Part shown: piece after piece, positions 1-64,000 of the stretch | Layout: each line of letters begins with the position of its first letter | How positions within the stretch are numbered: position 1 is the first letter of the stretch | Source of the DNA: Candidatus Aenigmatarchaeota archaeon | GTDB lineage: Archaea > Aenigmatarchaeota > Aenigmatarchaeia > CG10238-14 > SCSR01 | Assembly: GCA_039090665.1 (NCBI GenBank) | Contig: JAWCSL010000002.1 | Coordinates: forward strand, 1 to 64,000 | Reading direction: 5' to 3' | Length of the DNA: 64,000 bases | Program-made: the position numbers and the translations under genes | The notes under the pieces: generated by a model | Seen by the model: only the letters and a program-made list of their open reading frames with translations | Database searches by the model: none | Told to the model about the DNA's origin: nothing

Positions 1-1
1 A

Positions 2-601
2 ATAGCTTTAGTTCAAGACATATTGGTTATGGAAGTCTACAACAACTTTCCCAAAGCAGTTATCCGTGGAGGAACTGCGTTATGGCGCTGCTACGGGAGC
101 AACAGGTTTTCTGAAGATCTCGATTTCTACCTTCCTTTGAATCTCAAACAAGAAAAATTTGAAAATTTTTTAAATGGTTTGAAACAAAAAGGGTTTGGGA
201 TAGAAAAATTTAAGAGAACGGAAAATTCAATATTTTCCAAATTTTCTTACCTTGAAGCGACAGTAAGATTTGAAGCGGTTTTAAAGAATGTTAAGAATTT
301 TGTGACCAAAAATTTTGAGATGAGTGATGGCACATTCATCCTAGTCAACACTTTAACTCCAGAAAACATGCTTGAGGAAAAAATTTTAACATATATGGAG
401 AGGAGAAGAGTTAGAGATCTTTACGATATTTTCTTTCTTTTGAAAATATGCAGGAAAGAAAATGTAAAGGACAATGTGAGAAAGTTAATGGAGGAATTTA
501 AAAAACCAATCGATGAAAAAGAATTGAAAGTTTTGATAATTTCTGGCAGCATTCCTTCTGTTGAGGAAATGTTGAGAGTGGTGAGAATATGGGCAAAATA
601 A
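2..601 (+). CDS. AbiEii/AbiGii-family nucleotidyltransferase toxin (type IV TA), 5'-truncated by window edge
   Basis: GGTALWRCYGSNRFSEDLDF motif, EEKI and RVRDLYD C-terminal motifs; frame is open from base 2. Confidence 0.85.
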   Translation: MALVQDILVMEVYNNFPKAVIRGGTALWRCYGSNRFSEDLDFYLPLNLKQEKFENFLNGLKQKGFGIEKFKRTENSIFSKFSYLEATVRFEAVLKNVKNFVTKNFEMSDGTFILVNTLTPENMLEEKILTYMERRRVRDLYDIFFLLKICRKENVKDNVRKLMEEFKKPIDEKELKVLIISGSIPSVEEMLRVVRIWAK

Positions 602-1164
602 TATACTTGAACAAGCTAAGAGAATTTTTTAAGACAACACCTGTTTTTAGAGCAAAAGATGTAGAAGTTCTCATAAAAAACAAAAAGTACAGCCATTTAA
701 TTCTTTCCAAGCTTTCAAAAAAAGATGAAATAAAAAGAGTTGTGAAAGGCTGGTACAGTTTATATGACGATCCCATAATTTCTGTATTTTGTTTCAGGCC
801 AGCTTATATCGGCCTTCAAGAGGCCTTAAGCATTCACAACCTTTGGGAACAAGAAACAAATGTTGTTATTGTGTCCACAAGAAAAATAAGAACTGGCGTA
901 AGAAAAGTTTTCAACAGCAATGTAATTTTACATAGGATTGATGAGAAGTATTTTTTCGGGTACGATTACATAAACTATGAGAAATTTTTTGTTCCTGTTT
1001 CCGATATAGAAAAGACTTTGATAGACTTGGTTTATTTTAATGAAATTCCAAGCAAGGATGTACTAGTTGAAATAAAAAAGAAATTGAATAAAGATAAGCT
1101 GAATACTTATCTGAAAAAATTTCAACCAAAATTTAGAGAGCGAGTAATTAATTTGATTTTTTAA
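589..1164 (+). CDS. AbiEi-like type IV TA antitoxin / transcriptional regulator
   Basis: N-terminal wHTH-like segment (RVVKGWYSL), AYIGLQEALSIH, VPVSDIEKTLIDL; overlaps toxin stop. Confidence 0.8.
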   Translation: MGKIIYLNKLREFFKTTPVFRAKDVEVLIKNKKYSHLILSKLSKKDEIKRVVKGWYSLYDDPIISVFCFRPAYIGLQEALSIHNLWEQETNVVIVSTRKIRTGVRKVFNSNVILHRIDEKYFFGYDYINYEKFFVPVSDIEKTLIDLVYFNEIPSKDVLVEIKKKLNKDKLNTYLKKFQPKFRERVINLIF

Positions 1165-1298
1165 TCCTTTTGCTCATTTGTTTGAGTCTTGCAAGTTGTG
1201 TTTTTTTCTCTACAGAAAAAGGCAGTAAATACTTTGCTTTTCTGAGTGGCATTAGTTAAAAGCCAAATGCTTTCTTTACTATGCTCAGGCAATTTAAA

Positions 1299-1326
1299 CT
1301 GCTTGTAAGCTATTGTTTGCAAGCAG
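1299..1326 (+). terminator. 12-bp hairpin between convergent genes
   Basis: ctgcttgtaagc-tatt-gtttgcaagcag, fully paired with two G-U pairs on the + strand. Confidence 0.35.
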
Positions 1327-1342
1327 AGATTCCCTCAAAAAA

Positions 1343-2583
1343 TTAAATGAAAAAGTGAGGTACAAAAGCAACTTCTGTTTGACCTATTTTTTCTGTCTTG
1401 AATTCTCTCTCTGTTATCACAAGAGCTCTCTTGGGTTTGTAAGTGTTCAAAAAACTCAAAAAACCTTTACGCAGCTTTACTCCACTTTTAACTTTCACTG
1501 GAATAACATTTTGGCCCAATTGCAACACGAAATCAACTTCTGCTTTTCCTGTTGTACGCCAATAACAAATTTTGTCTTCAAAGTTTGCCCTTAATTCGTT
1601 GAGTACAAAATTTTCAAACAAAATTCCCTTATCAGTTCTGCTTTCGATGGGAAGAAAGTTATTAATTAGAGAATTCCTCAAGCCAGTGTCAATGAAATAA
1701 ATCTTTTTTGTCTTTTTGAGTTCTGTTGATAAGTTTTTGTAAAATGGTGGGATCAAATCAATTATGTATGTAGACTTCAGGATTGTTAAATAATATTCCA
1801 GGGTTTTAAAATCTATTTTAAATTTTCGCATAATCGATGAAAACTCAACCAAAGAACCATTATTAAAACTAAGGTAGTTTAGCAAATTTCTGAATTTTTC
1901 TAGATGTCTAATGTTAAGGAAAAAGAAAATATCTTTTTCAAGGTACGTCCTAACTAGATTTTTTAAAAGCCCTTTTTTGATCTCTTCATCTTCTTCTTTC
2001 ACAACAGCAGGAAACCCACCAAAAATCAAATATTCTTGAAGCAGTGATCTGAATTCATGCTCAAAAACAAGCTCAATTCGGATCGGCTTACCATTTAAGA
2101 TGAAATCTTTAACAGCAGCTTTGTAAGATGAAAAAATCTTATGTAAGTCTGGAGCTTTCCACAGCAAGAATTCCTCAAAATCTAAAGGTAAAAGTTCAAA
2201 ATAAATTGCTCTTCCAACAAGATATTTTCCTACTTCAACCTTTATGTCAAACGAGCCCGAGCCTGTGACGAAGAGTTTGAGTTTATCAGAGAAAAGATCA
2301 TAAATTAGTTTTATTTTCTTTCCAGCTTCTTTACAGTATTGTGCTTCATCGATAAACAATAATTTTTTTTCTATGAATCTGTTTGCGAATTCTTTCGGCG
2401 AAGATTCAAAAGCTGTCAACATCTCCTCATCTTCCAATGTTGTGTAGCCACCCCCAGTTTTTCTTTCAAATGTAGCAATAAAGTTGTTTTGCCACTTTGT
2501 CGAGGCCCTTTAATCAAAACAATTTCTCTTCTTTTCAGCCATTTACTCATTTTTGCTCTGAGGAAATTTTTAAGGTAAGCCAA
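1343..2583 (-). pseudogene. AAA+ ATPase (AAA_14 + DUF4143), frameshifted
   Basis: Walker A GPRQSGKTT is in a different frame (2456-2583) from Walker B FIDEAQ and the rest (1343-2437); the frames join at the C5 run 2451-2455; C-terminal nuclease-like motif reads IPVKVK instead of the usual EVK. Confidence 0.8.
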
Positions 2584-2599
2584 CAGGCTTAAGAAATTA

Positions 2600-3871
2600 T
2601 TAAATTAGCCACTTCCACAAAGGCTCACAAACTATTTTTCTTCCTTCAAATTTCATCTCATCTTCATAGTCCCAAGTTATCATCAACAAATTTTTACACT
2701 TAAGCTCTTCACTTGCTTTTATCAAAGCCTTTATTTCCCTCTTTTCAACTTCATCTCTATCAGAAGCATAAGTTACTTGAATCAACTGCTTTATTTTCAA
2801 TCCTTCCTTCAACACAAAATCAACTTCATAATCATTTGATTTGAAGTAAAAAATGTCGTCAAATTTTCCTTCGAATTTTTTCTTCAAGAGTTGCATAGCT
2901 ACTAAGTTTTCAATTTTTTTGCCAATATCTCTTGAAAATCTTGGTTCAATTCCAAAGTAAACATTATCAACTAAATAAATCTTAGCAGGATACTGAGCCC
3001 TTTCGCTATACTTTAGAGAAAATCTCTTCACAGGAAAAACAAACAGGGCTTCTTCCACATACCTTAAGTAATTCGCCAAAGTCTTTTTGCTAACTTTTAA
3101 GCCAAATGATTTTAATGCATTCTCAATTTTTGATATCGAGACATAAGAAGAAGAATTGGTTATACAATATCTAACAAAATAATCCATGAGTGCTATGTTT
3201 TTAATTTTGAACCTTTCTATCAAGTCCTTGAAGAATATTGTGGTGAAATAAGTTCTTGCAATTTCAAGTTTTTTATTTTTTTCATCAGCCAAAAGAATTT
3301 CCGGATAACCTCCAAATTCAACATACTCTTTCAAAAACCTTAAAATTTCTCCAACTTTTGCTTCTGAAACTTCTTCTTCAATTTTGAATTTTTTAATTTC
3401 AAGGAATTCTCTGAAGTTGAAAGGAAAAATTATGAAAGAAATACACCTCCCCCTCAGTTCTGTTGAAATTTCTTTGCTTAAGAGTTTTGAAGAAGAGCCA
3501 GAAATTATTATTTTATATTTTTGAAAATTGTGTAGAGTTCTGAGAAAAGAAGACCAATTCTCAAGTTCTTGAATTTCGTCTAAGAAAAGAAAGATCTTGC
3601 CTTCAAATAAAGAATTCACTTCTTTCAAAAATTCAGAAATCCCAACTTTTTTTGTTCTCGGATCAGTGAAATCCACGTAAACAACATTCTCTTTGCTGAG
3701 TTTCTTCTCAAAAAGCTCCTTTATGAGTTGAAACATGAAGTAAGTTTTCCCCGCTCTTCTTGGTCCTATTATTGAAACTATATGATTGTTCATCCAAACT
3801 TTTAAATCCCTTTTAACTATGTTTTCTGGCAGTTCTCTCTCTTTCCACTCCAACAAAACCTCTCTTAACAT
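2600..3871 (-). CDS. AAA+ ATPase (AAA_14 + DUF4143)
   Basis: GPRRAGKT, FLDEIQ, FGGYPE, EVDFV...IQV, C-terminal PLWKWLI. Confidence 0.9.
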   Translation of the reverse strand: MLREVLLEWKERELPENIVKRDLKVWMNNHIVSIIGPRRAGKTYFMFQLIKELFEKKLSKENVVYVDFTDPRTKKVGISEFLKEVNSLFEGKIFLFLDEIQELENWSSFLRTLHNFQKYKIIISGSSSKLLSKEISTELRGRCISFIIFPFNFREFLEIKKFKIEEEVSEAKVGEILRFLKEYVEFGGYPEILLADEKNKKLEIARTYFTTIFFKDLIERFKIKNIALMDYFVRYCITNSSSYVSISKIENALKSFGLKVSKKTLANYLRYVEEALFVFPVKRFSLKYSERAQYPAKIYLVDNVYFGIEPRFSRDIGKKIENLVAMQLLKKKFEGKFDDIFYFKSNDYEVDFVLKEGLKIKQLIQVTYASDRDEVEKREIKALIKASEELKCKNLLMITWDYEDEMKFEGRKIVCEPLWKWLI

Positions 3872-3881
3872 AAAAGAAATA

Positions 3882-3914
3882 TAGAAAACAAAAATATATA
3901 TTTTTTGTTTCCTA
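3882..3914 (-). promoter_or_regulatory. TATA box bracketed by a 12/13-bp inverted repeat upstream of the DUF4143 ATPase
   Basis: tagaaaacaaaaa-tatatat-tttttgtttccta, centred about 27 bp upstream of ATG 3871. Confidence 0.5.
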
Positions 3915-4033
3915 CAGGGAAATAAAAAATGTGATAACCAAAAGCTTGTTATGCTAAGAATAGGTTACACTTTCACTTTTCTTCCAAAAACCACTTCCAC
4001 AAAGGCGGGAAGTTAAAGATTTAACCTTTTCAC

Positions 4034-4435
4034 TTATTTATCAGGATTCACTCGCAAGCTTATAGATAAATCGAGCTCATTTTCTTCAACTTTGACCAAA
4101 TAGTCAACTCCAAATCTCACACGCTTTTTCCCATCACCCACAACCAAAAATTTCGCATCCTTGTAAATTTCAACACTCACAGGCTCTCTATTCTGTAAAG
4201 GAATTAAAGCTCTGTAATGATTTCTCCCATCTTTCCATATTTCTTCTGATGTCAAGATTTCGGCTATTTTTTCGCACAACTCCCAGTCTACATGGCAGTA
4301 TCTTTTCATCAGCCACTGCAAAAATTCTTCTTCTGAGATTTCATTTTTCTGAAGTTTGTGAAATTGGTCAAGCAAGCAATAAACTTCCCTATAGCTCTTT
4401 AATTCCCTTTTCAAATACTCCAACATTTTCATCAA
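4034..4435 (-). CDS. hypothetical protein
   Basis: 133-aa ORF with its own palindromic TATA (ctaaatatatatttag, 4456-4471). Confidence 0.65.
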   Translation of the reverse strand: MMKMLEYLKRELKSYREVYCLLDQFHKLQKNEISEEEFLQWLMKRYCHVDWELCEKIAEILTSEEIWKDGRNHYRALIPLQNREPVSVEIYKDAKFLVVGDGKKRVRFGVDYLVKVEENELDLSISLRVNPDK

Positions 4436-4554
4436 TTGTTTTGAAGAAAAAAAGCCTAAATATATATTTAGAACTCAAGGAGTGGTGAATTTCGATTTTA
4501 TTCAAGATCAATCACCCACTTCCACAAAGGCTTACGAAAGAACAAAACTATTTT

Positions 4555-5328
4555 TTATCTTAATTTCACTTCTTTTGCTTTTTCCCACAAGCTTCTCATA
4601 TAGCTGTCTAGCATGTTAACAAAAGAAGGATCTTTTGACCAAATTGAATGGAAGTTCAGCTTCTCACCATTTTCCAATCTAACCATAGCCTCTTTTCCAT
4701 CAACAACAACTATTCTTGGATGTAAGCCAAGTTCAACAACCCTCAGTTTAATCCCACTCTTCAAGTACCACTTTACTTTTTCCATGTTTTCAAAACCATT
4801 TGTTACCATGAGATGAACTTTAATTCCCCTTTCTTTACAATCGAGCAAAGCTTCCCTGTAGCTTGAAGAATAAGGCAAGCTTTTAGTGAAATCGTAAACA
4901 TATCTCCTAGCTTTTTTGAACATCTGCACAAGCTTGTCAAGAATTTCCATGTACTTTTCAGTCTTTTGAACCCAAACTCCTTCGGCAAATTCTTCATCCA
5001 CTTCTATTGGTCTAAGCAACCTGCTTATCAAAAAAGCTTTCTGCTTCAATTCTTTGAATTCTTGTTCTCTAGCTTCAAGCAAACTCTTGATGACGAATTG
5101 TGGAGTTACTGCTTTGAAAAGCTTAGGTCTTTCTTCAGAAATTTCCACAAGCTGTTTTTCCATCAAGCTTTCAAGCGTCACATAAATTTTTGATTGGGGT
5201 ATGCAAGCTTGCTTACTTATTTCACTTGCTTTAGATGGGCCAAGCAAGCTTAGCGTCACGTAAGCTTTCGATTCATATTCAGTCAAACCAAACTTTTGCA
5301 AAGTCTTTATAATTTCCTCCTTCTCCAC
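4555..5328 (-). CDS. TrmB-family transcriptional regulator
   Basis: GLTEYESKAY...IPQSKIY HTH; effector domain HPRIVVVDGKE. Confidence 0.9.
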   Translation of the reverse strand: MEKEEIIKTLQKFGLTEYESKAYVTLSLLGPSKASEISKQACIPQSKIYVTLESLMEKQLVEISEERPKLFKAVTPQFVIKSLLEAREQEFKELKQKAFLISRLLRPIEVDEEFAEGVWVQKTEKYMEILDKLVQMFKKARRYVYDFTKSLPYSSSYREALLDCKERGIKVHLMVTNGFENMEKVKWYLKSGIKLRVVELGLHPRIVVVDGKEAMVRLENGEKLNFHSIWSKDPSFVNMLDSYMRSLWEKAKEVKLR

Positions 5329-5396
5329 AATTTTCTCTTTTTCTATTTGGTATAAATTTTCTTTCTTACCAAATGAGTGGTTGTAAGTTCGATTTT

Positions 5397-5413
5397 CACC
5401 ACTCTGAGTGGTG
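5397..5413. promoter_or_regulatory. Palindromic candidate TrmB operator CACCAC-TCTGA-GTGGTG
   Basis: Perfect 8-bp arms around 1 nt; CAC-N5-GTG geometry; lies in the divergent intergenic region. Confidence 0.55.
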
Positions 5414-5450
5414 GATTAATTTCATTAGGCTATGGTGGCATCTTTTAAGC

Positions 5451-5585
5451 ATGAAAAATTCGGAAAAAGCTCTGAAGAAACTCAAGGAAGCTCTTGAAGA
5501 GTGTGGGTTGGAAGAGAAGGAAGTAGAAGCCCTGATGAACTTCTTGAAGAATTACTTGAAGCTTAAGGTGAGAAAAAAATGCTGA
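5451..5585 (+). CDS. 44-aa small helical protein
   Basis: MKNSEKALKKLKEALEECGLEEKEVEALMNFLKNYLKLKVRKKC; stop overlaps the next start. Confidence 0.55.
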   Translation: MKNSEKALKKLKEALEECGLEEKEVEALMNFLKNYLKLKVRKKC

Positions 5586-6586
5586 AAACTGGGAAGATAC
5601 CTTCGGATCTTTTGAAAAGCTTGCTTGAAAAATACAAACCCAAAGAAGATCCTAGGCTTGTGGTTGGACCAAAAATAGGGGAAGATGCTGCTGTTATAGA
5701 CTTTGGTGATAAGTATCTTGTTTTTAAGACGGACCCGATAACAGCTGCTACAGATGCAATAGGTTGGTATGTCGTTAACATTAATGCTAACGACATAGCG
5801 ACGAGAGGGGCAAAACCAAAATGGTTTCAAGCTACCATCTTGCTTCCTGAAAATAAAACGGATGAAAATCTTGTGAAAGAAATTTTTTCCCAAATTTCTC
5901 ATGCTTGTAGAGAATTGGACATAGCTTTGGTTGGAGGACACACAGAAGTAACTTACAATCTTGATAGACCGATTGTTGTTGGTTCTATGTTGGGAGAAGT
6001 GGAAAAAGAAAAACTAGTGACAACAAGTGGAGCAAAAGTTGGTGATGTTATAGTTTTGGCAAAGGGAATTGCAGCTGAAGCAACAAGCCTAATAGCAAGA
6101 GAGAAAGAAGAAGAACTGAGCAAAAAATATTCAAGGAGTTTTCTGGAGAAATGTAAGGGTTTTTTGTTTGACCCAGGAATTTCTGTTGTGAAAGAAGCTT
6201 TGCTTGCCAATTCAGTTGCAAAAATCAACAGCATGCACGATCCAACAGAAGGTGGTTTAGCTACAGGCTTGTATGAAATTGCAGAAGCTTCTGGAAAAGG
6301 CTTACTCATTTACAAAGAAAAAATACCAATTTTTGAAGAATGTAGAATTCTTTGTGAAGAATATGGTTTGAATCCACTTGGAGCTTTAGCTTCAGGTGCT
6401 CTTCTCATAACTTTACCAGAAAAAGAAGCGGAAAAATTGCTTAAAGTTTATGCAGCCAACGGAATTAAAGCTGAAGTGATAGGTAAAATCATGGAAAAAA
6501 GTTATGGGATGAAAATTGAGGAAAATGGAAAAATAGAAGATTTGAAATATTCTGAGAGGGACGAAATTCTCAAAATTTTTGAGTAA
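5579..6586 (+). CDS. AIR synthase-related (PurM/HypE/ThiL superfamily) protein
   Basis: GEDAAV, KTDPIT, NANDIA, GGHTE, MHDPTEGGL motifs. Confidence 0.85.
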   Translation: MLKTGKIPSDLLKSLLEKYKPKEDPRLVVGPKIGEDAAVIDFGDKYLVFKTDPITAATDAIGWYVVNINANDIATRGAKPKWFQATILLPENKTDENLVKEIFSQISHACRELDIALVGGHTEVTYNLDRPIVVGSMLGEVEKEKLVTTSGAKVGDVIVLAKGIAAEATSLIAREKEEELSKKYSRSFLEKCKGFLFDPGISVVKEALLANSVAKINSMHDPTEGGLATGLYEIAEASGKGLLIYKEKIPIFEECRILCEEYGLNPLGALASGALLITLPEKEAEKLLKVYAANGIKAEVIGKIMEKSYGMKIEENGKIEDLKYSERDEILKIFE

Positions 6587-6627
6587 AGAATTTTAGGTTA
6601 ATTTGCAAAAATTCTTAAAGAGAAAAA

Positions 6628-7428
6628 ATGGAGAAAGCTGAGATATTCAGTTTTTTGAAGCAGCTTGGTTTGGGAGAATATGAAGCAAGAGCTTACACAG
6701 AGCTCGTTCTACTTGGACCTTCTTCTGCAAACGAGCTGAGCAAAGTTACTGAAATACCAAAATCGAAAATTTATGAAGTTCTCGAAAGCTTGATGTCCAA
6801 GCAAATGGTTGAAGTTTTTGAAGAGAAGCCAAAGCTCTTCAGAGCTATTGATTCAAGAGTCGCAATCAAGAGCCTAATAGATGAAAAAGAGCAACAACTT
6901 AAAACAATGAAAGAAAAAGCAAAAAATCTAATTGCTCAATTAAAAACCTTTGAGAGAAGGGAAGAAGTTGCAGAAGGAATTTGGGAACAAAATGGAGAAA
7001 AAGCTACAGAAGCATTGAACAAGCTCGCTGAAATGTTTGAAAGAGCAAACAAATACACGATCAGCATCACACGCGATTTTTCCTTTTCACCAACACTCAG
7101 AGAAGCCATAAGATCTTGCTTGAGAAGGAAAGTTAAGGTGATGATGATAGCTATGGGAATAACAAAAGAGAATTTTTATGGAGCTAAGTGGTACCTTGAG
7201 CAGAAAATTCCAATCAGGGTTTTTGAAACAAAAGTTCATCCTCGCATTCTTGTGGTTGATGGGAAAGAAGTTGCTATAAGGCTTGACAGTAATCCAGTGG
7301 CCAAGAAATTCAAGTTCAAGACAATTTGGTCTAATGAACCTTCTTTCGTTGCGGTTATGGATAGCTACATGAAGAATTTGTGGAAGATGGCAAAGCCTCT
7401 TGACCTGGGATATTTCAAAATTTCTTAA
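6628..7428 (+). CDS. TrmB-family transcriptional regulator (paralog of 4555-5328)
   Basis: GLGEYEARAY...IPKSKIYEVL; HPRILVVDGKE. Confidence 0.9.
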   Translation: MEKAEIFSFLKQLGLGEYEARAYTELVLLGPSSANELSKVTEIPKSKIYEVLESLMSKQMVEVFEEKPKLFRAIDSRVAIKSLIDEKEQQLKTMKEKAKNLIAQLKTFERREEVAEGIWEQNGEKATEALNKLAEMFERANKYTISITRDFSFSPTLREAIRSCLRRKVKVMMIAMGITKENFYGAKWYLEQKIPIRVFETKVHPRILVVDGKEVAIRLDSNPVAKKFKFKTIWSNEPSFVAVMDSYMKNLWKMAKPLDLGYFKIS

Positions 7429-7494
7429 CTCTCTCAGTAAGTGAGAAATTTTGAAATACATTCAATTCATACTATAATAAAGGCTTAAATATGT

Positions 7495-7516
7495 CCATTA
7501 TAATAAATTATAATGG
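7495..7516. promoter_or_regulatory. Candidate VapBC autoregulatory operator
   Basis: Perfect inverted repeat ccattataat-aa-attataatgg between TATA-like cttaaata and ATG 7521. Confidence 0.6.
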
Positions 7517-7520
7517 TGAA

Positions 7521-7733
7521 ATGGTAGAGACATTTAAAGCAAAAGTGAGAAGTGTTGGGACATCCCTTGGGATTTTGATACCAAAAGAAATAGCAGAGAG
7601 GGAAAAAGTTAGGGAAGGTGAAATCATTCAAGTTAGTATAGTGAAGCCAAATTTGAAAGAAGTTATGAAGCTTTTTGGTACAGCAAAAAGTTCTTCAAAA
7701 TTTGAAAGGGATCATAAGAATAGGGAATTTTAA
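7521..7733 (+). CDS. vapB: AbrB/MazE-type antitoxin (VapB)
   Basis: KVRSVGTSLGILIPKEIA swapped-hairpin motif; translationally coupled to a PIN gene. Confidence 0.85.
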   Translation: MVETFKAKVRSVGTSLGILIPKEIAEREKVREGEIIQVSIVKPNLKEVMKLFGTAKSSSKFERDHKNREF

Positions 7734-8113
7734 TGCTATTCGATACTTTTGCTTGGGTCGAATTTTTTAGAGGAAGCAAATCTGGAAAAAAAGTCGCAGA
7801 AACACTGCTCAAAGAAAAATGTTTTACTTCTGTTATTTCTTTGGGTGAGTTGGTTGAATGGTGTTTAAAAAACAATTTAGAAGACAAAATAGAAGAATAT
7901 TTAAATGGGATAGAAAAGGTATCGGTAATCCTGGAAGTCAACAAAGAAATTGCGTTGTTAGCAGGAAAGATTAATAATGAAAGGAAGAAGAAAAATAAAA
8001 ACTGGGGCATGGTTGATTCTATAATTTTAGCAACAGCTGTATTTGCTGGAATCAAGATATTGACAGGAGATATTCATTTTAAAGATTTAGAGAATGTAGA
8101 ATTTTTGCAGTAA
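7733..8113 (+). CDS. vapC: PIN-domain toxin (VapC)
   Basis: FDTFAW, E, VDSIILATA, LTGDIHF acidic PIN residues. Confidence 0.9.
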   Translation: MLFDTFAWVEFFRGSKSGKKVAETLLKEKCFTSVISLGELVEWCLKNNLEDKIEEYLNGIEKVSVILEVNKEIALLAGKINNERKKKNKNWGMVDSIILATAVFAGIKILTGDIHFKDLENVEFLQ

Positions 8114-8167
8114 AAATGTCTCTACAGTCTGGAGAACTGAAGCAACTATTAGATTCTTAACTATCGA

Positions 8168-8530
8168 TTATTCCTTTAACCCCCAACCACTTACTAAGGG
8201 GGCAACTTCCCGAATATATTCTCTTAACAATTTCTTTTTGTTCTTACCCAAAATACCTTTACGTAAAAAGTAACCTGGATGATGAATAACAGAAATTAAC
8301 GTTTCATAACCATTGGGTAATTTTAACTTATTTATTTCTCCAAAATGTTTTAAAGAAAAAGCTTTCTTGAACGTTTCCCCCATACCAATCACAATTTTTG
8401 GTTTAATGAGTTCTAATTCTTTTAATAAAAAACGATTTTTACACATCTCATGACATCAATATCCCTTTTTACATCCAAAATATTATCAGATGTGCAGCAT
8501 TTTAAAAGAGAACCTAAACGACAAGCTTTA
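8168..8530 (-). pseudogene. Uracil-DNA glycosylase superfamily fragment, frameshifted
   Basis: FLLKELELIKPKIVIGMG...IHHPGY in one frame; upstream GSLLKCC in another frame; no intact N-terminus. Confidence 0.55.
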
Positions 8531-8628
8531 CAATTTTGTATACTTTGAAGTTCCATTAAGTTTCTTTTACTCTCCTTTTGCATGGTCACATTAGAATTAG
8601 TTTATTCCCATTTTAATTGTCAGCGAGG

Positions 8629-8714
8629 TGCCCCCACTGGGATTTGAACCCAGACCAAGAGCTTTTCACTGAAAACCGCAAGCTCCCGTCCTATCCAGGT
8701 TAGACGATGGGGGC
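8629..8714 (-). tRNA. tRNA-Arg(GCG) with 12-nt intron at 37/38 (8664-8675)
   Basis: Acceptor GCCCCCA/TGGGGGC, T-loop TTCAAAT, anticodon stem GGAGC/GCTCT, 74 nt after intron removal; CCA not encoded. Confidence 0.9.
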
Positions 8715-8757
8715 AATCTATAAAAATATTTCTCACCAATTAATTTAATCTGATAAC

Positions 8758-8919
8758 ATGTTCAAATGCTCAACTTGCAAAGTCAACATCTTGGCAAAAG
8801 AAAATTTTGTTAGGTTTAGTTGTCCTGCTTGTGGAAGAACTGAAATAGTTCGCTGCAAAACTTGCAAGGCTTTGAGCAATAAATATGTTTGTGAAAATTG
8901 CGGTTTTGTGGGGCCTTGA
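8758..8919 (+). CDS. Zn-ribbon small protein (DUF1610/COG2888-like), absent from the ORF track
   Basis: 53 aa MFKCSTC...FSCPACG...IVRCKTC...YVCENCGFVGP, four CxxC pairs, directly upstream of EF-1beta as is typical in archaea. Confidence 0.9.
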   Translation: MFKCSTCKVNILAKENFVRFSCPACGRTEIVRCKTCKALSNKYVCENCGFVGP

Positions 8920-8921
8920 AT

Positions 8922-9179
8922 ATGGCAGAAGTGATAGTTGGCTTAAAGATTTTGCCAAAAACAGTTGAAGTTGATTTGGACAAGCTGGAGAAAAAGATAA
9001 GGGAAGCAATTTCTCCCGAAAGGATGCAAAGAGAGCCTATAGCTTTTGGTTTGGTTGCTATTCAAGCTGTCAAGCTTGTGTCTGATGCCGAAGGTCAAAT
9101 AGACGAGCTTGAGAGAAAGCTGAAAGCAATAGAAGAAGTTGGGGAAGTTGAAATTACAGGAATAACAAGAAGCTTATAA
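8922..9179 (+). CDS. ef1b: Elongation factor 1-beta
   Basis: KILP...VDLDKL, REPIAFGLVAI motif. Confidence 0.9.
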   Translation: MAEVIVGLKILPKTVEVDLDKLEKKIREAISPERMQREPIAFGLVAIQAVKLVSDAEGQIDELERKLKAIEEVGEVEITGITRSL

Positions 9180-9214
9180 TAGATTTTTATTCTCTTTCAC
9201 AAATAGATTTTAGT

Positions 9215-9451
9215 ATGGTTAGAATGATTCCTAAGATTTACAAGAGGAAAAGGTGGAAGATAGCTTTACTCTGGGTTTTGTCTTCTCTTTTCTTGCTCTT
9301 TGGCTCGATGATAGCTGGTGAGCTCCAAGTAAGCTATGGAACGAATGAAATAGCTCTTTGGATTGCTTTTTTCCTAGCTCTAATTTTCTTCCTGTTAGCA
9401 AGCTTGCTGTGGATAGCAATAGCAGTAGCTTTGAGGCAATTTGAAGAATAA
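9215..9451 (+). CDS. Small 2-TM membrane protein
   Basis: Two hydrophobic stretches. Confidence 0.7.
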   Translation: MVRMIPKIYKRKRWKIALLWVLSSLFLLFGSMIAGELQVSYGTNEIALWIAFFLALIFFLLASLLWIAIAVALRQFEE

Positions 9452-9484
9452 GCTTTTAATACTTTTCTGTCTATAACCAATATA

Positions 9485-10483
9485 ATGGCAGAAATAAGGA
9501 TAAAAATTCCAAAAATGCCGAAAGTTGACATCTGGAGAGTCTTGACAATTGTTTTTGCTGCTATAATTTTGGCTCAACTGTTCGGTTTTTTCAATTTAAC
9601 AGGTCTAGTTGCTTTACCTTCTCTTTCAGGTCAAGAAGTTGGAAAAAAAGTCATAAACTACATAAACCAAAATTTAGTCCAACCAGGAACAAGCGCAAGC
9701 TTAGTTTCTGTTAACGATAAAGGAAGTTTTTATGAAATTGTAACAAGCTATCAAGGAAATAGGATTACAGTTTATGCTTCAAAAGATGGAAACTATCTTT
9801 TCTTGCAAGCTTTCAACATGAACCAACAGCTTCCGAGACAAGAAGCTCAAGAAGAGCAGCCTCAAGAAATTCCAAAAACAGATAGACCAGAAGCAAGAGT
9901 TTTTGTGATGAGCTACTGTCCCTTCGGTTTACAATTCTTGAAAGCTTACATCCCAGTTATGGAGCTCTTAGGCAATAAAGCTGACTTATATGTCAATTTT
10001 GTGGATTACATCATGCATGGAGAAAAAGAGATGATAGAAAACACGAGAATGTATTGCATACAAAAAGAACAAAGAGATAAGTTCACGAGCTATTTGAGGT
10101 GTTTTGTGCAAAGCGGAGATGCTGAAAAATGCATCTCAGAAGCCAAAGTAGATAAAGCTAAGCTTGATGCTTGTATGGAAGCTACAGACAAACAATTCAA
10201 CCTTACAAAATTGTTCAAAGAGAGTGGGGCAACTTATCCGCCTTATCCGATTGATTCAGAATTGAACGATAAATACAATGTGAGGGGTTCACCAACTTTC
10301 GTCGTGAATGGCGTGACGGTAAGCGTCAACAGAGCTGCAGAATCAATCAAGCAGACAATATGCTCGGCTTTCAAGACTCCACCAACTGAATGCTCCCAAA
10401 AACTAAGCACAACAACAGAATCTCCAGGAATTGGAGCAATAGGTTCAGGAAGTGGTGCAAGCTCTTCTGGTGGTTGCGCTTAG
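9485..10483 (+). CDS. Membrane-anchored thioredoxin-fold (DsbA/DsbC-like) protein
   Basis: N-terminal TM, DsbC-like N domain (YASKDGNYLF), MSYCPFG, VRGSPTFVVNG cis-Pro loop. Confidence 0.7.
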   Translation: MAEIRIKIPKMPKVDIWRVLTIVFAAIILAQLFGFFNLTGLVALPSLSGQEVGKKVINYINQNLVQPGTSASLVSVNDKGSFYEIVTSYQGNRITVYASKDGNYLFLQAFNMNQQLPRQEAQEEQPQEIPKTDRPEARVFVMSYCPFGLQFLKAYIPVMELLGNKADLYVNFVDYIMHGEKEMIENTRMYCIQKEQRDKFTSYLRCFVQSGDAEKCISEAKVDKAKLDACMEATDKQFNLTKLFKESGATYPPYPIDSELNDKYNVRGSPTFVVNGVTVSVNRAAESIKQTICSAFKTPPTECSQKLSTTTESPGIGAIGSGSGASSSGGCA

Positions 10484-11025
10484 AAAAGACCACCAACAAA
10501 AAGCTTGTGCCTATCTTTTTCTTCAAGCTCACTTATTATTCTTTTGACAATCATTTTCTTAGGGTCAGGCAACATTTCAACCCTTTCTTGCAAATCTTGA
10601 AAGCTCTTGAAAGGCTCTTCTTTTCTTTTTGTCAAAATCTCCCACAAATGTTTTTTGCCAATTCCTGGTAAGAGCTCTAGCATGTGAGAGCGAGTGCTTA
10701 GAGGCATAGCTTTATTGAAAAAATTGACAAATCTTGCTTCATTGATTGCAACCAAATTGTTTATCACATTCTCGAGTTCATTCTTTGCAAAATTAGTTAA
10801 ATCAGAATACTTTATTCTTCCTCTTATGTATTTAACAACATCCCATTTTCCTTCACCAATGTAAACTTTATCTCCAGGTTTAACAGTTTTTCCCTCTTTT
10901 ATCACAATCTCTAGCAATGTAAAAAACTTATCGCCAATAGCTTGAGCTACTGGTTCAGCCTTTCTATCTCCAGCTTTTCCATGCGGGAAGAAATCCAGTA
11001 TTATCGCAAAATCATCTTTCATCAT
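10480..11025 (-). CDS. DUF655 putative RNA-binding protein
   Basis: AQAIG...FTLLE, HMLELLPGIGKK HhH; conserved position after rpo4. Confidence 0.9.
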   Translation of the reverse strand: MMKDDFAIILDFFPHGKAGDRKAEPVAQAIGDKFFTLLEIVIKEGKTVKPGDKVYIGEGKWDVVKYIRGRIKYSDLTNFAKNELENVINNLVAINEARFVNFFNKAMPLSTRSHMLELLPGIGKKHLWEILTKRKEEPFKSFQDLQERVEMLPDPKKMIVKRIISELEEKDRHKLFVGGLF

Positions 11026-11043
11026 TTTTATCGCCCCAAGAAA

Positions 11044-11370
11044 TCAAACAAATTTCTTCACAATTTCAAGGATTTTTTCAATCTCTTCTTGTGTAAATGC
11101 AGAATATTCTTTATGAAGAATAGCTCTAAGATCATCCTTATCTTCGGGTAAAAAATTAGCAATAGTCACAATCTGTTTTTCCCTCAATCTTTCAATCGAC
11201 CTCAGTTCTTCAATAAGTTTTCTTATCTTTTCAGGCTCAACTTTAACAAACTTTCTGAGCAAAGCTAAAGTTATTTTTTGCTCATATTTGAGTTCCCCTT
11301 CTTTCTCTCTATTTTCTAAAATCTCTTTTGCTTCCACATCTGGAATCTCTTTCTCAGATATAACATTCAT
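11044..11370 (-). CDS. rpo4: RNA polymerase subunit Rpo4 (RpoF)
   Basis: ELKYEQK, IANFLPEDKDDLRAIL; gene context. Confidence 0.85.
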   Translation of the reverse strand: MNVISEKEIPDVEAKEILENREKEGELKYEQKITLALLRKFVKVEPEKIRKLIEELRSIERLREKQIVTIANFLPEDKDDLRAILHKEYSAFTQEEIEKILEIVKKFV

Positions 11371-11651
11371 TTCATCACCTTCAAATGTTCTGGTCTCGAA
11401 ATAAGCTTTTTCACCTTATTTCCATCTGTTATCTCAACAATATAACTTTTTCCCCTTTTGCCTATAATCTTACCTACCCTACCTTTATACCTAGAATGGG
11501 GCATACCCTTTTGGGAAGAAGGCTCTTGGTCTATAACAACTTTCTGGCCTATATTAAACTCTTGTAAAAACTTTGTTATAGTAGGCCTATAGCCAGGCTC
11601 TTGTCTTAAAGTTTGCCTTGTTTTTGTTCTTGGTCCACGAGACTTTTTCAT
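11367..11651 (-). CDS. rpl21e: 50S ribosomal protein eL21
   Basis: SRGPRTKTR, GMPHSRYKGRVG, RPEHLK. Confidence 0.95.
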   Translation of the reverse strand: MKKSRGPRTKTRQTLRQEPGYRPTITKFLQEFNIGQKVVIDQEPSSQKGMPHSRYKGRVGKIIGKRGKSYIVEITDGNKVKKLISRPEHLKVMK

Positions 11652-11655
11652 ATTC

Positions 11656-12930
11656 TCACTTATGAATTTTTATAACATCTAACTTTATCTTTTTTGGTTT
11701 ATTAGATATTAATTCTGATATGTTTGGAGTTGTTCTCCCCTCATCACCAGATATAAGCTCTTTAATATATAAACCAGATTGTGCCCTTATCTTGAATAGG
11801 CACTTTTTTTTGCTCAAAATCTTCCAAGAGATTTTTTTTACAATTCTCTTTCTGGTTTTGTCAGCTCTCCTATGAATTACTCTCAAAGGAGTTTTTTGTA
11901 AAATTGTTTGTCCCTCAAGCTTCTTCAATTCTTTCAATTTTTCTTTATCAATTTCTTTTTCAAATTCAACTTCAACAAGGTAAGTTTTATCGGATTTTTC
12001 ACTTTTAAGCTTGACTACAACACTTCTATCAACAAACTTTAAACCAGAAACTTTGACTTTTTTAGACTTGTTTATCTCTTTTTCAATTTTTTTCAAATCA
12101 ATTTTTCTTTTAAGTGGTTTCACAATTTCAATCACAAAAGGCCTACCATCAAGACATCTTGCATCTATATCTTCACGACCAGAAGCATGAAAAGCAGATT
12201 TTTTTGCTTTTGTAGCTTTGAGGAAAGGTTTTTCAATTATCTCTTGAATAGAAGTGGGATAAAGCTTTCCGGTACCTTTACAATCCACACAGCCTTTACC
12301 TTTACACTTTGGGCAAGACCATTTCGATTGAGGTATGCCTCGAACAAGCTTCTTATATTTTCCATAAACGAACAAGCTTCTTATCTCTTTTTTAATCTTA
12401 CCAGTTTTTAAATTTACTATTATTGTTAGATCAGGATTCTCAGTCGAAAAAATTTTGCCAGTAAGTTTTTCAACTCTTTTACCTAATTCTCTATTTATTT
12501 CTGATTTAATTGGCTCTACGAAATCTATTCCAATCTTTTCATACAACTTTTCCTCTTCATTCATCATTTCATCAGTCGGTATAGAGCCAATTAAGAATGT
12601 CTTGAACTCTATTCCTTTAATCTCTTTCACAATTCTCTTGGCAATTTCATCTATTTCTTCAAGAAAAAAATTCTTGCAAATTTTACATTTTTCAGGTTCT
12701 TTTATCTCGAGTTTAACATTTCTGAATTTTATTCCATGAAAATTGCTTGTATCGACTTCAATTTTTTCTCCAGAGTCAATCAAGAAAGCAAGAAAAATCC
12801 TCAAGATTTTCCCTCTTTCTTTATTGGAGAAACCACTGAGCAATTCTGAGCAAATTCTACCCAAGCAAGAATCGCAAATGTATCCTTCTTTAAGTGTTTC
12901 TGCTATCTTCTCTACAAGCTTCATGTTCAT
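11656..12930 (-). CDS. pus10: tRNA pseudouridine(54/55) synthase Pus10
   Basis: CDSCLGR, FHASGREDIDAR, GLYIKELISGDEGRT. Confidence 0.95.
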   Translation of the reverse strand: MNMKLVEKIAETLKEGYICDSCLGRICSELLSGFSNKERGKILRIFLAFLIDSGEKIEVDTSNFHGIKFRNVKLEIKEPEKCKICKNFFLEEIDEIAKRIVKEIKGIEFKTFLIGSIPTDEMMNEEEKLYEKIGIDFVEPIKSEINRELGKRVEKLTGKIFSTENPDLTIIVNLKTGKIKKEIRSLFVYGKYKKLVRGIPQSKWSCPKCKGKGCVDCKGTGKLYPTSIQEIIEKPFLKATKAKKSAFHASGREDIDARCLDGRPFVIEIVKPLKRKIDLKKIEKEINKSKKVKVSGLKFVDRSVVVKLKSEKSDKTYLVEVEFEKEIDKEKLKELKKLEGQTILQKTPLRVIHRRADKTRKRIVKKISWKILSKKKCLFKIRAQSGLYIKELISGDEGRTTPNISELISNKPKKIKLDVIKIHK

Positions 12931-13028
12931 CCTCTTTTTCCAGAATTGAGATTTTTAATTAATAAACTTCTACTCCCAACAACACTCAGTTTTTCTCTTT
13001 AAAAAATTTTTCAATTTTTTAATCATAT

Positions 13029-13547
13029 TTATTCCTTACAACAATCCACGATTTTTTGAACAATGGCACCAAGCTTGGAGAATACATTACCTTCTTTATC
13101 ATGGACATTCAACTTTTTATCTTCAATTTCCTTTATTTCTCCAATCTTCACTATATTCAAGTTAATTCCCCAGAAAAGTGAATAGAGCTGATAAGCTTTT
13201 GAAAAAAGATCTTCTGCCTCTTTTTTGTTTCCTTTGTTCAGCTCTTTTGTTCCCACTTCAATCAATCTCATGGAGGCAGCCAAAAGATGCTTTAAGATGC
13301 ACCAGCTTTCACCTTCAGTTTTCTTCACTAGTCTTTTCATCAACTCTTTTCTCATCTCTCTTATTTCATTCAACAAGTCAAAATATTTTGTTTTTTTGGT
13401 TTTTGCACCAGTGAAGAAGAAATGTTCTTCCAAACTCAAAAGATTCATCACAGCTACACTCAAATCTTCATCTGAAGATAAGTCAATCTTTCCTTCTTGA
13501 GTTACTTTTTTAACTTTTTCCAGCAATTTTTTTATTTTCTCTTCCAT
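13029..13547 (-). CDS. Hypothetical helical protein with conserved-looking His/Cys residues
   Basis: MNLLSLEEHFFFT, SWCILKHLL, C-terminal DCCKE. Confidence 0.75.
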   Translation of the reverse strand: MEEKIKKLLEKVKKVTQEGKIDLSSDEDLSVAVMNLLSLEEHFFFTGAKTKKTKYFDLLNEIREMRKELMKRLVKKTEGESWCILKHLLAASMRLIEVGTKELNKGNKKEAEDLFSKAYQLYSLFWGINLNIVKIGEIKEIEDKKLNVHDKEGNVFSKLGAIVQKIVDCCKE

Positions 13548-13548
13548 A

Positions 13549-14055
13549 TCAACACCTTGTTATCAAATAAAAAATTAAGCTTGCTACCAACAAAAAAACC
13601 AAAGGTATTATAACTTTTTGGAATGGGAATAAAACTTTGCCTTTATTCATTTTCTTTATTTTTTCATTTACGATCAGGCTAAACTGGAATGCAATAGTAC
13701 CTGCAATAATTCCGATCAAAAGCTTGTCTATTCCAAAGAGCTTGCTGCAAGAAGGATGGCCTATTGCTTTCATCCAATAAAGAGATAGAAATGAAGTAGA
13801 ATAAACAATCAAGGTTATCAAAAGTTTTGTAAATTTGAGCTTGAAGTTCTTTTCTAGCCAATTTGCGAGCCAAAGAGAAGTTGAAAGCAATAAACCACCT
13901 ATCCAGATTCCTGTTATAGTGTCATCTATACCTAGCAATCTTGAAAACTCAAGACCTCCAGCAACAGCTATAACACAAACGGGGCAAGTTGCCGTTGCTT
14001 CAGAAAAAACTATTGATAAAAAAATAATTGTGAAGAAGAGTAGTTTGAATTTCAT
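13549..14055 (-). CDS. Multi-TM membrane protein with CxxC
   Basis: Signal-like N-terminus then CPVC, about 4 further TMs; start overlaps upstream stop (ATGA). Confidence 0.75.
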   Translation of the reverse strand: MKFKLLFFTIIFLSIVFSEATATCPVCVIAVAGGLEFSRLLGIDDTITGIWIGGLLLSTSLWLANWLEKNFKLKFTKLLITLIVYSTSFLSLYWMKAIGHPSCSKLFGIDKLLIGIIAGTIAFQFSLIVNEKIKKMNKGKVLFPFQKVIIPLVFLLVASLIFYLITRC

Positions 14056-14477
14056 ACTTTCACCCCAGTACAATTCTCATAAAATTCTTTCAGCTCTTCT
14101 TCATTCATTTCACCTATATAAGTCTTGTTGTCTCTTAAACAAAGCTTCGCCGGCACAAGAAGGCCTGGTTTATTTCGAATATTAGAGTCTTTATGGTAAA
14201 TGAGATAGTCAGAATATTGGTTTATGATGTCGCTACAAGCAACACTGCTACCATCAACCATATAAAATTCTCCAGTAAGATTTAGGGCTTTGATTTTTGA
14301 AAGTTCCGACTTGCAATGCGGGCATGTAGGAGAATAAACAAAAAGCATACTGTATCCTTCCAAGCTTTTACCACAATCATTCCTATAAGCATCCCTTGGA
14401 ATAAAAAATACATAACTAATAACAGCAATCACCACGATTAAGGCAGTTGGAACTAAAATCCAAGGTTTAGTCTTCAT
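14052..14477 (-). CDS. Membrane-anchored thioredoxin-like protein
   Basis: N-terminal TM, FVYSPTCPHC, VP cis-Pro-like motif. Confidence 0.75.
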   Translation of the reverse strand: MKTKPWILVPTALIVVIAVISYVFFIPRDAYRNDCGKSLEGYSMLFVYSPTCPHCKSELSKIKALNLTGEFYMVDGSSVACSDIINQYSDYLIYHKDSNIRNKPGLLVPAKLCLRDNKTYIGEMNEEELKEFYENCTGVKV

Positions 14478-14517
14478 TTTTATCACTAACTATTATTGAT
14501 TTTTTTAAGAATTAAGA

Positions 14518-15111
14518 TTATAAACATTTTCTATCTAGCTCATTGTGGCAAATTACTATAACATGAGATGCAAGGTAAGTTAGTTTTCCAACAGAAATCC
14601 TTTTAGCACCAATCCTATCCAGAAGCCTTTCTGTATTTTTTGGCAAGCCTTTGTGATCCCCTAACACAAAACAAACATTTTTTTCAAATTCAAATTCTCT
14701 TATGTCTATTCCTTTTGGATTAAGATAAATGAGCTGAGTTTCTTTAGCTTTTTCTTTTACCAATTCTTCAAAACTTTTTTTACTCACTTTTATCCCATCA
14801 CCAACTATTCTTTCTTCATTTTTTTCTAAATCTAACCCCAAATTTACGGCTTTGTTTATCCATGCTCCTATATTTCTTTCATCCGGAGTAATGCGTTTAA
14901 GATTTTCTCCAAAAAAGCTTATGAGTTTTGGAGGTTTTGGAGGACCTTCCAAGACAGCATGAAAACGAACATCTTTTCTTATGGCTTCAGAAATGAAAAA
15001 AGCGTTGGATATACAGCGACAAACTAAATCAATTCTTCCAGAACCTGCTAAATCGTTAAGGTTAAATGGTCTTGTAAATGCTTTAGAGGCCTTGAGAATG
15101 AACTCTCTCAT
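14518..15111 (-). CDS. trmY: tRNA (pseudouridine54-N1)-methyltransferase TrmY
   Basis: GSGRIDLVCRC, PDERNI, FVLGDHKG SPOUT motifs. Confidence 0.9.
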   Translation of the reverse strand: MREFILKASKAFTRPFNLNDLAGSGRIDLVCRCISNAFFISEAIRKDVRFHAVLEGPPKPPKLISFFGENLKRITPDERNIGAWINKAVNLGLDLEKNEERIVGDGIKVSKKSFEELVKEKAKETQLIYLNPKGIDIREFEFEKNVCFVLGDHKGLPKNTERLLDRIGAKRISVGKLTYLASHVIVICHNELDRKCL

Positions 15112-16430
15112 ACCTTGAACCCAAATTGTTTCATGAGCTTGCTCAAAGCTCCTCTTTCAAGACCAGCCTTACCACCAAGCATTTTCATGAGTTTTTTCAT
15201 TTGTTCATATTGTTGCAAAAGCTCTCTAACTTCACTTTCAGGTCTTCCGCTTCCTCTTGCAATTCTCCTTATCCTTGAGGCATTTATTATTTCAGGATTT
15301 TCCCTTTCCTCTTTTGTCATTGACTGAATTATATACTTGTAGTGCTTCATCTTTTCTTCTTGTTTTTCCAACACATCTTCAGGGATTTTCATTCCCAAAC
15401 CAGGTATCATTCCAACAATTTTACCAAAGGGCCCCATTTTACTCATAGCTTCTATTTGTTCCATAAAATCTTGTAAAGTAAATTTACCTTCAATAATTTT
15501 TTCTACTTTTTCAGGTTTTATTTCAACTTCTTTGGCCTTTTCAATTAAAGTCTGTAAATCACCTAAACCAAGTAGTCTTGAAACAAATCTCTGAGGATCG
15601 TAAACTTCAAAATCTTCTATATGTTCACCTGTACCTAGAAACTTAACTTTTGCTTTTGTTGCCGAGCAAGCTGCTAGAGCACCACCTGCTTTTGCTGTTC
15701 CATCCATCTTGGTTATGAAAATTCCTGTTATCCCAATAAGCTTGTGAAATTCTTCTGATTGTTTTTTTGCAACTTTGCCCAAGTCAGCTGGTATTGTTAA
15801 CAAAACTTCATCTGGTTTTATAATTTCTCCTAACCTCTTAAGCTCATCAGCAAGCTCTTTATCCAAAGCATTTCTTCCAGCAGTGTCGAAAATTATAACA
15901 TCATATTTTTCAAATTTCTTCATCCCTTCTAAAGCAGCTTCATAAGGATTTTTATTAGGATGAATATAAACAGGAACTTTTATTTGATCACCAAGCTGTT
16001 TCAATTGCTCAGGTGCTGCTGGCCTATGATAATCTAGAGCAACTAAAGCTACTCTTAAACCTTGTTTCTGGAAGTAGCGTGCAAGCTTAGCAACACTTGT
16101 AGTTTTACCTGAACCGAAGAGCCCCACAAACATTATTTTCTTCTTACCAATCAAGCTAGCAGGTTTTTCACCAAGCAGCTTAACAAGCTCATCGTAAATT
16201 GTTTTCAAAACATGCTCACGCAAAGTCAAGCCAGCAGGAATTTTTTCTTCCAAGCATTTTTTCCTTATGTTTTTAACAAGCTCTTCAGTGAGCTCAATGC
16301 TAACATCGGCTTGCAATAAAGTTATTTTCATGTCTTTTAGAATTTCCTCTACAACATTCTTATCAATTGTAGTTCCACTCACAAGCTTGTTTATAAGCTT
16401 AGACAATTTTTTTCCAAGTTCATCAAACAT
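15108..16430 (-). CDS. srp54: Signal recognition particle protein SRP54
   Basis: GLFGSGKTT, DTAGR, TKMDG, M domain SRIRRIARGSG. Confidence 0.95.
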   Translation of the reverse strand: MFDELGKKLSKLINKLVSGTTIDKNVVEEILKDMKITLLQADVSIELTEELVKNIRKKCLEEKIPAGLTLREHVLKTIYDELVKLLGEKPASLIGKKKIMFVGLFGSGKTTSVAKLARYFQKQGLRVALVALDYHRPAAPEQLKQLGDQIKVPVYIHPNKNPYEAALEGMKKFEKYDVIIFDTAGRNALDKELADELKRLGEIIKPDEVLLTIPADLGKVAKKQSEEFHKLIGITGIFITKMDGTAKAGGALAACSATKAKVKFLGTGEHIEDFEVYDPQRFVSRLLGLGDLQTLIEKAKEVEIKPEKVEKIIEGKFTLQDFMEQIEAMSKMGPFGKIVGMIPGLGMKIPEDVLEKQEEKMKHYKYIIQSMTKEERENPEIINASRIRRIARGSGRPESEVRELLQQYEQMKKLMKMLGGKAGLERGALSKLMKQFGFKV

Positions 16431-16453
16431 AACTTAAAATAGGTTTATATAAT

Positions 16454-16930
16454 TTAAATCCTATATCTTACAGAAACATTTTTTGTTTCTTCTTCAAGTT
16501 TTTTCTCTTCCCAAGAATTAATAAGGCCTCTCTTAACAAGTTCAAAATTTATAATCGGATTTTTCGCCAGAATTTCTTTTAAATCAATATTTTCTACTTC
16601 TCCAGAGTGTTCATAATAAACTTCTATTGTCTCAATTTGGTAAACGGTAAATAAGTAACTTTTTTCACTATCAAAAACCATTTGTACAGGTTTATATTTT
16701 ACAAGTAGGCCATGATTTTCATCATCTTTAAAAACATCAATTTGAAAATCACCAATATTTAAAGTTGAAATATGATAAAATTTAAGCGCTTCAAATTCTT
16801 TATCGAGCTTATTAATGCAAATTAGTTTTCCTTCATTTACGGTAAAGAGTAACCTTGAATATACTGAAATTAAGAATTCTAGTTCATCGGGATTTATTCC
16901 CAGATCTTCGACATCTATTTCTATATTCAT
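16454..16930 (-). CDS. hypothetical acidic protein
   Basis: 158-aa ORF between ftsY and srp54. Confidence 0.65.
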   Translation of the reverse strand: MNIEIDVEDLGINPDELEFLISVYSRLLFTVNEGKLICINKLDKEFEALKFYHISTLNIGDFQIDVFKDDENHGLLVKYKPVQMVFDSEKSYLFTVYQIETIEVYYEHSGEVENIDLKEILAKNPIINFELVKRGLINSWEEKKLEEETKNVSVRYRI

Positions 16931-16964
16931 TCATTTTTAAAAAGAGAATTAAACTATTTATTCT

Positions 16965-17951
16965 TTACGAAAAAAGAACATTCACAAATTTGTTAGCATC
17001 ATATTTTTCAATTTCTTGATATTCTTGTCCGTGGCTCAAGAACAATATCGGTTTTTTAAGTTCATGAGTAACAGATAAAATTGCTCCTCCCTTTTCATTC
17101 ACATCAACTTTTGTGAAAATCACAGCATCAATTCCAACTTCATTGAAAAGTCTTGCTTGAATAACAGCATCATTTCCTGTCAAAGAATCCACAACCAAAA
17201 CTTTCAAATCAGGCTTTGCAACTTTTACAATTTTGTTCATCTGCTCCATTAAATTTTTGTTTGTGTGAGCTCTTCCTGCTGTATCAATCAAAACAAAATC
17301 TATACCATTGGCTTTAGCATGAGCAATTGCATCAAATGCAACAGCAGCAGGATCTGCCCCATACTTATGCTTAATTACCCTTATTCCAAGCTTCTTAGCA
17401 TGTTCTTCAAGTTGCTCAATAGAAGCAGCTCTGAAAGTGTCAGAAGCTGCGAACACACAAGTATAGCCACCATCAACAAGCCATTTACCAAGCTTTGCTA
17501 GTGAGCTTGTTTTTCCACTGCCATTAAAACCCAAAAATAAAATCACAAAAGGCTTTTTGTTTTCAACCATTTTCTTTAGGTCAATTTCTGGTACAGAGAG
17601 AATTTCAAGCAAGCTTTGCTTCAAAGCTTCAACAACAACTTCTTTTTCTTTTCCTCTTTTTATAGGCTTTCCGACAAGACTTTTCTTCAAATCTTCTTTT
17701 ATTTTCTCAGCAACTTCATAAGCAACATCAGCTTCTATCAAATCTGTTGCAAGTTCATTCAAAATAGGCTCAACATCCTCTTCACTCAACTGTTTTTCTG
17801 CAATGGCTTTAACAACTTTTTCTTTAATCTTTTTGAAAATTTTTTCAGGCTTTTTTTCTTCAACTTCTTTCGGTTTTTCTTCCTTTTTTTCAATTTTTTC
17901 AGAAATAGACTTTATGGCTTTTTTCAGTTTATTCTTCAAAATTTCAAACAT
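16965..17951 (-). CDS. ftsY: SRP receptor FtsY
   Basis: GFNGSGKT, DTFRAA, DTAGR, TKVD. Confidence 0.95.
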   Translation of the reverse strand: MFEILKNKLKKAIKSISEKIEKKEEKPKEVEEKKPEKIFKKIKEKVVKAIAEKQLSEEDVEPILNELATDLIEADVAYEVAEKIKEDLKKSLVGKPIKRGKEKEVVVEALKQSLLEILSVPEIDLKKMVENKKPFVILFLGFNGSGKTSSLAKLGKWLVDGGYTCVFAASDTFRAASIEQLEEHAKKLGIRVIKHKYGADPAAVAFDAIAHAKANGIDFVLIDTAGRAHTNKNLMEQMNKIVKVAKPDLKVLVVDSLTGNDAVIQARLFNEVGIDAVIFTKVDVNEKGGAILSVTHELKKPILFLSHGQEYQEIEKYDANKFVNVLFS

Positions 17952-18368
17952 TCAACCAGCCTTTCTTTCTTCCATCATTTTCCTTATTTCTTCTCTCAAT
18001 TCTTTCAGTCCAGAAGAAAACTGGTTTATAACAGCTTCTATGTTTGCTATAGATTTCTCAACTTCCTCTTTCCTTTTTTGCAAAATTTGTTTTCCCTCTT
18101 CTAAACTTTTTTCAATTGCAACATCTGCCCCAACTTCAACTATAATCCTATCCTTTTCAACTATTTTACATGGAATGTAAGTTTGTGAACCAAGCGAGAA
18201 AAGAACTTCATCATCTTTATCTTTCAATTCTTCTATCCCTTTTATGCTTCCTTCAATTTCCATTAAACTCTTGATTAAAACTTCTCTTTGCTTTAGTAAG
18301 CTTTCTATTCTAGCTTCTATTAGTCTATGAATTATTATCTTCTCTTGCAATTCTTTTTCTTCATTCAT
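17952..18368 (-). CDS. pfdA: Prefoldin subunit alpha
   Basis: Coiled coils flanking IIVEVGADVAIEK; upstream of ftsY; start taken at MNEEK. Confidence 0.9.
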   Translation of the reverse strand: MNEEKELQEKIIIHRLIEARIESLLKQREVLIKSLMEIEGSIKGIEELKDKDDEVLFSLGSQTYIPCKIVEKDRIIVEVGADVAIEKSLEEGKQILQKRKEEVEKSIANIEAVINQFSSGLKELREEIRKMMEERKAG

Positions 18369-18408
18369 ACCATCACAATTAATTTGAAACATTAACTTAA
18401 TAAATAAT

Positions 18409-18885
18409 ATGAAGGTAAAATTGCTAATCCTTTCATTGCTTTTCATTTTTTTATTGTTTGCCCTTTCAATAGCTTCAAATTCAGACACTGTAACGATTAC
18501 ACTAAATGCAACAAAAGTTTGGTGGAATGATAGTGTGAAAGCAAGTGGAATTGCTAAATATTCGAACGGAACGGGAATAAGCGGTACTGTTAATTTAGTT
18601 GTTGATGGTGCTAACTATTCTTGCCCACCTACAGATGCTGATGGCAGTTGGAACTGTACATTCAATGCTCCTATGAAAATCGGCTCTTTTTTTGTTACGG
18701 TTATTATTACCAATGCCACAAACCATCAATTCCAGAATTCCACCTCTTTGGTAGTCTCTCCTCATTATGGTAAAACACCAATAGGCTCAATGACAAGAGT
18801 TGTTTACGAGTTACCTATGCTGATTCAAGACTTGAATGGTGAAATAAAAACGGTTTTGGCAAGAATAATCGTTTGGAAAGGCTAA
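18409..18885 (+). CDS. Secreted Ig-like beta protein
   Basis: Signal peptide, many N-x-S/T sequons, DADGSWNCTF. Confidence 0.7.
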   Translation: MKVKLLILSLLFIFLLFALSIASNSDTVTITLNATKVWWNDSVKASGIAKYSNGTGISGTVNLVVDGANYSCPPTDADGSWNCTFNAPMKIGSFFVTVIITNATNHQFQNSTSLVVSPHYGKTPIGSMTRVVYELPMLIQDLNGEIKTVLARIIVWKG

Positions 18886-18945
18886 TTTTTACTTGCTTAG
18901 TAAGTTCAAAATCTACATTAAAGCTCTTCTTTTAACTTCTAAAAG

Positions 18946-19680
18946 ATGCCAATAATAACAGTTTTCACTTTTGAAAAATTACCAAGCATTAGGAAAATAG
19001 TTAAAATTCTAGACAAAAAGAAGAAGGGAAGTAGCTGGCTCACAGCAAAAGAAAGCAAATACAATAAGGGAGAAGTTTTCTTGCAGTATTGGTACTATGA
19101 AGATGTGGAAACAGCTTTAAAGCAAGCAATGGGAGAAGAAGATGTTTATGAAATAGTTTCTTTTTTAAAAAATAATGGGAAGCAAAAAGTTTTAAAAAGG
19201 ACATACTGCTTCATAAACCTTTTGTTCAAAACTTTAGAAGTTTACAGAGGTCCTGATCAAAAAACTCAAGAAATAGTTTCTTTTCTTGAAAGCTTATTAA
19301 ATGTTAAATTCAAACCAATAACTCTTAGTTCAAAGCAACTTCAAGAAATTTATTTAAATCACGCAACGGAGCTTAAACAAGCTATGTTCAAGCATGTTGA
19401 TGGCTTAGTTTATGAAATTCTTAAGGCAGAACGCTTGGAGAAGAATGAAAAATATCTGGAATATTTAAAGAAACATCCGGAAAATTTGAGAGTTATATCT
19501 TTCAGGCCAAGAATAAAGTTCTTAAATGAGAACAATCGATACCAAGTTACGATAAACGGAGATAAAGGAACTATAAAGCTTTCGAGTAATGAAGTTTTCA
19601 AGTGGAGACCAAGGTTTGAGATAAGACAATTAGTTCAGATCTTGGCAAACAATAGAGGATTTAATAAGTTCTTAAGCTAA
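18946..19680 (+). CDS. hypothetical protein
   Basis: 244-aa ORF, no family recognised. Confidence 0.75.
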   Translation: MPIITVFTFEKLPSIRKIVKILDKKKKGSSWLTAKESKYNKGEVFLQYWYYEDVETALKQAMGEEDVYEIVSFLKNNGKQKVLKRTYCFINLLFKTLEVYRGPDQKTQEIVSFLESLLNVKFKPITLSSKQLQEIYLNHATELKQAMFKHVDGLVYEILKAERLEKNEKYLEYLKKHPENLRVISFRPRIKFLNENNRYQVTINGDKGTIKLSSNEVFKWRPRFEIRQLVQILANNRGFNKFLS

Positions 19681-19698
19681 AACAATTTAATAGAGATT

Positions 19699-20493
19699 AT
19701 GAAAATTCTAGTCACTGGTGGGAAAGGATTTATAGGTAGCCATTTAGTAAAGGAATTAAGAAAAAGGCATAATGTTTTAATTTTCGATGTAAAGAACAAA
19801 AGAAATGAAGATGTGAGAAATTTGGAATATTTGTTAAAAGTTTCAAAAAATGTTGATGTAATAGTTCATTTGGCAGCTCTTTCTGTTGATCCAGACTCTA
19901 TAAAAAAACCATGGGAATATTTGACGACAAATATTTTGAGCACAATTAATGTTTTGGAGACAGGAAGAAGATTAGGAATAAAAAAAATAATTTTTACTTC
20001 TTCTGCTGCAACATCTTCAACAACGCCATATGGTATATCTAAGCTTCATGGTGAACAATTATGTGAAATTTATAGCAAGTTATATAAGATGAATGTGATA
20101 ATTGTAAAAATTTACAATGTTTATGGTGAAGGTAATACCAAAGGTGTAATAAAGGAATTTTTAGAGAGAATAATTAAAAACAAACCGTTGATAGTTCATG
20201 GCAAAGGTGAATATGTCAGAGATTATATACATGTAAGAGATGTGGTAAAAACTATAATAAAATTTATTGAGAAAAATTGCAAGTCTGGTGTTTATGAAGT
20301 TGGCACTGGCATAGGTACAAGTCTAAACGAGTTGATTGAAATTCTAAAAGAGGTTACAGATAAAAAAATAAAAGTGAAATATGAGAAGTGTTATTATGAT
20401 AGAATAAAATACTCTGTTGCAACTAATACTTGTGTTAAAAATCCAACAAAATTGATAGAAGGGTTAAGGGAATTATGGAGAAAAAGTTTATAA
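19699..20493 (+). CDS. NAD-dependent epimerase/dehydratase
   Basis: VTGGKGFIGSH, HLAA, PYGISK, RDYIHVRD. Confidence 0.9.
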   Translation: MKILVTGGKGFIGSHLVKELRKRHNVLIFDVKNKRNEDVRNLEYLLKVSKNVDVIVHLAALSVDPDSIKKPWEYLTTNILSTINVLETGRRLGIKKIIFTSSAATSSTTPYGISKLHGEQLCEIYSKLYKMNVIIVKIYNVYGEGNTKGVIKEFLERIIKNKPLIVHGKGEYVRDYIHVRDVVKTIIKFIEKNCKSGVYEVGTGIGTSLNELIEILKEVTDKKIKVKYEKCYYDRIKYSVATNTCVKNPTKLIEGLRELWRKSL

Positions 20494-21941
20494 AGAAAAA
20501 AGTTCACTTCTTGCCTTATTTCATTCTTTTTTCTATGATGGTTTTTTACACAACAGTTTTAAGCATAATATCAATAAACTATTACAACAGATTCTATTTT
20601 TCCGCATTTGATTTAGGAATATTTGATCAAGGCATATGGCTCTTGAGCAGAGGTGAAGATCCTTTTGTAACAGTCAGAGGTCTTCACTTGTTTGTAGATC
20701 ATATTCAATTCACAACAATATTTTTTGCACCACTTTATTGGTTGTGGGATGATGCTAGAGTGCTATTAATTGCTCAAAGTTTTGTTCTTTCTTTAGGTGC
20801 CATACCATTGTTTTTAATTGGTAAAGAAAAATTAAAAAACCAATTTTTACCCTTATTCTTTGTTCTCATTTATTTTTTGTATCCCGCTCTACATTATCTT
20901 AACTTAGAGAATTTTCATCCAGTTGTTTTAGCCGTGCCTTTTTTGTTTTTTGCTTTCTATTTTCTCACAAAAAGAAAGTTTCTATATTATTTTGCTTTTG
21001 TTTTTCTTCTTTTATTGACAAGAGAAGAGCTAGTATTATCCATACTTGCACTCGGCTTATATGCTTTCTTTTTTTGTGATAAAAAAGTAGGTATTGTAAC
21101 AATTGTCTTGGGTTTTGTTTGGTTGTTCATTATTTTTAATGTTATTTTTCCATATTACTTGGGAAATTATCCACATCCGAATATTAAAAGAGGTGGAGAT
21201 GTTTTAGAAAGAACTAAAAATTTTTTGTTAAACCCTATTGAAATTTTGACTCTTAACACAGAAGAAAATCGTCAATATATTTTTGAGCTACTTTTTCCTA
21301 TCGGTTTTTTCCCAATTTTACATCCACAAACATCATTTCTTGCATTACCTGCAATTATGTTGAATCTGATAACCACTTGGCCTTATGCTCATTCAATTCG
21401 ATATCATTACACTTATGCTATAATACCATTTATGTTCATCTCACTTGTTTATTCTTTTTCTTTTCTCAAATATTTTTTGAAAAAGAAAAAGTTTTTATTT
21501 AATACTTTTCTCACAACTTTATTAATTTTTTCATTAATTGGAAACATTTGGATTGGACCAGAAGTTACTTCAATAAAAAGCGGTGCAATAATTGAAATTA
21601 TAAAGAGGTTTGGTGAGTTTAATGAACAGGAAAAAGCGAGATATATGGCAATTTCAATTATACCAAAAAATGCGACCGTTTCAGCAACTTATTTATTTGT
21701 TCCTCACCTTTCTCATAGAAAAATCATTTATATGTTCCCAAATCCATTCAAGGAAGCTTATTGGGGTCTAGAATTTGGAAATTTCACGCCACCACCACTC
21801 AAAGATGTCGACTACATTTTACTCGACGATACACCAAATGAATTTGAGAAAAAAGAAATTATTAATAAGTTATTAGAAAATGGTACCTATTCTAAAATTT
21901 TCGAGAAAGAAAACATTTACATTTTAAAGAGAATGCAATAA
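20475..21941 (+). CDS. DUF2079-type GT-C-like membrane protein
   Basis: FDLGIFDQ, DHIQF, FHPV, TREE motifs; many TMs. Confidence 0.8.
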   Translation: MEKKFIKKKVHFLPYFILFSMMVFYTTVLSIISINYYNRFYFSAFDLGIFDQGIWLLSRGEDPFVTVRGLHLFVDHIQFTTIFFAPLYWLWDDARVLLIAQSFVLSLGAIPLFLIGKEKLKNQFLPLFFVLIYFLYPALHYLNLENFHPVVLAVPFLFFAFYFLTKRKFLYYFAFVFLLLLTREELVLSILALGLYAFFFCDKKVGIVTIVLGFVWLFIIFNVIFPYYLGNYPHPNIKRGGDVLERTKNFLLNPIEILTLNTEENRQYIFELLFPIGFFPILHPQTSFLALPAIMLNLITTWPYAHSIRYHYTYAIIPFMFISLVYSFSFLKYFLKKKKFLFNTFLTTLLIFSLIGNIWIGPEVTSIKSGAIIEIIKRFGEFNEQEKARYMAISIIPKNATVSATYLFVPHLSHRKIIYMFPNPFKEAYWGLEFGNFTPPPLKDVDYILLDDTPNEFEKKEIINKLLENGTYSKIFEKENIYILKRMQ

Positions 21942-21967
21942 AGTAAGCTTAGTTTGTTTACACCAAA

Positions 21968-23440
21968 TTATTTTGTGAGGATGAATATCGAGTATTTTCC
22001 CAATATTTTATGAGGGAAATTATTTGCCAAGTAATTTTTAAATTCTTGGTCTAGTGGTTCTTCATTTTTTTCAATAAAAAATTTAGTGTTCTCTTTTTCA
22101 GCTATTTTTTTGAAAGTTTCAATATCTCTGGCATAATAGACTTTTCTTCTTTGTAAATAAAATTTTAGTTGAAAATTTTGTGGATGTTCACTAAAAGATA
22201 TTATTAAATCTCCATGATTTTGAGCTAAAAAACTTATTAATTCTGAGACATTCGAATTACCTTCATATATCTTTTTGATTGTTGGATATGAGTAATACAA
22301 AAAAGAAAACATAAGAATAAACAAAATTAAATAGAAAGCTTTTCTTTTCAAACATCTTTCCAGAGTTTCAAAAAAAGAGGCTGTGGCTAAGAAAACACCA
22401 GGAAGAATGAAAAGTATTAAAAAATCATGAATCCAATATAAGTTACTGAAAACAAAAAGATAAGACAAAAATGAAGCGAGAACTAGAAGAAACAAACCAT
22501 CCCAAATGTAAAATGTTTTTTTGATAATTGTTCTGGCAACAAATATGAGTAATACTGCAAATACCATAGGAGTATAGAAATATGAAATATCTCTATAAAG
22601 ATGATTCAAAAGTTCAGCTAGGTTTATATTGTATTTCCAAGAAGCTTCGTTCAAGTTTGTTCTGAAAAGAAATATGAAATACAAATCAGATAATCCTTTA
22701 ATTCCACTAACAAGCCAAATATGTAGAATATTGAGTGAAAAAGTTATAAAAGATAGCAAAATTAATATCAGTAAACAACTCTTTCTTTTCTCTTTCTTCT
22801 TAGGTTTATAGAGAACAAAATAATGAATTAAAATCACAGGAACTATGAAGTGCATGCTCCATTCAACAAAAGCTCCCAGAGAAAATGTAATGAATAAGAG
22901 ATAAAGATATAAATACTTCTTATCTTTAAGCCAAAGAATATAAAAATACAAAGTTGCGAAAATGAAAAAAATAATTAGAGCATCAGGAGATATAAGGTTT
23001 CTCATATAGAAAAACATAGGAGAAAATACCAAGAAAAAACAAGTTATGAGCGCAATCTTTCTATTGAATGTGTTTTTAATTATAAGGTATAAAAATAAGA
23101 TAGAACCAAAATTTGCAACAACTTGAACTATTTTTGCTGACCACTCACTAATTCCAAATACGCGGAAACTTAAAGATAATAAAAATGCAGTACCTATTGG
23201 TCGATGAACATACACTTCATATGTTTCTTTTCCTGTTTCTAAACTACCAGTATTCCAGAGCTGAGCAAGCTTTGTTTTCAAATAACCAAATTTAATGTAA
23301 TTAACAGCATATTCACTGTATTGCCCTGTTATAAAACCAGGATGAGTATCGCTTAGTGGACTACCAATATCGAATAAAGAATAAGCGAGAAAAACAAAAA
23401 TTAGCATCGAGAAAAATATGAGATAAGTGTTATTTTCCAT
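21968..23440 (-). CDS. GT-C glycosyltransferase (family 39/ArnT-like)
   Basis: HRPIG...FGISEWSAK, SPMFF, PDAL; many TMs. Confidence 0.8.
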   Translation of the reverse strand: MENNTYLIFFSMLIFVFLAYSLFDIGSPLSDTHPGFITGQYSEYAVNYIKFGYLKTKLAQLWNTGSLETGKETYEVYVHRPIGTAFLLSLSFRVFGISEWSAKIVQVVANFGSILFLYLIIKNTFNRKIALITCFFLVFSPMFFYMRNLISPDALIIFFIFATLYFYILWLKDKKYLYLYLLFITFSLGAFVEWSMHFIVPVILIHYFVLYKPKKKEKRKSCLLILILLSFITFSLNILHIWLVSGIKGLSDLYFIFLFRTNLNEASWKYNINLAELLNHLYRDISYFYTPMVFAVLLIFVARTIIKKTFYIWDGLFLLVLASFLSYLFVFSNLYWIHDFLILFILPGVFLATASFFETLERCLKRKAFYLILFILMFSFLYYSYPTIKKIYEGNSNVSELISFLAQNHGDLIISFSEHPQNFQLKFYLQRRKVYYARDIETFKKIAEKENTKFFIEKNEEPLDQEFKNYLANNFPHKILGKYSIFILTK

Positions 23441-23510
23441 TATTCCTGGTTTAGTTTTTCTTAAAAATAATTTTTATCTTTGTAACGCTTTTTCTTAAAT
23501 AAGAGGTTTT

Positions 23511-24236
23511 ATGAAAAAACAATTTTCAATAATGATTCCAGTATACAATGAGGAAAAAATAATAGTTAAAAACACGAAAAAATTAATAAAATTTCTTGAT
23601 AACCTGAATAAGCCATATGAAATACTTATATGTGATAATGGCTCAACAGACAAAACAAAAATCTTGGGAAAAAAACTAGAGCTCCAATTTCCCGATAAAG
23701 TAAAATTTTTAACTATACCTGAAAGCAAGAGTGTAGGATTTGCTTTCAAAAAAATGGTAACTACAGCATCTTCCGATAAGTTAATTTCTTTAGATATGGA
23801 CTTAACCATAGACTTTGAGAATTTTATCTTAAGGTGTTTAAAGTTACTTGAAGATAATAGTATGGTTATAGGCTCAAAAATAGCTACACAAAAAAGACCC
23901 CTCATAAGGAAGATGTTGAGTATTGTTGGCGTATTTCTAATAAGAATACTTTTGGATTTGGAATTTTCTGACTATTCAATTGGGGCAAAAGGATATAGAA
24001 AAAAGTATCTAATGGATAAATTGGATGTTATTGATAGATCTACATTTTATGTAATTAAATTGGTATTTTTCTTCAAGCAACAAGGCTTGAAGATAGTTGA
24101 AATTCCAGTTAAAGTTCATGATGTAAGAAAAAGTAGGTTCAATTTTTTCCAAGATGCAGTATATCGTTTTATAAACCTTTTAAATTTTTGGTTTCGAGAA
24201 AGAATAATGAAACCTGTCGTCAATATTCCAAGATAG
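23511..24236 (+). CDS. GT2 polyprenol-phosphate glycosyltransferase
   Basis: IPVYNEE, DNGSTDKT, DMD, IVEIPV. Confidence 0.85.
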   Translation: MKKQFSIMIPVYNEEKIIVKNTKKLIKFLDNLNKPYEILICDNGSTDKTKILGKKLELQFPDKVKFLTIPESKSVGFAFKKMVTTASSDKLISLDMDLTIDFENFILRCLKLLEDNSMVIGSKIATQKRPLIRKMLSIVGVFLIRILLDLEFSDYSIGAKGYRKKYLMDKLDVIDRSTFYVIKLVFFFKQQGLKIVEIPVKVHDVRKSRFNFFQDAVYRFINLLNFWFRERIMKPVVNIPR

Positions 24237-26275
24237 CTCGAAATTTTCCCCAACAAATCTATTAAACTTTCACCATAATAGAGCCTCACATCTTTTTTAT
24301 TAGGAATAACGAGCATGAAAGACGGAGATACCAAATAAACTTTTCTTGCTCCTTCAACTTTCCAGTTAGGATAATAAGAAATGCTAATTATGTGAGGTTT
24401 GCCAACACAATCTGTACTAAACTTTATCTCTTCAATATCTATCTCTTCTCTTATATTACATGAATTATTCAGAGGAACTTTTGGTATTTCTAAAAGTGAA
24501 TTTGAAGACAAAGAAAATTCTGATTTATCGTCTGTAAAAACTAAAGGCACATCAAGTAATTCTTCTCTCTTAAACCATTCATAAGCCACAACTTTCCAGT
24601 TTTTTCTCTCAAAAACCACTGGTTGATACTTTGGTACTGTTACATATTTGTTTGGATTTATATTCAATTTATATATTTCATAAGGTTCAAAAGTTGCCAC
24701 ATGTGTATATAACTCATTATTCCTAAGATCATTTTTTACACTATCTGTCCTAGCTATAATATACTCAACATTGAACATAGCCAAATGTTTTGCCGCTTTC
24801 GTTGAATTATAGCTAGTACAAGGAGACCATTGAGGATATGGACACGGTGCAGTTTCTGATATTTCTGTTTGGAAATAAAATATAAAAGGTGAAGAAATAC
24901 TTGATTGCATATACAATCCTTCGTACGTTGATCTTCCTGAGAAAAGAGGTAAAGACTCAAAGGCTCGTGGTGAACCAGCCAAATCATGGAGGTTAGAATG
25001 TTCAAAAATAACTCTTGGATCTTTGTAAGATCCTCTTAAATATTCATTGATATCTCTGAAAACATTCCAAAGAGGCTTATTTTCAAATCCCTCATAATTC
25101 CATTTTATCCAAAAGTGAATGTAAGTCACATTTTTGTTTACCCAAACTATATTGATGAGTAAAATCACAATTGTAACAATTGATATCAACCAGACTGTCC
25201 TAAATTTTCTTATTATTTCTCCAATAGCATACCCAGCTATCAAGGTTATAAGAAGTTGAATGAAAGGTAGAAATCTTATGTCAACAACACCCATTGCTGG
25301 AGATAAAAAATAAAACACACATGAAATGGAAATTGAGAATAAAAAGAAAAGAATTCTTTTATCCTTTTTTTTGATACCAATTATTATTCCTACACACGCT
25401 AAGAAAGCGAAAGGTAAAAGTATGTCTGGAAATATTTCTTTTCTTATATCAAAATAAATCCATTGGAAATTATAAGGTGTGGTATACTCCAGATTAAGGA
25501 CAAATGGAACTAACCAGAAACCTATTAAAAGAAAAGCTAGCGCATAGACTTTAAAAAGATAAAATAAATTTTTGAATATTTTCTTTATTTTTTTGTTGAT
25601 TAAAAAGAAAGCAGAAGATGCAATGGCGAATAATGTTGTGTAAATATGCGTGAAAGTTATAATGGCAAAAACAATCAAGTTTTTTATCAAGTTTTTTTGT
25701 TTATCTATACTAGAATAAAGTAAACCGAAAAACAACACTGTTAATGACAAACTAAAGCTATAAGAAAATTCTCCCGCTAATGTGCTTGGTATGTTTCCTC
25801 CCCACATTGAGTTGCCTTCATTGAATAGAAAAGCTAGTGTGAAAATAGCAGCAATTATTGGTGTTGGAAATTTGAAGCCCATTAATTTCAAAGAAAAAAA
25901 TGTTGTTAAAGGTAATAGAAATGTACCAAGAACAGTAACCAACTTAAAACTGATCTCCAGTGGAATTAAGTAACTCATCAAAACACTTACAATAAAAAGA
26001 AAAGGGAAATAAAATTGGAATAGTGGAAATCCTGCATACCACCCTGGACACCAGCCAACTACTTTCAATTTTGGTAATAGATAGTGTTTTAGGAAATAGG
26101 CTGGATAGTAATGTGATGCTGTGTCTCCACCAGCTACTATTGTTTTCAAGAATAAATATTCTGGCTTGAAATAGCTAGTTAAAAATAAAAATATGGAAAA
26201 AAGTATGAAAAAATTGACCAAATTTTCTATATTTTTTATTAGAAAAGATTTCATAAATTTTGGACTAAATTCCAT
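24116..26275 (-). CDS. PTPS-related/YfhO-like GT-C membrane protein
   Basis: GGDTASH, WYAGFPLFQFY, GGNIPSTLAGEFS, C-terminal SYYPNWKV. Confidence 0.75.
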   Translation of the reverse strand: MEFSPKFMKSFLIKNIENLVNFFILFSIFLFLTSYFKPEYLFLKTIVAGGDTASHYYPAYFLKHYLLPKLKVVGWCPGWYAGFPLFQFYFPFLFIVSVLMSYLIPLEISFKLVTVLGTFLLPLTTFFSLKLMGFKFPTPIIAAIFTLAFLFNEGNSMWGGNIPSTLAGEFSYSFSLSLTVLFFGLLYSSIDKQKNLIKNLIVFAIITFTHIYTTLFAIASSAFFLINKKIKKIFKNLFYLFKVYALAFLLIGFWLVPFVLNLEYTTPYNFQWIYFDIRKEIFPDILLPFAFLACVGIIIGIKKKDKRILFFLFSISISCVFYFLSPAMGVVDIRFLPFIQLLITLIAGYAIGEIIRKFRTVWLISIVTIVILLINIVWVNKNVTYIHFWIKWNYEGFENKPLWNVFRDINEYLRGSYKDPRVIFEHSNLHDLAGSPRAFESLPLFSGRSTYEGLYMQSSISSPFIFYFQTEISETAPCPYPQWSPCTSYNSTKAAKHLAMFNVEYIIARTDSVKNDLRNNELYTHVATFEPYEIYKLNINPNKYVTVPKYQPVVFERKNWKVVAYEWFKREELLDVPLVFTDDKSEFSLSSNSLLEIPKVPLNNSCNIREEIDIEEIKFSTDCVGKPHIISISYYPNWKVEGARKVYLVSPSFMLVIPNKKDVRLYYGESLIDLLGKISSYLGILTTGFIILSRNQKFKRFIKRYTASWKKLNLLFLTS

Positions 26276-26314
26276 AAAAATAATTTTCTCTTTAAAAAAT
26301 TTTGTTTTCTCAGT

Positions 26315-27379
26315 TTACTCTGTTGGTTTATATGTTTTTATCACAACCCTCTTTCTACCTCTTATACCTCTTTTTCTGGTTAAAATCTTTATGAGACCAA
26401 TATCCGCTAAATGCTTCAAGAAATCTCTAAATCTCCTTTCTCCTACAGGACATTCTATTCTTTTAGAGTAAATTAAATATAACTCATCTGTGAAAATTCT
26501 TGTTTTTTCATCTACAATCTGCAGAATTATTTTTTCATCCAGATTTAGTTTTTCTTTCAAGATTTCGGGTTTAATTGGTTTCACAGTTGAGAGCACCATC
26601 TTCATATGCAAAACTTTAACTTTCTTTTCCCCTTCTTTTTCTGCAAATCTTCCAGCTCTAAGTAAGCATTCCAAACCAACTCTCACATCTCCACCATTTT
26701 GAACAGCGTGATTTGCTGCCAATAAAACAACACCACTTTCAAAAGAGAAAAATGCAACCTTTGCTCTTTCTTCAAGTATATCTTTCATTTCCAGTAGTGA
26801 GTAAGGTTTAAATTCCATTTCTTCTATGTTTAAACTACTTCTAACTCTTGGGTCCACATTAACAAAAACAAAAGGGTTGTTAGAAATAAAAACTAGACCA
26901 ACAGGAAGTTTCAAATACTGATTTAACCTTACTAAATCATATAGTGCCGATTTATCATGAAAAACAAGCTGATCAACTTCATCCAAACAAATTATCAACC
27001 CTTTATCAAGTTTGTTGCAAACTTCTATTGCTCTTTCCAAAATTTCATCTTTGCTCATTCCTCTTCTTTGAACAAAACCACCAAGCTCCAAAGAAATCTT
27101 ACTCAATATTGCAACAATTGTCTTATAATCCCAGCAATTTATATAAACTGTTTTTATTCCAGAATAATTTTCAAACTCACGAAAAACAAATTTTGCCGAA
27201 GCCGTCTTGCCTGTGCCCGGTGGTCCAAATATGAAAGTGTTTTGGGGAATTCTTTTATTTGCAGCAGGAAGTAAATTTTCAGCCAAATGCCTAACTTGCT
27301 CTTCTCTATGTGGTAAAGTCTCTGGTAAATACTCTGGCGATAAAACTTCTTCATTTTTAAAAACTTTAGACTCAATCAT
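26315..27379 (-). CDS. cdc6: Orc1/Cdc6 replication initiator
   Basis: PETLPHREEQ, GPPGTGKT, LDEVD, GDVR, C-terminal wH with RGR. Confidence 0.9.
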   Translation of the reverse strand: MIESKVFKNEEVLSPEYLPETLPHREEQVRHLAENLLPAANKRIPQNTFIFGPPGTGKTASAKFVFREFENYSGIKTVYINCWDYKTIVAILSKISLELGGFVQRRGMSKDEILERAIEVCNKLDKGLIICLDEVDQLVFHDKSALYDLVRLNQYLKLPVGLVFISNNPFVFVNVDPRVRSSLNIEEMEFKPYSLLEMKDILEERAKVAFFSFESGVVLLAANHAVQNGGDVRVGLECLLRAGRFAEKEGEKKVKVLHMKMVLSTVKPIKPEILKEKLNLDEKIILQIVDEKTRIFTDELYLIYSKRIECPVGERRFRDFLKHLADIGLIKILTRKRGIRGRKRVVIKTYKPTE

Positions 27380-28083
27380 TCTACAATAATAGTTATCCTA
27401 CGATTATTTTTACCTTTGTTTTCCCTCTTAACTATCTTAATCCTTCCAATTTCTTTTGTATTAGCAACATGAGTGCCCCCATCAAGTTGAGCATCTATAT
27501 CACCAATTTCCACAACTCTCAAAATTTTAAACTGTTGATAATGTGATTTATCTGCCAATCTCATGAGTCTTGGGTTAGATTCGAGCTCTTCTTTAGAAAT
27601 TATTCTTGAGTTTATTGGTAAGCCAAGAGAAACAATTTCATTTGCTTTTTCTTCTATTTTTCTTGCAATTTCTTCATCAAGTTTTTCCAGGTTAAAATCC
27701 ATTCTTGCTCTATCCGGATAAATTTGGCTTCCCGTGAAAAGAATATCACCAAAATTTTTCACCAAAGCTGCAGAAATGACATGAGCAGCAGAATGTAGCC
27801 TCATGATGTTATACCTTCTTTCCCAATCTATTTTTCCATGAACTATGTCACCAACTTTAAAATCAGGCTCTTTCTCAAGCACATGAATTATATTTTCTTC
27901 CTCATCTTTTACCACATCAACAACTTTTATTCCATTTATTTCTCCCGTATCATTTATTTGTCCTCCACTTGTTGCATAGAAGCAAGTTTGATCGAGAATA
28001 ACTTTATTTCCATCTATAGCCAAAACTTTAGCATCAAATTCTTTTTGATATGCATTTTCCCAAAAAAGCTTTCTTGTAGCCAT
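27376..28083 (-). CDS. alaX: Alanyl-tRNA editing protein AlaX-M
   Basis: DQTCFYATSGGQ, MRLHSAAH, GGTHVANT. Confidence 0.9.
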   Translation of the reverse strand: MATRKLFWENAYQKEFDAKVLAIDGNKVILDQTCFYATSGGQINDTGEINGIKVVDVVKDEEENIIHVLEKEPDFKVGDIVHGKIDWERRYNIMRLHSAAHVISAALVKNFGDILFTGSQIYPDRARMDFNLEKLDEEIARKIEEKANEIVSLGLPINSRIISKEELESNPRLMRLADKSHYQQFKILRVVEIGDIDAQLDGGTHVANTKEIGRIKIVKRENKGKNNRRITIIVE

Positions 28084-28084
28084 T

Positions 28085-29680
28085 CTATCTTATAGCTTCT
28101 TTTAGTTTTTTCAATATTTCTTCTTTCCCCCTTTCAATAATGTAAAACCCAAGCTTTGGGCCACTTTCAGAGTTTAAAATTATCTTGTAAAGAAGCTTAA
28201 AGAAATTTGGTATTTTTATGTCAAACTTCCTTGCAATTTCAAAAATATTCTTTTGAATTTCTTCTCCACTTTCTTCCCTTTCAACAATCTTAATAAGTTC
28301 AGCAATCGCTGCTTTTTCTTTTTCCCCAATTTTAACTTCGACTTCTTCTTTTATCTTACCAAAATCTTCATACCATCTTTTAGCAAATTCTATTCTTTTA
28401 GCAACTTCTTCTTTTATTTTTCCATTTTCTTCTTTCAACCTTCTATATTCTTTCAACTTTCTCACAGCAAACTCAACTTGATCTTTTTCAGGCAAAATTT
28501 TCACTATTTCAACCATAACTTCAAATGGTACATAAACAGAAGAAGCCTCTTTTGGTTTAACAACCGCAAGTTCATAAGCTCTTTTGAAATTGTTATCTTT
28601 CCTCTCATTTCCAGAACTTTGTAGACCAAAATATATCCTTTCAGCTTTATCAAATTCATTCCAAATCGATGGAACCATTTGTTTTAAGTTTATGTCTTTT
28701 GCTATTGTTAACCTTCCTTGAAACATCCAGTACCTCAAATGCTCAGGCTTCATATATTTCAACATATCAGGCACGGTTATAACATTCCCCAAGGATTTAG
28801 ACATCTTTTGCCCATTCACAAGAAAATGTTCATAAACTAATGGATAAGGAGGCTTCCATCCTAGAATCTTTACGATTTCTTTTCCAGTATCCCAGCTTCC
28901 ACCTGCAGCAGCATGCTCTTTTCCAAAAGGCTCACAAGTTGTTTTCAAAATAACCCAACGGGCTGGCCACTCGACACGCCAAGTAAGCTTAGCTTTACCA
29001 TTTAATATTGATGTTTTACCTTTATAGCCACATCCATTAACTTCATATTTTTTCTTTAGTAAAGTAGCTTCTTCCACACACTCATATTCAACACTAGCCT
29101 TCTTTTCTTCATATTTCAAAATTCTTGTGGTGCTTATTTTTCCACATTTTTCACATATTACATCTACCGGATACCAGTCTTCTGGTAGAGGAGTTGTCCT
29201 AAAATTGTTTAGAATTTTAACGATTTTTTCCCTTTTTTTCATAGCAAGTTTAATGAGATTGTTATACATCCCTTTTTTATACATCTCAATTCCTTTCAAA
29301 ATCTTAGGTTCAATTAACAAAGTTTTCAATTGTTGAATGAACTTCTCTTCAAAATGTTCTGCAAAGTTTTTGTGACAACTCCAGAAATCTGGGATAAAAC
29401 AAACAGGCACACCAAGATAATTTACAAGTTCTTTCGGCAAATCTTTGGGCACAGACCTTAGAGGATCCATATCATCAGAAACCCAAACCAATTCAGCAGA
29501 CACTTTCATTCTCTTAAGGGCAAGATAAACCGCATGTCCTCTCACAACATCATTCGCACTGCCTATATGTGGCTCGCCAGACATGCTAGTACCAGTTGTT
29601 ATAACTTGCTTCTTCACTTTCCATTTTTTTACAAGCTCTTTGGCCACTTGATCTGGCCAGAACTCGTATTCTTTTTCCAT
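28085..29680 (-). CDS. lysS: Lysine-tRNA ligase, class I
   Basis: SGEPHIGS, WRVEWPARW, KMSKSLGN. Confidence 0.95.
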   Translation of the reverse strand: MEKEYEFWPDQVAKELVKKWKVKKQVITTGTSMSGEPHIGSANDVVRGHAVYLALKRMKVSAELVWVSDDMDPLRSVPKDLPKELVNYLGVPVCFIPDFWSCHKNFAEHFEEKFIQQLKTLLIEPKILKGIEMYKKGMYNNLIKLAMKKREKIVKILNNFRTTPLPEDWYPVDVICEKCGKISTTRILKYEEKKASVEYECVEEATLLKKKYEVNGCGYKGKTSILNGKAKLTWRVEWPARWVILKTTCEPFGKEHAAAGGSWDTGKEIVKILGWKPPYPLVYEHFLVNGQKMSKSLGNVITVPDMLKYMKPEHLRYWMFQGRLTIAKDINLKQMVPSIWNEFDKAERIYFGLQSSGNERKDNNFKRAYELAVVKPKEASSVYVPFEVMVEIVKILPEKDQVEFAVRKLKEYRRLKEENGKIKEEVAKRIEFAKRWYEDFGKIKEEVEVKIGEKEKAAIAELIKIVEREESGEEIQKNIFEIARKFDIKIPNFFKLLYKIILNSESGPKLGFYIIERGKEEILKKLKEAIR

Positions 29681-29709
29681 ATTTTCAAATATTGGATTAA
29701 AGAAATAAA

Positions 29710-29854
29710 AATGGGCCCGGAGGGATTTGAACCCTCGACCCTCCGCTTTCTTCTATTAGGAGCACTCCCATATAAGGCGGATGCTCCACCAGGCTAAGCT
29801 TCCCTCTACCAGTTAAGGCAGATACGGGCCCAGCCTAGATTTTCCGGGCCCATT
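29710..29854. repeat. Perfect 12-bp inverted repeat flanking tRNA-Ile (29710-29721 / 29843-29854)
   Basis: aatgggcccgga ... tccgggcccatt. Confidence 0.9.
29712..29831 (-). tRNA. tRNA-Ile(TAT) with two 23-nt introns: 9/10 (29800-29822) and 37/38 (29748-29770)
   Basis: Spliced 74-mer GGGCCCGTAGCTTAGCCTGGTGGAGCATCCGCCTTATAAGCGGAGGGTCGAGGGTTCAAATCCCTCCGGGCCCA folds as a full cloverleaf with discriminator A. Confidence 0.85.
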
Positions 29855-29983
29855 ATCCATGTATATTTTAAATTTCATTTTCCTTCCTTTATATCTTAAA
29901 CCTTAAACATTATAAATAGCAAAAACCTTAAATACTTACAGATAATATAAAAATTAGTCCATTCTTTGTTTGAGGTGTTAAAT

Positions 29984-31630
29984 ATGACAAATGGAAAGGC
30001 TATACTTGGAAGTTTAGGCGGGCAGCCAATACTGATATTGCCAGAAGGAACTATTCGTTCCACAGGAAAAGATGCCCAAAAGAACAATATAGCTGCAGCT
30101 AAAGCTGTTGCAGATGCAGTCAAAACTACTTTAGGTCCAAAAGGAATGGATAAGATGCTCGTAGATTCAATAGGTGACATAGTGATTACAAATGATGGTG
30201 TAACAATCCTTGAAGAAATGGATGTGGAGCATCCAGCAGCTAAAATGATGGTAGAAGTTGCAAAAACTCAGAATGAAGAAGTTGGTGATGGTACAACAAC
30301 TTCAGTGGTTATTGCAGGTGAGCTTTTGAAGAAAGCTGAAGAGCTTCTTGATCAAGATATACATCCCACAATTATCACAAGAGGCTTCAAGATTGCAAAA
30401 GATGAAGCCTTAAAAATACTGGAAGAAATAGCAAAGCCAATAGACATAAATGACACTGAAACTTTGATGAAAATAGCAATGACTTCAATGTCAGGAAAAA
30501 GTGTAGAAAAAGCTTCCCCGAAATTGGCTGAAATAGTTATAGAAGCGGTGAGAAAAGTAGCAAAGAAAGTCAACGGTAAAATTGAAATTGATACAGATGA
30601 CATAAGCAGAGTTAAAAAACATGGGGGTTCAGCAGAAGAGACAGAACTAATAGAAGGAATAATTATCGATAAAGAAGTTGTACACCCAGCAATGCCAAAG
30701 AGAGTTGAAAATGCGAGAATTGCTTTGCTAGATGTTGCTCTTGAAGTCAAAGAACCAGAAACAGATGCAGAAATAAGGATAACTTCTCCAGAACAGATGC
30801 AAGCTTTTCTAGAACAAGAGCAGAGAATGCTTAAAGCTATGGTAGATAAAATAGTTAGAGTTAACGCAAATGTAGTGCTTTGTCAAAAAGGAATAGATGA
30901 TGTTGCTCAGCATTACCTCGCTAAGAAAGGAATTCTTGCTTGCAGAAGAGTCAAACAGTCTGACATGGAAAAACTAGCAAAGGCGACTGGCGGTAAAATA
31001 ATTTCAAATCTCGACGACTTAACACCAGAAGACTTAGGTTTTGCAAAATTGGTTGAAGAAAAGAAAATAGCAGGGGAAGCCATGACTTTTGTTAGGGGAT
31101 GTAAAGATCCAAAAGCAGTGAGCATTTTGGTGAGGGGAAGCACAGAGCATGTAGTGGATGAAATTGATAGGAGCATAGAAGATGCTATAGGTGCAGTTGC
31201 TTCCGCTCTTGAAATTGGAAAAATTGTTGCAGGAGCAGGTTCGGCAGAAGCAGAAATTGCAAAGAGGCTGAGAAAATTTGCTGAGAAATTCTCAGGAAGA
31301 GAACAGTTAGCAATTCTTGCTTTTGCAGATGCTATGGAAGTAATTCCAAGAACTTTGGCAGAGAATGGTGGTTTAGACCCAATTGACACTTTAGTTGAAC
31401 TTAGGGCTGCTCATGAGCAAGGAAAAGTAAGCTATGGAATAAACTTATATGAAGGAAAAGTAGCAGATGCTTTCGAAATGGGAGTGATAGAACCATTGAA
31501 AGTTAAAACACAAGCAATAAAATCAGCAGCAGAAGCAGCAGAGATGATATTGAGAATAGATGATGTGATTGCAGCAAGTAAGCTAGAAAAAAGCACATCA
31601 ACACCACCTTCTACTGAGAGTGAAGAGTAA
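29984..31630 (+). CDS. ths: Thermosome (group II chaperonin) subunit
   Basis: [27 protein letters not shown] gaggtg upstream of ATG 29984. Confidence 0.97.
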
Positions 31631-31664
31631 AAAGCTTTTATTTTCTCTTTTTTTAATTAATATT

Positions 31665-32144
31665 ATGTCAGACAAAGACCAAAAAGAAGAATATGAAGTA
31701 ATACCTCTTTCTCCTTTGAGAAGATTAGAGAAAAGGATTGAGAAGCTTGAAGCTGTTTCACCAGCAGTTGATGTTAAAGAGATATTTAAAGAAGTGGTTG
31801 ATGTTTTAAGAATGAATCAACAAATAGTTACTGAGATTTCAAAAGCTAATGATGCTTTGCGTCTTGAAATTTCGAAATTAACTATTAGGTTAGAAGAAAC
31901 AACTAACAAGCTCAACGAGCTTTTGTCCTTTGTAAAAGCAGCGGCAACTGAAGAAAGCTTTAGTTCTGAAGGAGAAATAGCGAAACGCTTGACTGAAAAA
32001 ATAAATGAGCTCATAGAGACAAACAAAAAGATAGTACAAAACAATGAGACGATGATTGCAATTTTGGAAGAAATAGAAAGAAAGTTAGGTAGACCGCCGG
32101 TTCCTTTACAAATTAAAAAACCTTTAATACCACCAAGAATGTGA
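31665..32144 (+). CDS. Coiled-coil hypothetical protein
   Basis: Heptad-rich, Pro-rich tail; heads the pilus operon. Confidence 0.7.
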   Translation: MSDKDQKEEYEVIPLSPLRRLEKRIEKLEAVSPAVDVKEIFKEVVDVLRMNQQIVTEISKANDALRLEISKLTIRLEETTNKLNELLSFVKAAATEESFSSEGEIAKRLTEKINELIETNKKIVQNNETMIAILEEIERKLGRPPVPLQIKKPLIPPRM

Positions 32145-32148
32145 TTCC

Positions 32149-32739
32149 ATGCAAAAAGCACAATCTGACATACTTTCAGCAGTTATAATAATTCTTATTG
32201 CCCTTGGTCTAACTTCTGCTGCACTCATGTGGGGCTTACCACTAATCCAAAAGAGGCAAGACGCTGCAATGGTAGCAAGAGTAAGTAATCTTTTTTCTCA
32301 TGATTTGCCATCCAAAATAACACATGTAGCCAATGTTGGTGGTCATGATAGTTTTACTATAGATGCTAATGGTGTTTGGACTTTAGATGAAACTAAAAAC
32401 ATACTTTCATTCACATTTTTCAGTAAATCTTCTGATAAAGCTATTGGAATGTGGATAGGTGGTGGAGAATGTCAACCAGATGGATTTAACGGACAGCCTG
32501 GAATTTTGGGTATTGATGAGCCTTGTGTGGTTTGTGTTCGGGCCGATCAACTAGAATCAGGCTATACCATAACTTATCAAATTGGTTGTAGAGAACTTAA
32601 GACAGAAACAAACTCTTACAAAATACAGTTTAAGTCAGCAGGAGTAACAACATCCAACTCAAAGACGATAAAAATTTCTAGGGGGGCTTTGGTAACTATG
32701 GATAATTTAATTATAACACAAATCGAAATTCTTTTATGA
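32149..32739 (+). CDS. Class III signal peptide (pilin-like) protein
   Basis: MQKAQSDIL followed by a hydrophobic helix. Confidence 0.75.
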   Translation: MQKAQSDILSAVIIILIALGLTSAALMWGLPLIQKRQDAAMVARVSNLFSHDLPSKITHVANVGGHDSFTIDANGVWTLDETKNILSFTFFSKSSDKAIGMWIGGGECQPDGFNGQPGILGIDEPCVVCVRADQLESGYTITYQIGCRELKTETNSYKIQFKSAGVTTSNSKTIKISRGALVTMDNLIITQIEILL

Positions 32740-33161
32740 TGAACAAAGGTCAGAGTATAGTAATTCAGTTCTTGATATTTTTTCTAATAGGTTTTTCAAT
32801 TTTCGTTTCCTTGGGTTCATTTTTCAACTATCAGTCTGAAATTTTTAGGCAAAACATATTATCTTCTGGAGTCAACTTGAGTAAAAGTTACATTTCTTCA
32901 GCTGTCATAGCTATGGTAGATTCTTGCAAAGAGTGTGATTTTGTAAAGTTAACGATAAAAATACATAACACTTCTGCAGGCTATCCAATATTGGTTAGAG
33001 GAGAGAATTTGGCTCTAATAGTTTCTACCCCAGTTAGTTCAGTTTCAACCACTATTCATAACCTATTGGGTGATGTTTTAAAAGTTACCGGTAGCTCACC
33101 ATCCACCAAACCTATAGTTTTAACATTTAACAGAACAAATAATAATTTAGAGGTAAGGTGA
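32736..33161 (+). CDS. Class III signal peptide (pilin-like) protein
   Basis: NKGQSIVIQF followed by a hydrophobic helix. Confidence 0.75.
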   Translation: MMNKGQSIVIQFLIFFLIGFSIFVSLGSFFNYQSEIFRQNILSSGVNLSKSYISSAVIAMVDSCKECDFVKLTIKIHNTSAGYPILVRGENLALIVSTPVSSVSTTIHNLLGDVLKVTGSSPSTKPIVLTFNRTNNNLEVR

Positions 33162-35000
33162 ATGAATCCATTAAAAAATTTTATTAGGGCTCTTGTAGAA
33201 GGATATAGAAATCTTTCAATCGAAGAAAGTACACAAAAATCAATTGTTCTTGATCAACCTCAAATCCAGCCACTCAAAATTCCGGTAGAAGCAGTTCAAA
33301 AAATTGTGGTGGAATCTCCTGAACAACCGATCAAAATTCCTATCCAACCTGTCATCCAACCCATAGTTGTCCCGATAAAAACTGAAGAAGAAAAAGAAGA
33401 AAAAGAATTGGTAAAGGAGACAGAAGGTATAGAAATACCAAAATTTTCGCCAGCACTAGTTAAAACAGGTGAAATAGAAGAAGAGGAAAGAGAAAAAATA
33501 ACTTTAATTCAACCACTCATACCTAAAAAACCTCAGAAGGATGAACCGATTCTTGCCTATGCGAAAATTTATTGGGATGAAAAGGAAAACAGGCAAGTGT
33601 ATCAAGTAGTCGAACCGCCTTTAACCAACAAGCTAAAAGAAATTCTGAGGAAAGTGAAGGAAATCATGGAGCAGAAACTTGATGTAGAATTTTCAAGACT
33701 GAAAGTTTTGGAAGCAAAAGAATATTTGAGAAAACAGATTTCGGATATAGTCGGATATTTTGGTTTCAAGCTTTCTGAAACTGAAAAGCAGATATTGCAG
33801 TACTATATAGAAAGAGATTTCATGGGTTTGGGTAAAATTGAGCCCTTGATGAATGATGATCAAATAGAAGATATAAGTTGTGATGGAGTTAAAATTCCTG
33901 TTTTTGTTTTTCACAGAAATCCAGCTTTAGGATCTTTGATAACAAATGTTGTTTTCGAAAACGAGGAAGAACTTGATTCTTTTGTGATGAGATTGGCTCA
34001 GTTGTGTGGAAAATCAATTTCAATTACAAATCCTTTGCTTTCAGGCTCTCTTCCAGATGGAAGTAGAGTTCAAGCAACTTTAGCAACAGACATAGCAAGA
34101 AGAGGTAGCAACTTCACTATTAGAAAATTCACAGAAAAACCTTTGACACCCGTTCATCTCCTAGGCTATAAAACAGTTGATATAAAAACTTTAGCATATT
34201 TGTGGTTTGTTGTTGATATGGGAAAAAGTGTTTTGGTTTCTGGAGGAACTGCTTCAGGAAAAACAAGCATGTTGAATGTGCTTTCACTTTTCATAAGACC
34301 GGAACAAAAGATAGTTTCAATAGAAGACACACCAGAACTCAAATTACCTCATCCACACTGGGTTCCACATGTGGCTAGAACAGCAATTGGAACCGAATTT
34401 GGAAGAAAGCCAGGTGAAATAGATCTTTTTGATCTTTTGAAAGAAAGTTTGAGACAAAGACCAGATTATATAATAGTTGGTGAAGTTAGAGGAAAAGAAG
34501 CTTATGTACTTTTCCAAGAAATGGCCACAGGACATCCAAGCCTGGCTACAATTCATGCAGAAAATATATCAAAGTTACTCGATAGATTAACCACACCACC
34601 CATAAGCTTGCCACCCAGCCTTATTGCAAGCGTTGATGTGATAGTTTTTATGGTTTTAACAAGATATAGGAACAAACAAGTTAGAAGAGTTACCGAAATT
34701 TTAGAAGTTGTTGGTATAGACGAAAAAACAAAGACACCTATTTTCAACAAACTTTTCAAATGGAATCCAGTTTCAGATAGTTTTGATGTTTGTGGTAAAA
34801 GCTTTTTGTTGAAAAAAATCTCGGAGAGTACTGGATTGAGTGAGAAAGAAATCAAAGAAGAGTTGGAAAGAAGGATGCTAGTTTTGGATTGGCTACAAAC
34901 AAACAATATTTTGGAATATGAAGATTTCTGTCAAATCATAAACTCTTATTATAAGAATCCTTCCAGGCTTTTAGCTGCCATCAAGGGAGGACTTGGATGA
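33162..35000 (+). CDS. Type IV pilus assembly ATPase (CpaF/FlaI/VirB11 family)
   Basis: GGTASGKT, SIEDTPEL, LRQRPDYIIVGEVRG, TGH...TIHA. Confidence 0.92.
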   Translation: MNPLKNFIRALVEGYRNLSIEESTQKSIVLDQPQIQPLKIPVEAVQKIVVESPEQPIKIPIQPVIQPIVVPIKTEEEKEEKELVKETEGIEIPKFSPALVKTGEIEEEEREKITLIQPLIPKKPQKDEPILAYAKIYWDEKENRQVYQVVEPPLTNKLKEILRKVKEIMEQKLDVEFSRLKVLEAKEYLRKQISDIVGYFGFKLSETEKQILQYYIERDFMGLGKIEPLMNDDQIEDISCDGVKIPVFVFHRNPALGSLITNVVFENEEELDSFVMRLAQLCGKSISITNPLLSGSLPDGSRVQATLATDIARRGSNFTIRKFTEKPLTPVHLLGYKTVDIKTLAYLWFVVDMGKSVLVSGGTASGKTSMLNVLSLFIRPEQKIVSIEDTPELKLPHPHWVPHVARTAIGTEFGRKPGEIDLFDLLKESLRQRPDYIIVGEVRGKEAYVLFQEMATGHPSLATIHAENISKLLDRLTTPPISLPPSLIASVDVIVFMVLTRYRNKQVRRVTEILEVVGIDEKTKTPIFNKLFKWNPVSDSFDVCGKSFLLKKISESTGLSEKEIKEELERRMLVLDWLQTNNILEYEDFCQIINSYYKNPSRLLAAIKGGLG

Positions 35001-35866
35001 AATTTGGTAAGCTCTCTATGAGATTTTTTTATCCACTTACTGATATGATTTTACCTTATTTTTCAGAGTTAAAATCTGATTTAAAGAGGGCTGGTATAAA
35101 ACTTTCAGTTCAAGAGTTCTTAAGCCAAGGAATCTTTTTAACGGTTTTAGTTTTCATTTTAGGATTACCAATTTTTTCAGTGATTTTTTCTTTTTTTCTT
35201 AAGAGTTTTTTATTCGGGTTTTTATCTTCAATTACAGCTTGCTTCTTCATTTTATCAATTTTCTTTATCGCTTATGTGAATTATCCCAAAATATTGATTG
35301 GCCAAAAGACAAAAAAGATTGATGATCAAATTTCTTTTGCTGCGCTTCATCTTTCCACTCTTGCAAGTGCAAAATTATCTCTAGATAAAATTTTGGAAAT
35401 TTTTTCTGAATTTAGTGGCTATGGTGAAATTACAGAAGAAATTTCAAAGATACGAACAGATATGAAAATGTTTGGTCTTGATGTCAACACTGCACTTGAA
35501 AGAGCTGTGGAGAGATGTCCTTCAAAAAATTTAAAAGAAATTTTATGGGGAATTCTTTCCACAAACCTAAGTGGTGGAGAGATTGATGTTTATCTTAGAG
35601 AAAAAGCCAGAAGTTTAATGTCAGAATACAGGATGAAGCTTCGTGATTTTTCTCACCAGCTTGGAATTTATTTGGAAATATACATAACGGCAGTAATCCT
35701 TGGAGCGGTTTTCTTCCTCATTTTAACTTCGATAGTTGCAGGTATAGCTGGAACAGGCGGACAAATACTTTTCCTTCAGTTCTTCCTGATCTTTATATTT
35801 TTACCAGCAATTTCTGCAATTTTCATTTATTTGATTAGAGTTGCAACCCCAGGGGGATTTAGTTGA
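34997..35866 (+). CDS. Type II secretion F / TadC-like platform protein
   Basis: TM pairs plus T2SSF helical domain; follows the ATPase. Confidence 0.85.
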   Translation: MKFGKLSMRFFYPLTDMILPYFSELKSDLKRAGIKLSVQEFLSQGIFLTVLVFILGLPIFSVIFSFFLKSFLFGFLSSITACFFILSIFFIAYVNYPKILIGQKTKKIDDQISFAALHLSTLASAKLSLDKILEIFSEFSGYGEITEEISKIRTDMKMFGLDVNTALERAVERCPSKNLKEILWGILSTNLSGGEIDVYLREKARSLMSEYRMKLRDFSHQLGIYLEIYITAVILGAVFFLILTSIVAGIAGTGGQILFLQFFLIFIFLPAISAIFIYLIRVATPGGFS

Positions 35867-36804
35867 AGTTCAAGCTTAGTATAGAACAGAGAATTGTTTT
35901 GATAGCAATTTCAATAACAGGTTTTTTGATACTGTTGGGAATTTTAAGTCCGGACGAAAAAACAAGGATAGGTGTGATTTCAAACGCTTTCATTCTCCTA
36001 GCTTTTATGCTAATTCTTCCCTTTGTTTTCATAAGATATCAAAGAGAAAAGGCTATAAGGGAAATGGAAGAAAAAATGCCACTTTTTTTGAGGGATTTGG
36101 TTGAGTCTATTAGTTCTGGAGTACCTTTTCACCAAGCAATAGTCATGAGTAGCAAACTAGATTATGGTGAGCTTTCAAGAGAAATAAAGAAAATGGCAAA
36201 TCAAATCTCTTGGGGGATGCCTGTGAATAAAGTTTTAGATCAATTCATAGAAAGAGTTAAATCAAGCAAAAAACTTTTTATGGCTTTAAAAATTTTGAGA
36301 GAATCTTACTTGACAGGAGGTGAAATAATTTCCACTTTAAATTCAGTAGCAGACAATTTAACACAACTGAATGAAATTGAAAAAGAAAGGAAAAGTATAT
36401 TGAATCAGTATGTGGTATTGATTTATGCCATAGTTTTTGTTTTTGTGGCAATTCTCGTGGCAATCAATAAACTCATGTTACCAATATTTCAAGCAACACA
36501 AGCTCCAGGTGGCGAGATTTTAGGATTCAAGAGTCCTTGTGAAGACAATCCAACTTTCGTTTGTGTTGTTTTTTCTCTTCCAGCTCAATATATTTTTGGT
36601 GTTGCTAATCCCACTAGTATAGGAGGCTATTACATTTCAATATTTTTTTACATGAGTACAATAATTGCAATAGCTTGTGGTATGGTTATAGGGGAAATAA
36701 CAGAAAGGTCAATTTTTTCAGGACTTAAACACAGCTTAATTTTAACGATAGCTGTTTGGGGAGTCTTGCTATTACTAAAAGTCTTGAATTTCATTGGTGT
36801 TTGA
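35863..36804 (+). CDS. Type II secretion F / TadC-like platform protein
   Basis: PLFLRDLVE...SGVP, QISWGMP. Confidence 0.85.
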   Translation: MKFKLSIEQRIVLIAISITGFLILLGILSPDEKTRIGVISNAFILLAFMLILPFVFIRYQREKAIREMEEKMPLFLRDLVESISSGVPFHQAIVMSSKLDYGELSREIKKMANQISWGMPVNKVLDQFIERVKSSKKLFMALKILRESYLTGGEIISTLNSVADNLTQLNEIEKERKSILNQYVVLIYAIVFVFVAILVAINKLMLPIFQATQAPGGEILGFKSPCEDNPTFVCVVFSLPAQYIFGVANPTSIGGYYISIFFYMSTIIAIACGMVIGEITERSIFSGLKHSLILTIAVWGVLLLLKVLNFIGV

Positions 36805-37317
36805 ATGAAAGCTCAAATCAGTTTCGTTGAGTTTTTAACTTCAATAACAATTTTTCTTGGTTTTACTGTATATATCGCTTTCCAAATTTCAACATTCATA
36901 CCAAATTATCTCAATGAAATTAAAGCAGAAAGAATGAGATGTGAAGCTTTTCAACTTTCAGAATTATTGATAAATGATCCCGGAGATCCGGTAAATTGGT
37001 ATCTCACTAATTTTAACAATGTAAAAAGATTGGGTCTTTTGGATGAAACGAAAAACAGAACAAACTTTCTATCTGAAAATAAAATTTTGGCGTTTGAAGG
37101 AAATTGTTCTAAAAACTATCAAGAAGTTAAGAGAAAATTGGAGTTAGACTATGATTTTTCCTTAATTCTAAAAGATGGAAAATCCGGAGAAATTAAGATT
37201 AATTGTTATCCAAGTGCTACAATCAAAAGATACACGAACACAACTATAAGGAGAATAGTTGCTTATGAAAAAAATGGTGAAATAAGTTATGGCGAAATGT
37301 TATTGCAAGTTTGGTAA
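36805..37317 (+). CDS. Class III signal peptide (pilin-like) protein
   Basis: MKAQISFVEF; LINDPGDPVNW. Confidence 0.8.
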   Translation: MKAQISFVEFLTSITIFLGFTVYIAFQISTFIPNYLNEIKAERMRCEAFQLSELLINDPGDPVNWYLTNFNNVKRLGLLDETKNRTNFLSENKILAFEGNCSKNYQEVKRKLELDYDFSLILKDGKSGEIKINCYPSATIKRYTNTTIRRIVAYEKNGEISYGEMLLQVW

Positions 37318-38593
37318 AAAATCTCAAATTAACATTGTAGAATTAGTATTCGCGCTAGTAGCTTTATTCATAGCTTTCGGTGTTTTATTTCCAAGCTTTG
37401 GTTATAAAAACAGATGGAAAGAGGCAAACATGATTTTAATTTCTAGAGATTTGATTTTGACTATGGATAGAATAGGGGAGTTGTACAATTATTCTTTTGA
37501 CAAGAAAAAACTAGAAAATTTCTTAAATACAATAATTACTGAAAAAAACTTGATTCCTTGGTCTGAAGTTGAAGGCACGAGCCCAAATGTTTTTGTTATA
37601 GCTTGTAATTGCACAGAAGAGGAAATTAATAAAATGAATTATTGGTTCAATCCCTTAACTTTAAATGGAAGAAGAATTTATTTGTTGTTTCAGAAATCGA
37701 ATTTTGAAGAAATTCCAACTGAAGCTGATGTCCTTTTGATTAAAGGTTATAAAAATCTCACAGGATTTTCTCAAAAATTCAAAAGTTATATAGCAAGAGG
37801 AATAGGAATTGTTGAGATTATGGATTTCAATACTCCAGAAAAAGTAAACCAAGATGATACACAAACAAACATATTTGGATTATGGTGTACTGGAATTGAG
37901 ACTGGACCTGCAGACTACATGATTTTTTCCAAACCAACTAGTGTAAAAAATTTAACATATTTTCCCTTCAAATACTTTTACCATGTTCCTATCATCTTGA
38001 ATGCCTCATCTTCTGAAGCTATAACTGGTTGCGGCTATCAGCCATCCGGAAAAGGTGTTTTTAATTTAGGAGGAAAAAACTATAATTTTTGGATTTGTGA
38101 TGATAATTCTGTTTGGTTTGACATTGATGCGGATGGTACGAGAGATACATTAGTCAATTTGAGACAAAACTTTAAAATAAATGGGTTCAACTTCACTTTG
38201 AATTATATTAATGACAATGCTACAATATCAATTTCGTTCAAACCCGAGTACATCTTCCCAGATTATCTTTCTTATGAAGAAAATGGAAACAAATACCTTC
38301 CGAAAATTTTGCCAATAGAAAGATCACTAGTTAGAGCAATAAAAGGTAGCGAAGAATTTCCAGCAGTAATTTTGAATTCTCCAAAAGTTGCTTGGATGTA
38401 TGATATTGGAGATAACCCTACAGACGAAGAAAAAACTCTTTTGCTTTCTCTCTTGCTCTGGGCTTCTAGAAAAAAGTCTAGCATCCTAACATCAACAATA
38501 AAAACAGGTTTTTCAACTTCTTATGTAAATGTTCAAAATATTGATATGTTTGAAGTTTATAAATTCAGTTTAGGTTTGGCTCATCCCTATTGA
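37289..38593 (+). CDS. Large class III signal peptide protein (minor pilin/adhesin-like)
   Basis: KKSQINIVEL followed by a hydrophobic helix; exact start uncertain. Confidence 0.7.
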   Translation: MAKCYCKFGKKSQINIVELVFALVALFIAFGVLFPSFGYKNRWKEANMILISRDLILTMDRIGELYNYSFDKKKLENFLNTIITEKNLIPWSEVEGTSPNVFVIACNCTEEEINKMNYWFNPLTLNGRRIYLLFQKSNFEEIPTEADVLLIKGYKNLTGFSQKFKSYIARGIGIVEIMDFNTPEKVNQDDTQTNIFGLWCTGIETGPADYMIFSKPTSVKNLTYFPFKYFYHVPIILNASSSEAITGCGYQPSGKGVFNLGGKNYNFWICDDNSVWFDIDADGTRDTLVNLRQNFKINGFNFTLNYINDNATISISFKPEYIFPDYLSYEENGNKYLPKILPIERSLVRAIKGSEEFPAVILNSPKVAWMYDIGDNPTDEEKTLLLSLLLWASRKKSSILTSTIKTGFSTSYVNVQNIDMFEVYKFSLGLAHPY

Positions 38594-40462
38594 TTACTTC
38601 AACCTTAAGGTTTCCAGATTTCTTGGAACATTTGTTTCAATTCTGAAAAGTTTATGTATAGTTCGAGCAAGCTCTAAGGATTTTTGAGCCTCACCATGCC
38701 CAATTATAACTCTATCTGGTCTTGATGCAAGCTTATGGATGAAAGCAAGCAATTGATTTTTGTCAGAGTGTCCACTTAAACCTTCTATGGTATGAACATT
38801 CATTTTCATTTCAATTGAAATGTTTTTTCCTTCTTCATTTTTCACAGGAATTTCTCTCCACCCTTTTTGTATTCTTCTTCCAAGAGTTCCTTCACATTGA
38901 TAACCAACAAAAATCAATGTATTCCTTGGATCTTCGGCCAAAGCTTTTAAGTGTTCTATTGCAGGACCACCTATTAACATTCCGCTTGTAGAAATTATGA
39001 CACATGGTCTTTCTTCCCAAGCTTTTTCTCTATCACTAGGTGAGGCAATTCTTTTGAAAATTGGGTTTAAGAATGGATTTTCTCCTGAGAAGATTTTCTT
39101 TTGTATGTTTCTTGAAAGATACTCTGGATAAGCAGTGAAAATCCCATTTGCATCCCAAATCATACCATCGATAAAAACAGGATATTGAAAATTCTTTTCA
39201 ACTAAAATTGCCATAACTTCTTGAGCTCTTTCGACAGAAAAAGAAGGAATTAAACAAATTCCCTTATTTTCCATAGTAGAATTTATTACACTCATTAATT
39301 GTTTTTCAGTCTCTAGTCTTGATGGCATGATATCTTTTTCACCACCGTAAGTTGATTCAATTATTAGTGTTTCAACTCTTTGGAAATTTGTAAAAGCAGG
39401 TTCTAGCAGAAGAGTTCTTCCAAATTTCTGATCTAAAGCATAGACGATGTTGTGAAGACCATCACCAATATGCAAATGAATTAATGCTGAGCCAAGGATG
39501 TGGCCAGCATTTTGAAATGTTAATCTTACATCTGGCGCCACATCTGAAACTTCACCATATTCAAGAGAAATAGTGTGTTTAACAGCTTCTTTCACACCCT
39601 TTGCAGTGAAGAAAGGTGTCGTCATACTCTTTTGCATGACATCGATGTAGTCAAGCCAGAGCAAAGTTGCCAAATCAACAGTTGGGGTAGTCATGTAGAT
39701 TGGGCCATCATATCCGCGCTCAACAAGAGCTGGAACAAAGCCACAATGATCTAAATGGGCATGTGAAATAATTATAGCATCAAGTTCATTGTAGTCAAAT
39801 TCTTTTGTGTTGAATATAGGATATTGATTTGCGTTTGAAGCACCAACAGAAACACCACAATCCAACAAAACTTTTGATTTTGGTGTTTCTACCAACAAAC
39901 AACTTCTTCCAACTTCTCTAAAACCACCAAGCGCTATTACTCTGATCCAATCTCTGTTTGTGCTTCTTTCACTAAAAATTTTCTCTCCTATTTCATTCAA
40001 ATATTTTTTTCTAAATTTACTTTCTGTATGTAAAACTTTTCTTATGCCATTTATCACATCAGATTTTATTGGAGGAACTCTTTCTATCCTTGGAGTCCAG
40101 AGAGTTTCAGCTTTAATTCTTCTGAAAGTTTCACCACCTTTACCAATCACAAGACCTGGTTTTTCGGCTGCTATGATGACCAAACTTCTTTCAGGCTCAA
40201 AGTATATTTCTTTTATTTTTGCATCTTCAGGTACTATTTCTTTTATTTTTTCTTTTGCTGCTTCTTCTTCCAGACAAAGGTCTTTTTCAAGCCTGACTTC
40301 AATTCTTTTTTTAATTTCACTGACTATTTGTTTCACTATTTCTTCACTTGTTTTGAAAAATTCTCTGTCTTTTGTGTAAACTATAATTTCACATCCTTCA
40401 AGTTCTATTCTACTAGCTACACCTTTCGGTAAAAGACTCTCCACTCTTTTTAGAATTTCCAT
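38594..40462 (-). CDS. fttA: beta-CASP ribonuclease aCPSF1 (FttA)
   Basis: KH domains (PGLVIGKGG), SHAHLDH, AGHILGS, SGHSD; downstream of psmB. Confidence 0.95.
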   Translation of the reverse strand: MEILKRVESLLPKGVASRIELEGCEIIVYTKDREFFKTSEEIVKQIVSEIKKRIEVRLEKDLCLEEEAAKEKIKEIVPEDAKIKEIYFEPERSLVIIAAEKPGLVIGKGGETFRRIKAETLWTPRIERVPPIKSDVINGIRKVLHTESKFRKKYLNEIGEKIFSERSTNRDWIRVIALGGFREVGRSCLLVETPKSKVLLDCGVSVGASNANQYPIFNTKEFDYNELDAIIISHAHLDHCGFVPALVERGYDGPIYMTTPTVDLATLLWLDYIDVMQKSMTTPFFTAKGVKEAVKHTISLEYGEVSDVAPDVRLTFQNAGHILGSALIHLHIGDGLHNIVYALDQKFGRTLLLEPAFTNFQRVETLIIESTYGGEKDIMPSRLETEKQLMSVINSTMENKGICLIPSFSVERAQEVMAILVEKNFQYPVFIDGMIWDANGIFTAYPEYLSRNIQKKIFSGENPFLNPIFKRIASPSDREKAWEERPCVIISTSGMLIGGPAIEHLKALAEDPRNTLIFVGYQCEGTLGRRIQKGWREIPVKNEEGKNISIEMKMNVHTIEGLSGHSDKNQLLAFIHKLASRPDRVIIGHGEAQKSLELARTIHKLFRIETNVPRNLETLRLK

Positions 40463-40476
40463 TTCAATCCCAAGTT

Positions 40477-41121
40477 TTACTTGTTTATATCTTCTAGAGA
40501 TTCGTATCTTGTGATCTTAATTCCATCTTTTGTGATAACAGCAACATCAGCGCCTTTACCACCAGATGCTATATCACGCTCAACAGCAGCCTTTATTGCT
40601 CTCAAAGCAATTTTCTTTCCTTCTTCAACAGAGATGTTATCTCTATAACTATCTTCCAACACACCTAGAGCCATAGGCGATCCTGAGCCCGTAGAAAAAA
40701 ATCTTTTTTCTTCTTCCCAGCCACCAACAGCATCTAAGCTGAAAATTCTAGGCCCAGTATCATCATATCCTGCTAAAATGAGTTGAACATAGTAAGGGAA
40801 AAACTTGCTTCCTTGTAGAATGTTTGCAAGCAGAGTACAAGCTCCTTTTACAGAAATTTTTCTCTGGTTTTGAATTTCAAAGAGCTTGAGCTCAGCTCTC
40901 ATATATCTTGCTAAAGTTTGAGCATCTCCGCTTACACCAGCTATGGTCATTGCTATATGGTCAGCTATTGGTAAAATCTTTTCTGATTCTTTGCTTGCTA
41001 TCAAGTAACCCATAGTTGATTTTTTCTCTGCAGCTAGCACTACACCATCCTTGCAAATCAAGCCCACTGTAGTAGTACCGGTTTTCATCACTTCAGGCTT
41101 TTCTTCATCTAATTTTGCCAA
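40477..41121 (-). CDS. psmB: Proteasome subunit beta
   Basis: Propeptide then TGTTTVG, TGSGS, RDIASG. Confidence 0.95.
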   Translation of the reverse strand: MAKLDEEKPEVMKTGTTTVGLICKDGVVLAAEKKSTMGYLIASKESEKILPIADHIAMTIAGVSGDAQTLARYMRAELKLFEIQNQRKISVKGACTLLANILQGSKFFPYYVQLILAGYDDTGPRIFSLDAVGGWEEEKRFFSTGSGSPMALGVLEDSYRDNISVEEGKKIALRAIKAAVERDIASGGKGADVAVITKDGIKITRYESLEDINK

Positions 41122-41216
41122 GTTATCACCAAGAAATTGGATAATTTTAATTATGCATTTAGTTTTAAATAGATTTCGGGTTAAAAAATAAATATTTACT
41201 TTAATAAATAATTTAT

Positions 41217-44200
41217 ATGAAAAAATGGCTTGTCTTTATATTTTTAACATTATTTTTGCTACCTTCTGTAGGTTTTGCAGTTGATTGTGATTATGATTGT
41301 AGACATCGTGGTGGAATAGGAGAATGTACAGGTTGGGCATATTCTTCCTGTTCATCAGGTTATATAGAAGGAAAGGGAAGTTGTAAGGGTTGGTGGGTTT
41401 TTACACCAAAATGCTGTTGTCGACCTGTGATTACCGTATCACATTCACCGACTCAAGTAACTAATAAAGATAAAGTTACATATACTGCTAAACTCTTGGT
41501 TAGTATGCCCATAACACAATTATCAATTATAGTAAAAAGTGACGCTGGAAGCAGTATGAATTCTTGCACGTCTTCCGAGTGCTCTTTAACAGCCGGGCCA
41601 TATAAGGCAGGCACTACTGTTATTTACCAAGCTATTGTAAATCCTGTAATGGGAGGTTCAATCTTTACAGAGGAAAAATCTTTCACAGTAGGGGCAACGA
41701 AAGAATGTGATCGTAATAAGTGGAGTGAATGTGTTGTAGACTGTAAAAACAAATGTGGGATTTTAAAAGGAACAGAGAGAAATGAATGTGGTGAAGAAAG
41801 AGGATGTAGTAAAGACTGTGGAAGCTGCCCATCTGGTTATGAATGTAGAAATAATAGATGTGAAAAGATTGGGGAAGAGGCTCCTATAACCACATGTGCT
41901 AGAAGCAATCCTAGTATTAGCGTTAACCCTTCCTCTTATACAGCAACTGCAGGTACTGAAAAAGAATACGAAGTGACAGTTAAAAATAATAATCAGAATT
42001 GTAAGGATAGTGTTTTTATCCTTGAAGCTTCTTGTCCACCAGGCTGGGATTGTTCTTGGTCTCCATCTTCACTTACAATATCTTCTGGATCGTCTGCAAA
42101 ATCCACACTAAAGGTTAGATCTTCTGCAAAAGAATCCCCAGGATTATTTAGAATAAAAATTGTTGTTTCAGACAAAGAGTCATCTGTTTATAGAGCATCA
42201 ACTTATGTAGACTATATGGTTTTTTCAGGACAACAACCTTCCTTAGGAAGAGAAGAAGGAGAAGCCCTCTCAGTGACTACCACAATCCCATCTTGCCCAA
42301 TCTGTTCCCAACCATCTCAACTCCCCTGTCAATGTGGTAATAGTAGAGTTGACTGTGCTTACGGCTATTGTTATTGTTCTGCCAAAGGCCAGGTTCATTA
42401 CTCTATACAGGATTGTGAAAAGGCTAGCAATTATCTAACCCTCTCTTTAAGCCCGAGCAAATCAACTTATGCTCCAAATGAAGAAATAACAGTCAACGTT
42501 GAGGGTTATGCTTTTAACCAAATAGGTGGAATTTACATTTATGATGTTCAAGGATCTTCTACTTCGACAACCTATTGTGGAGAATTTCAAGCAGCAAATA
42601 GGCCGGTAAAATGTAGCCAAAAAATAAGCTTCCCTTCAGAAGCATCTAGGATTTGTGTGAAGGCAAAGATGCATGTTTACTACTACAACTATGATGTATA
42701 CTCGAATGAAGTTTGCTTCCAAGTCAAAACCCCCACCCCAGATACTACCCCACCTTCTACCTATATCTCACCCAATGGCAATTCATGGACAAATAAAGAT
42801 ATTAGCTTCACTTTAAGTTGTAGCGACTCTAATTCAGGTTGCTCCGAAACAAGATATTCTATCATCGATTCAACTGACAATTGTCCTTACTATGAGAACT
42901 TAGCTAATAAAGGAATGCAAGGCACAATTGCTTGTCCATCATCTCAAGTTTGTAAAAAAGTAGTTTGTTATGCAAGCAAAGACAATGCGGGCAACATTGA
43001 AGTAATAAGAAGAAGCAATATTTTCTACATAGACAAAATACCGCCCACAATTGACATAAAAATTTCAGAATCTTTACCAACAATCAATACTAGAGTTGCT
43101 TTCATTGCTACAGGAAGCGATGCAGATTCTGGAGTAGATTACATAGAAATATTTGTAGATGATATTTCACGCTATAAATGTGCTTCTACTTCGTGTACTT
43201 ATTTGGGTGAGCCTTATCCAGTGGGAACTCACACATATTTTGGGGCAATTAAAGATAAAGCAGGGAATTATGTTCAAACGTCTAAAAAGACTTTTACAGT
43301 TATGCAATCACCTCCTTGTACAGGCTCAATTTCCCTGAAATTATCACCAAATCCTGCTCAAACAAGCTCAAAAGTGACAGCCACAGTCTCAGGATTAGTT
43401 TACTGTGATAATAGAGAAGTTAAAATTATTAAACCCGATAGAACAACACTTACTTGTAAAGTTTCAGGTTCAGGTTGTTCAGTAAGTTTTGACGCTCCTA
43501 GCACTGAAGGAGAATATGTTTATTATGCTGGAGTTGATATTAACGGAGATATGGATACTTCGGATGAAGGTGAGACTTCCTCTGCAGTTTTGAAGGTAAG
43601 TAAGCCAACTCAAATCCCATCTTGCCCAATCTGTTCCCAACCATCTCAACTCCCCTGTCAATGTGGTAATAGTAGAGTTGACTGTGCTTACGGCTATTGT
43701 TATTGTTCTGCCAAAGGCCAGGTTCATTACTCTATACAGGATTGTGAAAAGGCTAGCAATTATCTAACCCTCTCTTTAAGCCCGAGCAAATCAACTTATG
43801 CTCCAAATGAAGAAATAACAGTCAACGTTGAGGGTTATGCTTTTAACCAAATAGGTGGAATTTACATTTATGATGTTCAAGGATCTTCTACTTCGACAAC
43901 CTATTGTGGAGAATTTCAAGCAGCAAATAGGCCGGTAAAATGTAGCCAAAAAATAAGCTTCCCTTCAGAAGCATCTAGGATTTGTGTGAAGGCAAAGATG
44001 CATGTTTACTACTACAACTATGATGTATACTCGAATGAAGTTTGCTTCCAAGTCAAAACCCCCACCCCAGATACTACTCTTATTCAAACATCTCTTTCCC
44101 AATCAGTTTATCCGCCAAGCCCCCAACCCCAAGGCACCACAGTAATTTTTCTGTGTGACTATACTGCCAACAACCAAGATGTTACAGGGGCAACTTGTTA

Positions 44201-44645
44201 TGTGAACATAGATGGAAAATCCTATTCAACAACTTATGGACAATATGTAAGTGGTGGCTATTATGCTTATGGTTATTCCACATCTTCCCTTTCAGCAGGC
44301 ACTCACTCTTGGTATTGCAGCTGCTCTAAATCAGGCTACCAAAGCCAAGTAGGAAGCACACAAAGTTACACAATTACCTCAGTCTCTACAACCACCACAA
44401 CCTCACCGCCTTACACACCTTGTCCTTCAGGCTATAGCTGCGTTCCAAGCTACGGTGTTTCAAACTTTTGTCAAGGTTGTGGGTATAGTGGAATGAGGTG
44501 TGATTGTCAAGGTCAAACAAGAGCTTGCAATCAAAACGGTGACAACTACTGTTGCAGATGTGTCAGATATAGTTCTCAACCTGTGCCAGCCGGAATTTTA
44601 AGCAGCTTGTGGGACTTCATCAAAAGCATCTTTGGTATACAATAG
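41217..44645 (+). CDS. Large secreted Cys-rich multi-Ig-like surface protein
   Basis: Signal peptide, many Cys, DTTPP/DKAGN Ig-like junctions, Thr-rich linkers, amphipathic C-terminus LWDFIKSIFG. Confidence 0.8.
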   Translation: MKKWLVFIFLTLFLLPSVGFAVDCDYDCRHRGGIGECTGWAYSSCSSGYIEGKGSCKGWWVFTPKCCCRPVITVSHSPTQVTNKDKVTYTAKLLVSMPITQLSIIVKSDAGSSMNSCTSSECSLTAGPYKAGTTVIYQAIVNPVMGGSIFTEEKSFTVGATKECDRNKWSECVVDCKNKCGILKGTERNECGEERGCSKDCGSCPSGYECRNNRCEKIGEEAPITTCARSNPSISVNPSSYTATAGTEKEYEVTVKNNNQNCKDSVFILEASCPPGWDCSWSPSSLTISSGSSAKSTLKVRSSAKESPGLFRIKIVVSDKESSVYRASTYVDYMVFSGQQPSLGREEGEALSVTTTIPSCPICSQPSQLPCQCGNSRVDCAYGYCYCSAKGQVHYSIQDCEKASNYLTLSLSPSKSTYAPNEEITVNVEGYAFNQIGGIYIYDVQGSSTSTTYCGEFQAANRPVKCSQKISFPSEASRICVKAKMHVYYYNYDVYSNEVCFQVKTPTPDTTPPSTYISPNGNSWTNKDISFTLSCSDSNSGCSETRYSIIDSTDNCPYYENLANKGMQGTIACPSSQVCKKVVCYASKDNAGNIEVIRRSNIFYIDKIPPTIDIKISESLPTINTRVAFIATGSDADSGVDYIEIFVDDISRYKCASTSCTYLGEPYPVGTHTYFGAIKDKAGNYVQTSKKTFTVMQSPPCTGSISLKLSPNPAQTSSKVTATVSGLVYCDNREVKIIKPDRTTLTCKVSGSGCSVSFDAPSTEGEYVYYAGVDINGDMDTSDEGETSSAVLKVSKPTQIPSCPICSQPSQLPCQCGNSRVDCAYGYCYCSAKGQVHYSIQDCEKASNYLTLSLSPSKSTYAPNEEITVNVEGYAFNQIGGIYIYDVQGSSTSTTYCGEFQAANRPVKCSQKISFPSEASRICVKAKMHVYYYNYDVYSNEVCFQVKTPTPDTTLIQTSLSQSVYPPSPQPQGTTVIFLCDYTANNQDVTGATCYVNIDGKSYSTTYGQYVSGGYYAYGYSTSSLSAGTHSWYCSCSKSGYQSQVGSTQSYTITSVSTTTTTSPPYTPCPSGYSCVPSYGVSNFCQGCGYSGMRCDCQGQTRACNQNGDNYCCRCVRYSSQPVPAGILSSLWDFIKSIFGIQ
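42284..44077 (+). repeat. 465-bp intragenic direct repeat (42284-42748 and 43613-44077)
   Basis: Copies read as identical, offset 1329 bp (in frame); identical peptide twice in the ORF. Confidence 0.9.
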
Positions 44646-44678
44646 AACTTTTTATTTAGCCTAAAAATAAATTCAATT

Positions 44679-45117
44679 ATGGTCAAAGATCAAAAATCTC
44701 CCATTATTCTATTAATTCTGTTATTCTCATTTCTCGCTATAACATTTCTTTAAAAAACCAGAAATCTCTACAAAAGAAACAAGCACAACAACTTTACCAC
44801 AATGCAGATTTGATGAAGAAACACAAAAATGTGTAGGGTCTTGCGGTGAAGGCTTTGAGTGCAGAATTTCACCTCTGGCAGTTCTCCCACCTGTCTGTGA
44901 GTGCTTCCCAACTACTACCACAACAACACATGCTGAATTGCCTGCAAGCAAATACAGCGGAACTAATTCTCGCGTTTGTAGCTATGGTTTCAAGTATGAT
45001 TGTTTGATCTCCAAGTGTTGCTATTGGGATTCAAATCTCTCCAAATGCAAACCTAGACCTCGCTCAGATATAGAAACAAATTATTGCATAAGCTGTGGTT
45101 GTATTTTATCTCAATAA
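44679..45117 (+). pseudogene. Membrane-anchored Cys-rich protein split by a +1 frameshift (not in the ORF track)
   Basis: ATG 44679 frame encodes a TM and ends TTT CTT TAA (44745-44753); the +1 frame is open from 44743 to 45117 with 14 Cys. Confidence 0.7.
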
Positions 45118-46556
45118 GATTTGGCCAAATAAACAACTTCCTTTGCTTCTTTCCCACAATAAATACAATTAGAAAATATTTTTTCTTTTTTGAATGGAAT
45201 TATTCTGATAGTTGCTCCAGTTTCTTCTTTTATTTTTTCTTCACAACTCTCTTCACCACACCAACACACTTTTAAAAAACCACCCTTTTCTTCCAGAATT
45301 TTTTTGAATTCTTCATAGTCTTTTGGAGTGAAAGTGTTTTTCCTTAAAAACTCCTTTGCTTTCTTGAACAAGTTTTCTTGTATCTTTTCCATCAGCTCAA
45401 AGATTTTCTTAACAGTTTGCTTATCTTTCACAACAATTCTTTTAGACTCGTCTCTTCTGACAAGCGTCACTTGTTTTTTGCTCAAATCTTTTGGTCCAAT
45501 CTCAACCCTTATAGGAACTCCTTTTAATTCCCATTCATTGAATTTCCAACCAGGAGTGTAAATTTCCCTATCATCTAGCAAAGCCGAAATACCAGCCTTT
45601 TTCAATTCCTCCAAAACTTCTTTAGCTTTTTTCAAAACTTTTCTTTTTTCCACTTCTTTATAAAATATAGGCACGATCACAACTTGAATAGGTGCAATTT
45701 TGGGTGGCAAAATTAAACCTTTATCATCTCCATGTACCATAACTAAAGCTCCAATTAAACGAGTAGAGATGCCCCAGCTAGTTTGCCAAACATAATTTTC
45801 TTTACCATTCTTATCCATAAACTTTATTTTGAAAGCTTTTGAAAAATTTTGACCCAAATTGTGAGAAGTACCCATCTGTAAAGCTTTACCATCTGGCATA
45901 AGTGCTTCTAGGGTTGTGGTGTAGAGAGCCCCAGCAAACTTTTCTTTTTCACTCTTTTTTCCCACAAGCACGGGAATAGCTAAATATTTTTCCATGAGCT
46001 CTTGATAAAGTTTTAAAATCTTCATCACTTCTTCATCAGCTTCTTCTTTTGTTTTGTGAGCTGTATGACCTTCTTGCCATAAGAACTCACTTGTTCTTAT
46101 AAAAGGTTTTGTTGATTTTATTTCGGCCCTTGTTATATTGCACCATTGATTCAAAAGAACAGGCAAATCTCTCCAGCTTCTTATCCATTTAGAATAAAAA
46201 TGGTAAATTATTGTTTCCGAGGTTGGTCTTATTGCAAGCCTTTCACCAAGCTTGTTATCTCCAGAATGTGTCACCCAAAAAACTTCTGGGACAAATCCTT
46301 TAAAATGTTCAGCTTCTTTCTTCAAGAAGCTTTCTGGTATTAGTAAAGGGAAGTAAGCATTTTTGTGTCCAGAGTCTTTCAACATTTTGTCAAAAATTTG
46401 ATGAATTTTTTCCCATATTTCAAATCCATATTCTCTTATAGCCATCGTGCCTTGAACTGGACCATAATCAGCTAAGCCAGATTTCAAAACCACTTGAGAA
46501 TACCATTCTGAAAAGTTCTCTGATTTTTTTACAGTAATTCCTTCTTGCTCACTCAT
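45111..46556 (-). CDS. proS: Proline-tRNA ligase (archaeal/eukaryotic type)
   Basis: RPTSET, FLWQEGH, TSWGISTR, C-terminal AKSY. Confidence 0.97.
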   Translation of the reverse strand: MSEQEGITVKKSENFSEWYSQVVLKSGLADYGPVQGTMAIREYGFEIWEKIHQIFDKMLKDSGHKNAYFPLLIPESFLKKEAEHFKGFVPEVFWVTHSGDNKLGERLAIRPTSETIIYHFYSKWIRSWRDLPVLLNQWCNITRAEIKSTKPFIRTSEFLWQEGHTAHKTKEEADEEVMKILKLYQELMEKYLAIPVLVGKKSEKEKFAGALYTTTLEALMPDGKALQMGTSHNLGQNFSKAFKIKFMDKNGKENYVWQTSWGISTRLIGALVMVHGDDKGLILPPKIAPIQVVIVPIFYKEVEKRKVLKKAKEVLEELKKAGISALLDDREIYTPGWKFNEWELKGVPIRVEIGPKDLSKKQVTLVRRDESKRIVVKDKQTVKKIFELMEKIQENLFKKAKEFLRKNTFTPKDYEEFKKILEEKGGFLKVCWCGEESCEEKIKEETGATIRIIPFKKEKIFSNCIYCGKEAKEVVYLAKSY

Positions 46557-46596
46557 ACTTAAAATTATTCTAACTTTTATATAAAATAAAATTGAT

Positions 46597-47544
46597 ATGA
46601 GGTTTAGGTTTAGACCAAGCTATTTGAAGTTGATTGAATCAGGAAAGATGGAAGAAAGAATAGAAAAACTTTACAAGATTTTGGAGAAATGTGAGCTATG
46701 TCCAAGGAAATGTCATATAAACAGACTTGTTGGAGAAAAAGGAGTTTGTCGATCTGGCTTGAAGCTAAAAATTTCTAGTTTTTTTCCACATTTTGGTGAG
46801 GAAGATGTTTTGGTTGGAACTCATGGTTCTGGTACAATTTTTTTATCCAATTGTAGTTTGAGATGTGTGTATTGCCAAAATTACGAGATTTCTCATTTGG
46901 GGGAAGGAAAAGAGTTTTCAGAAGAAGAAGTTTCTGAGATGATGTTAAGCTTGCAAAAAATGGGTTGTCATAACATTAATCTTGTAACACCAACTCATTT
47001 TGCTCCCCAGCTCGTCAAAGCTATAAAAATTGCTGGTGAAAAAGGTTTAAGGTTACCAATAGTTTGGAATTGTGGTGGTTATGAGAATGTTAAAGTTATC
47101 AAACTACTTGACGGAATAGTTGATATTTATATGCCAGATATTAAATATGGAAGCAACGAAGGAGCTAAGAAATATTCTGACCCACCAGTCCAAGATTATT
47201 GGGACAGATGTAAAGAAGCGGTAAAAGAAATGTATCACCAAGTTGGAGATCTGAAAGTTGAAAATGGCTTGGCTATAAGAGGTTTGTTGATAAGACATTT
47301 AGTTTTACCCAACAACATAGCAGAAACTTTCAATGTTCTAAATTTCATAGCAAAAGAAATTTCCCCAAACAGCTATGTAAACATAATGTCTCAATACTAT
47401 CCAGCAGGAAAAGTTTTGCTTAAACCAGAAAAGTATCCTGAACTCACGAAAAGTATAAGAGAGGATTATAAAAAGGCAATAGAGCTAGCTTTCAAGTTTA
47501 ATTTGATAAGAGGTTTGGAAGAAAGACAGCTCAAAAGAATTTAA
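46597..47544 (+). CDS. Radical SAM protein (PflX-like)
   Basis: CELCPRKC, CSLRCVYCQN, YMPDIKYG, IRHLVLP. Confidence 0.85.
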   Translation: MRFRFRPSYLKLIESGKMEERIEKLYKILEKCELCPRKCHINRLVGEKGVCRSGLKLKISSFFPHFGEEDVLVGTHGSGTIFLSNCSLRCVYCQNYEISHLGEGKEFSEEEVSEMMLSLQKMGCHNINLVTPTHFAPQLVKAIKIAGEKGLRLPIVWNCGGYENVKVIKLLDGIVDIYMPDIKYGSNEGAKKYSDPPVQDYWDRCKEAVKEMYHQVGDLKVENGLAIRGLLIRHLVLPNNIAETFNVLNFIAKEISPNSYVNIMSQYYPAGKVLLKPEKYPELTKSIREDYKKAIELAFKFNLIRGLEERQLKRI

Positions 47545-47577
47545 ATAACTTCGGTTTCATACTTTAAGTAGGGTGTC

Positions 47578-48855
47578 ATGAAGATAGCAGTTCTTTCAGA
47601 CTTTCATTTTGGCTTTTCTTTTAGCCCAGAGCTAGAAGATGATAGTTTTGAAAATGCGGAAGAAGCTATAGAAAAAGCTTTGGAAGCAGATTTGATTTTA
47701 ATTCTGGGCGACATTTTTGATTCCAGAGTACCAAAAACACAGACATGGGCAAAAGCTATGAAAGTTTTAGTCAAACCTTTACTTGAAGAAAATAAGGAAG
47801 TAAAGTTGATAAGCTCTTCAAAAGAATTGAAAAAAGCCTCTACAAGAACTCTAAACCATTTACCTGTAGTAGCAATTCATGGTACACATGAAAGAAAGGG
47901 AAGGGGTGAGTTGAATGCAGTTGAAGTTCTGGAGAATGCGGGTTTATTGATTCATTTACATTGTCAAACAATTGTTTTTGAAAAAAATGGGATTAAAGTT
48001 GCAATTCATGGGATGTCTGGCGTGCCGGAAAGATTTGCAAAAGATGTCCTTCAACAATGGAATCCCCAGCCAATAAAAGATAGCTACAACATCTTGCTAC
48101 TCCACCAAAGTATTGACCCTTACATTTATTCGCCTCTCGAACCACCAACAATATCTGTTTCTAACTTACCAAAAGGATTTGATTTGATAATAGATGGACA
48201 CATTCACCAACACGGAGAATATAAGATTAACGGAACAACTTTGTTATTTCCAGGTAGTACAATAGTAACACAGTTTGAAAAAACTGAAAGTGAGATTGAG
48301 AAAGGATTTTATTTTGTTGAGTTAACTGATAAAATAAAAATTGAGTTTATACCTCTTGAAAAAGACAGGAAATTTTTCTATGAGGAAATTCAGCTAACAG
48401 AAAATTCCCCAAAAGAACAAATAGAAATTAAGATAGAAGAAATCTTGAAAAACAATTTCCTTAAACCACCAATAATAAGATTAAAACTTCAGGGCAAAGG
48501 TATAGAAATTCTGGACCAGGATTTAAAAATTTTGGAAAGAAAGTACGCGGGAAAAGCTTTTATAATTTTTGCTAAAGAGTTCGAATCCCCAGAGATTCAG
48601 AGAAAAACTGAGTTCTTAAGAGCTTTGAGAGAACAAAGGCTTTCAGTTGAAGATATAGGTATGGAAATTTTTAGGAAAAATTTGGAAGAGCTGAACTTTT
48701 CTTCATCTTTTGATTTTGATCATGTTTTCAGATTGTTGAGTGAGGGTGAAGTAGAAAAAACTTTTAATATTCTTATGGGAGACCAAAAAACATTAGAAGG
48801 AATTTTGAAGAAATCTCTGAAAGATTTTGGTGTTGGTGATGATAACAAAAGTTGA
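47578..48855 (+). CDS. mre11: Mre11 nuclease
   Basis: SDFHFG, GDIFD, HGTHE, GHIH; upstream of rad50. Confidence 0.9.
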   Translation: MKIAVLSDFHFGFSFSPELEDDSFENAEEAIEKALEADLILILGDIFDSRVPKTQTWAKAMKVLVKPLLEENKEVKLISSSKELKKASTRTLNHLPVVAIHGTHERKGRGELNAVEVLENAGLLIHLHCQTIVFEKNGIKVAIHGMSGVPERFAKDVLQQWNPQPIKDSYNILLLHQSIDPYIYSPLEPPTISVSNLPKGFDLIIDGHIHQHGEYKINGTTLLFPGSTIVTQFEKTESEIEKGFYFVELTDKIKIEFIPLEKDRKFFYEEIQLTENSPKEQIEIKIEEILKNNFLKPPIIRLKLQGKGIEILDQDLKILERKYAGKAFIIFAKEFESPEIQRKTEFLRALREQRLSVEDIGMEIFRKNLEELNFSSSFDFDHVFRLLSEGEVEKTFNILMGDQKTLEGILKKSLKDFGVGDDNKS

Positions 48856-51202
48856 ACTTAAGAACTGGCGTTCACATTTGGAATCCAAATTTGATTTTTC
48901 TCCAGGCACAAACATATTACTAGGAAGCATAGGCTCTGGAAAATCTTCTGTTCTTGATGCTATTTGTTTTGCCTTTTTTGGGACTTTCCCTACTCTTCAA
49001 TCGAAAAAGATAAAGTTAGATGATGTTATCATGAAAAAGCCAGTAGAAAAAAATAGAGCAGAAGTTGAAGTCCATTTCCAATCAAATGGAAAGAATTATG
49101 TGGTCAAAAGAATTATAGAAAAGGGTAAAGGCACAACTTATTCTGAGATAAGAGAAGAAGGAAAATTACTTGAAGCTCCAAATACACAAAGGGTTACAGA
49201 AAAAGTGGAAGAAATTTTAAAAATTGATTATGAACTTTTCAGTAAAGCGATTTATTCTGAGCAAAATGCTTTAGATTATTTCTTGACAATACCAAAAGGT
49301 CAAAGAATGAAAAAAATAGACGAACTTCTAGCCATAGATAGATTTGAAAAAGCTAGGGCAGCAGCAGTAACTTTAATCAATAGAATTGCTGATAGAAAAT
49401 TTGGATTAGAAAGTATAATAACACAGATTGATGAAGAGGAACTAAGAAAAAGCATTTTTGAGTTGGAAAATATGATAAAAAAGCTTATTTTAGAAAAAGA
49501 AAGTTTGAAAAAAGATTTAGAAAAAATAAGTGAAGAAAGGGCAAATCTTGAGAAAGAGCTACGAGAATTAAAGAAAATGAAAGAAACATTGGAAAATTTG
49601 AAGAGAGAAGAAAGAGGAAAGGAAACGGTTCTAGAAGAGACTTCGAGAGCAATAAAATCAATTGAAGATGCAGTAAAAGGATTTTCAAAAGAGGAAATTC
49701 AAAAAACTCTTAAAGAGCTAGAAGAATTTGAAAAAAGGCTGGATGAAGAAAAAAAGCAAAAGAAAGAAGCTTATGAAAAGCAATTTTCCGAAATTTCTCA
49801 AGCTAATAGCAAGAAATTTTTCTATGAAGAAAAAATCTCAGAACTCAGACCAAGGCTTGCTGAAAAAATCGAACTAAAGAAAAAAATTGATCAATTGCTA
49901 AGCATGACAGGAGAAAATATAGAAGAACAATTAGAAAAAACAAAAACAGAAATAGATAAAATAAACTTTGAAATTTCTTCCACAACTACAATGATAAATG
50001 ATTTGAATTCTTTCATCCAACATCTTTCATCTCCAATTAACAAATGTCCTGTTTGTGATTCAACATTGACTCAAGAAAGGAAGGATTTTTTGATAAAACA
50101 AAAACAAGATCAGTTGAAGAAACTGGAAGATAAGCTTGAAAATCTAATGGTTAGCAAGCAAAATATGGGTGAAACTTTGAAAAGGCTTGAAGATTCTGCT
50201 AAGAAAATAAGCGAGATGCATATCCAAACAAAAGATATACCAGAGATTCAAAGAGAGCTTGAAAATTTGGAAAATAATTTAGTTCAAATCATTTCTTTCT
50301 TATCTCAAAATGAGAAAATCTTAGAGAATTTTAAAAGCGATCTGGAACAAATAGATAAGCAGATAAAAGAAAATGAAAACAAGAAGAAAAAGTATGAAAT
50401 ACTATTGATACAACTTGAAGATTTAGAAGAAAAGAAGAAAAGAAGTGAAGTGTTAAAGAAGGAAATAGAAGAAATCAGGTTAAGGATGAAAGAAATAGAA
50501 GTAAAACTTGAGGGCAAGGATTTAACAAGAATTGAAGAATTTCTCAAGTCAATTATAAGTAAAGAAAGTGAGATAAAGACAAGGATTGAGTCTTATGATT
50601 CTTTTATTCAAGAAAAAGAGTTGAGGAAAAAAGAATTTGAAGAAAAACTGAAAAATTTGGAAAAACAGAAGAAAGAAATCAAAAGATTAGAGAAGCTTAT
50701 AAGAGACCTAGAAATTTTCACTCTTGCTCTTCAACAAACACAAATTGAGCTGAGGAGCAATTTCGTGGAAGCGGTAAATTATACTATGGATAAGCTTTGG
50801 GGAACTCTTTATCCGTATCATGACTTTATTTCCGTTAGATTGAATGCAGAAGAAGGAGACTATGTTTTACAATTGCAAGGAAGAGACGGAAATTGGATGA
50901 ATGTTGAAGGCATAGCTTCTGGTGGTGAAAGAAGCATAGCTTGTCTTGCTTTGAGAATAGCTTTTGCTCTTGTGCTTGCGCCAACCATGAGAATGATCTT
51001 TCTAGATGAACCAAGTCACAATTTGGATCAAGTTTCGTTAAAAGTTTTTGCTACAACTTTGAAAGAAAAAATAAACGAATTTATTGATCAAGTTTTCTTG
51101 ATAACACATCAGTCTGAACTAGAAGATGCATTGACAGGCAACGGTTATTTGCTGGAAAGAGATAAAGAAAAGGATGGTGTGACAAGGGTAGTTGCTTTAT
51201 AA
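48839..51202 (+). CDS. rad50: Rad50 ATPase
   Basis: GSIGSGKSS, long coiled coil, CPVC Zn hook, SGGE, FLDEP. Confidence 0.92.
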   Translation: MITKVELKNWRSHLESKFDFSPGTNILLGSIGSGKSSVLDAICFAFFGTFPTLQSKKIKLDDVIMKKPVEKNRAEVEVHFQSNGKNYVVKRIIEKGKGTTYSEIREEGKLLEAPNTQRVTEKVEEILKIDYELFSKAIYSEQNALDYFLTIPKGQRMKKIDELLAIDRFEKARAAAVTLINRIADRKFGLESIITQIDEEELRKSIFELENMIKKLILEKESLKKDLEKISEERANLEKELRELKKMKETLENLKREERGKETVLEETSRAIKSIEDAVKGFSKEEIQKTLKELEEFEKRLDEEKKQKKEAYEKQFSEISQANSKKFFYEEKISELRPRLAEKIELKKKIDQLLSMTGENIEEQLEKTKTEIDKINFEISSTTTMINDLNSFIQHLSSPINKCPVCDSTLTQERKDFLIKQKQDQLKKLEDKLENLMVSKQNMGETLKRLEDSAKKISEMHIQTKDIPEIQRELENLENNLVQIISFLSQNEKILENFKSDLEQIDKQIKENENKKKKYEILLIQLEDLEEKKKRSEVLKKEIEEIRLRMKEIEVKLEGKDLTRIEEFLKSIISKESEIKTRIESYDSFIQEKELRKKEFEEKLKNLEKQKKEIKRLEKLIRDLEIFTLALQQTQIELRSNFVEAVNYTMDKLWGTLYPYHDFISVRLNAEEGDYVLQLQGRDGNWMNVEGIASGGERSIACLALRIAFALVLAPTMRMIFLDEPSHNLDQVSLKVFATTLKEKINEFIDQVFLITHQSELEDALTGNGYLLERDKEKDGVTRVVAL

Positions 51203-51203
51203 C

Positions 51204-51902
51204 TCATCTGAACAATTTTTCTGTTGGATAAACAATTATTCCTTTGCCAGACTTTATTTCAAATGGATGCGAGTCTGTGTCATGGTCTGTTGCTCTCATT
51301 TTTCTTATTGTTATTCCTCGAGGAGAGCCTGAAGAGTAAGATAACAATATTATGCCATCTGAAGTGAACTCCTCTATTCCGAAAGATGAAATAGAATTAG
51401 AACCTTCTGGAATTTCGCAAGTGAGTAAAGCAGTGCAATTCAATTTCTTGAGTAGTTTATCTAACTCAAGCAAACTCCTTCTAATCTCTAATGGTCTTTC
51501 GAAGAAAAGGCTTATAACTGTTATGGGATCAATAACTACCCTTTCTGCACCTATTTTTTCAACACTGTTTTCTATCAAATTCTTGAATTTTTCAAAATCA
51601 TAAATATCTGATTTAACAAAAAGCAGCTTTCCCTCTTTTTCCAATTTTTCCAAAGGCCAACCAAAAGTTAAGTTCATATACTTTTTTATTCTATCGACAC
51701 TTTCTTCTAAAGATATGTACACGCCTTTTTCATTTTTTTCCAAAGCACCATTCACCAAGAACTGTAAAGATAATATTGTCTTACCAGATCCAGGGGTACC
51801 TGAAACAAGAACAGTAGAGCCTTTTGGAAAACCTCCTTTGAGCAAGATATCCAAACCTTTTATACCTGAAGAAGTTCTTTCTATACCGTCAACTTCTTTC
51901 AT
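51204..51902 (-). CDS. Single-domain KaiC-like ATPase
   Basis: SGIKGLD, GTPGSGKT, SLEE, IRKMRAT. Confidence 0.9.
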   Translation of the reverse strand: MKEVDGIERTSSGIKGLDILLKGGFPKGSTVLVSGTPGSGKTILSLQFLVNGALEKNEKGVYISLEESVDRIKKYMNLTFGWPLEKLEKEGKLLFVKSDIYDFEKFKNLIENSVEKIGAERVVIDPITVISLFFERPLEIRRSLLELDKLLKKLNCTALLTCEIPEGSNSISSFGIEEFTSDGIILLSYSSGSPRGITIRKMRATDHDTDSHPFEIKSGKGIIVYPTEKLFR

Positions 51903-51937
51903 AATTTAATTTATTCCCCTAAGGTATAAGAATTAAT

Positions 51938-52525
51938 ATGGAGAAGTCGATAGAGACCATAAAAGGTGAGAAAAATCTTAAAAAATTTGTCAAAAAACTT
52001 GAACCAAAAACTGTGGTTTTGTTCATCATTGATGCAAAAAAATATCATAAGATACACCCAAAGCTCCTCCAAACTATAATAAAAGAAAAGTGTTTTGCTG
52101 GAATTTACATAACAATAAACAAACCTTACAGTACTTTGATAAAATACCTTAAAGAAAATAAAATAAACACAGACAATATTTTCTTTATTGATGCTATATC
52201 AAAGAGTGTTGGTGGAGAAATGAAGATGACAAAAGACTGTTTATTTATTCCATCTCCTTCTCAACTAACTGATTTGGCAATAGCTCTAACACAAGCTCTA
52301 GAAAGTATGGAACATAAGGAAAACAAATTTATTTTTTTAGATTCTCTTTCAACTTTGTTGATTTATAACTCTTTTGAAGTTGCGGCCAAGTTTGTTCATT
52401 TCGTAATCTCTAGGCTTAGATTGTTTGGGCTTGTTGGAATGATAATCTCAATAGAAAAGCAAATAGACGAGAGAATGTTAAATATTTTAATAGAGATGTG
52501 TGATAAGGTGGTGGAAGTTAAATGA
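51938..52525 (+). CDS. Degenerate KaiC/RecA-fold protein (DUF835-like)
   Basis: FFIDAIS, FLDSLSTLLIYN; no Walker A. Confidence 0.65.
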   Translation: MEKSIETIKGEKNLKKFVKKLEPKTVVLFIIDAKKYHKIHPKLLQTIIKEKCFAGIYITINKPYSTLIKYLKENKINTDNIFFIDAISKSVGGEMKMTKDCLFIPSPSQLTDLAIALTQALESMEHKENKFIFLDSLSTLLIYNSFEVAAKFVHFVISRLRLFGLVGMIISIEKQIDERMLNILIEMCDKVVEVK

Positions 52526-52872
52526 TTGAAATCTTCTTTCAGATCTTGAGCTTGCTCAACTCCATTTTAGCTTTCATAACAGTCATTATTTTTGCTCGTT
52601 CTAACATTAAATTCACGAAGGGTGAGCTACAAGAAATAATCAATTATTTTGTTTGGGGAACAATATTCATGTTTGGTGGAATGATAGCTCAACTTGAAGT
52701 CGAGTTTTTAAATTTAGCTGGCACACCGATAGACATGATAAAATATTTCCTGTTTTTAGGAGGTTTCTCATACTACTTGCTTGCTTCCTTTAAGATTCAT
52801 AAGATGTCAAAAGTTTTAGGCTTCGCTTCAGGAGAAATGCCTAAGAAACTTAAAAAAATCCTTAAATCTTAA
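52522..52872 (+). CDS. Small 3-TM membrane protein
   Basis: Hydrophobic segments; coupled to the upstream gene. Confidence 0.7.
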   Translation: MIEIFFQILSLLNSILAFITVIIFARSNIKFTKGELQEIINYFVWGTIFMFGGMIAQLEVEFLNLAGTPIDMIKYFLFLGGFSYYLLASFKIHKMSKVLGFASGEMPKKLKKILKS

Positions 52873-52897
52873 TTTCAAGGAACAGTTAATTTAGATT

Positions 52898-53308
52898 ATG
52901 AAAGCTCAAGTTGCACTTGAATATTTGATGATAATTTCTTTTGCTTTAATGGTTTTGTTACCTTATGCTCTTCATCTTCAAACAGTTTCTCAAAATTTGA
53001 GAGAAGATAACAATTTAGCTATAGCTTCAAATTCTCTACAAAAAATAGGTCAGGCAGCAGATTGGGTATTTTCTCAAGGCGAACCTGCAAAAATTACAAT
53101 TTTAGTCCAAATTCCTGCTAATGTTGAAGAGATTTCTTTTGCCGGAAAAATGATGAAATGGAAAGTTAGAACTAGTGCTGGTTTATCAGAAATTTACTAC
53201 ATTTCTTCAGCCAACTTGACGGGAAGTTTGCCTACCACTCCAGGCTACTATAATTTATTGATTCAAGCTATGGGGAATGGGGTGAAAATAAGTGTCAGCC
53301 CAAGTTAG
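52898..53308 (+). CDS. Class III signal peptide (pilin-like) protein
   Basis: MKAQVALEYL. Confidence 0.85.
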   Translation: MKAQVALEYLMIISFALMVLLPYALHLQTVSQNLREDNNLAIASNSLQKIGQAADWVFSQGEPAKITILVQIPANVEEISFAGKMMKWKVRTSAGLSEIYYISSANLTGSLPTTPGYYNLLIQAMGNGVKISVSPS

Positions 53309-53681
53309 CCTAGAATTCATTTCTTTACTTTCACTTCTTTTCATCTTTTTATTTCTCACAATCTATCACAGCTCCAATCTTTATATTCAAACAAACAGAG
53401 CAAAAGTATTAAAAGAAGCTCAAACAATAAGCGATCAAATTGCTTCTGAAATAAACTTGGCTCTTAAAGCAGGGAGTGGCTATTCAAGAATTTTCACTAT
53501 CCCCCAAAAAATTTCTAATGCAATAGATTACAACATAACAGTAAAGGATTATCTTGTGATTTTGAGTTGGAATAATGGTTTTGTCCAATCCACAATTTTG
53601 ACAAGAAACATAAGTGGCGAAATCTTGAAAGGTGAGAACTTGATAAGAAATTTAAATGGTGTAGTTTATGTTAACCAATAA
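53292..53681 (+). CDS. Class III signal peptide (pilin-like) protein
   Basis: MSAQVSLEFI. Confidence 0.8.
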   Translation: MSAQVSLEFISLLSLLFIFLFLTIYHSSNLYIQTNRAKVLKEAQTISDQIASEINLALKAGSGYSRIFTIPQKISNAIDYNITVKDYLVILSWNNGFVQSTILTRNISGEILKGENLIRNLNGVVYVNQ

Positions 53682-54150
53682 AGCTCAAGTTGTCACTTAT
53701 GATTTTTTCATAGCTTTAGCTATTTTCTTTTTAGTTATGGGTCTGGTGATGAGTATTTGGTATTATACAGTGATTCAAGCGGAAGAAAGTATGGAAAAGA
53801 GATTGGCTTATAATAACTTGCTTTCTGCATCTCAAGTTTGGTTCAAAGAGGGATTCCCAAAATATTGGGATGCTGAGAATGTAGTTGAGCTAGGCTTGTC
53901 GAATGATGGAAAAATAAATGAGACAAAAATAGAAATGCTTAAAAATTCTGTTGGGTATTCTAAAGCAAGCCTTCTGCTTAATCTTGGTAATTTTAACTTT
54001 TGTTATGAAGTTTATGACAAATCCGGAAATTTAATTTTTCGCTTTCCTCAAAATTTAGATCTTAGTTCAGCAAGAAACATATACAAGATAGAAAGAATTG
54101 GAATACTGAATGAGCAACCTGTGAAAGTGAGGACTTTGATATGGAATTGA
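53668..54150 (+). CDS. Class III signal peptide (pilin-like) protein
   Basis: NKAQVVTYDF; EGFPKYW. Confidence 0.8.
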   Translation: MLTNKAQVVTYDFFIALAIFFLVMGLVMSIWYYTVIQAEESMEKRLAYNNLLSASQVWFKEGFPKYWDAENVVELGLSNDGKINETKIEMLKNSVGYSKASLLLNLGNFNFCYEVYDKSGNLIFRFPQNLDLSSARNIYKIERIGILNEQPVKVRTLIWN

Positions 54151-56075
54151 AAGGTTTAGCTTTTACAACAGACATTTTAATAGGCTTAACTTTAGTTATA
54201 TCTTTAATCCCTCTCTTTTATTTTGTAATTGAGTCAAATTATCCAGAAACTTCTTTTCAGTCTTTGACCTACCAGGCAAATGATTTGATTGAAATACTAG
54301 CAAATTTGAAAGCAAGCTCTTTTTCAAACACATCTACAATTTCCATGCTCTTATCAAATAAAATAATTTCAGAAACTGATTTAAACAAAACTTTGTTAGA
54401 TTTAATAGGAACATTCTGGTATTCTGGAAACAAAAGCATCGCTTCAAATATAACAAAAGAAGTCCTGGAAGGTTTGACTGAAAAATGCTTCAGCCTCCAA
54501 ACTCACAACGAAACAATCTATTCATCTTGCTCATCTAATCCAAAAACAGTTTCTGTTGCTTACAGGTTGGAATCTGGCTATGAAATCGGAAAGCCGGTTT
54601 CTGGTTATGTAGCAAGGGCATGGGCAACAAAAGTGAGAAAAAACACCACTCAAATAATTATTTTCTATCCAGAAGGCTCAGGTTGGACTGCTCAAAGGTT
54701 GGAAATCACGAAAAACTTTGCTTTACCAACAAACATAACAATCTACAATGCAACTTTGTATGTTTCAATCCATTTCGGAACTTCCAAATCCCAAGCCCAA
54801 TTCGAGCAACTTAAAATCAATGATGTTCAAAAGAAAAATGATATAAAATGGCTTTACATGCAAGAAGAAGCTTTTGGGTGGGAAATTACTACAGCAGCTT
54901 ACGGTGTTGTTGATGTTACAAATGAAATTCAACCGGGAAACAATTCAATTTACTTGGTAATAGGAACACCAAACTACCATTCTCACATTCATCCAGGCAT
55001 GAGACTTATAGTAACTTATAGCTTAAGCCAAGAACTTTCAACAGGTAACAAAAGTTTCAAGAAGAGATATTATTTCGATAATGTGGTAGGAAGGACAGGT
55101 GCTTGGTCGATGGTCTCTTTCTACATTCCAGAAAATGCAAAAAACGCGAAAGCTCAACTTCATCTCAAAACTTTAGAGGTTGATGATACTGTAGATTTGT
55201 TTGGAAGAAATTCTAGCGATGTGATAATTTACTTCAATTCAGGTCACATCTTTTATAAAGATGGATATTGTTCTTCTCAAAATTGTTATCCTTCATGCAG
55301 CATCTCAGGCCTTTATTACAGGAATTGTCGAAAAGTTGGTGTTATGAATCCTGAACTCTTCTTGAATCTCACAAACAACTTGACGATAGGAACAAACGTG
55401 ATTTCAGTGTATTTGAACAATTATGGTGATGTTCATTGGGGAGATCAAAAGGCAATAATTTATTCAGATCCCCTGAATGATCCTGAAGGATCTTCTTATG
55501 TTGAAGTCTATTATGAAATGGAAGAACCAACTTTCAATTATGGTGAGATTGATATAACTAGAGAAATGTTGTTTGGAGGCTCTGCTAGCAACCCAAAAAC
55601 TTTCAATTTCACTCTAAACCAGAGCCAGAATAAAGTGATAGAGGCTTTTGTTCATATAGCCCAAGGTTTCAGTAGTATGGTTAACGCTTCAATAAACAAT
55701 TTCTGGATCTTCACTTCACCTTCTATTCGTGTGGTTCCTGAAAATGTGTATGTTTATCCCAACAAATTAAGTGTTGGAAAAAATTCAATAAGGCTTGTGG
55801 ACTTTCAAGAAGGTGGCTCTATTTCAGGAACAAACTACATCTTACCATGGTCTTCTTTTGAATATACATACCTTGTTAAAGGTTTAGTTGGTTATGGAAA
55901 TGTTTTCAATTCTTCTCAACTTGCAATAGAAGATGCTAAGCAAAGGCTTATTTCTCAAATGGGTGAAGAGGGAATAAAACCGGAAGGGATTCAAGTTGAT
56001 TCTCAATCCGTTCAGGGTTTGAGATGGCTTTGGGGTCCAAGCTTGTTCAAAATCTTGGTATGGGAGAGAGAATGA
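54141..56075 (+). CDS. Large class III signal peptide protein (adhesin-like)
   Basis: LKGLAFTTDIL followed by a TM and a beta-rich ectodomain. Confidence 0.75.
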   Translation: MELKGLAFTTDILIGLTLVISLIPLFYFVIESNYPETSFQSLTYQANDLIEILANLKASSFSNTSTISMLLSNKIISETDLNKTLLDLIGTFWYSGNKSIASNITKEVLEGLTEKCFSLQTHNETIYSSCSSNPKTVSVAYRLESGYEIGKPVSGYVARAWATKVRKNTTQIIIFYPEGSGWTAQRLEITKNFALPTNITIYNATLYVSIHFGTSKSQAQFEQLKINDVQKKNDIKWLYMQEEAFGWEITTAAYGVVDVTNEIQPGNNSIYLVIGTPNYHSHIHPGMRLIVTYSLSQELSTGNKSFKKRYYFDNVVGRTGAWSMVSFYIPENAKNAKAQLHLKTLEVDDTVDLFGRNSSDVIIYFNSGHIFYKDGYCSSQNCYPSCSISGLYYRNCRKVGVMNPELFLNLTNNLTIGTNVISVYLNNYGDVHWGDQKAIIYSDPLNDPEGSSYVEVYYEMEEPTFNYGEIDITREMLFGGSASNPKTFNFTLNQSQNKVIEAFVHIAQGFSSMVNASINNFWIFTSPSIRVVPENVYVYPNKLSVGKNSIRLVDFQEGGSISGTNYILPWSSFEYTYLVKGLVGYGNVFNSSQLAIEDAKQRLISQMGEEGIKPEGIQVDSQSVQGLRWLWGPSLFKILVWERE

Positions 56076-57037
56076 AAGGAATATTTTTCAGTTCGATGAT
56101 AATTTTCTTAATAACTTGCTTATTCATATTTTTTTCTATTCAGAGATCTATGCTATCTTTTTATTCCTCTCAAAGGGCAATTGAAAACAGGGTAGAAGCC
56201 ATGATCAAATTTTATGAAAGTGTAGTTTATGATTCAAGAAAATCTATGGAAATTACAGCACAAAGGGCAACTTGCTCTGCAATAAATTATGTAGTCACAA
56301 CAGGTTCTCCTTTACAATCTTCAAATGAAACTATAGCAGAGCTCATACTTCAAGGTACAATTAATTCTGAGCCTCAAGGGCTAATGGAAGCATCTACCGT
56401 GAAAGATTGGGAAGATAGTATAGAATACTTGGGAACTCTTCAAGGGTTTAGGACTAGTGTTGATATAAGAGATTTGTTGATAGAGCCTGAAGATAGTTAT
56501 CATCTCTCCATTTCTTACACTATTTTTGTAGAGCTTTATGATGATAACATCAAAACAAACCTTACAAAAAACTCAAGAGAAAAAATAATTATGAGCATAG
56601 AAAATATGGAAGATCCTCTTTATCCACTGAACACTTTAGGCAGAATAGTAAATATAATAAGACCAAGTCCACATTGGCTCAACTACTCTAGTGAAGACAC
56701 TTCAAATTTGAAGGACGATTTAGAAAATTCTTACTATCATCCTAGCTTATATGGAGCAAGTTTTCTGGATAGGCTTGAAGGCAAGTTCTTCGTTCAAGAA
56801 AAATACTTCAAACCAAACCCAATCGGACTGGAAAGTTTTGTCAATAAAGACAAAATCCTCAGTGCAGGCTTGCCGATAGACGCTTACGCTACAAATATAG
56901 ATTATCTTTACTTCTCAAAGAGTGGTGTAGATGCTTATTCTATTTCAGGAATGCCTTCTAATTTTAGATTAGATAATGAGACGAGTCTAGAAGGGAAGAC
57001 CCACCTTCAAATATACAATGTCACGGTGATTGAATGA
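56072..57037 (+). CDS. Class III signal peptide protein
   Basis: MKGIFFS followed by a TM; EDPLY, SFLDRLEG motifs; ATGA coupling. Confidence 0.75.
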   Translation: MKGIFFSSMIIFLITCLFIFFSIQRSMLSFYSSQRAIENRVEAMIKFYESVVYDSRKSMEITAQRATCSAINYVVTTGSPLQSSNETIAELILQGTINSEPQGLMEASTVKDWEDSIEYLGTLQGFRTSVDIRDLLIEPEDSYHLSISYTIFVELYDDNIKTNLTKNSREKIIMSIENMEDPLYPLNTLGRIVNIIRPSPHWLNYSSEDTSNLKDDLENSYYHPSLYGASFLDRLEGKFFVQEKYFKPNPIGLESFVNKDKILSAGLPIDAYATNIDYLYFSKSGVDAYSISGMPSNFRLDNETSLEGKTHLQIYNVTVIE

Positions 57038-57771
57038 AATTAAAATATAAAATTTCACTCATAGCCTTGATGTTAATAATATTGAGTTCCCTAATCTTGG
57101 GTCCAAAAGAGTTTAAACAAGCTTTTTTTCAATATTTTGAGAGAGACAAGGGAGAAGAAAGCACTTCAACTCAAAATTTAACTCAAAGTCAAACTGGCCA
57201 AACGAGCGAGACTAATTACTCCACAAGTCCACCCCAAGAAGGTGAAGGAGGTGCTGGGGAAACAAGCAAAGAAGAAGAACAAGCAGCAAAAGCAATAACC
57301 CTTGAAATCACAGACATTTGTTCAGGAAAGCTTGATCTATTCACTATTTCAGAAGGTGCTACCAAATGCTTGAACAAAAAATATCCATATCAAATAATCC
57401 TTGAAAAAAATTCAACTCATTTGACAACAAGTTTTTATGGTTTAAGCGGGTTTGAAGAAAGCTATGAGCTGAACGAAACTATTCTAATCTTCTTCATCTT
57501 TGCTGAGGATGTAGCGAGCGTGAGCCATGAGATTCAATCTTTCAGTTTGGAAGGGGGTCAAGACTTCAGTTTGGGTCAATATTATCTCCACACAATCTGG
57601 GAAAGAGATGCTGTTGGAAATTTAGTGATCTCAAAGATGATAGCAATTTTGCCTTTGCAAGTAAACGGCAATATTATGAGCAGTGATTGGAAAGAGCTTA
57701 AATTCTATCTAAATATACCTAACAAAACTTATTATTTGGGCAACCTTTGGGTCTTAGTGAAAGAAAAATAA
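57034..57771 (+). CDS. Membrane-anchored hypothetical protein with S/T/Q/E linker
   Basis: N-terminal TM, low-complexity linker. Confidence 0.7.
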   Translation: MKLKYKISLIALMLIILSSLILGPKEFKQAFFQYFERDKGEESTSTQNLTQSQTGQTSETNYSTSPPQEGEGGAGETSKEEEQAAKAITLEITDICSGKLDLFTISEGATKCLNKKYPYQIILEKNSTHLTTSFYGLSGFEESYELNETILIFFIFAEDVASVSHEIQSFSLEGGQDFSLGQYYLHTIWERDAVGNLVISKMIAILPLQVNGNIMSSDWKELKFYLNIPNKTYYLGNLWVLVKEK

Positions 57772-57781
57772 AAGAAAAAAG

Positions 57782-58192
57782 CTAAGACGCTCCATGTAAA
57801 GTTGCATTAACACTGCTCTCTATACCGCTAGCAACATCTATGAAGGTTATTTTCACTTCTACATCTCCAGCAAAGCAACCACTGCAAGGTATGGAAAGTC
57901 TTGATTGTGGTTTTCCATTTATGGGTATTTCAAAGATGTTTGAACCTTTTGAAGTATCAACTCGTGTAACATTTATTTCTCTTGGTCCTACAATCACCGA
58001 AAGGGTATTAGCACCATGATAGTCATAGGTAATTGCTGCGCCAGGCGGGAAACATGGACTACAAGGTCCACCAACACCACCGCCAGGCAATTTGAAAATA
58101 CCCATTGCATATAAAGCTGCAACCACTGCAATTACTATCAAGATTGCCCATCCATATGTCATCAAAAACTCAAGGGCTGCTTGTGCTTTCAT
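57782..58192 (-). CDS. Probable major type IV pilin
   Basis: MKAQAALEFLMTYGWAILIVIAVVAALY; last gene of pilus operon 2. Confidence 0.85.
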   Translation of the reverse strand: MKAQAALEFLMTYGWAILIVIAVVAALYAMGIFKLPGGGVGGPCSPCFPPGAAITYDYHGANTLSVIVGPREINVTRVDTSKGSNIFEIPINGKPQSRLSIPCSGCFAGDVEVKITFIDVASGIESSVNATLHGAS

Positions 58193-58223
58193 AAATTATA
58201 TTTAATTTTTCCGCCTTTTAAAG

Positions 58224-59219
58224 CTATAGAGTTGCTGCTGGGACAAGGAAGCCTATGAGGCTTGAGAGAACAAGTCTTGCTATGAAATAGATTGTTAGGT
58301 TGATTGTCAAGAGTAAGGGAATGTATTTCAAACCAGCTTTTTCCTTCCCCTCTTGCAACAAACCTATGAGCAAGCTGCCAAAAATCGATGAAAAAATTAA
58401 AGTTAACAAACAATAAGCTCTGATGAAATCTGAAGAAACTTTAACTACACCAAGCTTCAAGCTTCCTATGGTGGTGTAGCTTGCAGCTTCCTCTATTCTC
58501 AGCTTGCTTCCTATTGTGCTCATGGTCTCAACCAAATAGGAAGAAAATGCAAATAGGACAGGAGAAGCAAAACCCACGGCTATGAAGATGAAAATGGCAT
58601 ACATTCCAACTTGTGCTGCTATCTCTTTTTTCAAGAGCTTAAGCTCTCTTATGTCTTCAGCCGTTTGCTCGAGTAAGCTTGCTATTTCTCCCCCCTTTCT
58701 CATACCTTCAACTATCAAGTTGAAAGTCCTGTTTATTATTTTAGACTTAATTTTCTTTCCCAAAGAAAGCAAAGCATCTTCCAAAGCTTCACCAGCTATT
58801 GCTTTTGTGGCAGCCATCTTAATCTCTTTTTCCAAAACGCCAAACTCTGGTCTGGCAGAATAAAGTAAGGCCTTGTCTGGGGTTAAACCAGAGCGAATGT
58901 TTGCCGCCATTAGTTGCAGAGCATCGGGAAGAACAGATTCTGCAAAGCTTCCCCTCTTATCACCTATCAATATTATAATGAGATCAATTATCAATTGAAT
59001 TCCAATGAAAGTTAAAGGAATCAACAGCAACACAAACCATCCAAAAACAAAGATAAAAGGAAGCAACAAGAATGAAAATGCAAGAGAGTAAAGAAAAGAT
59101 AAGGACAAGAACTTTTCTATTTTCATCTCAATTCCAGCATACTCTAAATTCTGCTCTAACCATTTCACATACTTCTTGGGATAAATCCACCTTATTCTTC
59201 TATAAGCTCTTTCTATCAT
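58224..59219 (-). CDS. Type II secretion F / TadC-like protein
   Basis: LPDALQLMAANIRSG. Confidence 0.85.
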   Translation of the reverse strand: MIERAYRRIRWIYPKKYVKWLEQNLEYAGIEMKIEKFLSLSFLYSLAFSFLLLPFIFVFGWFVLLLIPLTFIGIQLIIDLIIILIGDKRGSFAESVLPDALQLMAANIRSGLTPDKALLYSARPEFGVLEKEIKMAATKAIAGEALEDALLSLGKKIKSKIINRTFNLIVEGMRKGGEIASLLEQTAEDIRELKLLKKEIAAQVGMYAIFIFIAVGFASPVLFAFSSYLVETMSTIGSKLRIEEAASYTTIGSLKLGVVKVSSDFIRAYCLLTLIFSSIFGSLLIGLLQEGKEKAGLKYIPLLLTINLTIYFIARLVLSSLIGFLVPAATL

Positions 59220-60094
59220 ACTTCCACACTTGGTCTTCTACTTTTAACCATTCCTATGAGCATAACTTGAAAAACAGCAACAACAAACAAAATCAAAAAG
59301 AATATCGTCTCTGGAACTTGTATGCCAGCAAAAGTAGAGAAAATTATGAGAAAAGTTATTCCAAGAGTAGGTAAAATTACTGTCAGCATCAAGTACATTA
59401 GAGCTAGTGGGCTGAGTTGAGAGCCATACTTCCTTATCTTCACTTTCTGCTCTTCTGAAAGATTTTGGGCTATGATGTTGAGTGTATTTCCCAAATCACT
59501 TCCTGCTCTTAAGCTGTTGACTATTTGCCAAATAACCCTCTTGAAACCGACATTCGGAACTCTAAAAGCAAGTTCTTCTAAAGCTTGGGTTTCTTCCTTT
59601 CCTGTTGCTATTTCTTTAACACATTTTTCAAATTCTTCCGAAACAGAGCCATAATTTCCTTTCGAAACAGAAACCAAAGAATCAAAAATTGAAACTCCTG
59701 ACTTGATTTGAATGAACAAATGCCTTATAGCAAACAAAAGATTTTTTTCTATGTCTCTGTCTTTTCTTGAAAGCAAGAGGCTTGGATAAAAGCTGATGTA
59801 ATTGAAGACAACCACAGATATCAAAAGAGAGAAGACGAGCGAAAGTAAGAGTAGATTTTTCCCAGCTACCAATCCGAGAATTAGGAAGATTGAAAAAACC
59901 AAGAAAAACCAAAAGACAGAAGAAAAAATGGCTATTGCCAAATACTCTCTGTCTTTCAAGTTTATTTCAGCTTGAATCAACTTCTGGGCAAGGAAAGGAT
60001 TCAGTTTGACAAGTCTGCTCGATAGAAATAAAAACGGTCTTGAAAGTTTCAAAACCTTTTGAACTGGAAACGGAACAAATGGTATTCTTTTCAT
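59216..60094 (-). CDS. Type II secretion F / TadC-like protein
   Basis: QIKSGVS, GNYGSVSEEF. Confidence 0.85.
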   Translation of the reverse strand: MKRIPFVPFPVQKVLKLSRPFLFLSSRLVKLNPFLAQKLIQAEINLKDREYLAIAIFSSVFWFFLVFSIFLILGLVAGKNLLLLSLVFSLLISVVVFNYISFYPSLLLSRKDRDIEKNLLFAIRHLFIQIKSGVSIFDSLVSVSKGNYGSVSEEFEKCVKEIATGKEETQALEELAFRVPNVGFKRVIWQIVNSLRAGSDLGNTLNIIAQNLSEEQKVKIRKYGSQLSPLALMYLMLTVILPTLGITFLIIFSTFAGIQVPETIFFLILFVVAVFQVMLIGMVKSRRPSVEV

Positions 60095-61602
60095 TCAAAC
60101 CAACTTTTTATCACTTTCTCCACACTTTCTTTATTTTCAACAGCTTTAACCAATTTCTCAGGTGAAGAATAATAAATTGCTATGAGCCTTCCAAGCTTGT
60201 TCAAATCTTTAACTTGATTTTCAACAAACCATTTCAATATCCTTACTTTTTCCTCCACATTTTTTTTGATTTCTTGTTCAGTCATACCTGTGTGCATGCC
60301 GATCTCTTCCACAATTCTCAAACTATCATTCTCTCTTTCAATTTCATCTTTCACAGGCTTCCATCTGTAGAGAGTGTTCAATTGCGGGCCCTGTTTTTCG
60401 TTTCCTGGCAAAATTTCACTCAGTTGAAACATCCTTCTTATTCCTAACCTTCTATCCCTGAAAGCAACTGCAATTAAGTGCAAAGCCTCTATCACACTTT
60501 CCGGCACATTTATTGGTGGGTTTATTAATCTTTTCAAGGCTTGCTCTGCTGTATCAGCATGCAAAGTAGCATAAACTGAATGGCCTGTGTGCATGGCTTC
60601 AAAAAGGACTTCTGCTTCTCTAGCTCTTCTTATTTCACCAACTATTATCCTATCAGGCCTCATTCTCAAACTGTTTACAAGCAGGCTGAGCATGCTGACT
60701 TCTCCCAAACCTTCGGGATTTGGTTCTCTTGTTGTCAAAGGTACCCAATGTAAAAAATCAGCCAATTGTAACTCGCGCGTGTCTTCAATAGAAACTACCC
60801 TTTGATTTGGTGGGATAAAACTCATGAAAACATTCAGCAAAGAAGTTTTTCCGCTTGCTGTACCACCAGCTACAATCATATTCATCTCATACTGGATAGC
60901 AAGCCAAATTAAAGCAGCCACTTCATAATTCAAAGTTTTGTTCTCTATGAAATCCACTATTGTCCATGGTGATCTTCTGAATTTTCTTATTGTTATTGTA
61001 TTTCCATGAGTTGAAATAGGGAACAAAGTTGCATTGACTCTATCTCCAGTCGGTAAGTGAGCATCCATGAGCGGGTTGAGAAGCGTGATTTGTCTTCCAA
61101 CTTTTCTCCCTATATTATTAGCATAATTCAATATCTCGCTTTCTTGCTCGATTCTTATATTAGTTTTAAGCCAACCATACTTCTTATGATAAACCCACAC
61201 GGGCTCTTTAGAGCTGTTAATTACAACTTCTTCCAAGTTTGGGTCTGCAAGCAAGAACTCAATCTTTCCCAAACCAAACATTTCTTGTATAAGAGATCCA
61301 ATCAAATACTTTTGAGTGCCCTCATCAACAAAAGGCATCTCTTTCTTGAAAATTTCCATTCCTTTTTCAAAAAATTTTCTCTTCAAGTTTTCTATTGAAG
61401 TTACATCCATGAGTTCAGCTGGCTTGATTGGAATTTCGGTCAAGAGCATTGTCCTGATTTTTTCCAGAAGGACAGAAGTGCCTGCAGCTATTTCTGGAAG
61501 CTTAAGCTCATAGATGAGAACGAAATCAGAAGTTTTTTTTATTGTGACAGAAGCTTCTATTCCTTCCGAGCTAACTTTGTAGCTCTCAAACTTTTCACTC
61601 AT
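60091..61602 (-). CDS. Type IV pilus assembly ATPase (CpaF family)
   Basis: GGTASGKT, SIEDTREL, LRMRPDRIIVGEIR, HTGH...TLHA. Confidence 0.92.
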   Translation of the reverse strand: MSEKFESYKVSSEGIEASVTIKKTSDFVLIYELKLPEIAAGTSVLLEKIRTMLLTEIPIKPAELMDVTSIENLKRKFFEKGMEIFKKEMPFVDEGTQKYLIGSLIQEMFGLGKIEFLLADPNLEEVVINSSKEPVWVYHKKYGWLKTNIRIEQESEILNYANNIGRKVGRQITLLNPLMDAHLPTGDRVNATLFPISTHGNTITIRKFRRSPWTIVDFIENKTLNYEVAALIWLAIQYEMNMIVAGGTASGKTSLLNVFMSFIPPNQRVVSIEDTRELQLADFLHWVPLTTREPNPEGLGEVSMLSLLVNSLRMRPDRIIVGEIRRAREAEVLFEAMHTGHSVYATLHADTAEQALKRLINPPINVPESVIEALHLIAVAFRDRRLGIRRMFQLSEILPGNEKQGPQLNTLYRWKPVKDEIERENDSLRIVEEIGMHTGMTEQEIKKNVEEKVRILKWFVENQVKDLNKLGRLIAIYYSSPEKLVKAVENKESVEKVIKSWFE

Positions 61603-61630
61603 AAAATAAATTTTCTCTTTCGTATAAATA

Positions 61631-62374
61631 TCATTCTTGTTTTTTCATTTTCACAACAGGGCTTCCAATAGCAGGATAGTTTATCTCGACTATATCATGC
61701 TCTTCAAGAATTTTTGCCCAATTTTCAACCAAATTCTCTGGAGTGCTTAGTAGCTTGGAAAGTTTCTGGAGCTCGATTGGTCCTTCTTCCAGGATTTTTA
61801 ACATTTCATCAATTTTTGTTGAGATAGTTTCCTTTATCTCTTGTTTTGGAGCCCATTTCAGCAAATCAGTTCTTGTTATTATTCCAACAAGTCTGCCTTT
61901 TTTATCAAGAACAAGAAGCCTTTTGATGTTGTATTTTTCCATTTTCTTCTTTGCTTCTTCCACGCTTTTATCTTCACGAATGCAAATTGGTTTTTTCATA
62001 ACATCAGCAACTATTATTTTTTTGAGAACTTCTCTATCTTTATCTTCTATCTCTTCCAAGCTTCCTTTATTGATAATTTTCAAAATGTCAGTTTTGCTAA
62101 TCTCACCTATAAAAAACCCTTTATCGAGGACAGGAGCACCTGAAATTTTCTTTTCTTTGAAAATTTCGAGAACTTCACACAAACTCATGTAAGGGCTAAC
62201 AGAAATTATGTTTTTTGTCATGAGTTCTGAGACTATTATTTTTTTCTTCCCGGGTTTTAACTTTCTTTTGATTTTCACAATTCTTCTAATTTTTTTAACT
62301 TTCTTTTTACCTGCTTTTATTTTCTTCTTTTTCATTTTTTTCTTGAAAATTTTTAGGAACAAGTCAAGCACCAT
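61631..62374 (-). CDS. CBS-pair protein with Lys-rich N-terminus and C-terminal wHTH-like domain
   Basis: VSELMTK...ISGAPV, VADVMKK...LVGIITRTDL. Confidence 0.8.
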   Translation of the reverse strand: MVLDLFLKIFKKKMKKKKIKAGKKKVKKIRRIVKIKRKLKPGKKKIIVSELMTKNIISVSPYMSLCEVLEIFKEKKISGAPVLDKGFFIGEISKTDILKIINKGSLEEIEDKDREVLKKIIVADVMKKPICIREDKSVEEAKKKMEKYNIKRLLVLDKKGRLVGIITRTDLLKWAPKQEIKETISTKIDEMLKILEEGPIELQKLSKLLSTPENLVENWAKILEEHDIVEINYPAIGSPVVKMKKQE

Positions 62375-62409
62375 AATTATTATCTAAAAAATCAAACATA
62401 AATTTTCAT

Positions 62410-63915
62410 TTACTTGAAAGTTTCCAGATCTTCAAACTTCCTTTTTTCATTTTCCATAAAACTGACAATTTCTTCTTCCAGTTTTTTACCTTTTTCTGAT
62501 TTTTTGCTTTTTCTTTCCCTAACTTTAACTAGCAGAGGATAGTTTACGGCTTCACCAACAATTAAAGCTTCCCCAACTTTCAATCCTGGTAACATGTCCA
62601 AAACATCTTTTGTCACACCTTCGGAACTTTCTCCTATGTGTTTAATATCGTAAGGGTTGTTTATTCTCATGATTATATGAGTGTTGCATTGACTCAAGGC
62701 TGTAGTAGCAAGTCTTATAGGCCTTTGAGTTATTAAAACTAGACAAGCCCCAAATTTCCTTCCTTCTCTTGCTATTTGTTCTATCACATTTCTTGAAATT
62801 GCAGAAGCAGCTTCCTCTCCTTCCGGGCAGAATTGATGGCTTTCTTCAACAAAAAGAATAAAAGGTGGAATTTTTCTTTGTCTCCTTAAATCAAAAAGCT
62901 TTCTCGCAAAATAGGTTAAGATGATTTGTCTTTCTTTCAGATGAACAAAATCAGAGAGATCAAAAACTGTAAGTTGACCAAGTTTTGCAACTTCTTCCAA
63001 GGAAGGTGAATCTATTTTACTGAACAATCCGGTTGAAGCCAACTCATAAAGCCAAGAGCTCAGAGCAGCTTTTGTTTTCGGGTTTATTTCACTTTTTTCT
63101 ACAGCTTCAATTAGCTCGTCAAGATCATAAACTTTCTTTTCTTCTTGTAATTTTTTGATTATTGGTGAAAGCTCTCTTCTTTGGACCAATGACATTTGTG
63201 GTATGAGCTCATTCATTAAACTTGGTGAAATTTTGTTAGCAGCTATAGAGATTTTATCTTTTCCGTAAACTTTTGTTTTAGTTATATAGTTTTCATCTTC
63301 AGCAAACCCAATGTACTCACCGTGAGGATCGAAAACTATTATTGCAGGTTTTGCCTCATCTTTTCTATCTAGAATTTCTTCTATTAAAACAGAAGCCAAA
63401 TAACTCTTACCAGCACCACTTATGGCCAAGATTGCTAAATGTTTTTGAAAAACTCTTGTTAAATTCAATTTTACTTCAATTTCGTGTGCTTCCATTTTTC
63501 CAATATACAAGCCATTTTCATCTAATCCCAAAAATTCGGAAAGCAGTTTTTCATCAGCTTTGTAAACTTTTTCTCCAGGTGAAGGAGGAAAAGAAACTCT
63601 AAGTTGTTTACCATTTTCAAAAACCCCCAAAGGTATGGCTGAAGCTACAAGAAATTCCCATCTATCAGCTGGAAAAATTTCTTTGAGTCCTTTTCCACTT
63701 CTTTCATATTCTTTTACAGATTCTGCTCTCATGAAGTATCTGTTCATCCTGAAAATTTCAGCAACTCTTGCTATCAGTAAACCTTGTTCTGTTTTTAGCT
63801 GGACATACTCATTCTTCTTCACAGGAATTTTTTCTTCACTTTCATTTATTACAAAAGAAAATTCACTGCTGTTCGGATCTTGCATGGTTGAGATTACAGT
63901 TCCAATTTCTTTCAT
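62410..63915 (-). CDS. herA: HerA-like ATPase (HAS barrel + DUF87)
   Basis: HLAILAISGAGKS, FDPHGEY, VEESH, AREGRKFG, TQRP. Confidence 0.85.
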   Translation of the reverse strand: MKEIGTVISTMQDPNSSEFSFVINESEEKIPVKKNEYVQLKTEQGLLIARVAEIFRMNRYFMRAESVKEYERSGKGLKEIFPADRWEFLVASAIPLGVFENGKQLRVSFPPSPGEKVYKADEKLLSEFLGLDENGLYIGKMEAHEIEVKLNLTRVFQKHLAILAISGAGKSYLASVLIEEILDRKDEAKPAIIVFDPHGEYIGFAEDENYITKTKVYGKDKISIAANKISPSLMNELIPQMSLVQRRELSPIIKKLQEEKKVYDLDELIEAVEKSEINPKTKAALSSWLYELASTGLFSKIDSPSLEEVAKLGQLTVFDLSDFVHLKERQIILTYFARKLFDLRRQRKIPPFILFVEESHQFCPEGEEAASAISRNVIEQIAREGRKFGACLVLITQRPIRLATTALSQCNTHIIMRINNPYDIKHIGESSEGVTKDVLDMLPGLKVGEALIVGEAVNYPLLVKVRERKSKKSEKGKKLEEEIVSFMENEKRKFEDLETFK

Positions 63916-64000
63916 AGATTTTAAATTGATTGCTTAGAATATAAAAACTTAGAACTCAACAAGTGAATAAATCATTTTTATTCAATGATGGCAATTTTTC

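Follow-up and report, generated by a model that had tools for sequence, protein, structure and literature searches.

We identified, within the leader of a tRNA-Ile(UAU) gene carrying two introns (29831-29712, minus strand, in the 64,000-nt stretch of DNA analysed here and referred to as the window), a spare copy of the gene's own 5' acceptor strand. Based on folding models, and with a probability that we place at roughly 55%, this copy acts as a cis-acting placeholder strand aiding removal of the gene's first intron, at 9/10, through its BHB splice signal. Introns near the 5' end of a tRNA create a folding conflict, as the same bases are needed to form both the splice signal and the acceptor stem; if the proposed reading is true, a built-in stand-in strand would offer a simple, RNA-only solution to this conflict. 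We infer that the spare strand, termed copy A, is transcribed in this gene and plays a role in vivo. The features of the locus, in the direction of transcription, are as follows.

29887..29897, minus strand: TATA-like box 1, AAGATATAAAG, which includes ATATAAAG (29894-29887), 43-47 nt before copy A.
29865..29872, minus strand: TATA-like box 2, TTTAAAAT, with copy A 21 nt and G1 41 nt downstream.
29843..29854, minus strand: copy A, the spare acceptor strand, AATGGGCCCGGA, read as AAU-GGGCCCG-GA, the exact complement of the tRNA 3' end.
29839..29842, minus strand: unpaired spacer AAAU in the MFE fold, joining copy A to the proximal leader.
29832..29838, minus strand: proximal leader CUAGGCU, complementary to D-loop A14-G20.
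29823..29831, minus strand: 5' exon G1-A9, GGGCCCGUA, termed copy B (G1 at 29831, G7 at 29825, U8 A9 at 29824-29823), placed by orthologue alignment and BHB enumeration.
29800..29822, minus strand: 23-nt intron at 9/10, with hairpin UCUGCC-UUAACU-GGUAGA (h'), GGG (H strand) and AA (bulge).
29771..29799, minus strand: exon 2, G10-A37 (G10 at 29799), with the D arm, 5' anticodon stem and anticodon UAU.
About 29748..29770, minus strand: canonical 37/38 intron of about 23 nt, its border ambiguous within an A run.
29712..29747, minus strand: exon 3, A38-A73, with the T arm, the 3' acceptor strand C66-C72 at 29719-29713, and A73 at 29712.
29710..29721, minus strand: partner of copy A, TCCGGGCCCATT, read as UC-CGGGCCC-AUU, comprising T-stem U64 C65, C66-C72, A73 and the first two U of the trailer.
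29700..29711, minus strand: U-rich trailer UUUUUAUUUCUU, which we take to be a likely archaeal oligo-T terminator.

The exon borders of the gene are fixed, because 17 orthologues lacking the first intron read uninterrupted across its site (GGGCCYG-UA-GCUUAGCC); an A at both borders of the intron makes 8/9 and 9/10 formally ambiguous. Excision of the introns yields a sequence matching these 17 orthologues, and the spliced form folds with a T arm and an acceptor stem. ARAGORN did not detect the tRNA-Ile gene and the Rfam tRNA model matched just 29712-29804, with a broken 5' acceptor strand, illustrating that tRNA finders blind to the leader mis-call or miss such genes. Neighbouring loci encode a lysyl-tRNA synthetase (LysRS) and a thermosome, and the host genome (G000; 620 kb, 90.6% complete) is represented by sequence in hot-spring metagenome runs, and a look through the listed runs turned up none of RNA. 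Across contigs from four DNA runs no variants were found in the leader or intron; these contigs displayed just branch points to the tRNA-Ile genes of other species. As a separate observation, the anticodon-loop introns of six tRNA genes in the host genome (C9:45746-45857, C1:35745-35851, C12:17153-17268, C12:31978-32080, C12:7759-7871 and C13:23315-23418) share a motif like GCUUUGAU(n)GAUGAAAGAAAC, which points to a single family of introns or to an element bound by protein (K-turn-like or box C/D-like).

Consistent with the perfect 12-nt complementarity claimed in the initial annotation, positions 29854-29843 were found to be the exact reverse complement of 29721-29710. Allowing up to one mismatch, the 12-mer occurs at these two places alone in the window, compared with an expectation of 0.05, and two or more occurrences were seen in none of 100 shuffles. 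Copy A thereby holds a second GGGCCCG, the 7-mer of the 5' acceptor strand, with 13 nt between the two 7-mers.

Enumeration of candidate splice signals placed the best BHB at cuts between GGGCCCGUA and UCUGCC and between AGAGGGAA and GCUUAGC, i.e. after A9 and before G10. The enumeration was brute-force and permissive, returning many weak candidates, among which the flanking helices of the 9/10 site are much the longest; no good motif was returned with copy A as exon. At the 9/10 site, three of the four central-helix pairs are formed (C4-G, C5-G and C6-G, with the intron GGG), G7.A being mismatched, and the cut sites lie in two 3-nt bulges (after A9 in U8 A9 U, and before G10 in A A G10). The outer helix h has 10 pairs (10-11 bp), formed by leader positions -7 to -1 plus G1-G3 (C4) with C11-G20 of the D arm, and the inner helix h' corresponds to the intron hairpin, with 5 pairs; both exceed the 2 bp expected as a minimum for helices flanking such bulges. 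The orthologue in a related genome, G001, retains this hairpin with a G.U pair replaced by G-C. That G1-G7 must vacate the acceptor stem for the BHB to form, as had been proposed from the sequence, is borne out by this arrangement, with C4-C6 engaged in the central helix and G1-G3 in the outer helix. Closer inspection also revealed a second half of the device, unremarked in the first reading: the proximal leader CUAGGCU pairs with the D loop and completes the outer helix. Of 200000 random 7-mers drawn at genome composition, 136 pair in full with the D loop. Leaders terminating in (C)UCCAGG, complementary to a D-loop CCUGGAG, were also observed in five iMet genes with D-stem introns (L039, L042, L045, L048 and L104, belonging to G023, G014, G004, G059 and one Aenigmatarchaeota record); outer BHB helices to which the leader contributes seem common in this order.

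Six precursors were folded, comprising tRNA-Ile from G000 and G001 and iMet from G000, G002, G003 and G006. In all six, the MFE structure combined copy A paired to the 3' strand with a formed BHB arm, and this fold was favoured over the best cloverleaf-type fold by 8-16 kcal/mol; the window precursor with copy A yielded a z-score of -4.13. For the window gene, the probability of the outer helix with copy A was 0.94 at 60 C, 0.76 at 75 C and 0.31 at 85 C, compared with 0.44, 0.01 and 0.00, respectively, without it, values which at such high temperatures use extrapolated energy parameters. Removal of copy A also raised the ordinary acceptor stem of the window gene to 0.96, and at 75 C left each of the six precursors with copy B paired to the 3' strand (probability 0.74-0.96) and a central-helix probability of at most 0.14. 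When the 12-mer was shuffled, the mean probability of helix h at 75 C was 0.19 versus 0.76 for the native sequence, a value reached by 2 of 60 shuffles. Modelled probabilities of the central helix are low (0.07-0.24). At 37 C the BHB arm of the tRNA-Ile precursors is still modelled to form when copy A is absent (favoured by 6.3 kcal/mol for G000 and 3.4 for G001), and three of the four iMet precursors without copy A do not form it; the proposed need for copy A therefore depends on growth temperature and on the extrapolated parameters. Folding with and without the leader, the comparison put forward in the initial annotation, hence supports a dependence of the BHB arm on copy A at 60-85 C and speaks against one for tRNA-Ile at 37 C. 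In the spliced molecule, copy A is modelled to retain the 3' strand (probability about 1 from 37 to 85 C, in a fold that outscores the cloverleaf by 11 kcal/mol). Such a clamp on the 3' strand means that an extra step would be needed before RNase P can act.

A mechanism may be drawn from these models in which copy A, sited at or near the former tRNA start and within the transcribed leader, would pair in the precursor over 12 bp with the 3' acceptor strand, discriminator A73 and the first two bases of the trailer, leaving the real 5' strand free. G1-G3 and seven leader bases would then pair with the D arm as the outer helix, and C4-C6 with the GGG close to the intron's 3' end as the central helix, the intron hairpin serving as inner helix. 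The predicted product is a relaxed hBHBh' motif, to be cut by the splicing endonuclease at 9/10. Copy A would in this way shift the folding equilibrium toward the splice-competent form, and would protect and position the 3' end. Splicing would come first and RNase P cleavage second; since the leader forms part of the outer helix, its removal would have to await splicing, and the order of processing would, if the mechanism is true, be fixed by this requirement. RNase P would presumably then capture a rare cloverleaf form and remove the whole leader. If true, the mechanism would also help to explain the viability of heavily interrupted tRNA genes in thermophiles with tiny genomes.

Both processing activities are represented in the host genome, which has an RNase P RNA gene (133 bits) and a single EndA gene (G000:C12:23808-24371; 188 aa) with both EndA domains. 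No EndA paralogue was found in the 90.6%-complete assembly. We observe, then, one EndA-like gene in a genome full of non-canonical introns; the available text of a previous report ties the cutting of relaxed or non-canonical BHB motifs to (alpha-beta)2 or epsilon2 endonucleases (PMC5829648).

Recurrence of the arrangement was examined in the host genome and its relatives. In the host genome, an extra exact copy of the 5' acceptor 7-mer lies upstream of both tRNAs with an acceptor-abutting intron (Ile at 9/10 and iMet at 7/8) and of none of the 35 other Rfam tRNA matches. The iMet gene (contig C11, about position 1211) comprises copy A (AGCGGGG), a spacer, a D-arm-pairing leader, copy B and a 7/8 intron with a perfect 4-bp central helix. 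For tRNA-Ile, a pattern scan of 117 genomes of the order identified the 9/10 intron in G000 and G001 only, six other matches corresponding to a different tRNA, and a metagenome scan recovered two contigs, neither differing from the G001 type over the part compared. The G001 gene keeps GGGCCUGGAG, which forms 10 bp with CUCCGGGCCC, including one G.U, and its spacer has diverged. A further tRNA-Ile(UAU) orthologue (L017, on G012:C1) was observed to carry a different intron of ~32 nt in the D stem (around 12/13), with no spare acceptor strand upstream.

Among iMet genes, the spare copy is kept in G002, G003/G005 and G006. The helix between iMet copy A and the 3' strand comprises 10 pairs, with 95% of alignment cells paired; one pair is AU in two sequences and GC in two, another has changed from AU to GU, and the terminal pair is broken in two of the four sequences. 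The co-variation amounts to a single event, and it counts as weak evidence because the -1:73 and -2:74 pairs are present also in intron-less iMet genes (e.g. L050 and L061) and may therefore be ancestral flank. A contig scan for two iMet 5' strands returned many bacterial chance matches, 5 of the 120 loci listed being archaeal iMet genes. At least two further Aenigmatarchaeota records with a spare copy were identified among the matches listed: L087, with a 7/8 intron, an 8-nt spacer and a modelled BHB that is lost without copy A, and L104, with a D-stem intron.

Across 28 parsed iMet loci, the spare copy accompanied every 7/8 intron (5/5), none of the D-stem introns (0/8) and 2 of 15 loci without a 5' intron. 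The central helix of 7/8 introns draws on acceptor bases throughout, whereas D-stem introns borrow just two or three. This distribution fits the placeholder model, since acceptor-abutting introns need most of the acceptor strand for their central helix. Spare copies without a 5' intron were found at L062, L057 and L142. In the first of these (iMet, G048:C1), AGCGAGG at promoter distance is followed by a 21-nt hairpin-like spacer and by AGCGAGA joined directly to U8, possibly a leftover of intron loss. The L057 iMet gene (G049:C1) has both of its ends doubled (5' AGCGGGG-UUUAU-AGCGGGG; 3' CCCCGCUA-UUAU-CCCGCUA) and an intron at the T-stem/acceptor junction, with none on the 5' side. A different construction was noted in the iMet gene L048 (G059:C40), which has a D-stem intron and a T-arm intron: its leader UGGGGUGGGA, 10 nt long, shows complementarity to the trailer UCCCACCCCA directly following the discriminator and does not duplicate the acceptor strand; a leader-trailer clamp thus seems to have arisen here by a second route.

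Beyond the host, we tentatively suggest that pseudo-acceptor strands in 5' leaders could form a general class of cis-acting folding helpers of archaeal pre-tRNAs, arising repeatedly at acceptor-abutting introns (7/8 and 9/10). Such strands might serve as heat-robust switches that impose a splicing-first order, and could explain the persistence of introns that destroy the acceptor stem.

Whether copy A enters the transcript depends on the promoter. The two TATA-like boxes of the window gene were located where the initial annotation had placed them. Judged by sequence, a start from box 1 would include copy A in the transcript and a start ~31 nt past box 2 would exclude it. Box 1 aligns with a box that intron-less genes within the genus carry 31-43 nt ahead of G1, box 2 sits at a normal promoter distance from G1, and the TATA spacing of the window gene is thus ambiguous. 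A de-novo motif search by EM over 35 tRNA upstream regions was confounded by AT-rich sequence at +1 and did not rank the two boxes. Related loci are more regular: the iMet genes of four genomes share a conserved AAGATTTAAAT box 31-33 nt ahead of copy A, and TTTAAAAT lies 31 nt before copy A in the tRNA-Ile gene of G001, the same spacing as that to the mature +1 in intron-less relatives (31-35 nt). In Thermofilum pendens, tRNA promoters are described 30-49 nt before mature ends, with longer distances flagging unusual precursors (PMC3218864). The claim that the leader captures the 3' acceptor strand and frees the 5' strand accordingly stands in part. Every computed fold and the recurrence of the arrangement agree with it; against it weigh box 2, which could exclude the element, the relatives with D-stem introns that have no copy, and the copies that occur without a 5' intron.

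In a serious, if less likely, rival, copy A would be a tolerated relic: the ancestral 5' end beside the promoter, left behind when a rearrangement placed a new copy of the 5' exon and the intron downstream, with no selected role and perhaps untranscribed in this gene. Promoter spacing places copy A where +1 lies in intron-less relatives, the AU flank preceding the iMet copy A matches the intron-less iMet flank, and copies persist without a 5' intron at the three loci described above. Also in line with a relic are the group of four changes at and beside copy A in G002 iMet, a box 2 that in the window would leave copy A out of the transcript, and the apparent hindrance that the copy presents after splicing. 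Conversely, copy A is kept while its flanks diverge (G003 versus G000 upstream; G000 versus G001 in the spacers), and the changes seen mostly preserve pairing (G.U, and AU to GC). Furthermore, the proximal leader has acquired 7-10 bp of pairing potential with the D arm, which implies that the leader is under RNA-level selection, and in G003/G005 the interval from copy A to copy B holds no other TATA-like box. Outside the 7-mer the two units are not significantly alike, the segments following copy A and copy B being matched equally well by 244 of 2000 shuffles for iMet and 1343 of 2000 for tRNA-Ile; a tandem-duplication origin of copy A was rejected on the same figures. An origin as a relic may in any case be compatible with later use as a placeholder.

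Far less probable is an integration (att) scar: a mobile element would have entered the 5' region of the tRNA gene, generating the duplicate, and would since have been lost by deletion. In Caldiarchaeum, directly repeated 5' fragments of a tRNA have been ascribed to mobile-element integration (PMC3293823), and in L142, from the Desulfurococcaceae, the tRNA 3' end recurs about 90 nt downstream. In the window, however, just 13 nt part the 7-mers, no integrase-sized ORF lies between the LysRS and thermosome neighbours, and the upstream region is collinear with intron-less relatives; a scar would also leave unexplained the complementarity to the discriminator, trailer and T stem, and that of the proximal leader to the D loop. 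Equally improbable is a role at the DNA level, with copy A kept around the old +1 as an initiator or initially transcribed promoter sequence. The fixed distance to a conserved TATA-like box in iMet and in tRNA-Ile of G001 would suit such a role, but the complementarity to the trailer and T stem and the differing spacing in the window gene would not be accounted for, and archaeal start sites are not, to our knowledge, under any strong sequence constraint. Least credible of all is that copy A is the true 5' exon, with a mature start at 29851 and the stretch from copy A to copy B a further intron: although the two 7-mers are identical and indistinguishable in the mature sequence, and promoter spacing suits copy A as +1, copy A is followed by GA in place of the U8 A9 of all 17 intron-less orthologues, enumeration gives no BHB with flanking helices that joins it to U8 or G10, the sole candidate cut after it (H 3/4, h 2, h' 2) falls inside the D loop, and the iMet copies are unable to pair with each other.

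The placeholder reading may be set beside several known forms of tRNA gene. Split tRNA genes with complementary leader and trailer sequences have been described in Nanoarchaeum equitans, Staphylothermus and Aeropyrum (PMC4090602, PMC4033280, PMC3218864), in which, as here, 12-14 GC-rich nucleotides lying beyond the mature tRNA pair elsewhere in the precursor, so that the BHB forms and the exon halves are held together; this pairing is kept by compensatory change between S. marinus and S. hellenicus (PMC3218864). The likeness to split tRNAs drawn in the initial annotation holds as an analogy and fails as membership, the present gene being contiguous and collinear. In the split genes, as far as the available accounts go, two transcripts meet in trans, and the helix, lying directly against the BHB, is removed by endonuclease cleavage. 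By contrast, the helix between copy A and the 3' end is separated from the BHB arm by a multiloop, with no cut site beside it, and the helper is a duplicate of the gene's own 5' strand which pairs with the mature 3' acceptor strand and is presumably removed by RNase P.

Circularly permuted tRNA genes are described in Cyanidioschyzon merolae (PMC3978253) and, for iMet and Tyr, in Thermofilum pendens (PMC3218864, PMC3728597); they likewise use a paired leader and trailer to build a processing structure. If box 1 is used, the window gene would also share with the T. pendens genes, as a clue, a promoter set unusually far from the mature 5' end. Unlike permuted genes, the tRNA-Ile halves are in their usual order and no circular intermediate is implied. 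In passing, we observed an iMet gene (L046; G047:C4, about 33313-33368 plus flanks) in which the part from position 11 to the 3' end comes first, followed by a 2-nt linker AA and then AGCGGGGUAG (positions 1-10), and whose leader CUACAGCUG is complementary to the trailer CAGCUGUA; from its sequence this gene looks circularly permuted. Within the parts of the literature surveyed, permuted archaeal tRNAs have been reported just from T. pendens (PMC3218864).

Turning to the intron itself, the 9/10 intron resembles non-canonical BHB introns in its relaxed hBHBh' motif, with exon bases that precede the cut supplying its central helix. Marck and Grosjean reportedly treated this kind of archaeal tRNA intron in 2003. 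Such introns are covered in later work (PMC4090602, PMC4033280, preprint 10.64898/2026.10.13.758758), and a central helix of three out of four pairs is counted as 'relaxed' in the last of these, a 2026 census of Asgard tRNA introns. The portions of these reports available to us hold no role for the 5' leader in building helix h and no spare acceptor strand, and in the census, to the same extent, the word 'leader' has 0 occurrences. The tRNA-Thr of Caldiarchaeum offers another parallel, as a copy of the tRNA 5' end is described upstream of a tRNA gene that gained introns (PMC3293823). That repeat flanks an element with a recombinase gene, according to the available description, whereas here the copies are 13 nt apart with nothing inserted, and pairing extends beyond the acceptor strand. 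Full-text searches of the literature, as far as its text was available, yielded no published description of a spare acceptor strand in a leader. Taken together, these comparisons indicate that leader-assisted BHB splicing probably gains a new variant in the tRNA-Ile gene of the window, in which the helper is a spare acceptor strand encoded in cis.

Follow-up and report, generated by a model that had tools for sequence, protein, structure and literature searches.

Non-canonical BHB introns have been described in tRNA genes of Thermoproteales, Nanoarchaeota, ARMAN and Asgard archaea. They are short inserts with two 3-nt bulges and a central helix of four positions; several of them may interrupt one gene, and their motifs may be relaxed (PMC4090602). 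The examples lie at positions 20/21 to 59/60 and at the acceptor-stem position 3/4, while 8/9 and 9/10 are not named in the text of that paper as available to us, and the same text describes no cis role of the 5′ leader in folding the motif. Intron catalogues may already list 8/9 or 9/10. A census of hidden tRNA inserts in Asgard genomes reports that annotators miss them and that they were gained repeatedly and independently at BHB-compatible sites (bioRxiv 10.64898/2026.10.13.758758). Its main text, in the portion available, pools acceptor-stem and junction inserts as a few 'other' cases and contains neither positions nor the word 'leader'; DPANN archaea are outside its coverage. In split and permuted tRNAs, flanking RNA that belongs to no exon pairs to build the splice site; according to the available parts of two reports, the leader pairs with the other flank and is removed by the endonuclease (PMC3218864, PMC4033280).

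The UAU anticodon was reported in 2 of 167 archaeal genomes, with Korarchaeum and Nanoarchaeum as the carriers named in the text available (PMC6000648), and a pre-tRNA-Ile(UAU) accompanied by loss of TiaS has already been described for ARMAN-2. In that small-genome archaeon, UAU replaces the agmatidine-modified Ile2(CAU), and the available account gives one 25-nt intron at the canonical position 37/38 that has a strict motif, alongside an endonuclease of three units (PMC3239211). DPANN archaea can also possess a single-subunit EndA with a C-terminal insert, the L3 loop, which has been linked to disrupted tRNAs (PMC5829648, as far as available).

Here we describe a tRNA-Ile(UAU) gene of a Candidatus Aenigmatarchaeota archaeon (genome G000), found in a 64-kb stretch of DNA that was analysed as a whole and is called the window below; coordinates refer to the window unless a locus or contig is named. 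The gene shares with ARMAN-2 the UAU anticodon in place of Ile2(CAU), the 37/38 intron and a small-genome host, and differs from it in its second intron, its relaxed motifs, its leader elements and its single EndA gene, which encodes a one-unit enzyme. As in split and permuted tRNAs, non-exon RNA would pair to build a splice site; unlike there, the leader is in cis and pairs with exon sequence (the D loop and the 3′ acceptor strand), and we propose that it is removed later, by RNase P. PMC8915964 was set aside as a precedent, the misfold in the part available to us arising from a mutation in the tRNA body and not from the leader. Our literature searches returned no description of splicing made possible by a leader in cis that pairs with the body of its tRNA.

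From folding models and comparative data, we propose, with a probability of about 0.6, that both inserts are likely cut by EndA and that the 5′ leader folds the RNA for the cut at 9/10. If true, this would be a new rule for archaeal tRNA processing: the leader, usually regarded as disposable RNA, would decide where an intron can be placed and would fix the order of events as splicing followed by 5′ trimming. The proposal also bears on how tRNA introns arrive and persist, since intron and leader appear and vanish together among close relatives. On the models, the larger interest would lie in a leader whose presence follows that of the intron and which, by prediction, renders the splice site foldable, and the rare position would be the smaller part.

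Gene structure and the insert at position 9/10

The gene occupies 29831-29712 on the reverse strand and consists of three collinear exons and two inserts of 23 nt within 120 nt, which rules out a split or permuted tRNA. Exon 1 (29823..29831, -) comprises tRNA positions 1-9 and, once the tRNA is spliced, pairs with the 3′ acceptor strand of the cloverleaf. It is followed by intron 1 at position 9/10 (29800..29822, -), by exon 2 with positions 10-37 (29771..29799, -), which holds the D arm, the 5′ half of the anticodon arm and the anticodon UAU (29774-29772, -), by intron 2 at the canonical position 37/38 (29748..29770, -) and by exon 3 with positions 38-73 (29712..29747, -), which ends in the discriminator A73; CCA is not encoded. 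When both inserts were removed by script, ARAGORN recognized a tRNA-Ile(tat) of 74 nt in which all four stems are present. A Leu or Ser identity is excluded by the short variable loop of this class I tRNA. The motif of intron 2 is relaxed, with three of four central pairs and an offset inner helix; alternative cuts yielding UAA or UGA leave one of four central pairs, versus three of four at 37/38.

Downstream, the tRNA gene is adjoined by an ORF on the same strand (28085..29680, -), which we take from its sequence features to be lysyl-tRNA synthetase. Upstream lies a divergent ORF (29966..31630, +), presumably encoding the thermosome (group II chaperonin), again judged by sequence features. 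Both served as synteny markers: the synthetase was matched once in each relative, in the congeners next to the tRNA gene, and the start-codon region of the thermosome ORF was found upstream of all seven congeneric tRNA copies.

An earlier note on this DNA had described a 23-nt insert after A9, and this insert is present at 29822-29800 (reverse complement) with the pairings then listed: G1-U13, G2-U12 and G3-C11 in the outer helix, C4-G, C5-G and C6-G in the central helix next to a G7.A mismatch, and an inner helix of 5 bp. The two bulges are of 3 nt each, lie on opposite strands and carry the junction after their second base. This BHB, described in the note as 'near-textbook', is slightly relaxed, with three central pairs where the strict hBHBh′ definition has four, and G7.A occurs in both G000 and its congener G001. 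Among 200,000 shuffles of intron 1, 201 reached at least three central and at least five inner pairs in register. A cut at 8/9 would give the identical mature sequence with two of four central pairs versus three at 9/10, and cuts at 7/8 or 10/11 would give a wrong mature sequence. The claim that cutting restores the mature tRNA is right as to the product, provided that intron 2 is removed as well. We conclude that the 9/10 insert is very probably a spliced intron. Judged by its sequence, it would belong with the archaeal non-canonical BHB introns in all features tested but the strict 4-bp helix. The earlier reading thus stands as regards a BHB intron at 9/10, but it omitted the second intron, the 5′ leader elements complementary to the tRNA and the recurrence of such introns in the family.

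The same note had warned that scanners might miss or truncate the gene, and they did both. ARAGORN on raw DNA did not call it, either in the window or, with intron search on, in the genome. The Rfam match covers only 29804-29712 (32.3 bits), begins inside the insert and breaks the acceptor stem. As genes with early inserts are invisible to ARAGORN and truncated by Rfam, the tRNA sets of these archaea are under-called, and the omissions include the sole AUA reader found in a genome with about 4% AUA codons. Four RNA runs, in which the organism may be absent, gave 0 reads on the tRNA; for the chaperonin gene they gave only 71 partial reads, from other organisms.

AUA decoding and processing enzymes

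The G000 assembly comprises 620,606 bases and is 90.6% complete. Scanning it for CAU and UAU anticodon arms returned tRNA-Ile(UAU) and one elongator tRNA-Met, with the initiator gene seen separately; neither a second UAU gene nor an Ile2(CAU) gene was found in this 90.6% complete genome. TiaS was found at the cut-off in 0 of the 117 genomes of the order, with archaeal controls positive in 4/4. The pseudogene check named in the earlier note, a separate intact AUA-decoding tRNA elsewhere in the genome, therefore favours a real gene. A rough count in stop-to-stop frames of at least 200 codons gave 6,071 ATA among 150,685 codons (about 40 per 1000). tRNA-Ile(UAU) is the only AUA reader found in G000. 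Since no other AUA reader and no TiaS was found, ATA is common and the enzymes are present, the tRNA is very likely needed, and both inserts must then be removed. These data point to a twice-interrupted gene that is real and probably essential. Across the order, a UAU anticodon-arm pattern matched 41 of 117 genomes, and AUA decoding by UAU looks general there.

EndA is encoded in G000 by one ORF of 188 aa (L035:1474-2040, -) carrying PF01974 and PF02778, a layout closest to the homotetrameric type. A structural-subunit paralog was not found in G000, where each of the two families gave one match; a divergent paralog could escape this search. Relative to Methanocaldococcus jannaschii 1A79, the protein is longer by six residues ahead of the conserved His, at a site with additional length in ARMAN-2 4FZ2 too, and by about four residues near the N-terminal loop site. 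By analogy, the six-residue insert is a candidate DPANN L3 loop. A single-subunit EndA with an insert, in a genome with many non-canonical introns, resembles the combination in the available account of DPANN endonucleases (PMC5829648). RtcB is present in G000. RNase P RNA is present in G000 and in 4 of 5 genomes tested, and leaderless transcription as in Nanoarchaeum was rejected on these grounds.

The 5′ leader and folding of the precursor

Two elements of the 5′ leader are complementary to the tRNA. Element A (29843..29854, -; tRNA positions -23 to -12) is the complement of positions 64-73 and two trailer bases, with which it forms 12 Watson-Crick pairs, and it includes a copy of the 5′ acceptor strand (positions 1-7). 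Its duplex has a free energy of -23.0 kcal/mol, a value reached by 0 of 300 shuffled leaders. Element B (29832..29838, -; positions -7 to -1) is complementary to D-loop positions 14-19 and, by pairing with them, lengthens the outer helix of the BHB from the 3 bp provided by the exons to 10 bp.

A BHB at 9/10 excludes the normal acceptor stem, because positions 1-7 are needed for pairing with the intron and D arm, and the competing acceptor stem is a G+C helix of 7 bp. We calculated free-energy balances (BHB form minus acceptor form) from constrained partition functions of secondary structure. At 37 °C the balance was +11.7 kcal/mol without leader, -0.7 with 8 nt and -9.0 with 25 nt of leader; at 60 °C the values were +11.7, +4.1 and -5.0 kcal/mol. 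The precursor is thus predicted to prefer the BHB form with both elements and the acceptor-stem form without them.

In the mechanism that we propose, element B would lengthen the outer helix and element A would capture the displaced 3′ strand, shifting the precursor to the BHB form. EndA would then cut after A9 and before G10, and RtcB would join the exons. RNase P would trim the leader only after splicing, since a precursor trimmed first is predicted to disfavour the motif by about 12 kcal/mol. Finally, the spliced RNA would refold to the cloverleaf, perhaps through tertiary folding and irreversible RNase P cleavage. This is the weakest step: calculations that contain no tertiary terms place the cloverleaf of the spliced RNA above its leader-bound fold by 11-12.5 kcal/mol at 37 °C and by about 6 kcal/mol at 75 °C, so that the leader-bound fold stays preferred, and the trap in G000 is similar with or without coaxial terms. 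In 18 of the 23 early-insert genes compared below it amounts to at most 3 kcal/mol, and it is deep (6-12 kcal/mol) in G000, G001 and L036. Left unconstrained, the precursor reaches its energy minimum with the 3-bp central helix open and the first intron base paired instead, about 4.5 kcal/mol lower than the BHB ensemble; on this model the enzyme would need to trap the BHB form.

Syntenic copies of the gene were found in 6 of 7 congeners, which makes seven copies including that of G000; G004 gave none. All seven keep a related intron at 37/38. At 9/10, G001 has a homologous insert of 22 nt whose inner helix still pairs despite changed bases, whereas the insert is absent from G002, G003, G005, G006 and G007. 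The leader follows the same distribution. Both elements occur in the two intron-bearing copies, with counterparts of 10 bp (A) and 5 bp (B) in G001, versus none of the five intron-less copies, whose leaders are A+T-rich and have neither element. The exons of G000 differ from those of the intron-less orthologs at few paired positions only.

A tree was built from partial sequences of both flanking proteins, markers linked to the tRNA locus, in 10 genomes. It groups G000 with G002, G007 and G006 (98.5/95) and leaves G001 outside, a split also obtained with the thermosome alone. A topology constrained to unite G000 and G001 was narrowly rejected (AU p = 0.043). As the carriers are not sisters, intron and leader either were ancestral and were lost jointly several times, or moved together. 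The tree lends modest support to such joint loss or joint transfer.

Early introns in relatives and alternative readings

Introns at 8/9 and 9/10 recur in the host family and are not a one-off of this gene. We searched 370 genomes of the class with a D-arm pattern built to reject the usual U8-A9 context. It matched 25 places in 23 genomes: 16 were tRNA genes carrying an early insert, 15 of them from the host family, one was an intron-less tRNA and eight were chance matches. Further patterns, searched in the order (117 genomes) and the family (69) with the first 30 loci of each search taken, contributed more cases and controls, and all census patterns ignored the leader. After parsing, 117 distinct genes remained; in 23 of them an insert precedes position 10, and the other 94 have none there. 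The parser left out genes with T-loop or D-loop inserts, among them the early-intron genes L046, L049 and a second gene of L110, which by eye have upstream copies. Four of four central pairs were present in 17 of the 23 early-insert genes, three in 3 genes and two or fewer in 3. Inserts well assigned to 9/10 occur in 11 genes and fall into five central-helix sequence types that follow the acceptor strand, with all four pairs in 9 of the 11.

Leaders differed strongly between the two groups. The most stable duplex of the leader with either the D arm or the 3′ end reached -10 kcal/mol or lower in 19 of the 23 early-insert genes (8/9 or 9/10) versus 5 of the 94 others, and the leader beat 95% of shuffles of its own composition in 16/23 versus 5/94. 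The leaders of early-insert genes are richer in G+C (0.34 versus 0.21), a difference in composition for which the shuffles control, and the 23 genes form about 11 related groups, so that gene-level p-values overstate the contrast. In a swap test of 19 of the 23 genes (11 groups, the four genes with poor motifs omitted), leaders of intron-less relatives were put in place of the native ones; the gene's own leader favoured the BHB above every swapped leader in 18 of the 19 genes and 10 of the 11 groups.

Three leader designs occur in the family: an acceptor-strand copy, an extension of the outer helix and a blocker of the D stem, and tRNA-Ile(UAU) has the first two. The third is seen at L053:316-334, L023/L069 and L055, where 8-10 nt of the leader are complementary to the D loop and the 3′ D-stem strand; such leaders precede inserts at or near 9/10 in tRNA-Lys and tRNA-Ile. 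In genus g24, an independent 9/10 intron of tRNA-Ile is present in 3 of 6 genomes, each time with a B-type leader, and the other three genomes have neither. In the tRNA-Asn(GUU) genes of genera g6 and g25 (L042-L049), 8/9 introns go together with an upstream copy whose pairing to the 3′ strand equals or surpasses that of the true 5′ strand, the latter containing a G.U pair.

The leader is thus complementary to strands that compete with the BHB and is tied to the presence of the intron, with L079, L055, L161 and the control L110 as exceptions. No gain from the leader was found for L055 and L161, and little over shuffled leaders for L072 and L080 (3/20 and 13/20 shuffles as good). The tRNA-Ile gene at L161:1460-1600 (G025) has an insert of 32 nt bordered by a direct repeat (7 nt) of positions 3-9; no clear BHB was found in this gene at 8/9 or 9/10. 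At L110:1470-1620 (G018), a tRNA-Lys(UUU) gene without early intron has a leader resembling an acceptor copy (-18.8 kcal/mol); possibly the intron was lost and the leader left behind. In its general form, our proposal is that acceptor-adjacent introns persist only with a co-evolved leader switch, which would bind the displaced strands, force splicing before RNase P trimming and be moved, lost or gained with the intron as a cassette, its three designs having evolved repeatedly; for this wider claim we consider the odds to be even.

[quoted passage not shown] Element A does contain a direct copy of positions 1-7, and a published model of intron gain by mobile-element recombination leaves 5′ fragments behind (PMC3293823, as far as accessible). 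Only at L079 does a perfect 9/10 BHB occur without the help of a leader that pairs; this tRNA-Lys(UUU) gene (L079:700-1160, G022) is preceded at about 350 nt by an intron-less 5′ tRNA-Lys fragment that ends after the D arm, for which an integration scar and a split-gene remnant are candidate readings. The scar would also be compatible with our promoter model, an EM motif from 93 control upstream regions, which is too diffuse to place the transcription start: it has no clear modal distance, and its best site falls within -38 to -27 in only 24 of the 93 controls. The form of the elements argues against scars. Element B and the leaders complementary to the D arm (L053, L023, L135, L139, L140) are inverted complements, not direct copies, and element A continues into bases that match the T stem instead of positions 8-9. 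In the tRNA-Asn genes of g6, moreover, where the 3′ strand differs at two bases, the upstream copy has changed along with it and the true 5′ strand has not (L043 versus L042 and L044-L048). The same energetic effect of three different designs also counts against scars.

A more restricted role of the leader, in which only element B is transcribed and relevant and element A lies upstream of the start or is dispensable, appears improbable. The 8-nt leader by itself brings the balance at 37 °C from +11.7 to -0.7 kcal/mol and makes the trap after splicing much shallower, the 9/10 introns of g24 have B-type leaders alone, and a TATA-like box at -41 would let the RNA start near -11, downstream of element A. 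At 60 °C, however, element B alone leaves the BHB disfavoured by 4.1 kcal/mol. Element A is kept as a complement of 10-12 bp in both carriers despite sequence change, and an A-type element (acceptor copy) was found in 13 of the 23 early-insert genes but in 1 of the 94 controls.

We regard as highly improbable a reading that takes the upstream copy for the genuine 5′ exon and the sequence separating the two copies for a further, acceptor-stem intron. The pairing of the upstream copy with the 3′ strand is perfect and in the tRNA-Asn genes of g6 surpasses that of the proximal copy, and such an exon would account for the resolution of the leader-bound fold. By hand, though, no register with flanking helices could be found; a cut at 7/8 alone gives a central helix, from a GGCC palindrome, with neither outer nor inner helix. 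The upstream copies are followed by G, A, C or U and not by U8, and the spacing between the copies varies from 0 to 13 nt. Just as remote is a pseudogene, or an insert retained in the RNA, for which the purine-purine mismatches in both central helices and an AUA reader left unassembled in the missing part of G000 might be cited, against the few exon differences, the preserved pairing of the G001 insert, and the searches that found no other AUA reader in G000 and no TiaS in the order.

Other tRNA genes showed related features. The initiator tRNA-Met gene of G000 (C11, about 1070-1220, -) carries early inserts, and its 7-nt 5′ acceptor strand is found a second time 28 nt upstream. In a Micrarchaeota tRNA-Ile(GAU) gene (L235:251-305), a copy of the 5′ acceptor strand lies 24 nt upstream, with no insert at 8/9 or 9/10. 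A prokaryote-wide scan returned at least 119 stretches; among the 80 stretches listed, 71 of the 81 matches parsed lay in tRNA genes, mostly bacterial ones with a chance upstream match. Short D-loop inserts are found in tRNA-Ile(UAU) of genus g11 and G128, and an insert near 13/14 in that of G012 (L116-L121, L123, L018/L125); by sequence, this tRNA may be a hotspot for independent intron gains. In the window itself, ARAGORN calls a tRNA-Ala(UGC) at 8629-8714 (-) that by eye is better read as tRNA-Arg(GCG) with a 12-nt intron at 37/38 and four of four central pairs, and an intron-less Ala(UGC) gene is present on contig C1 of G000.
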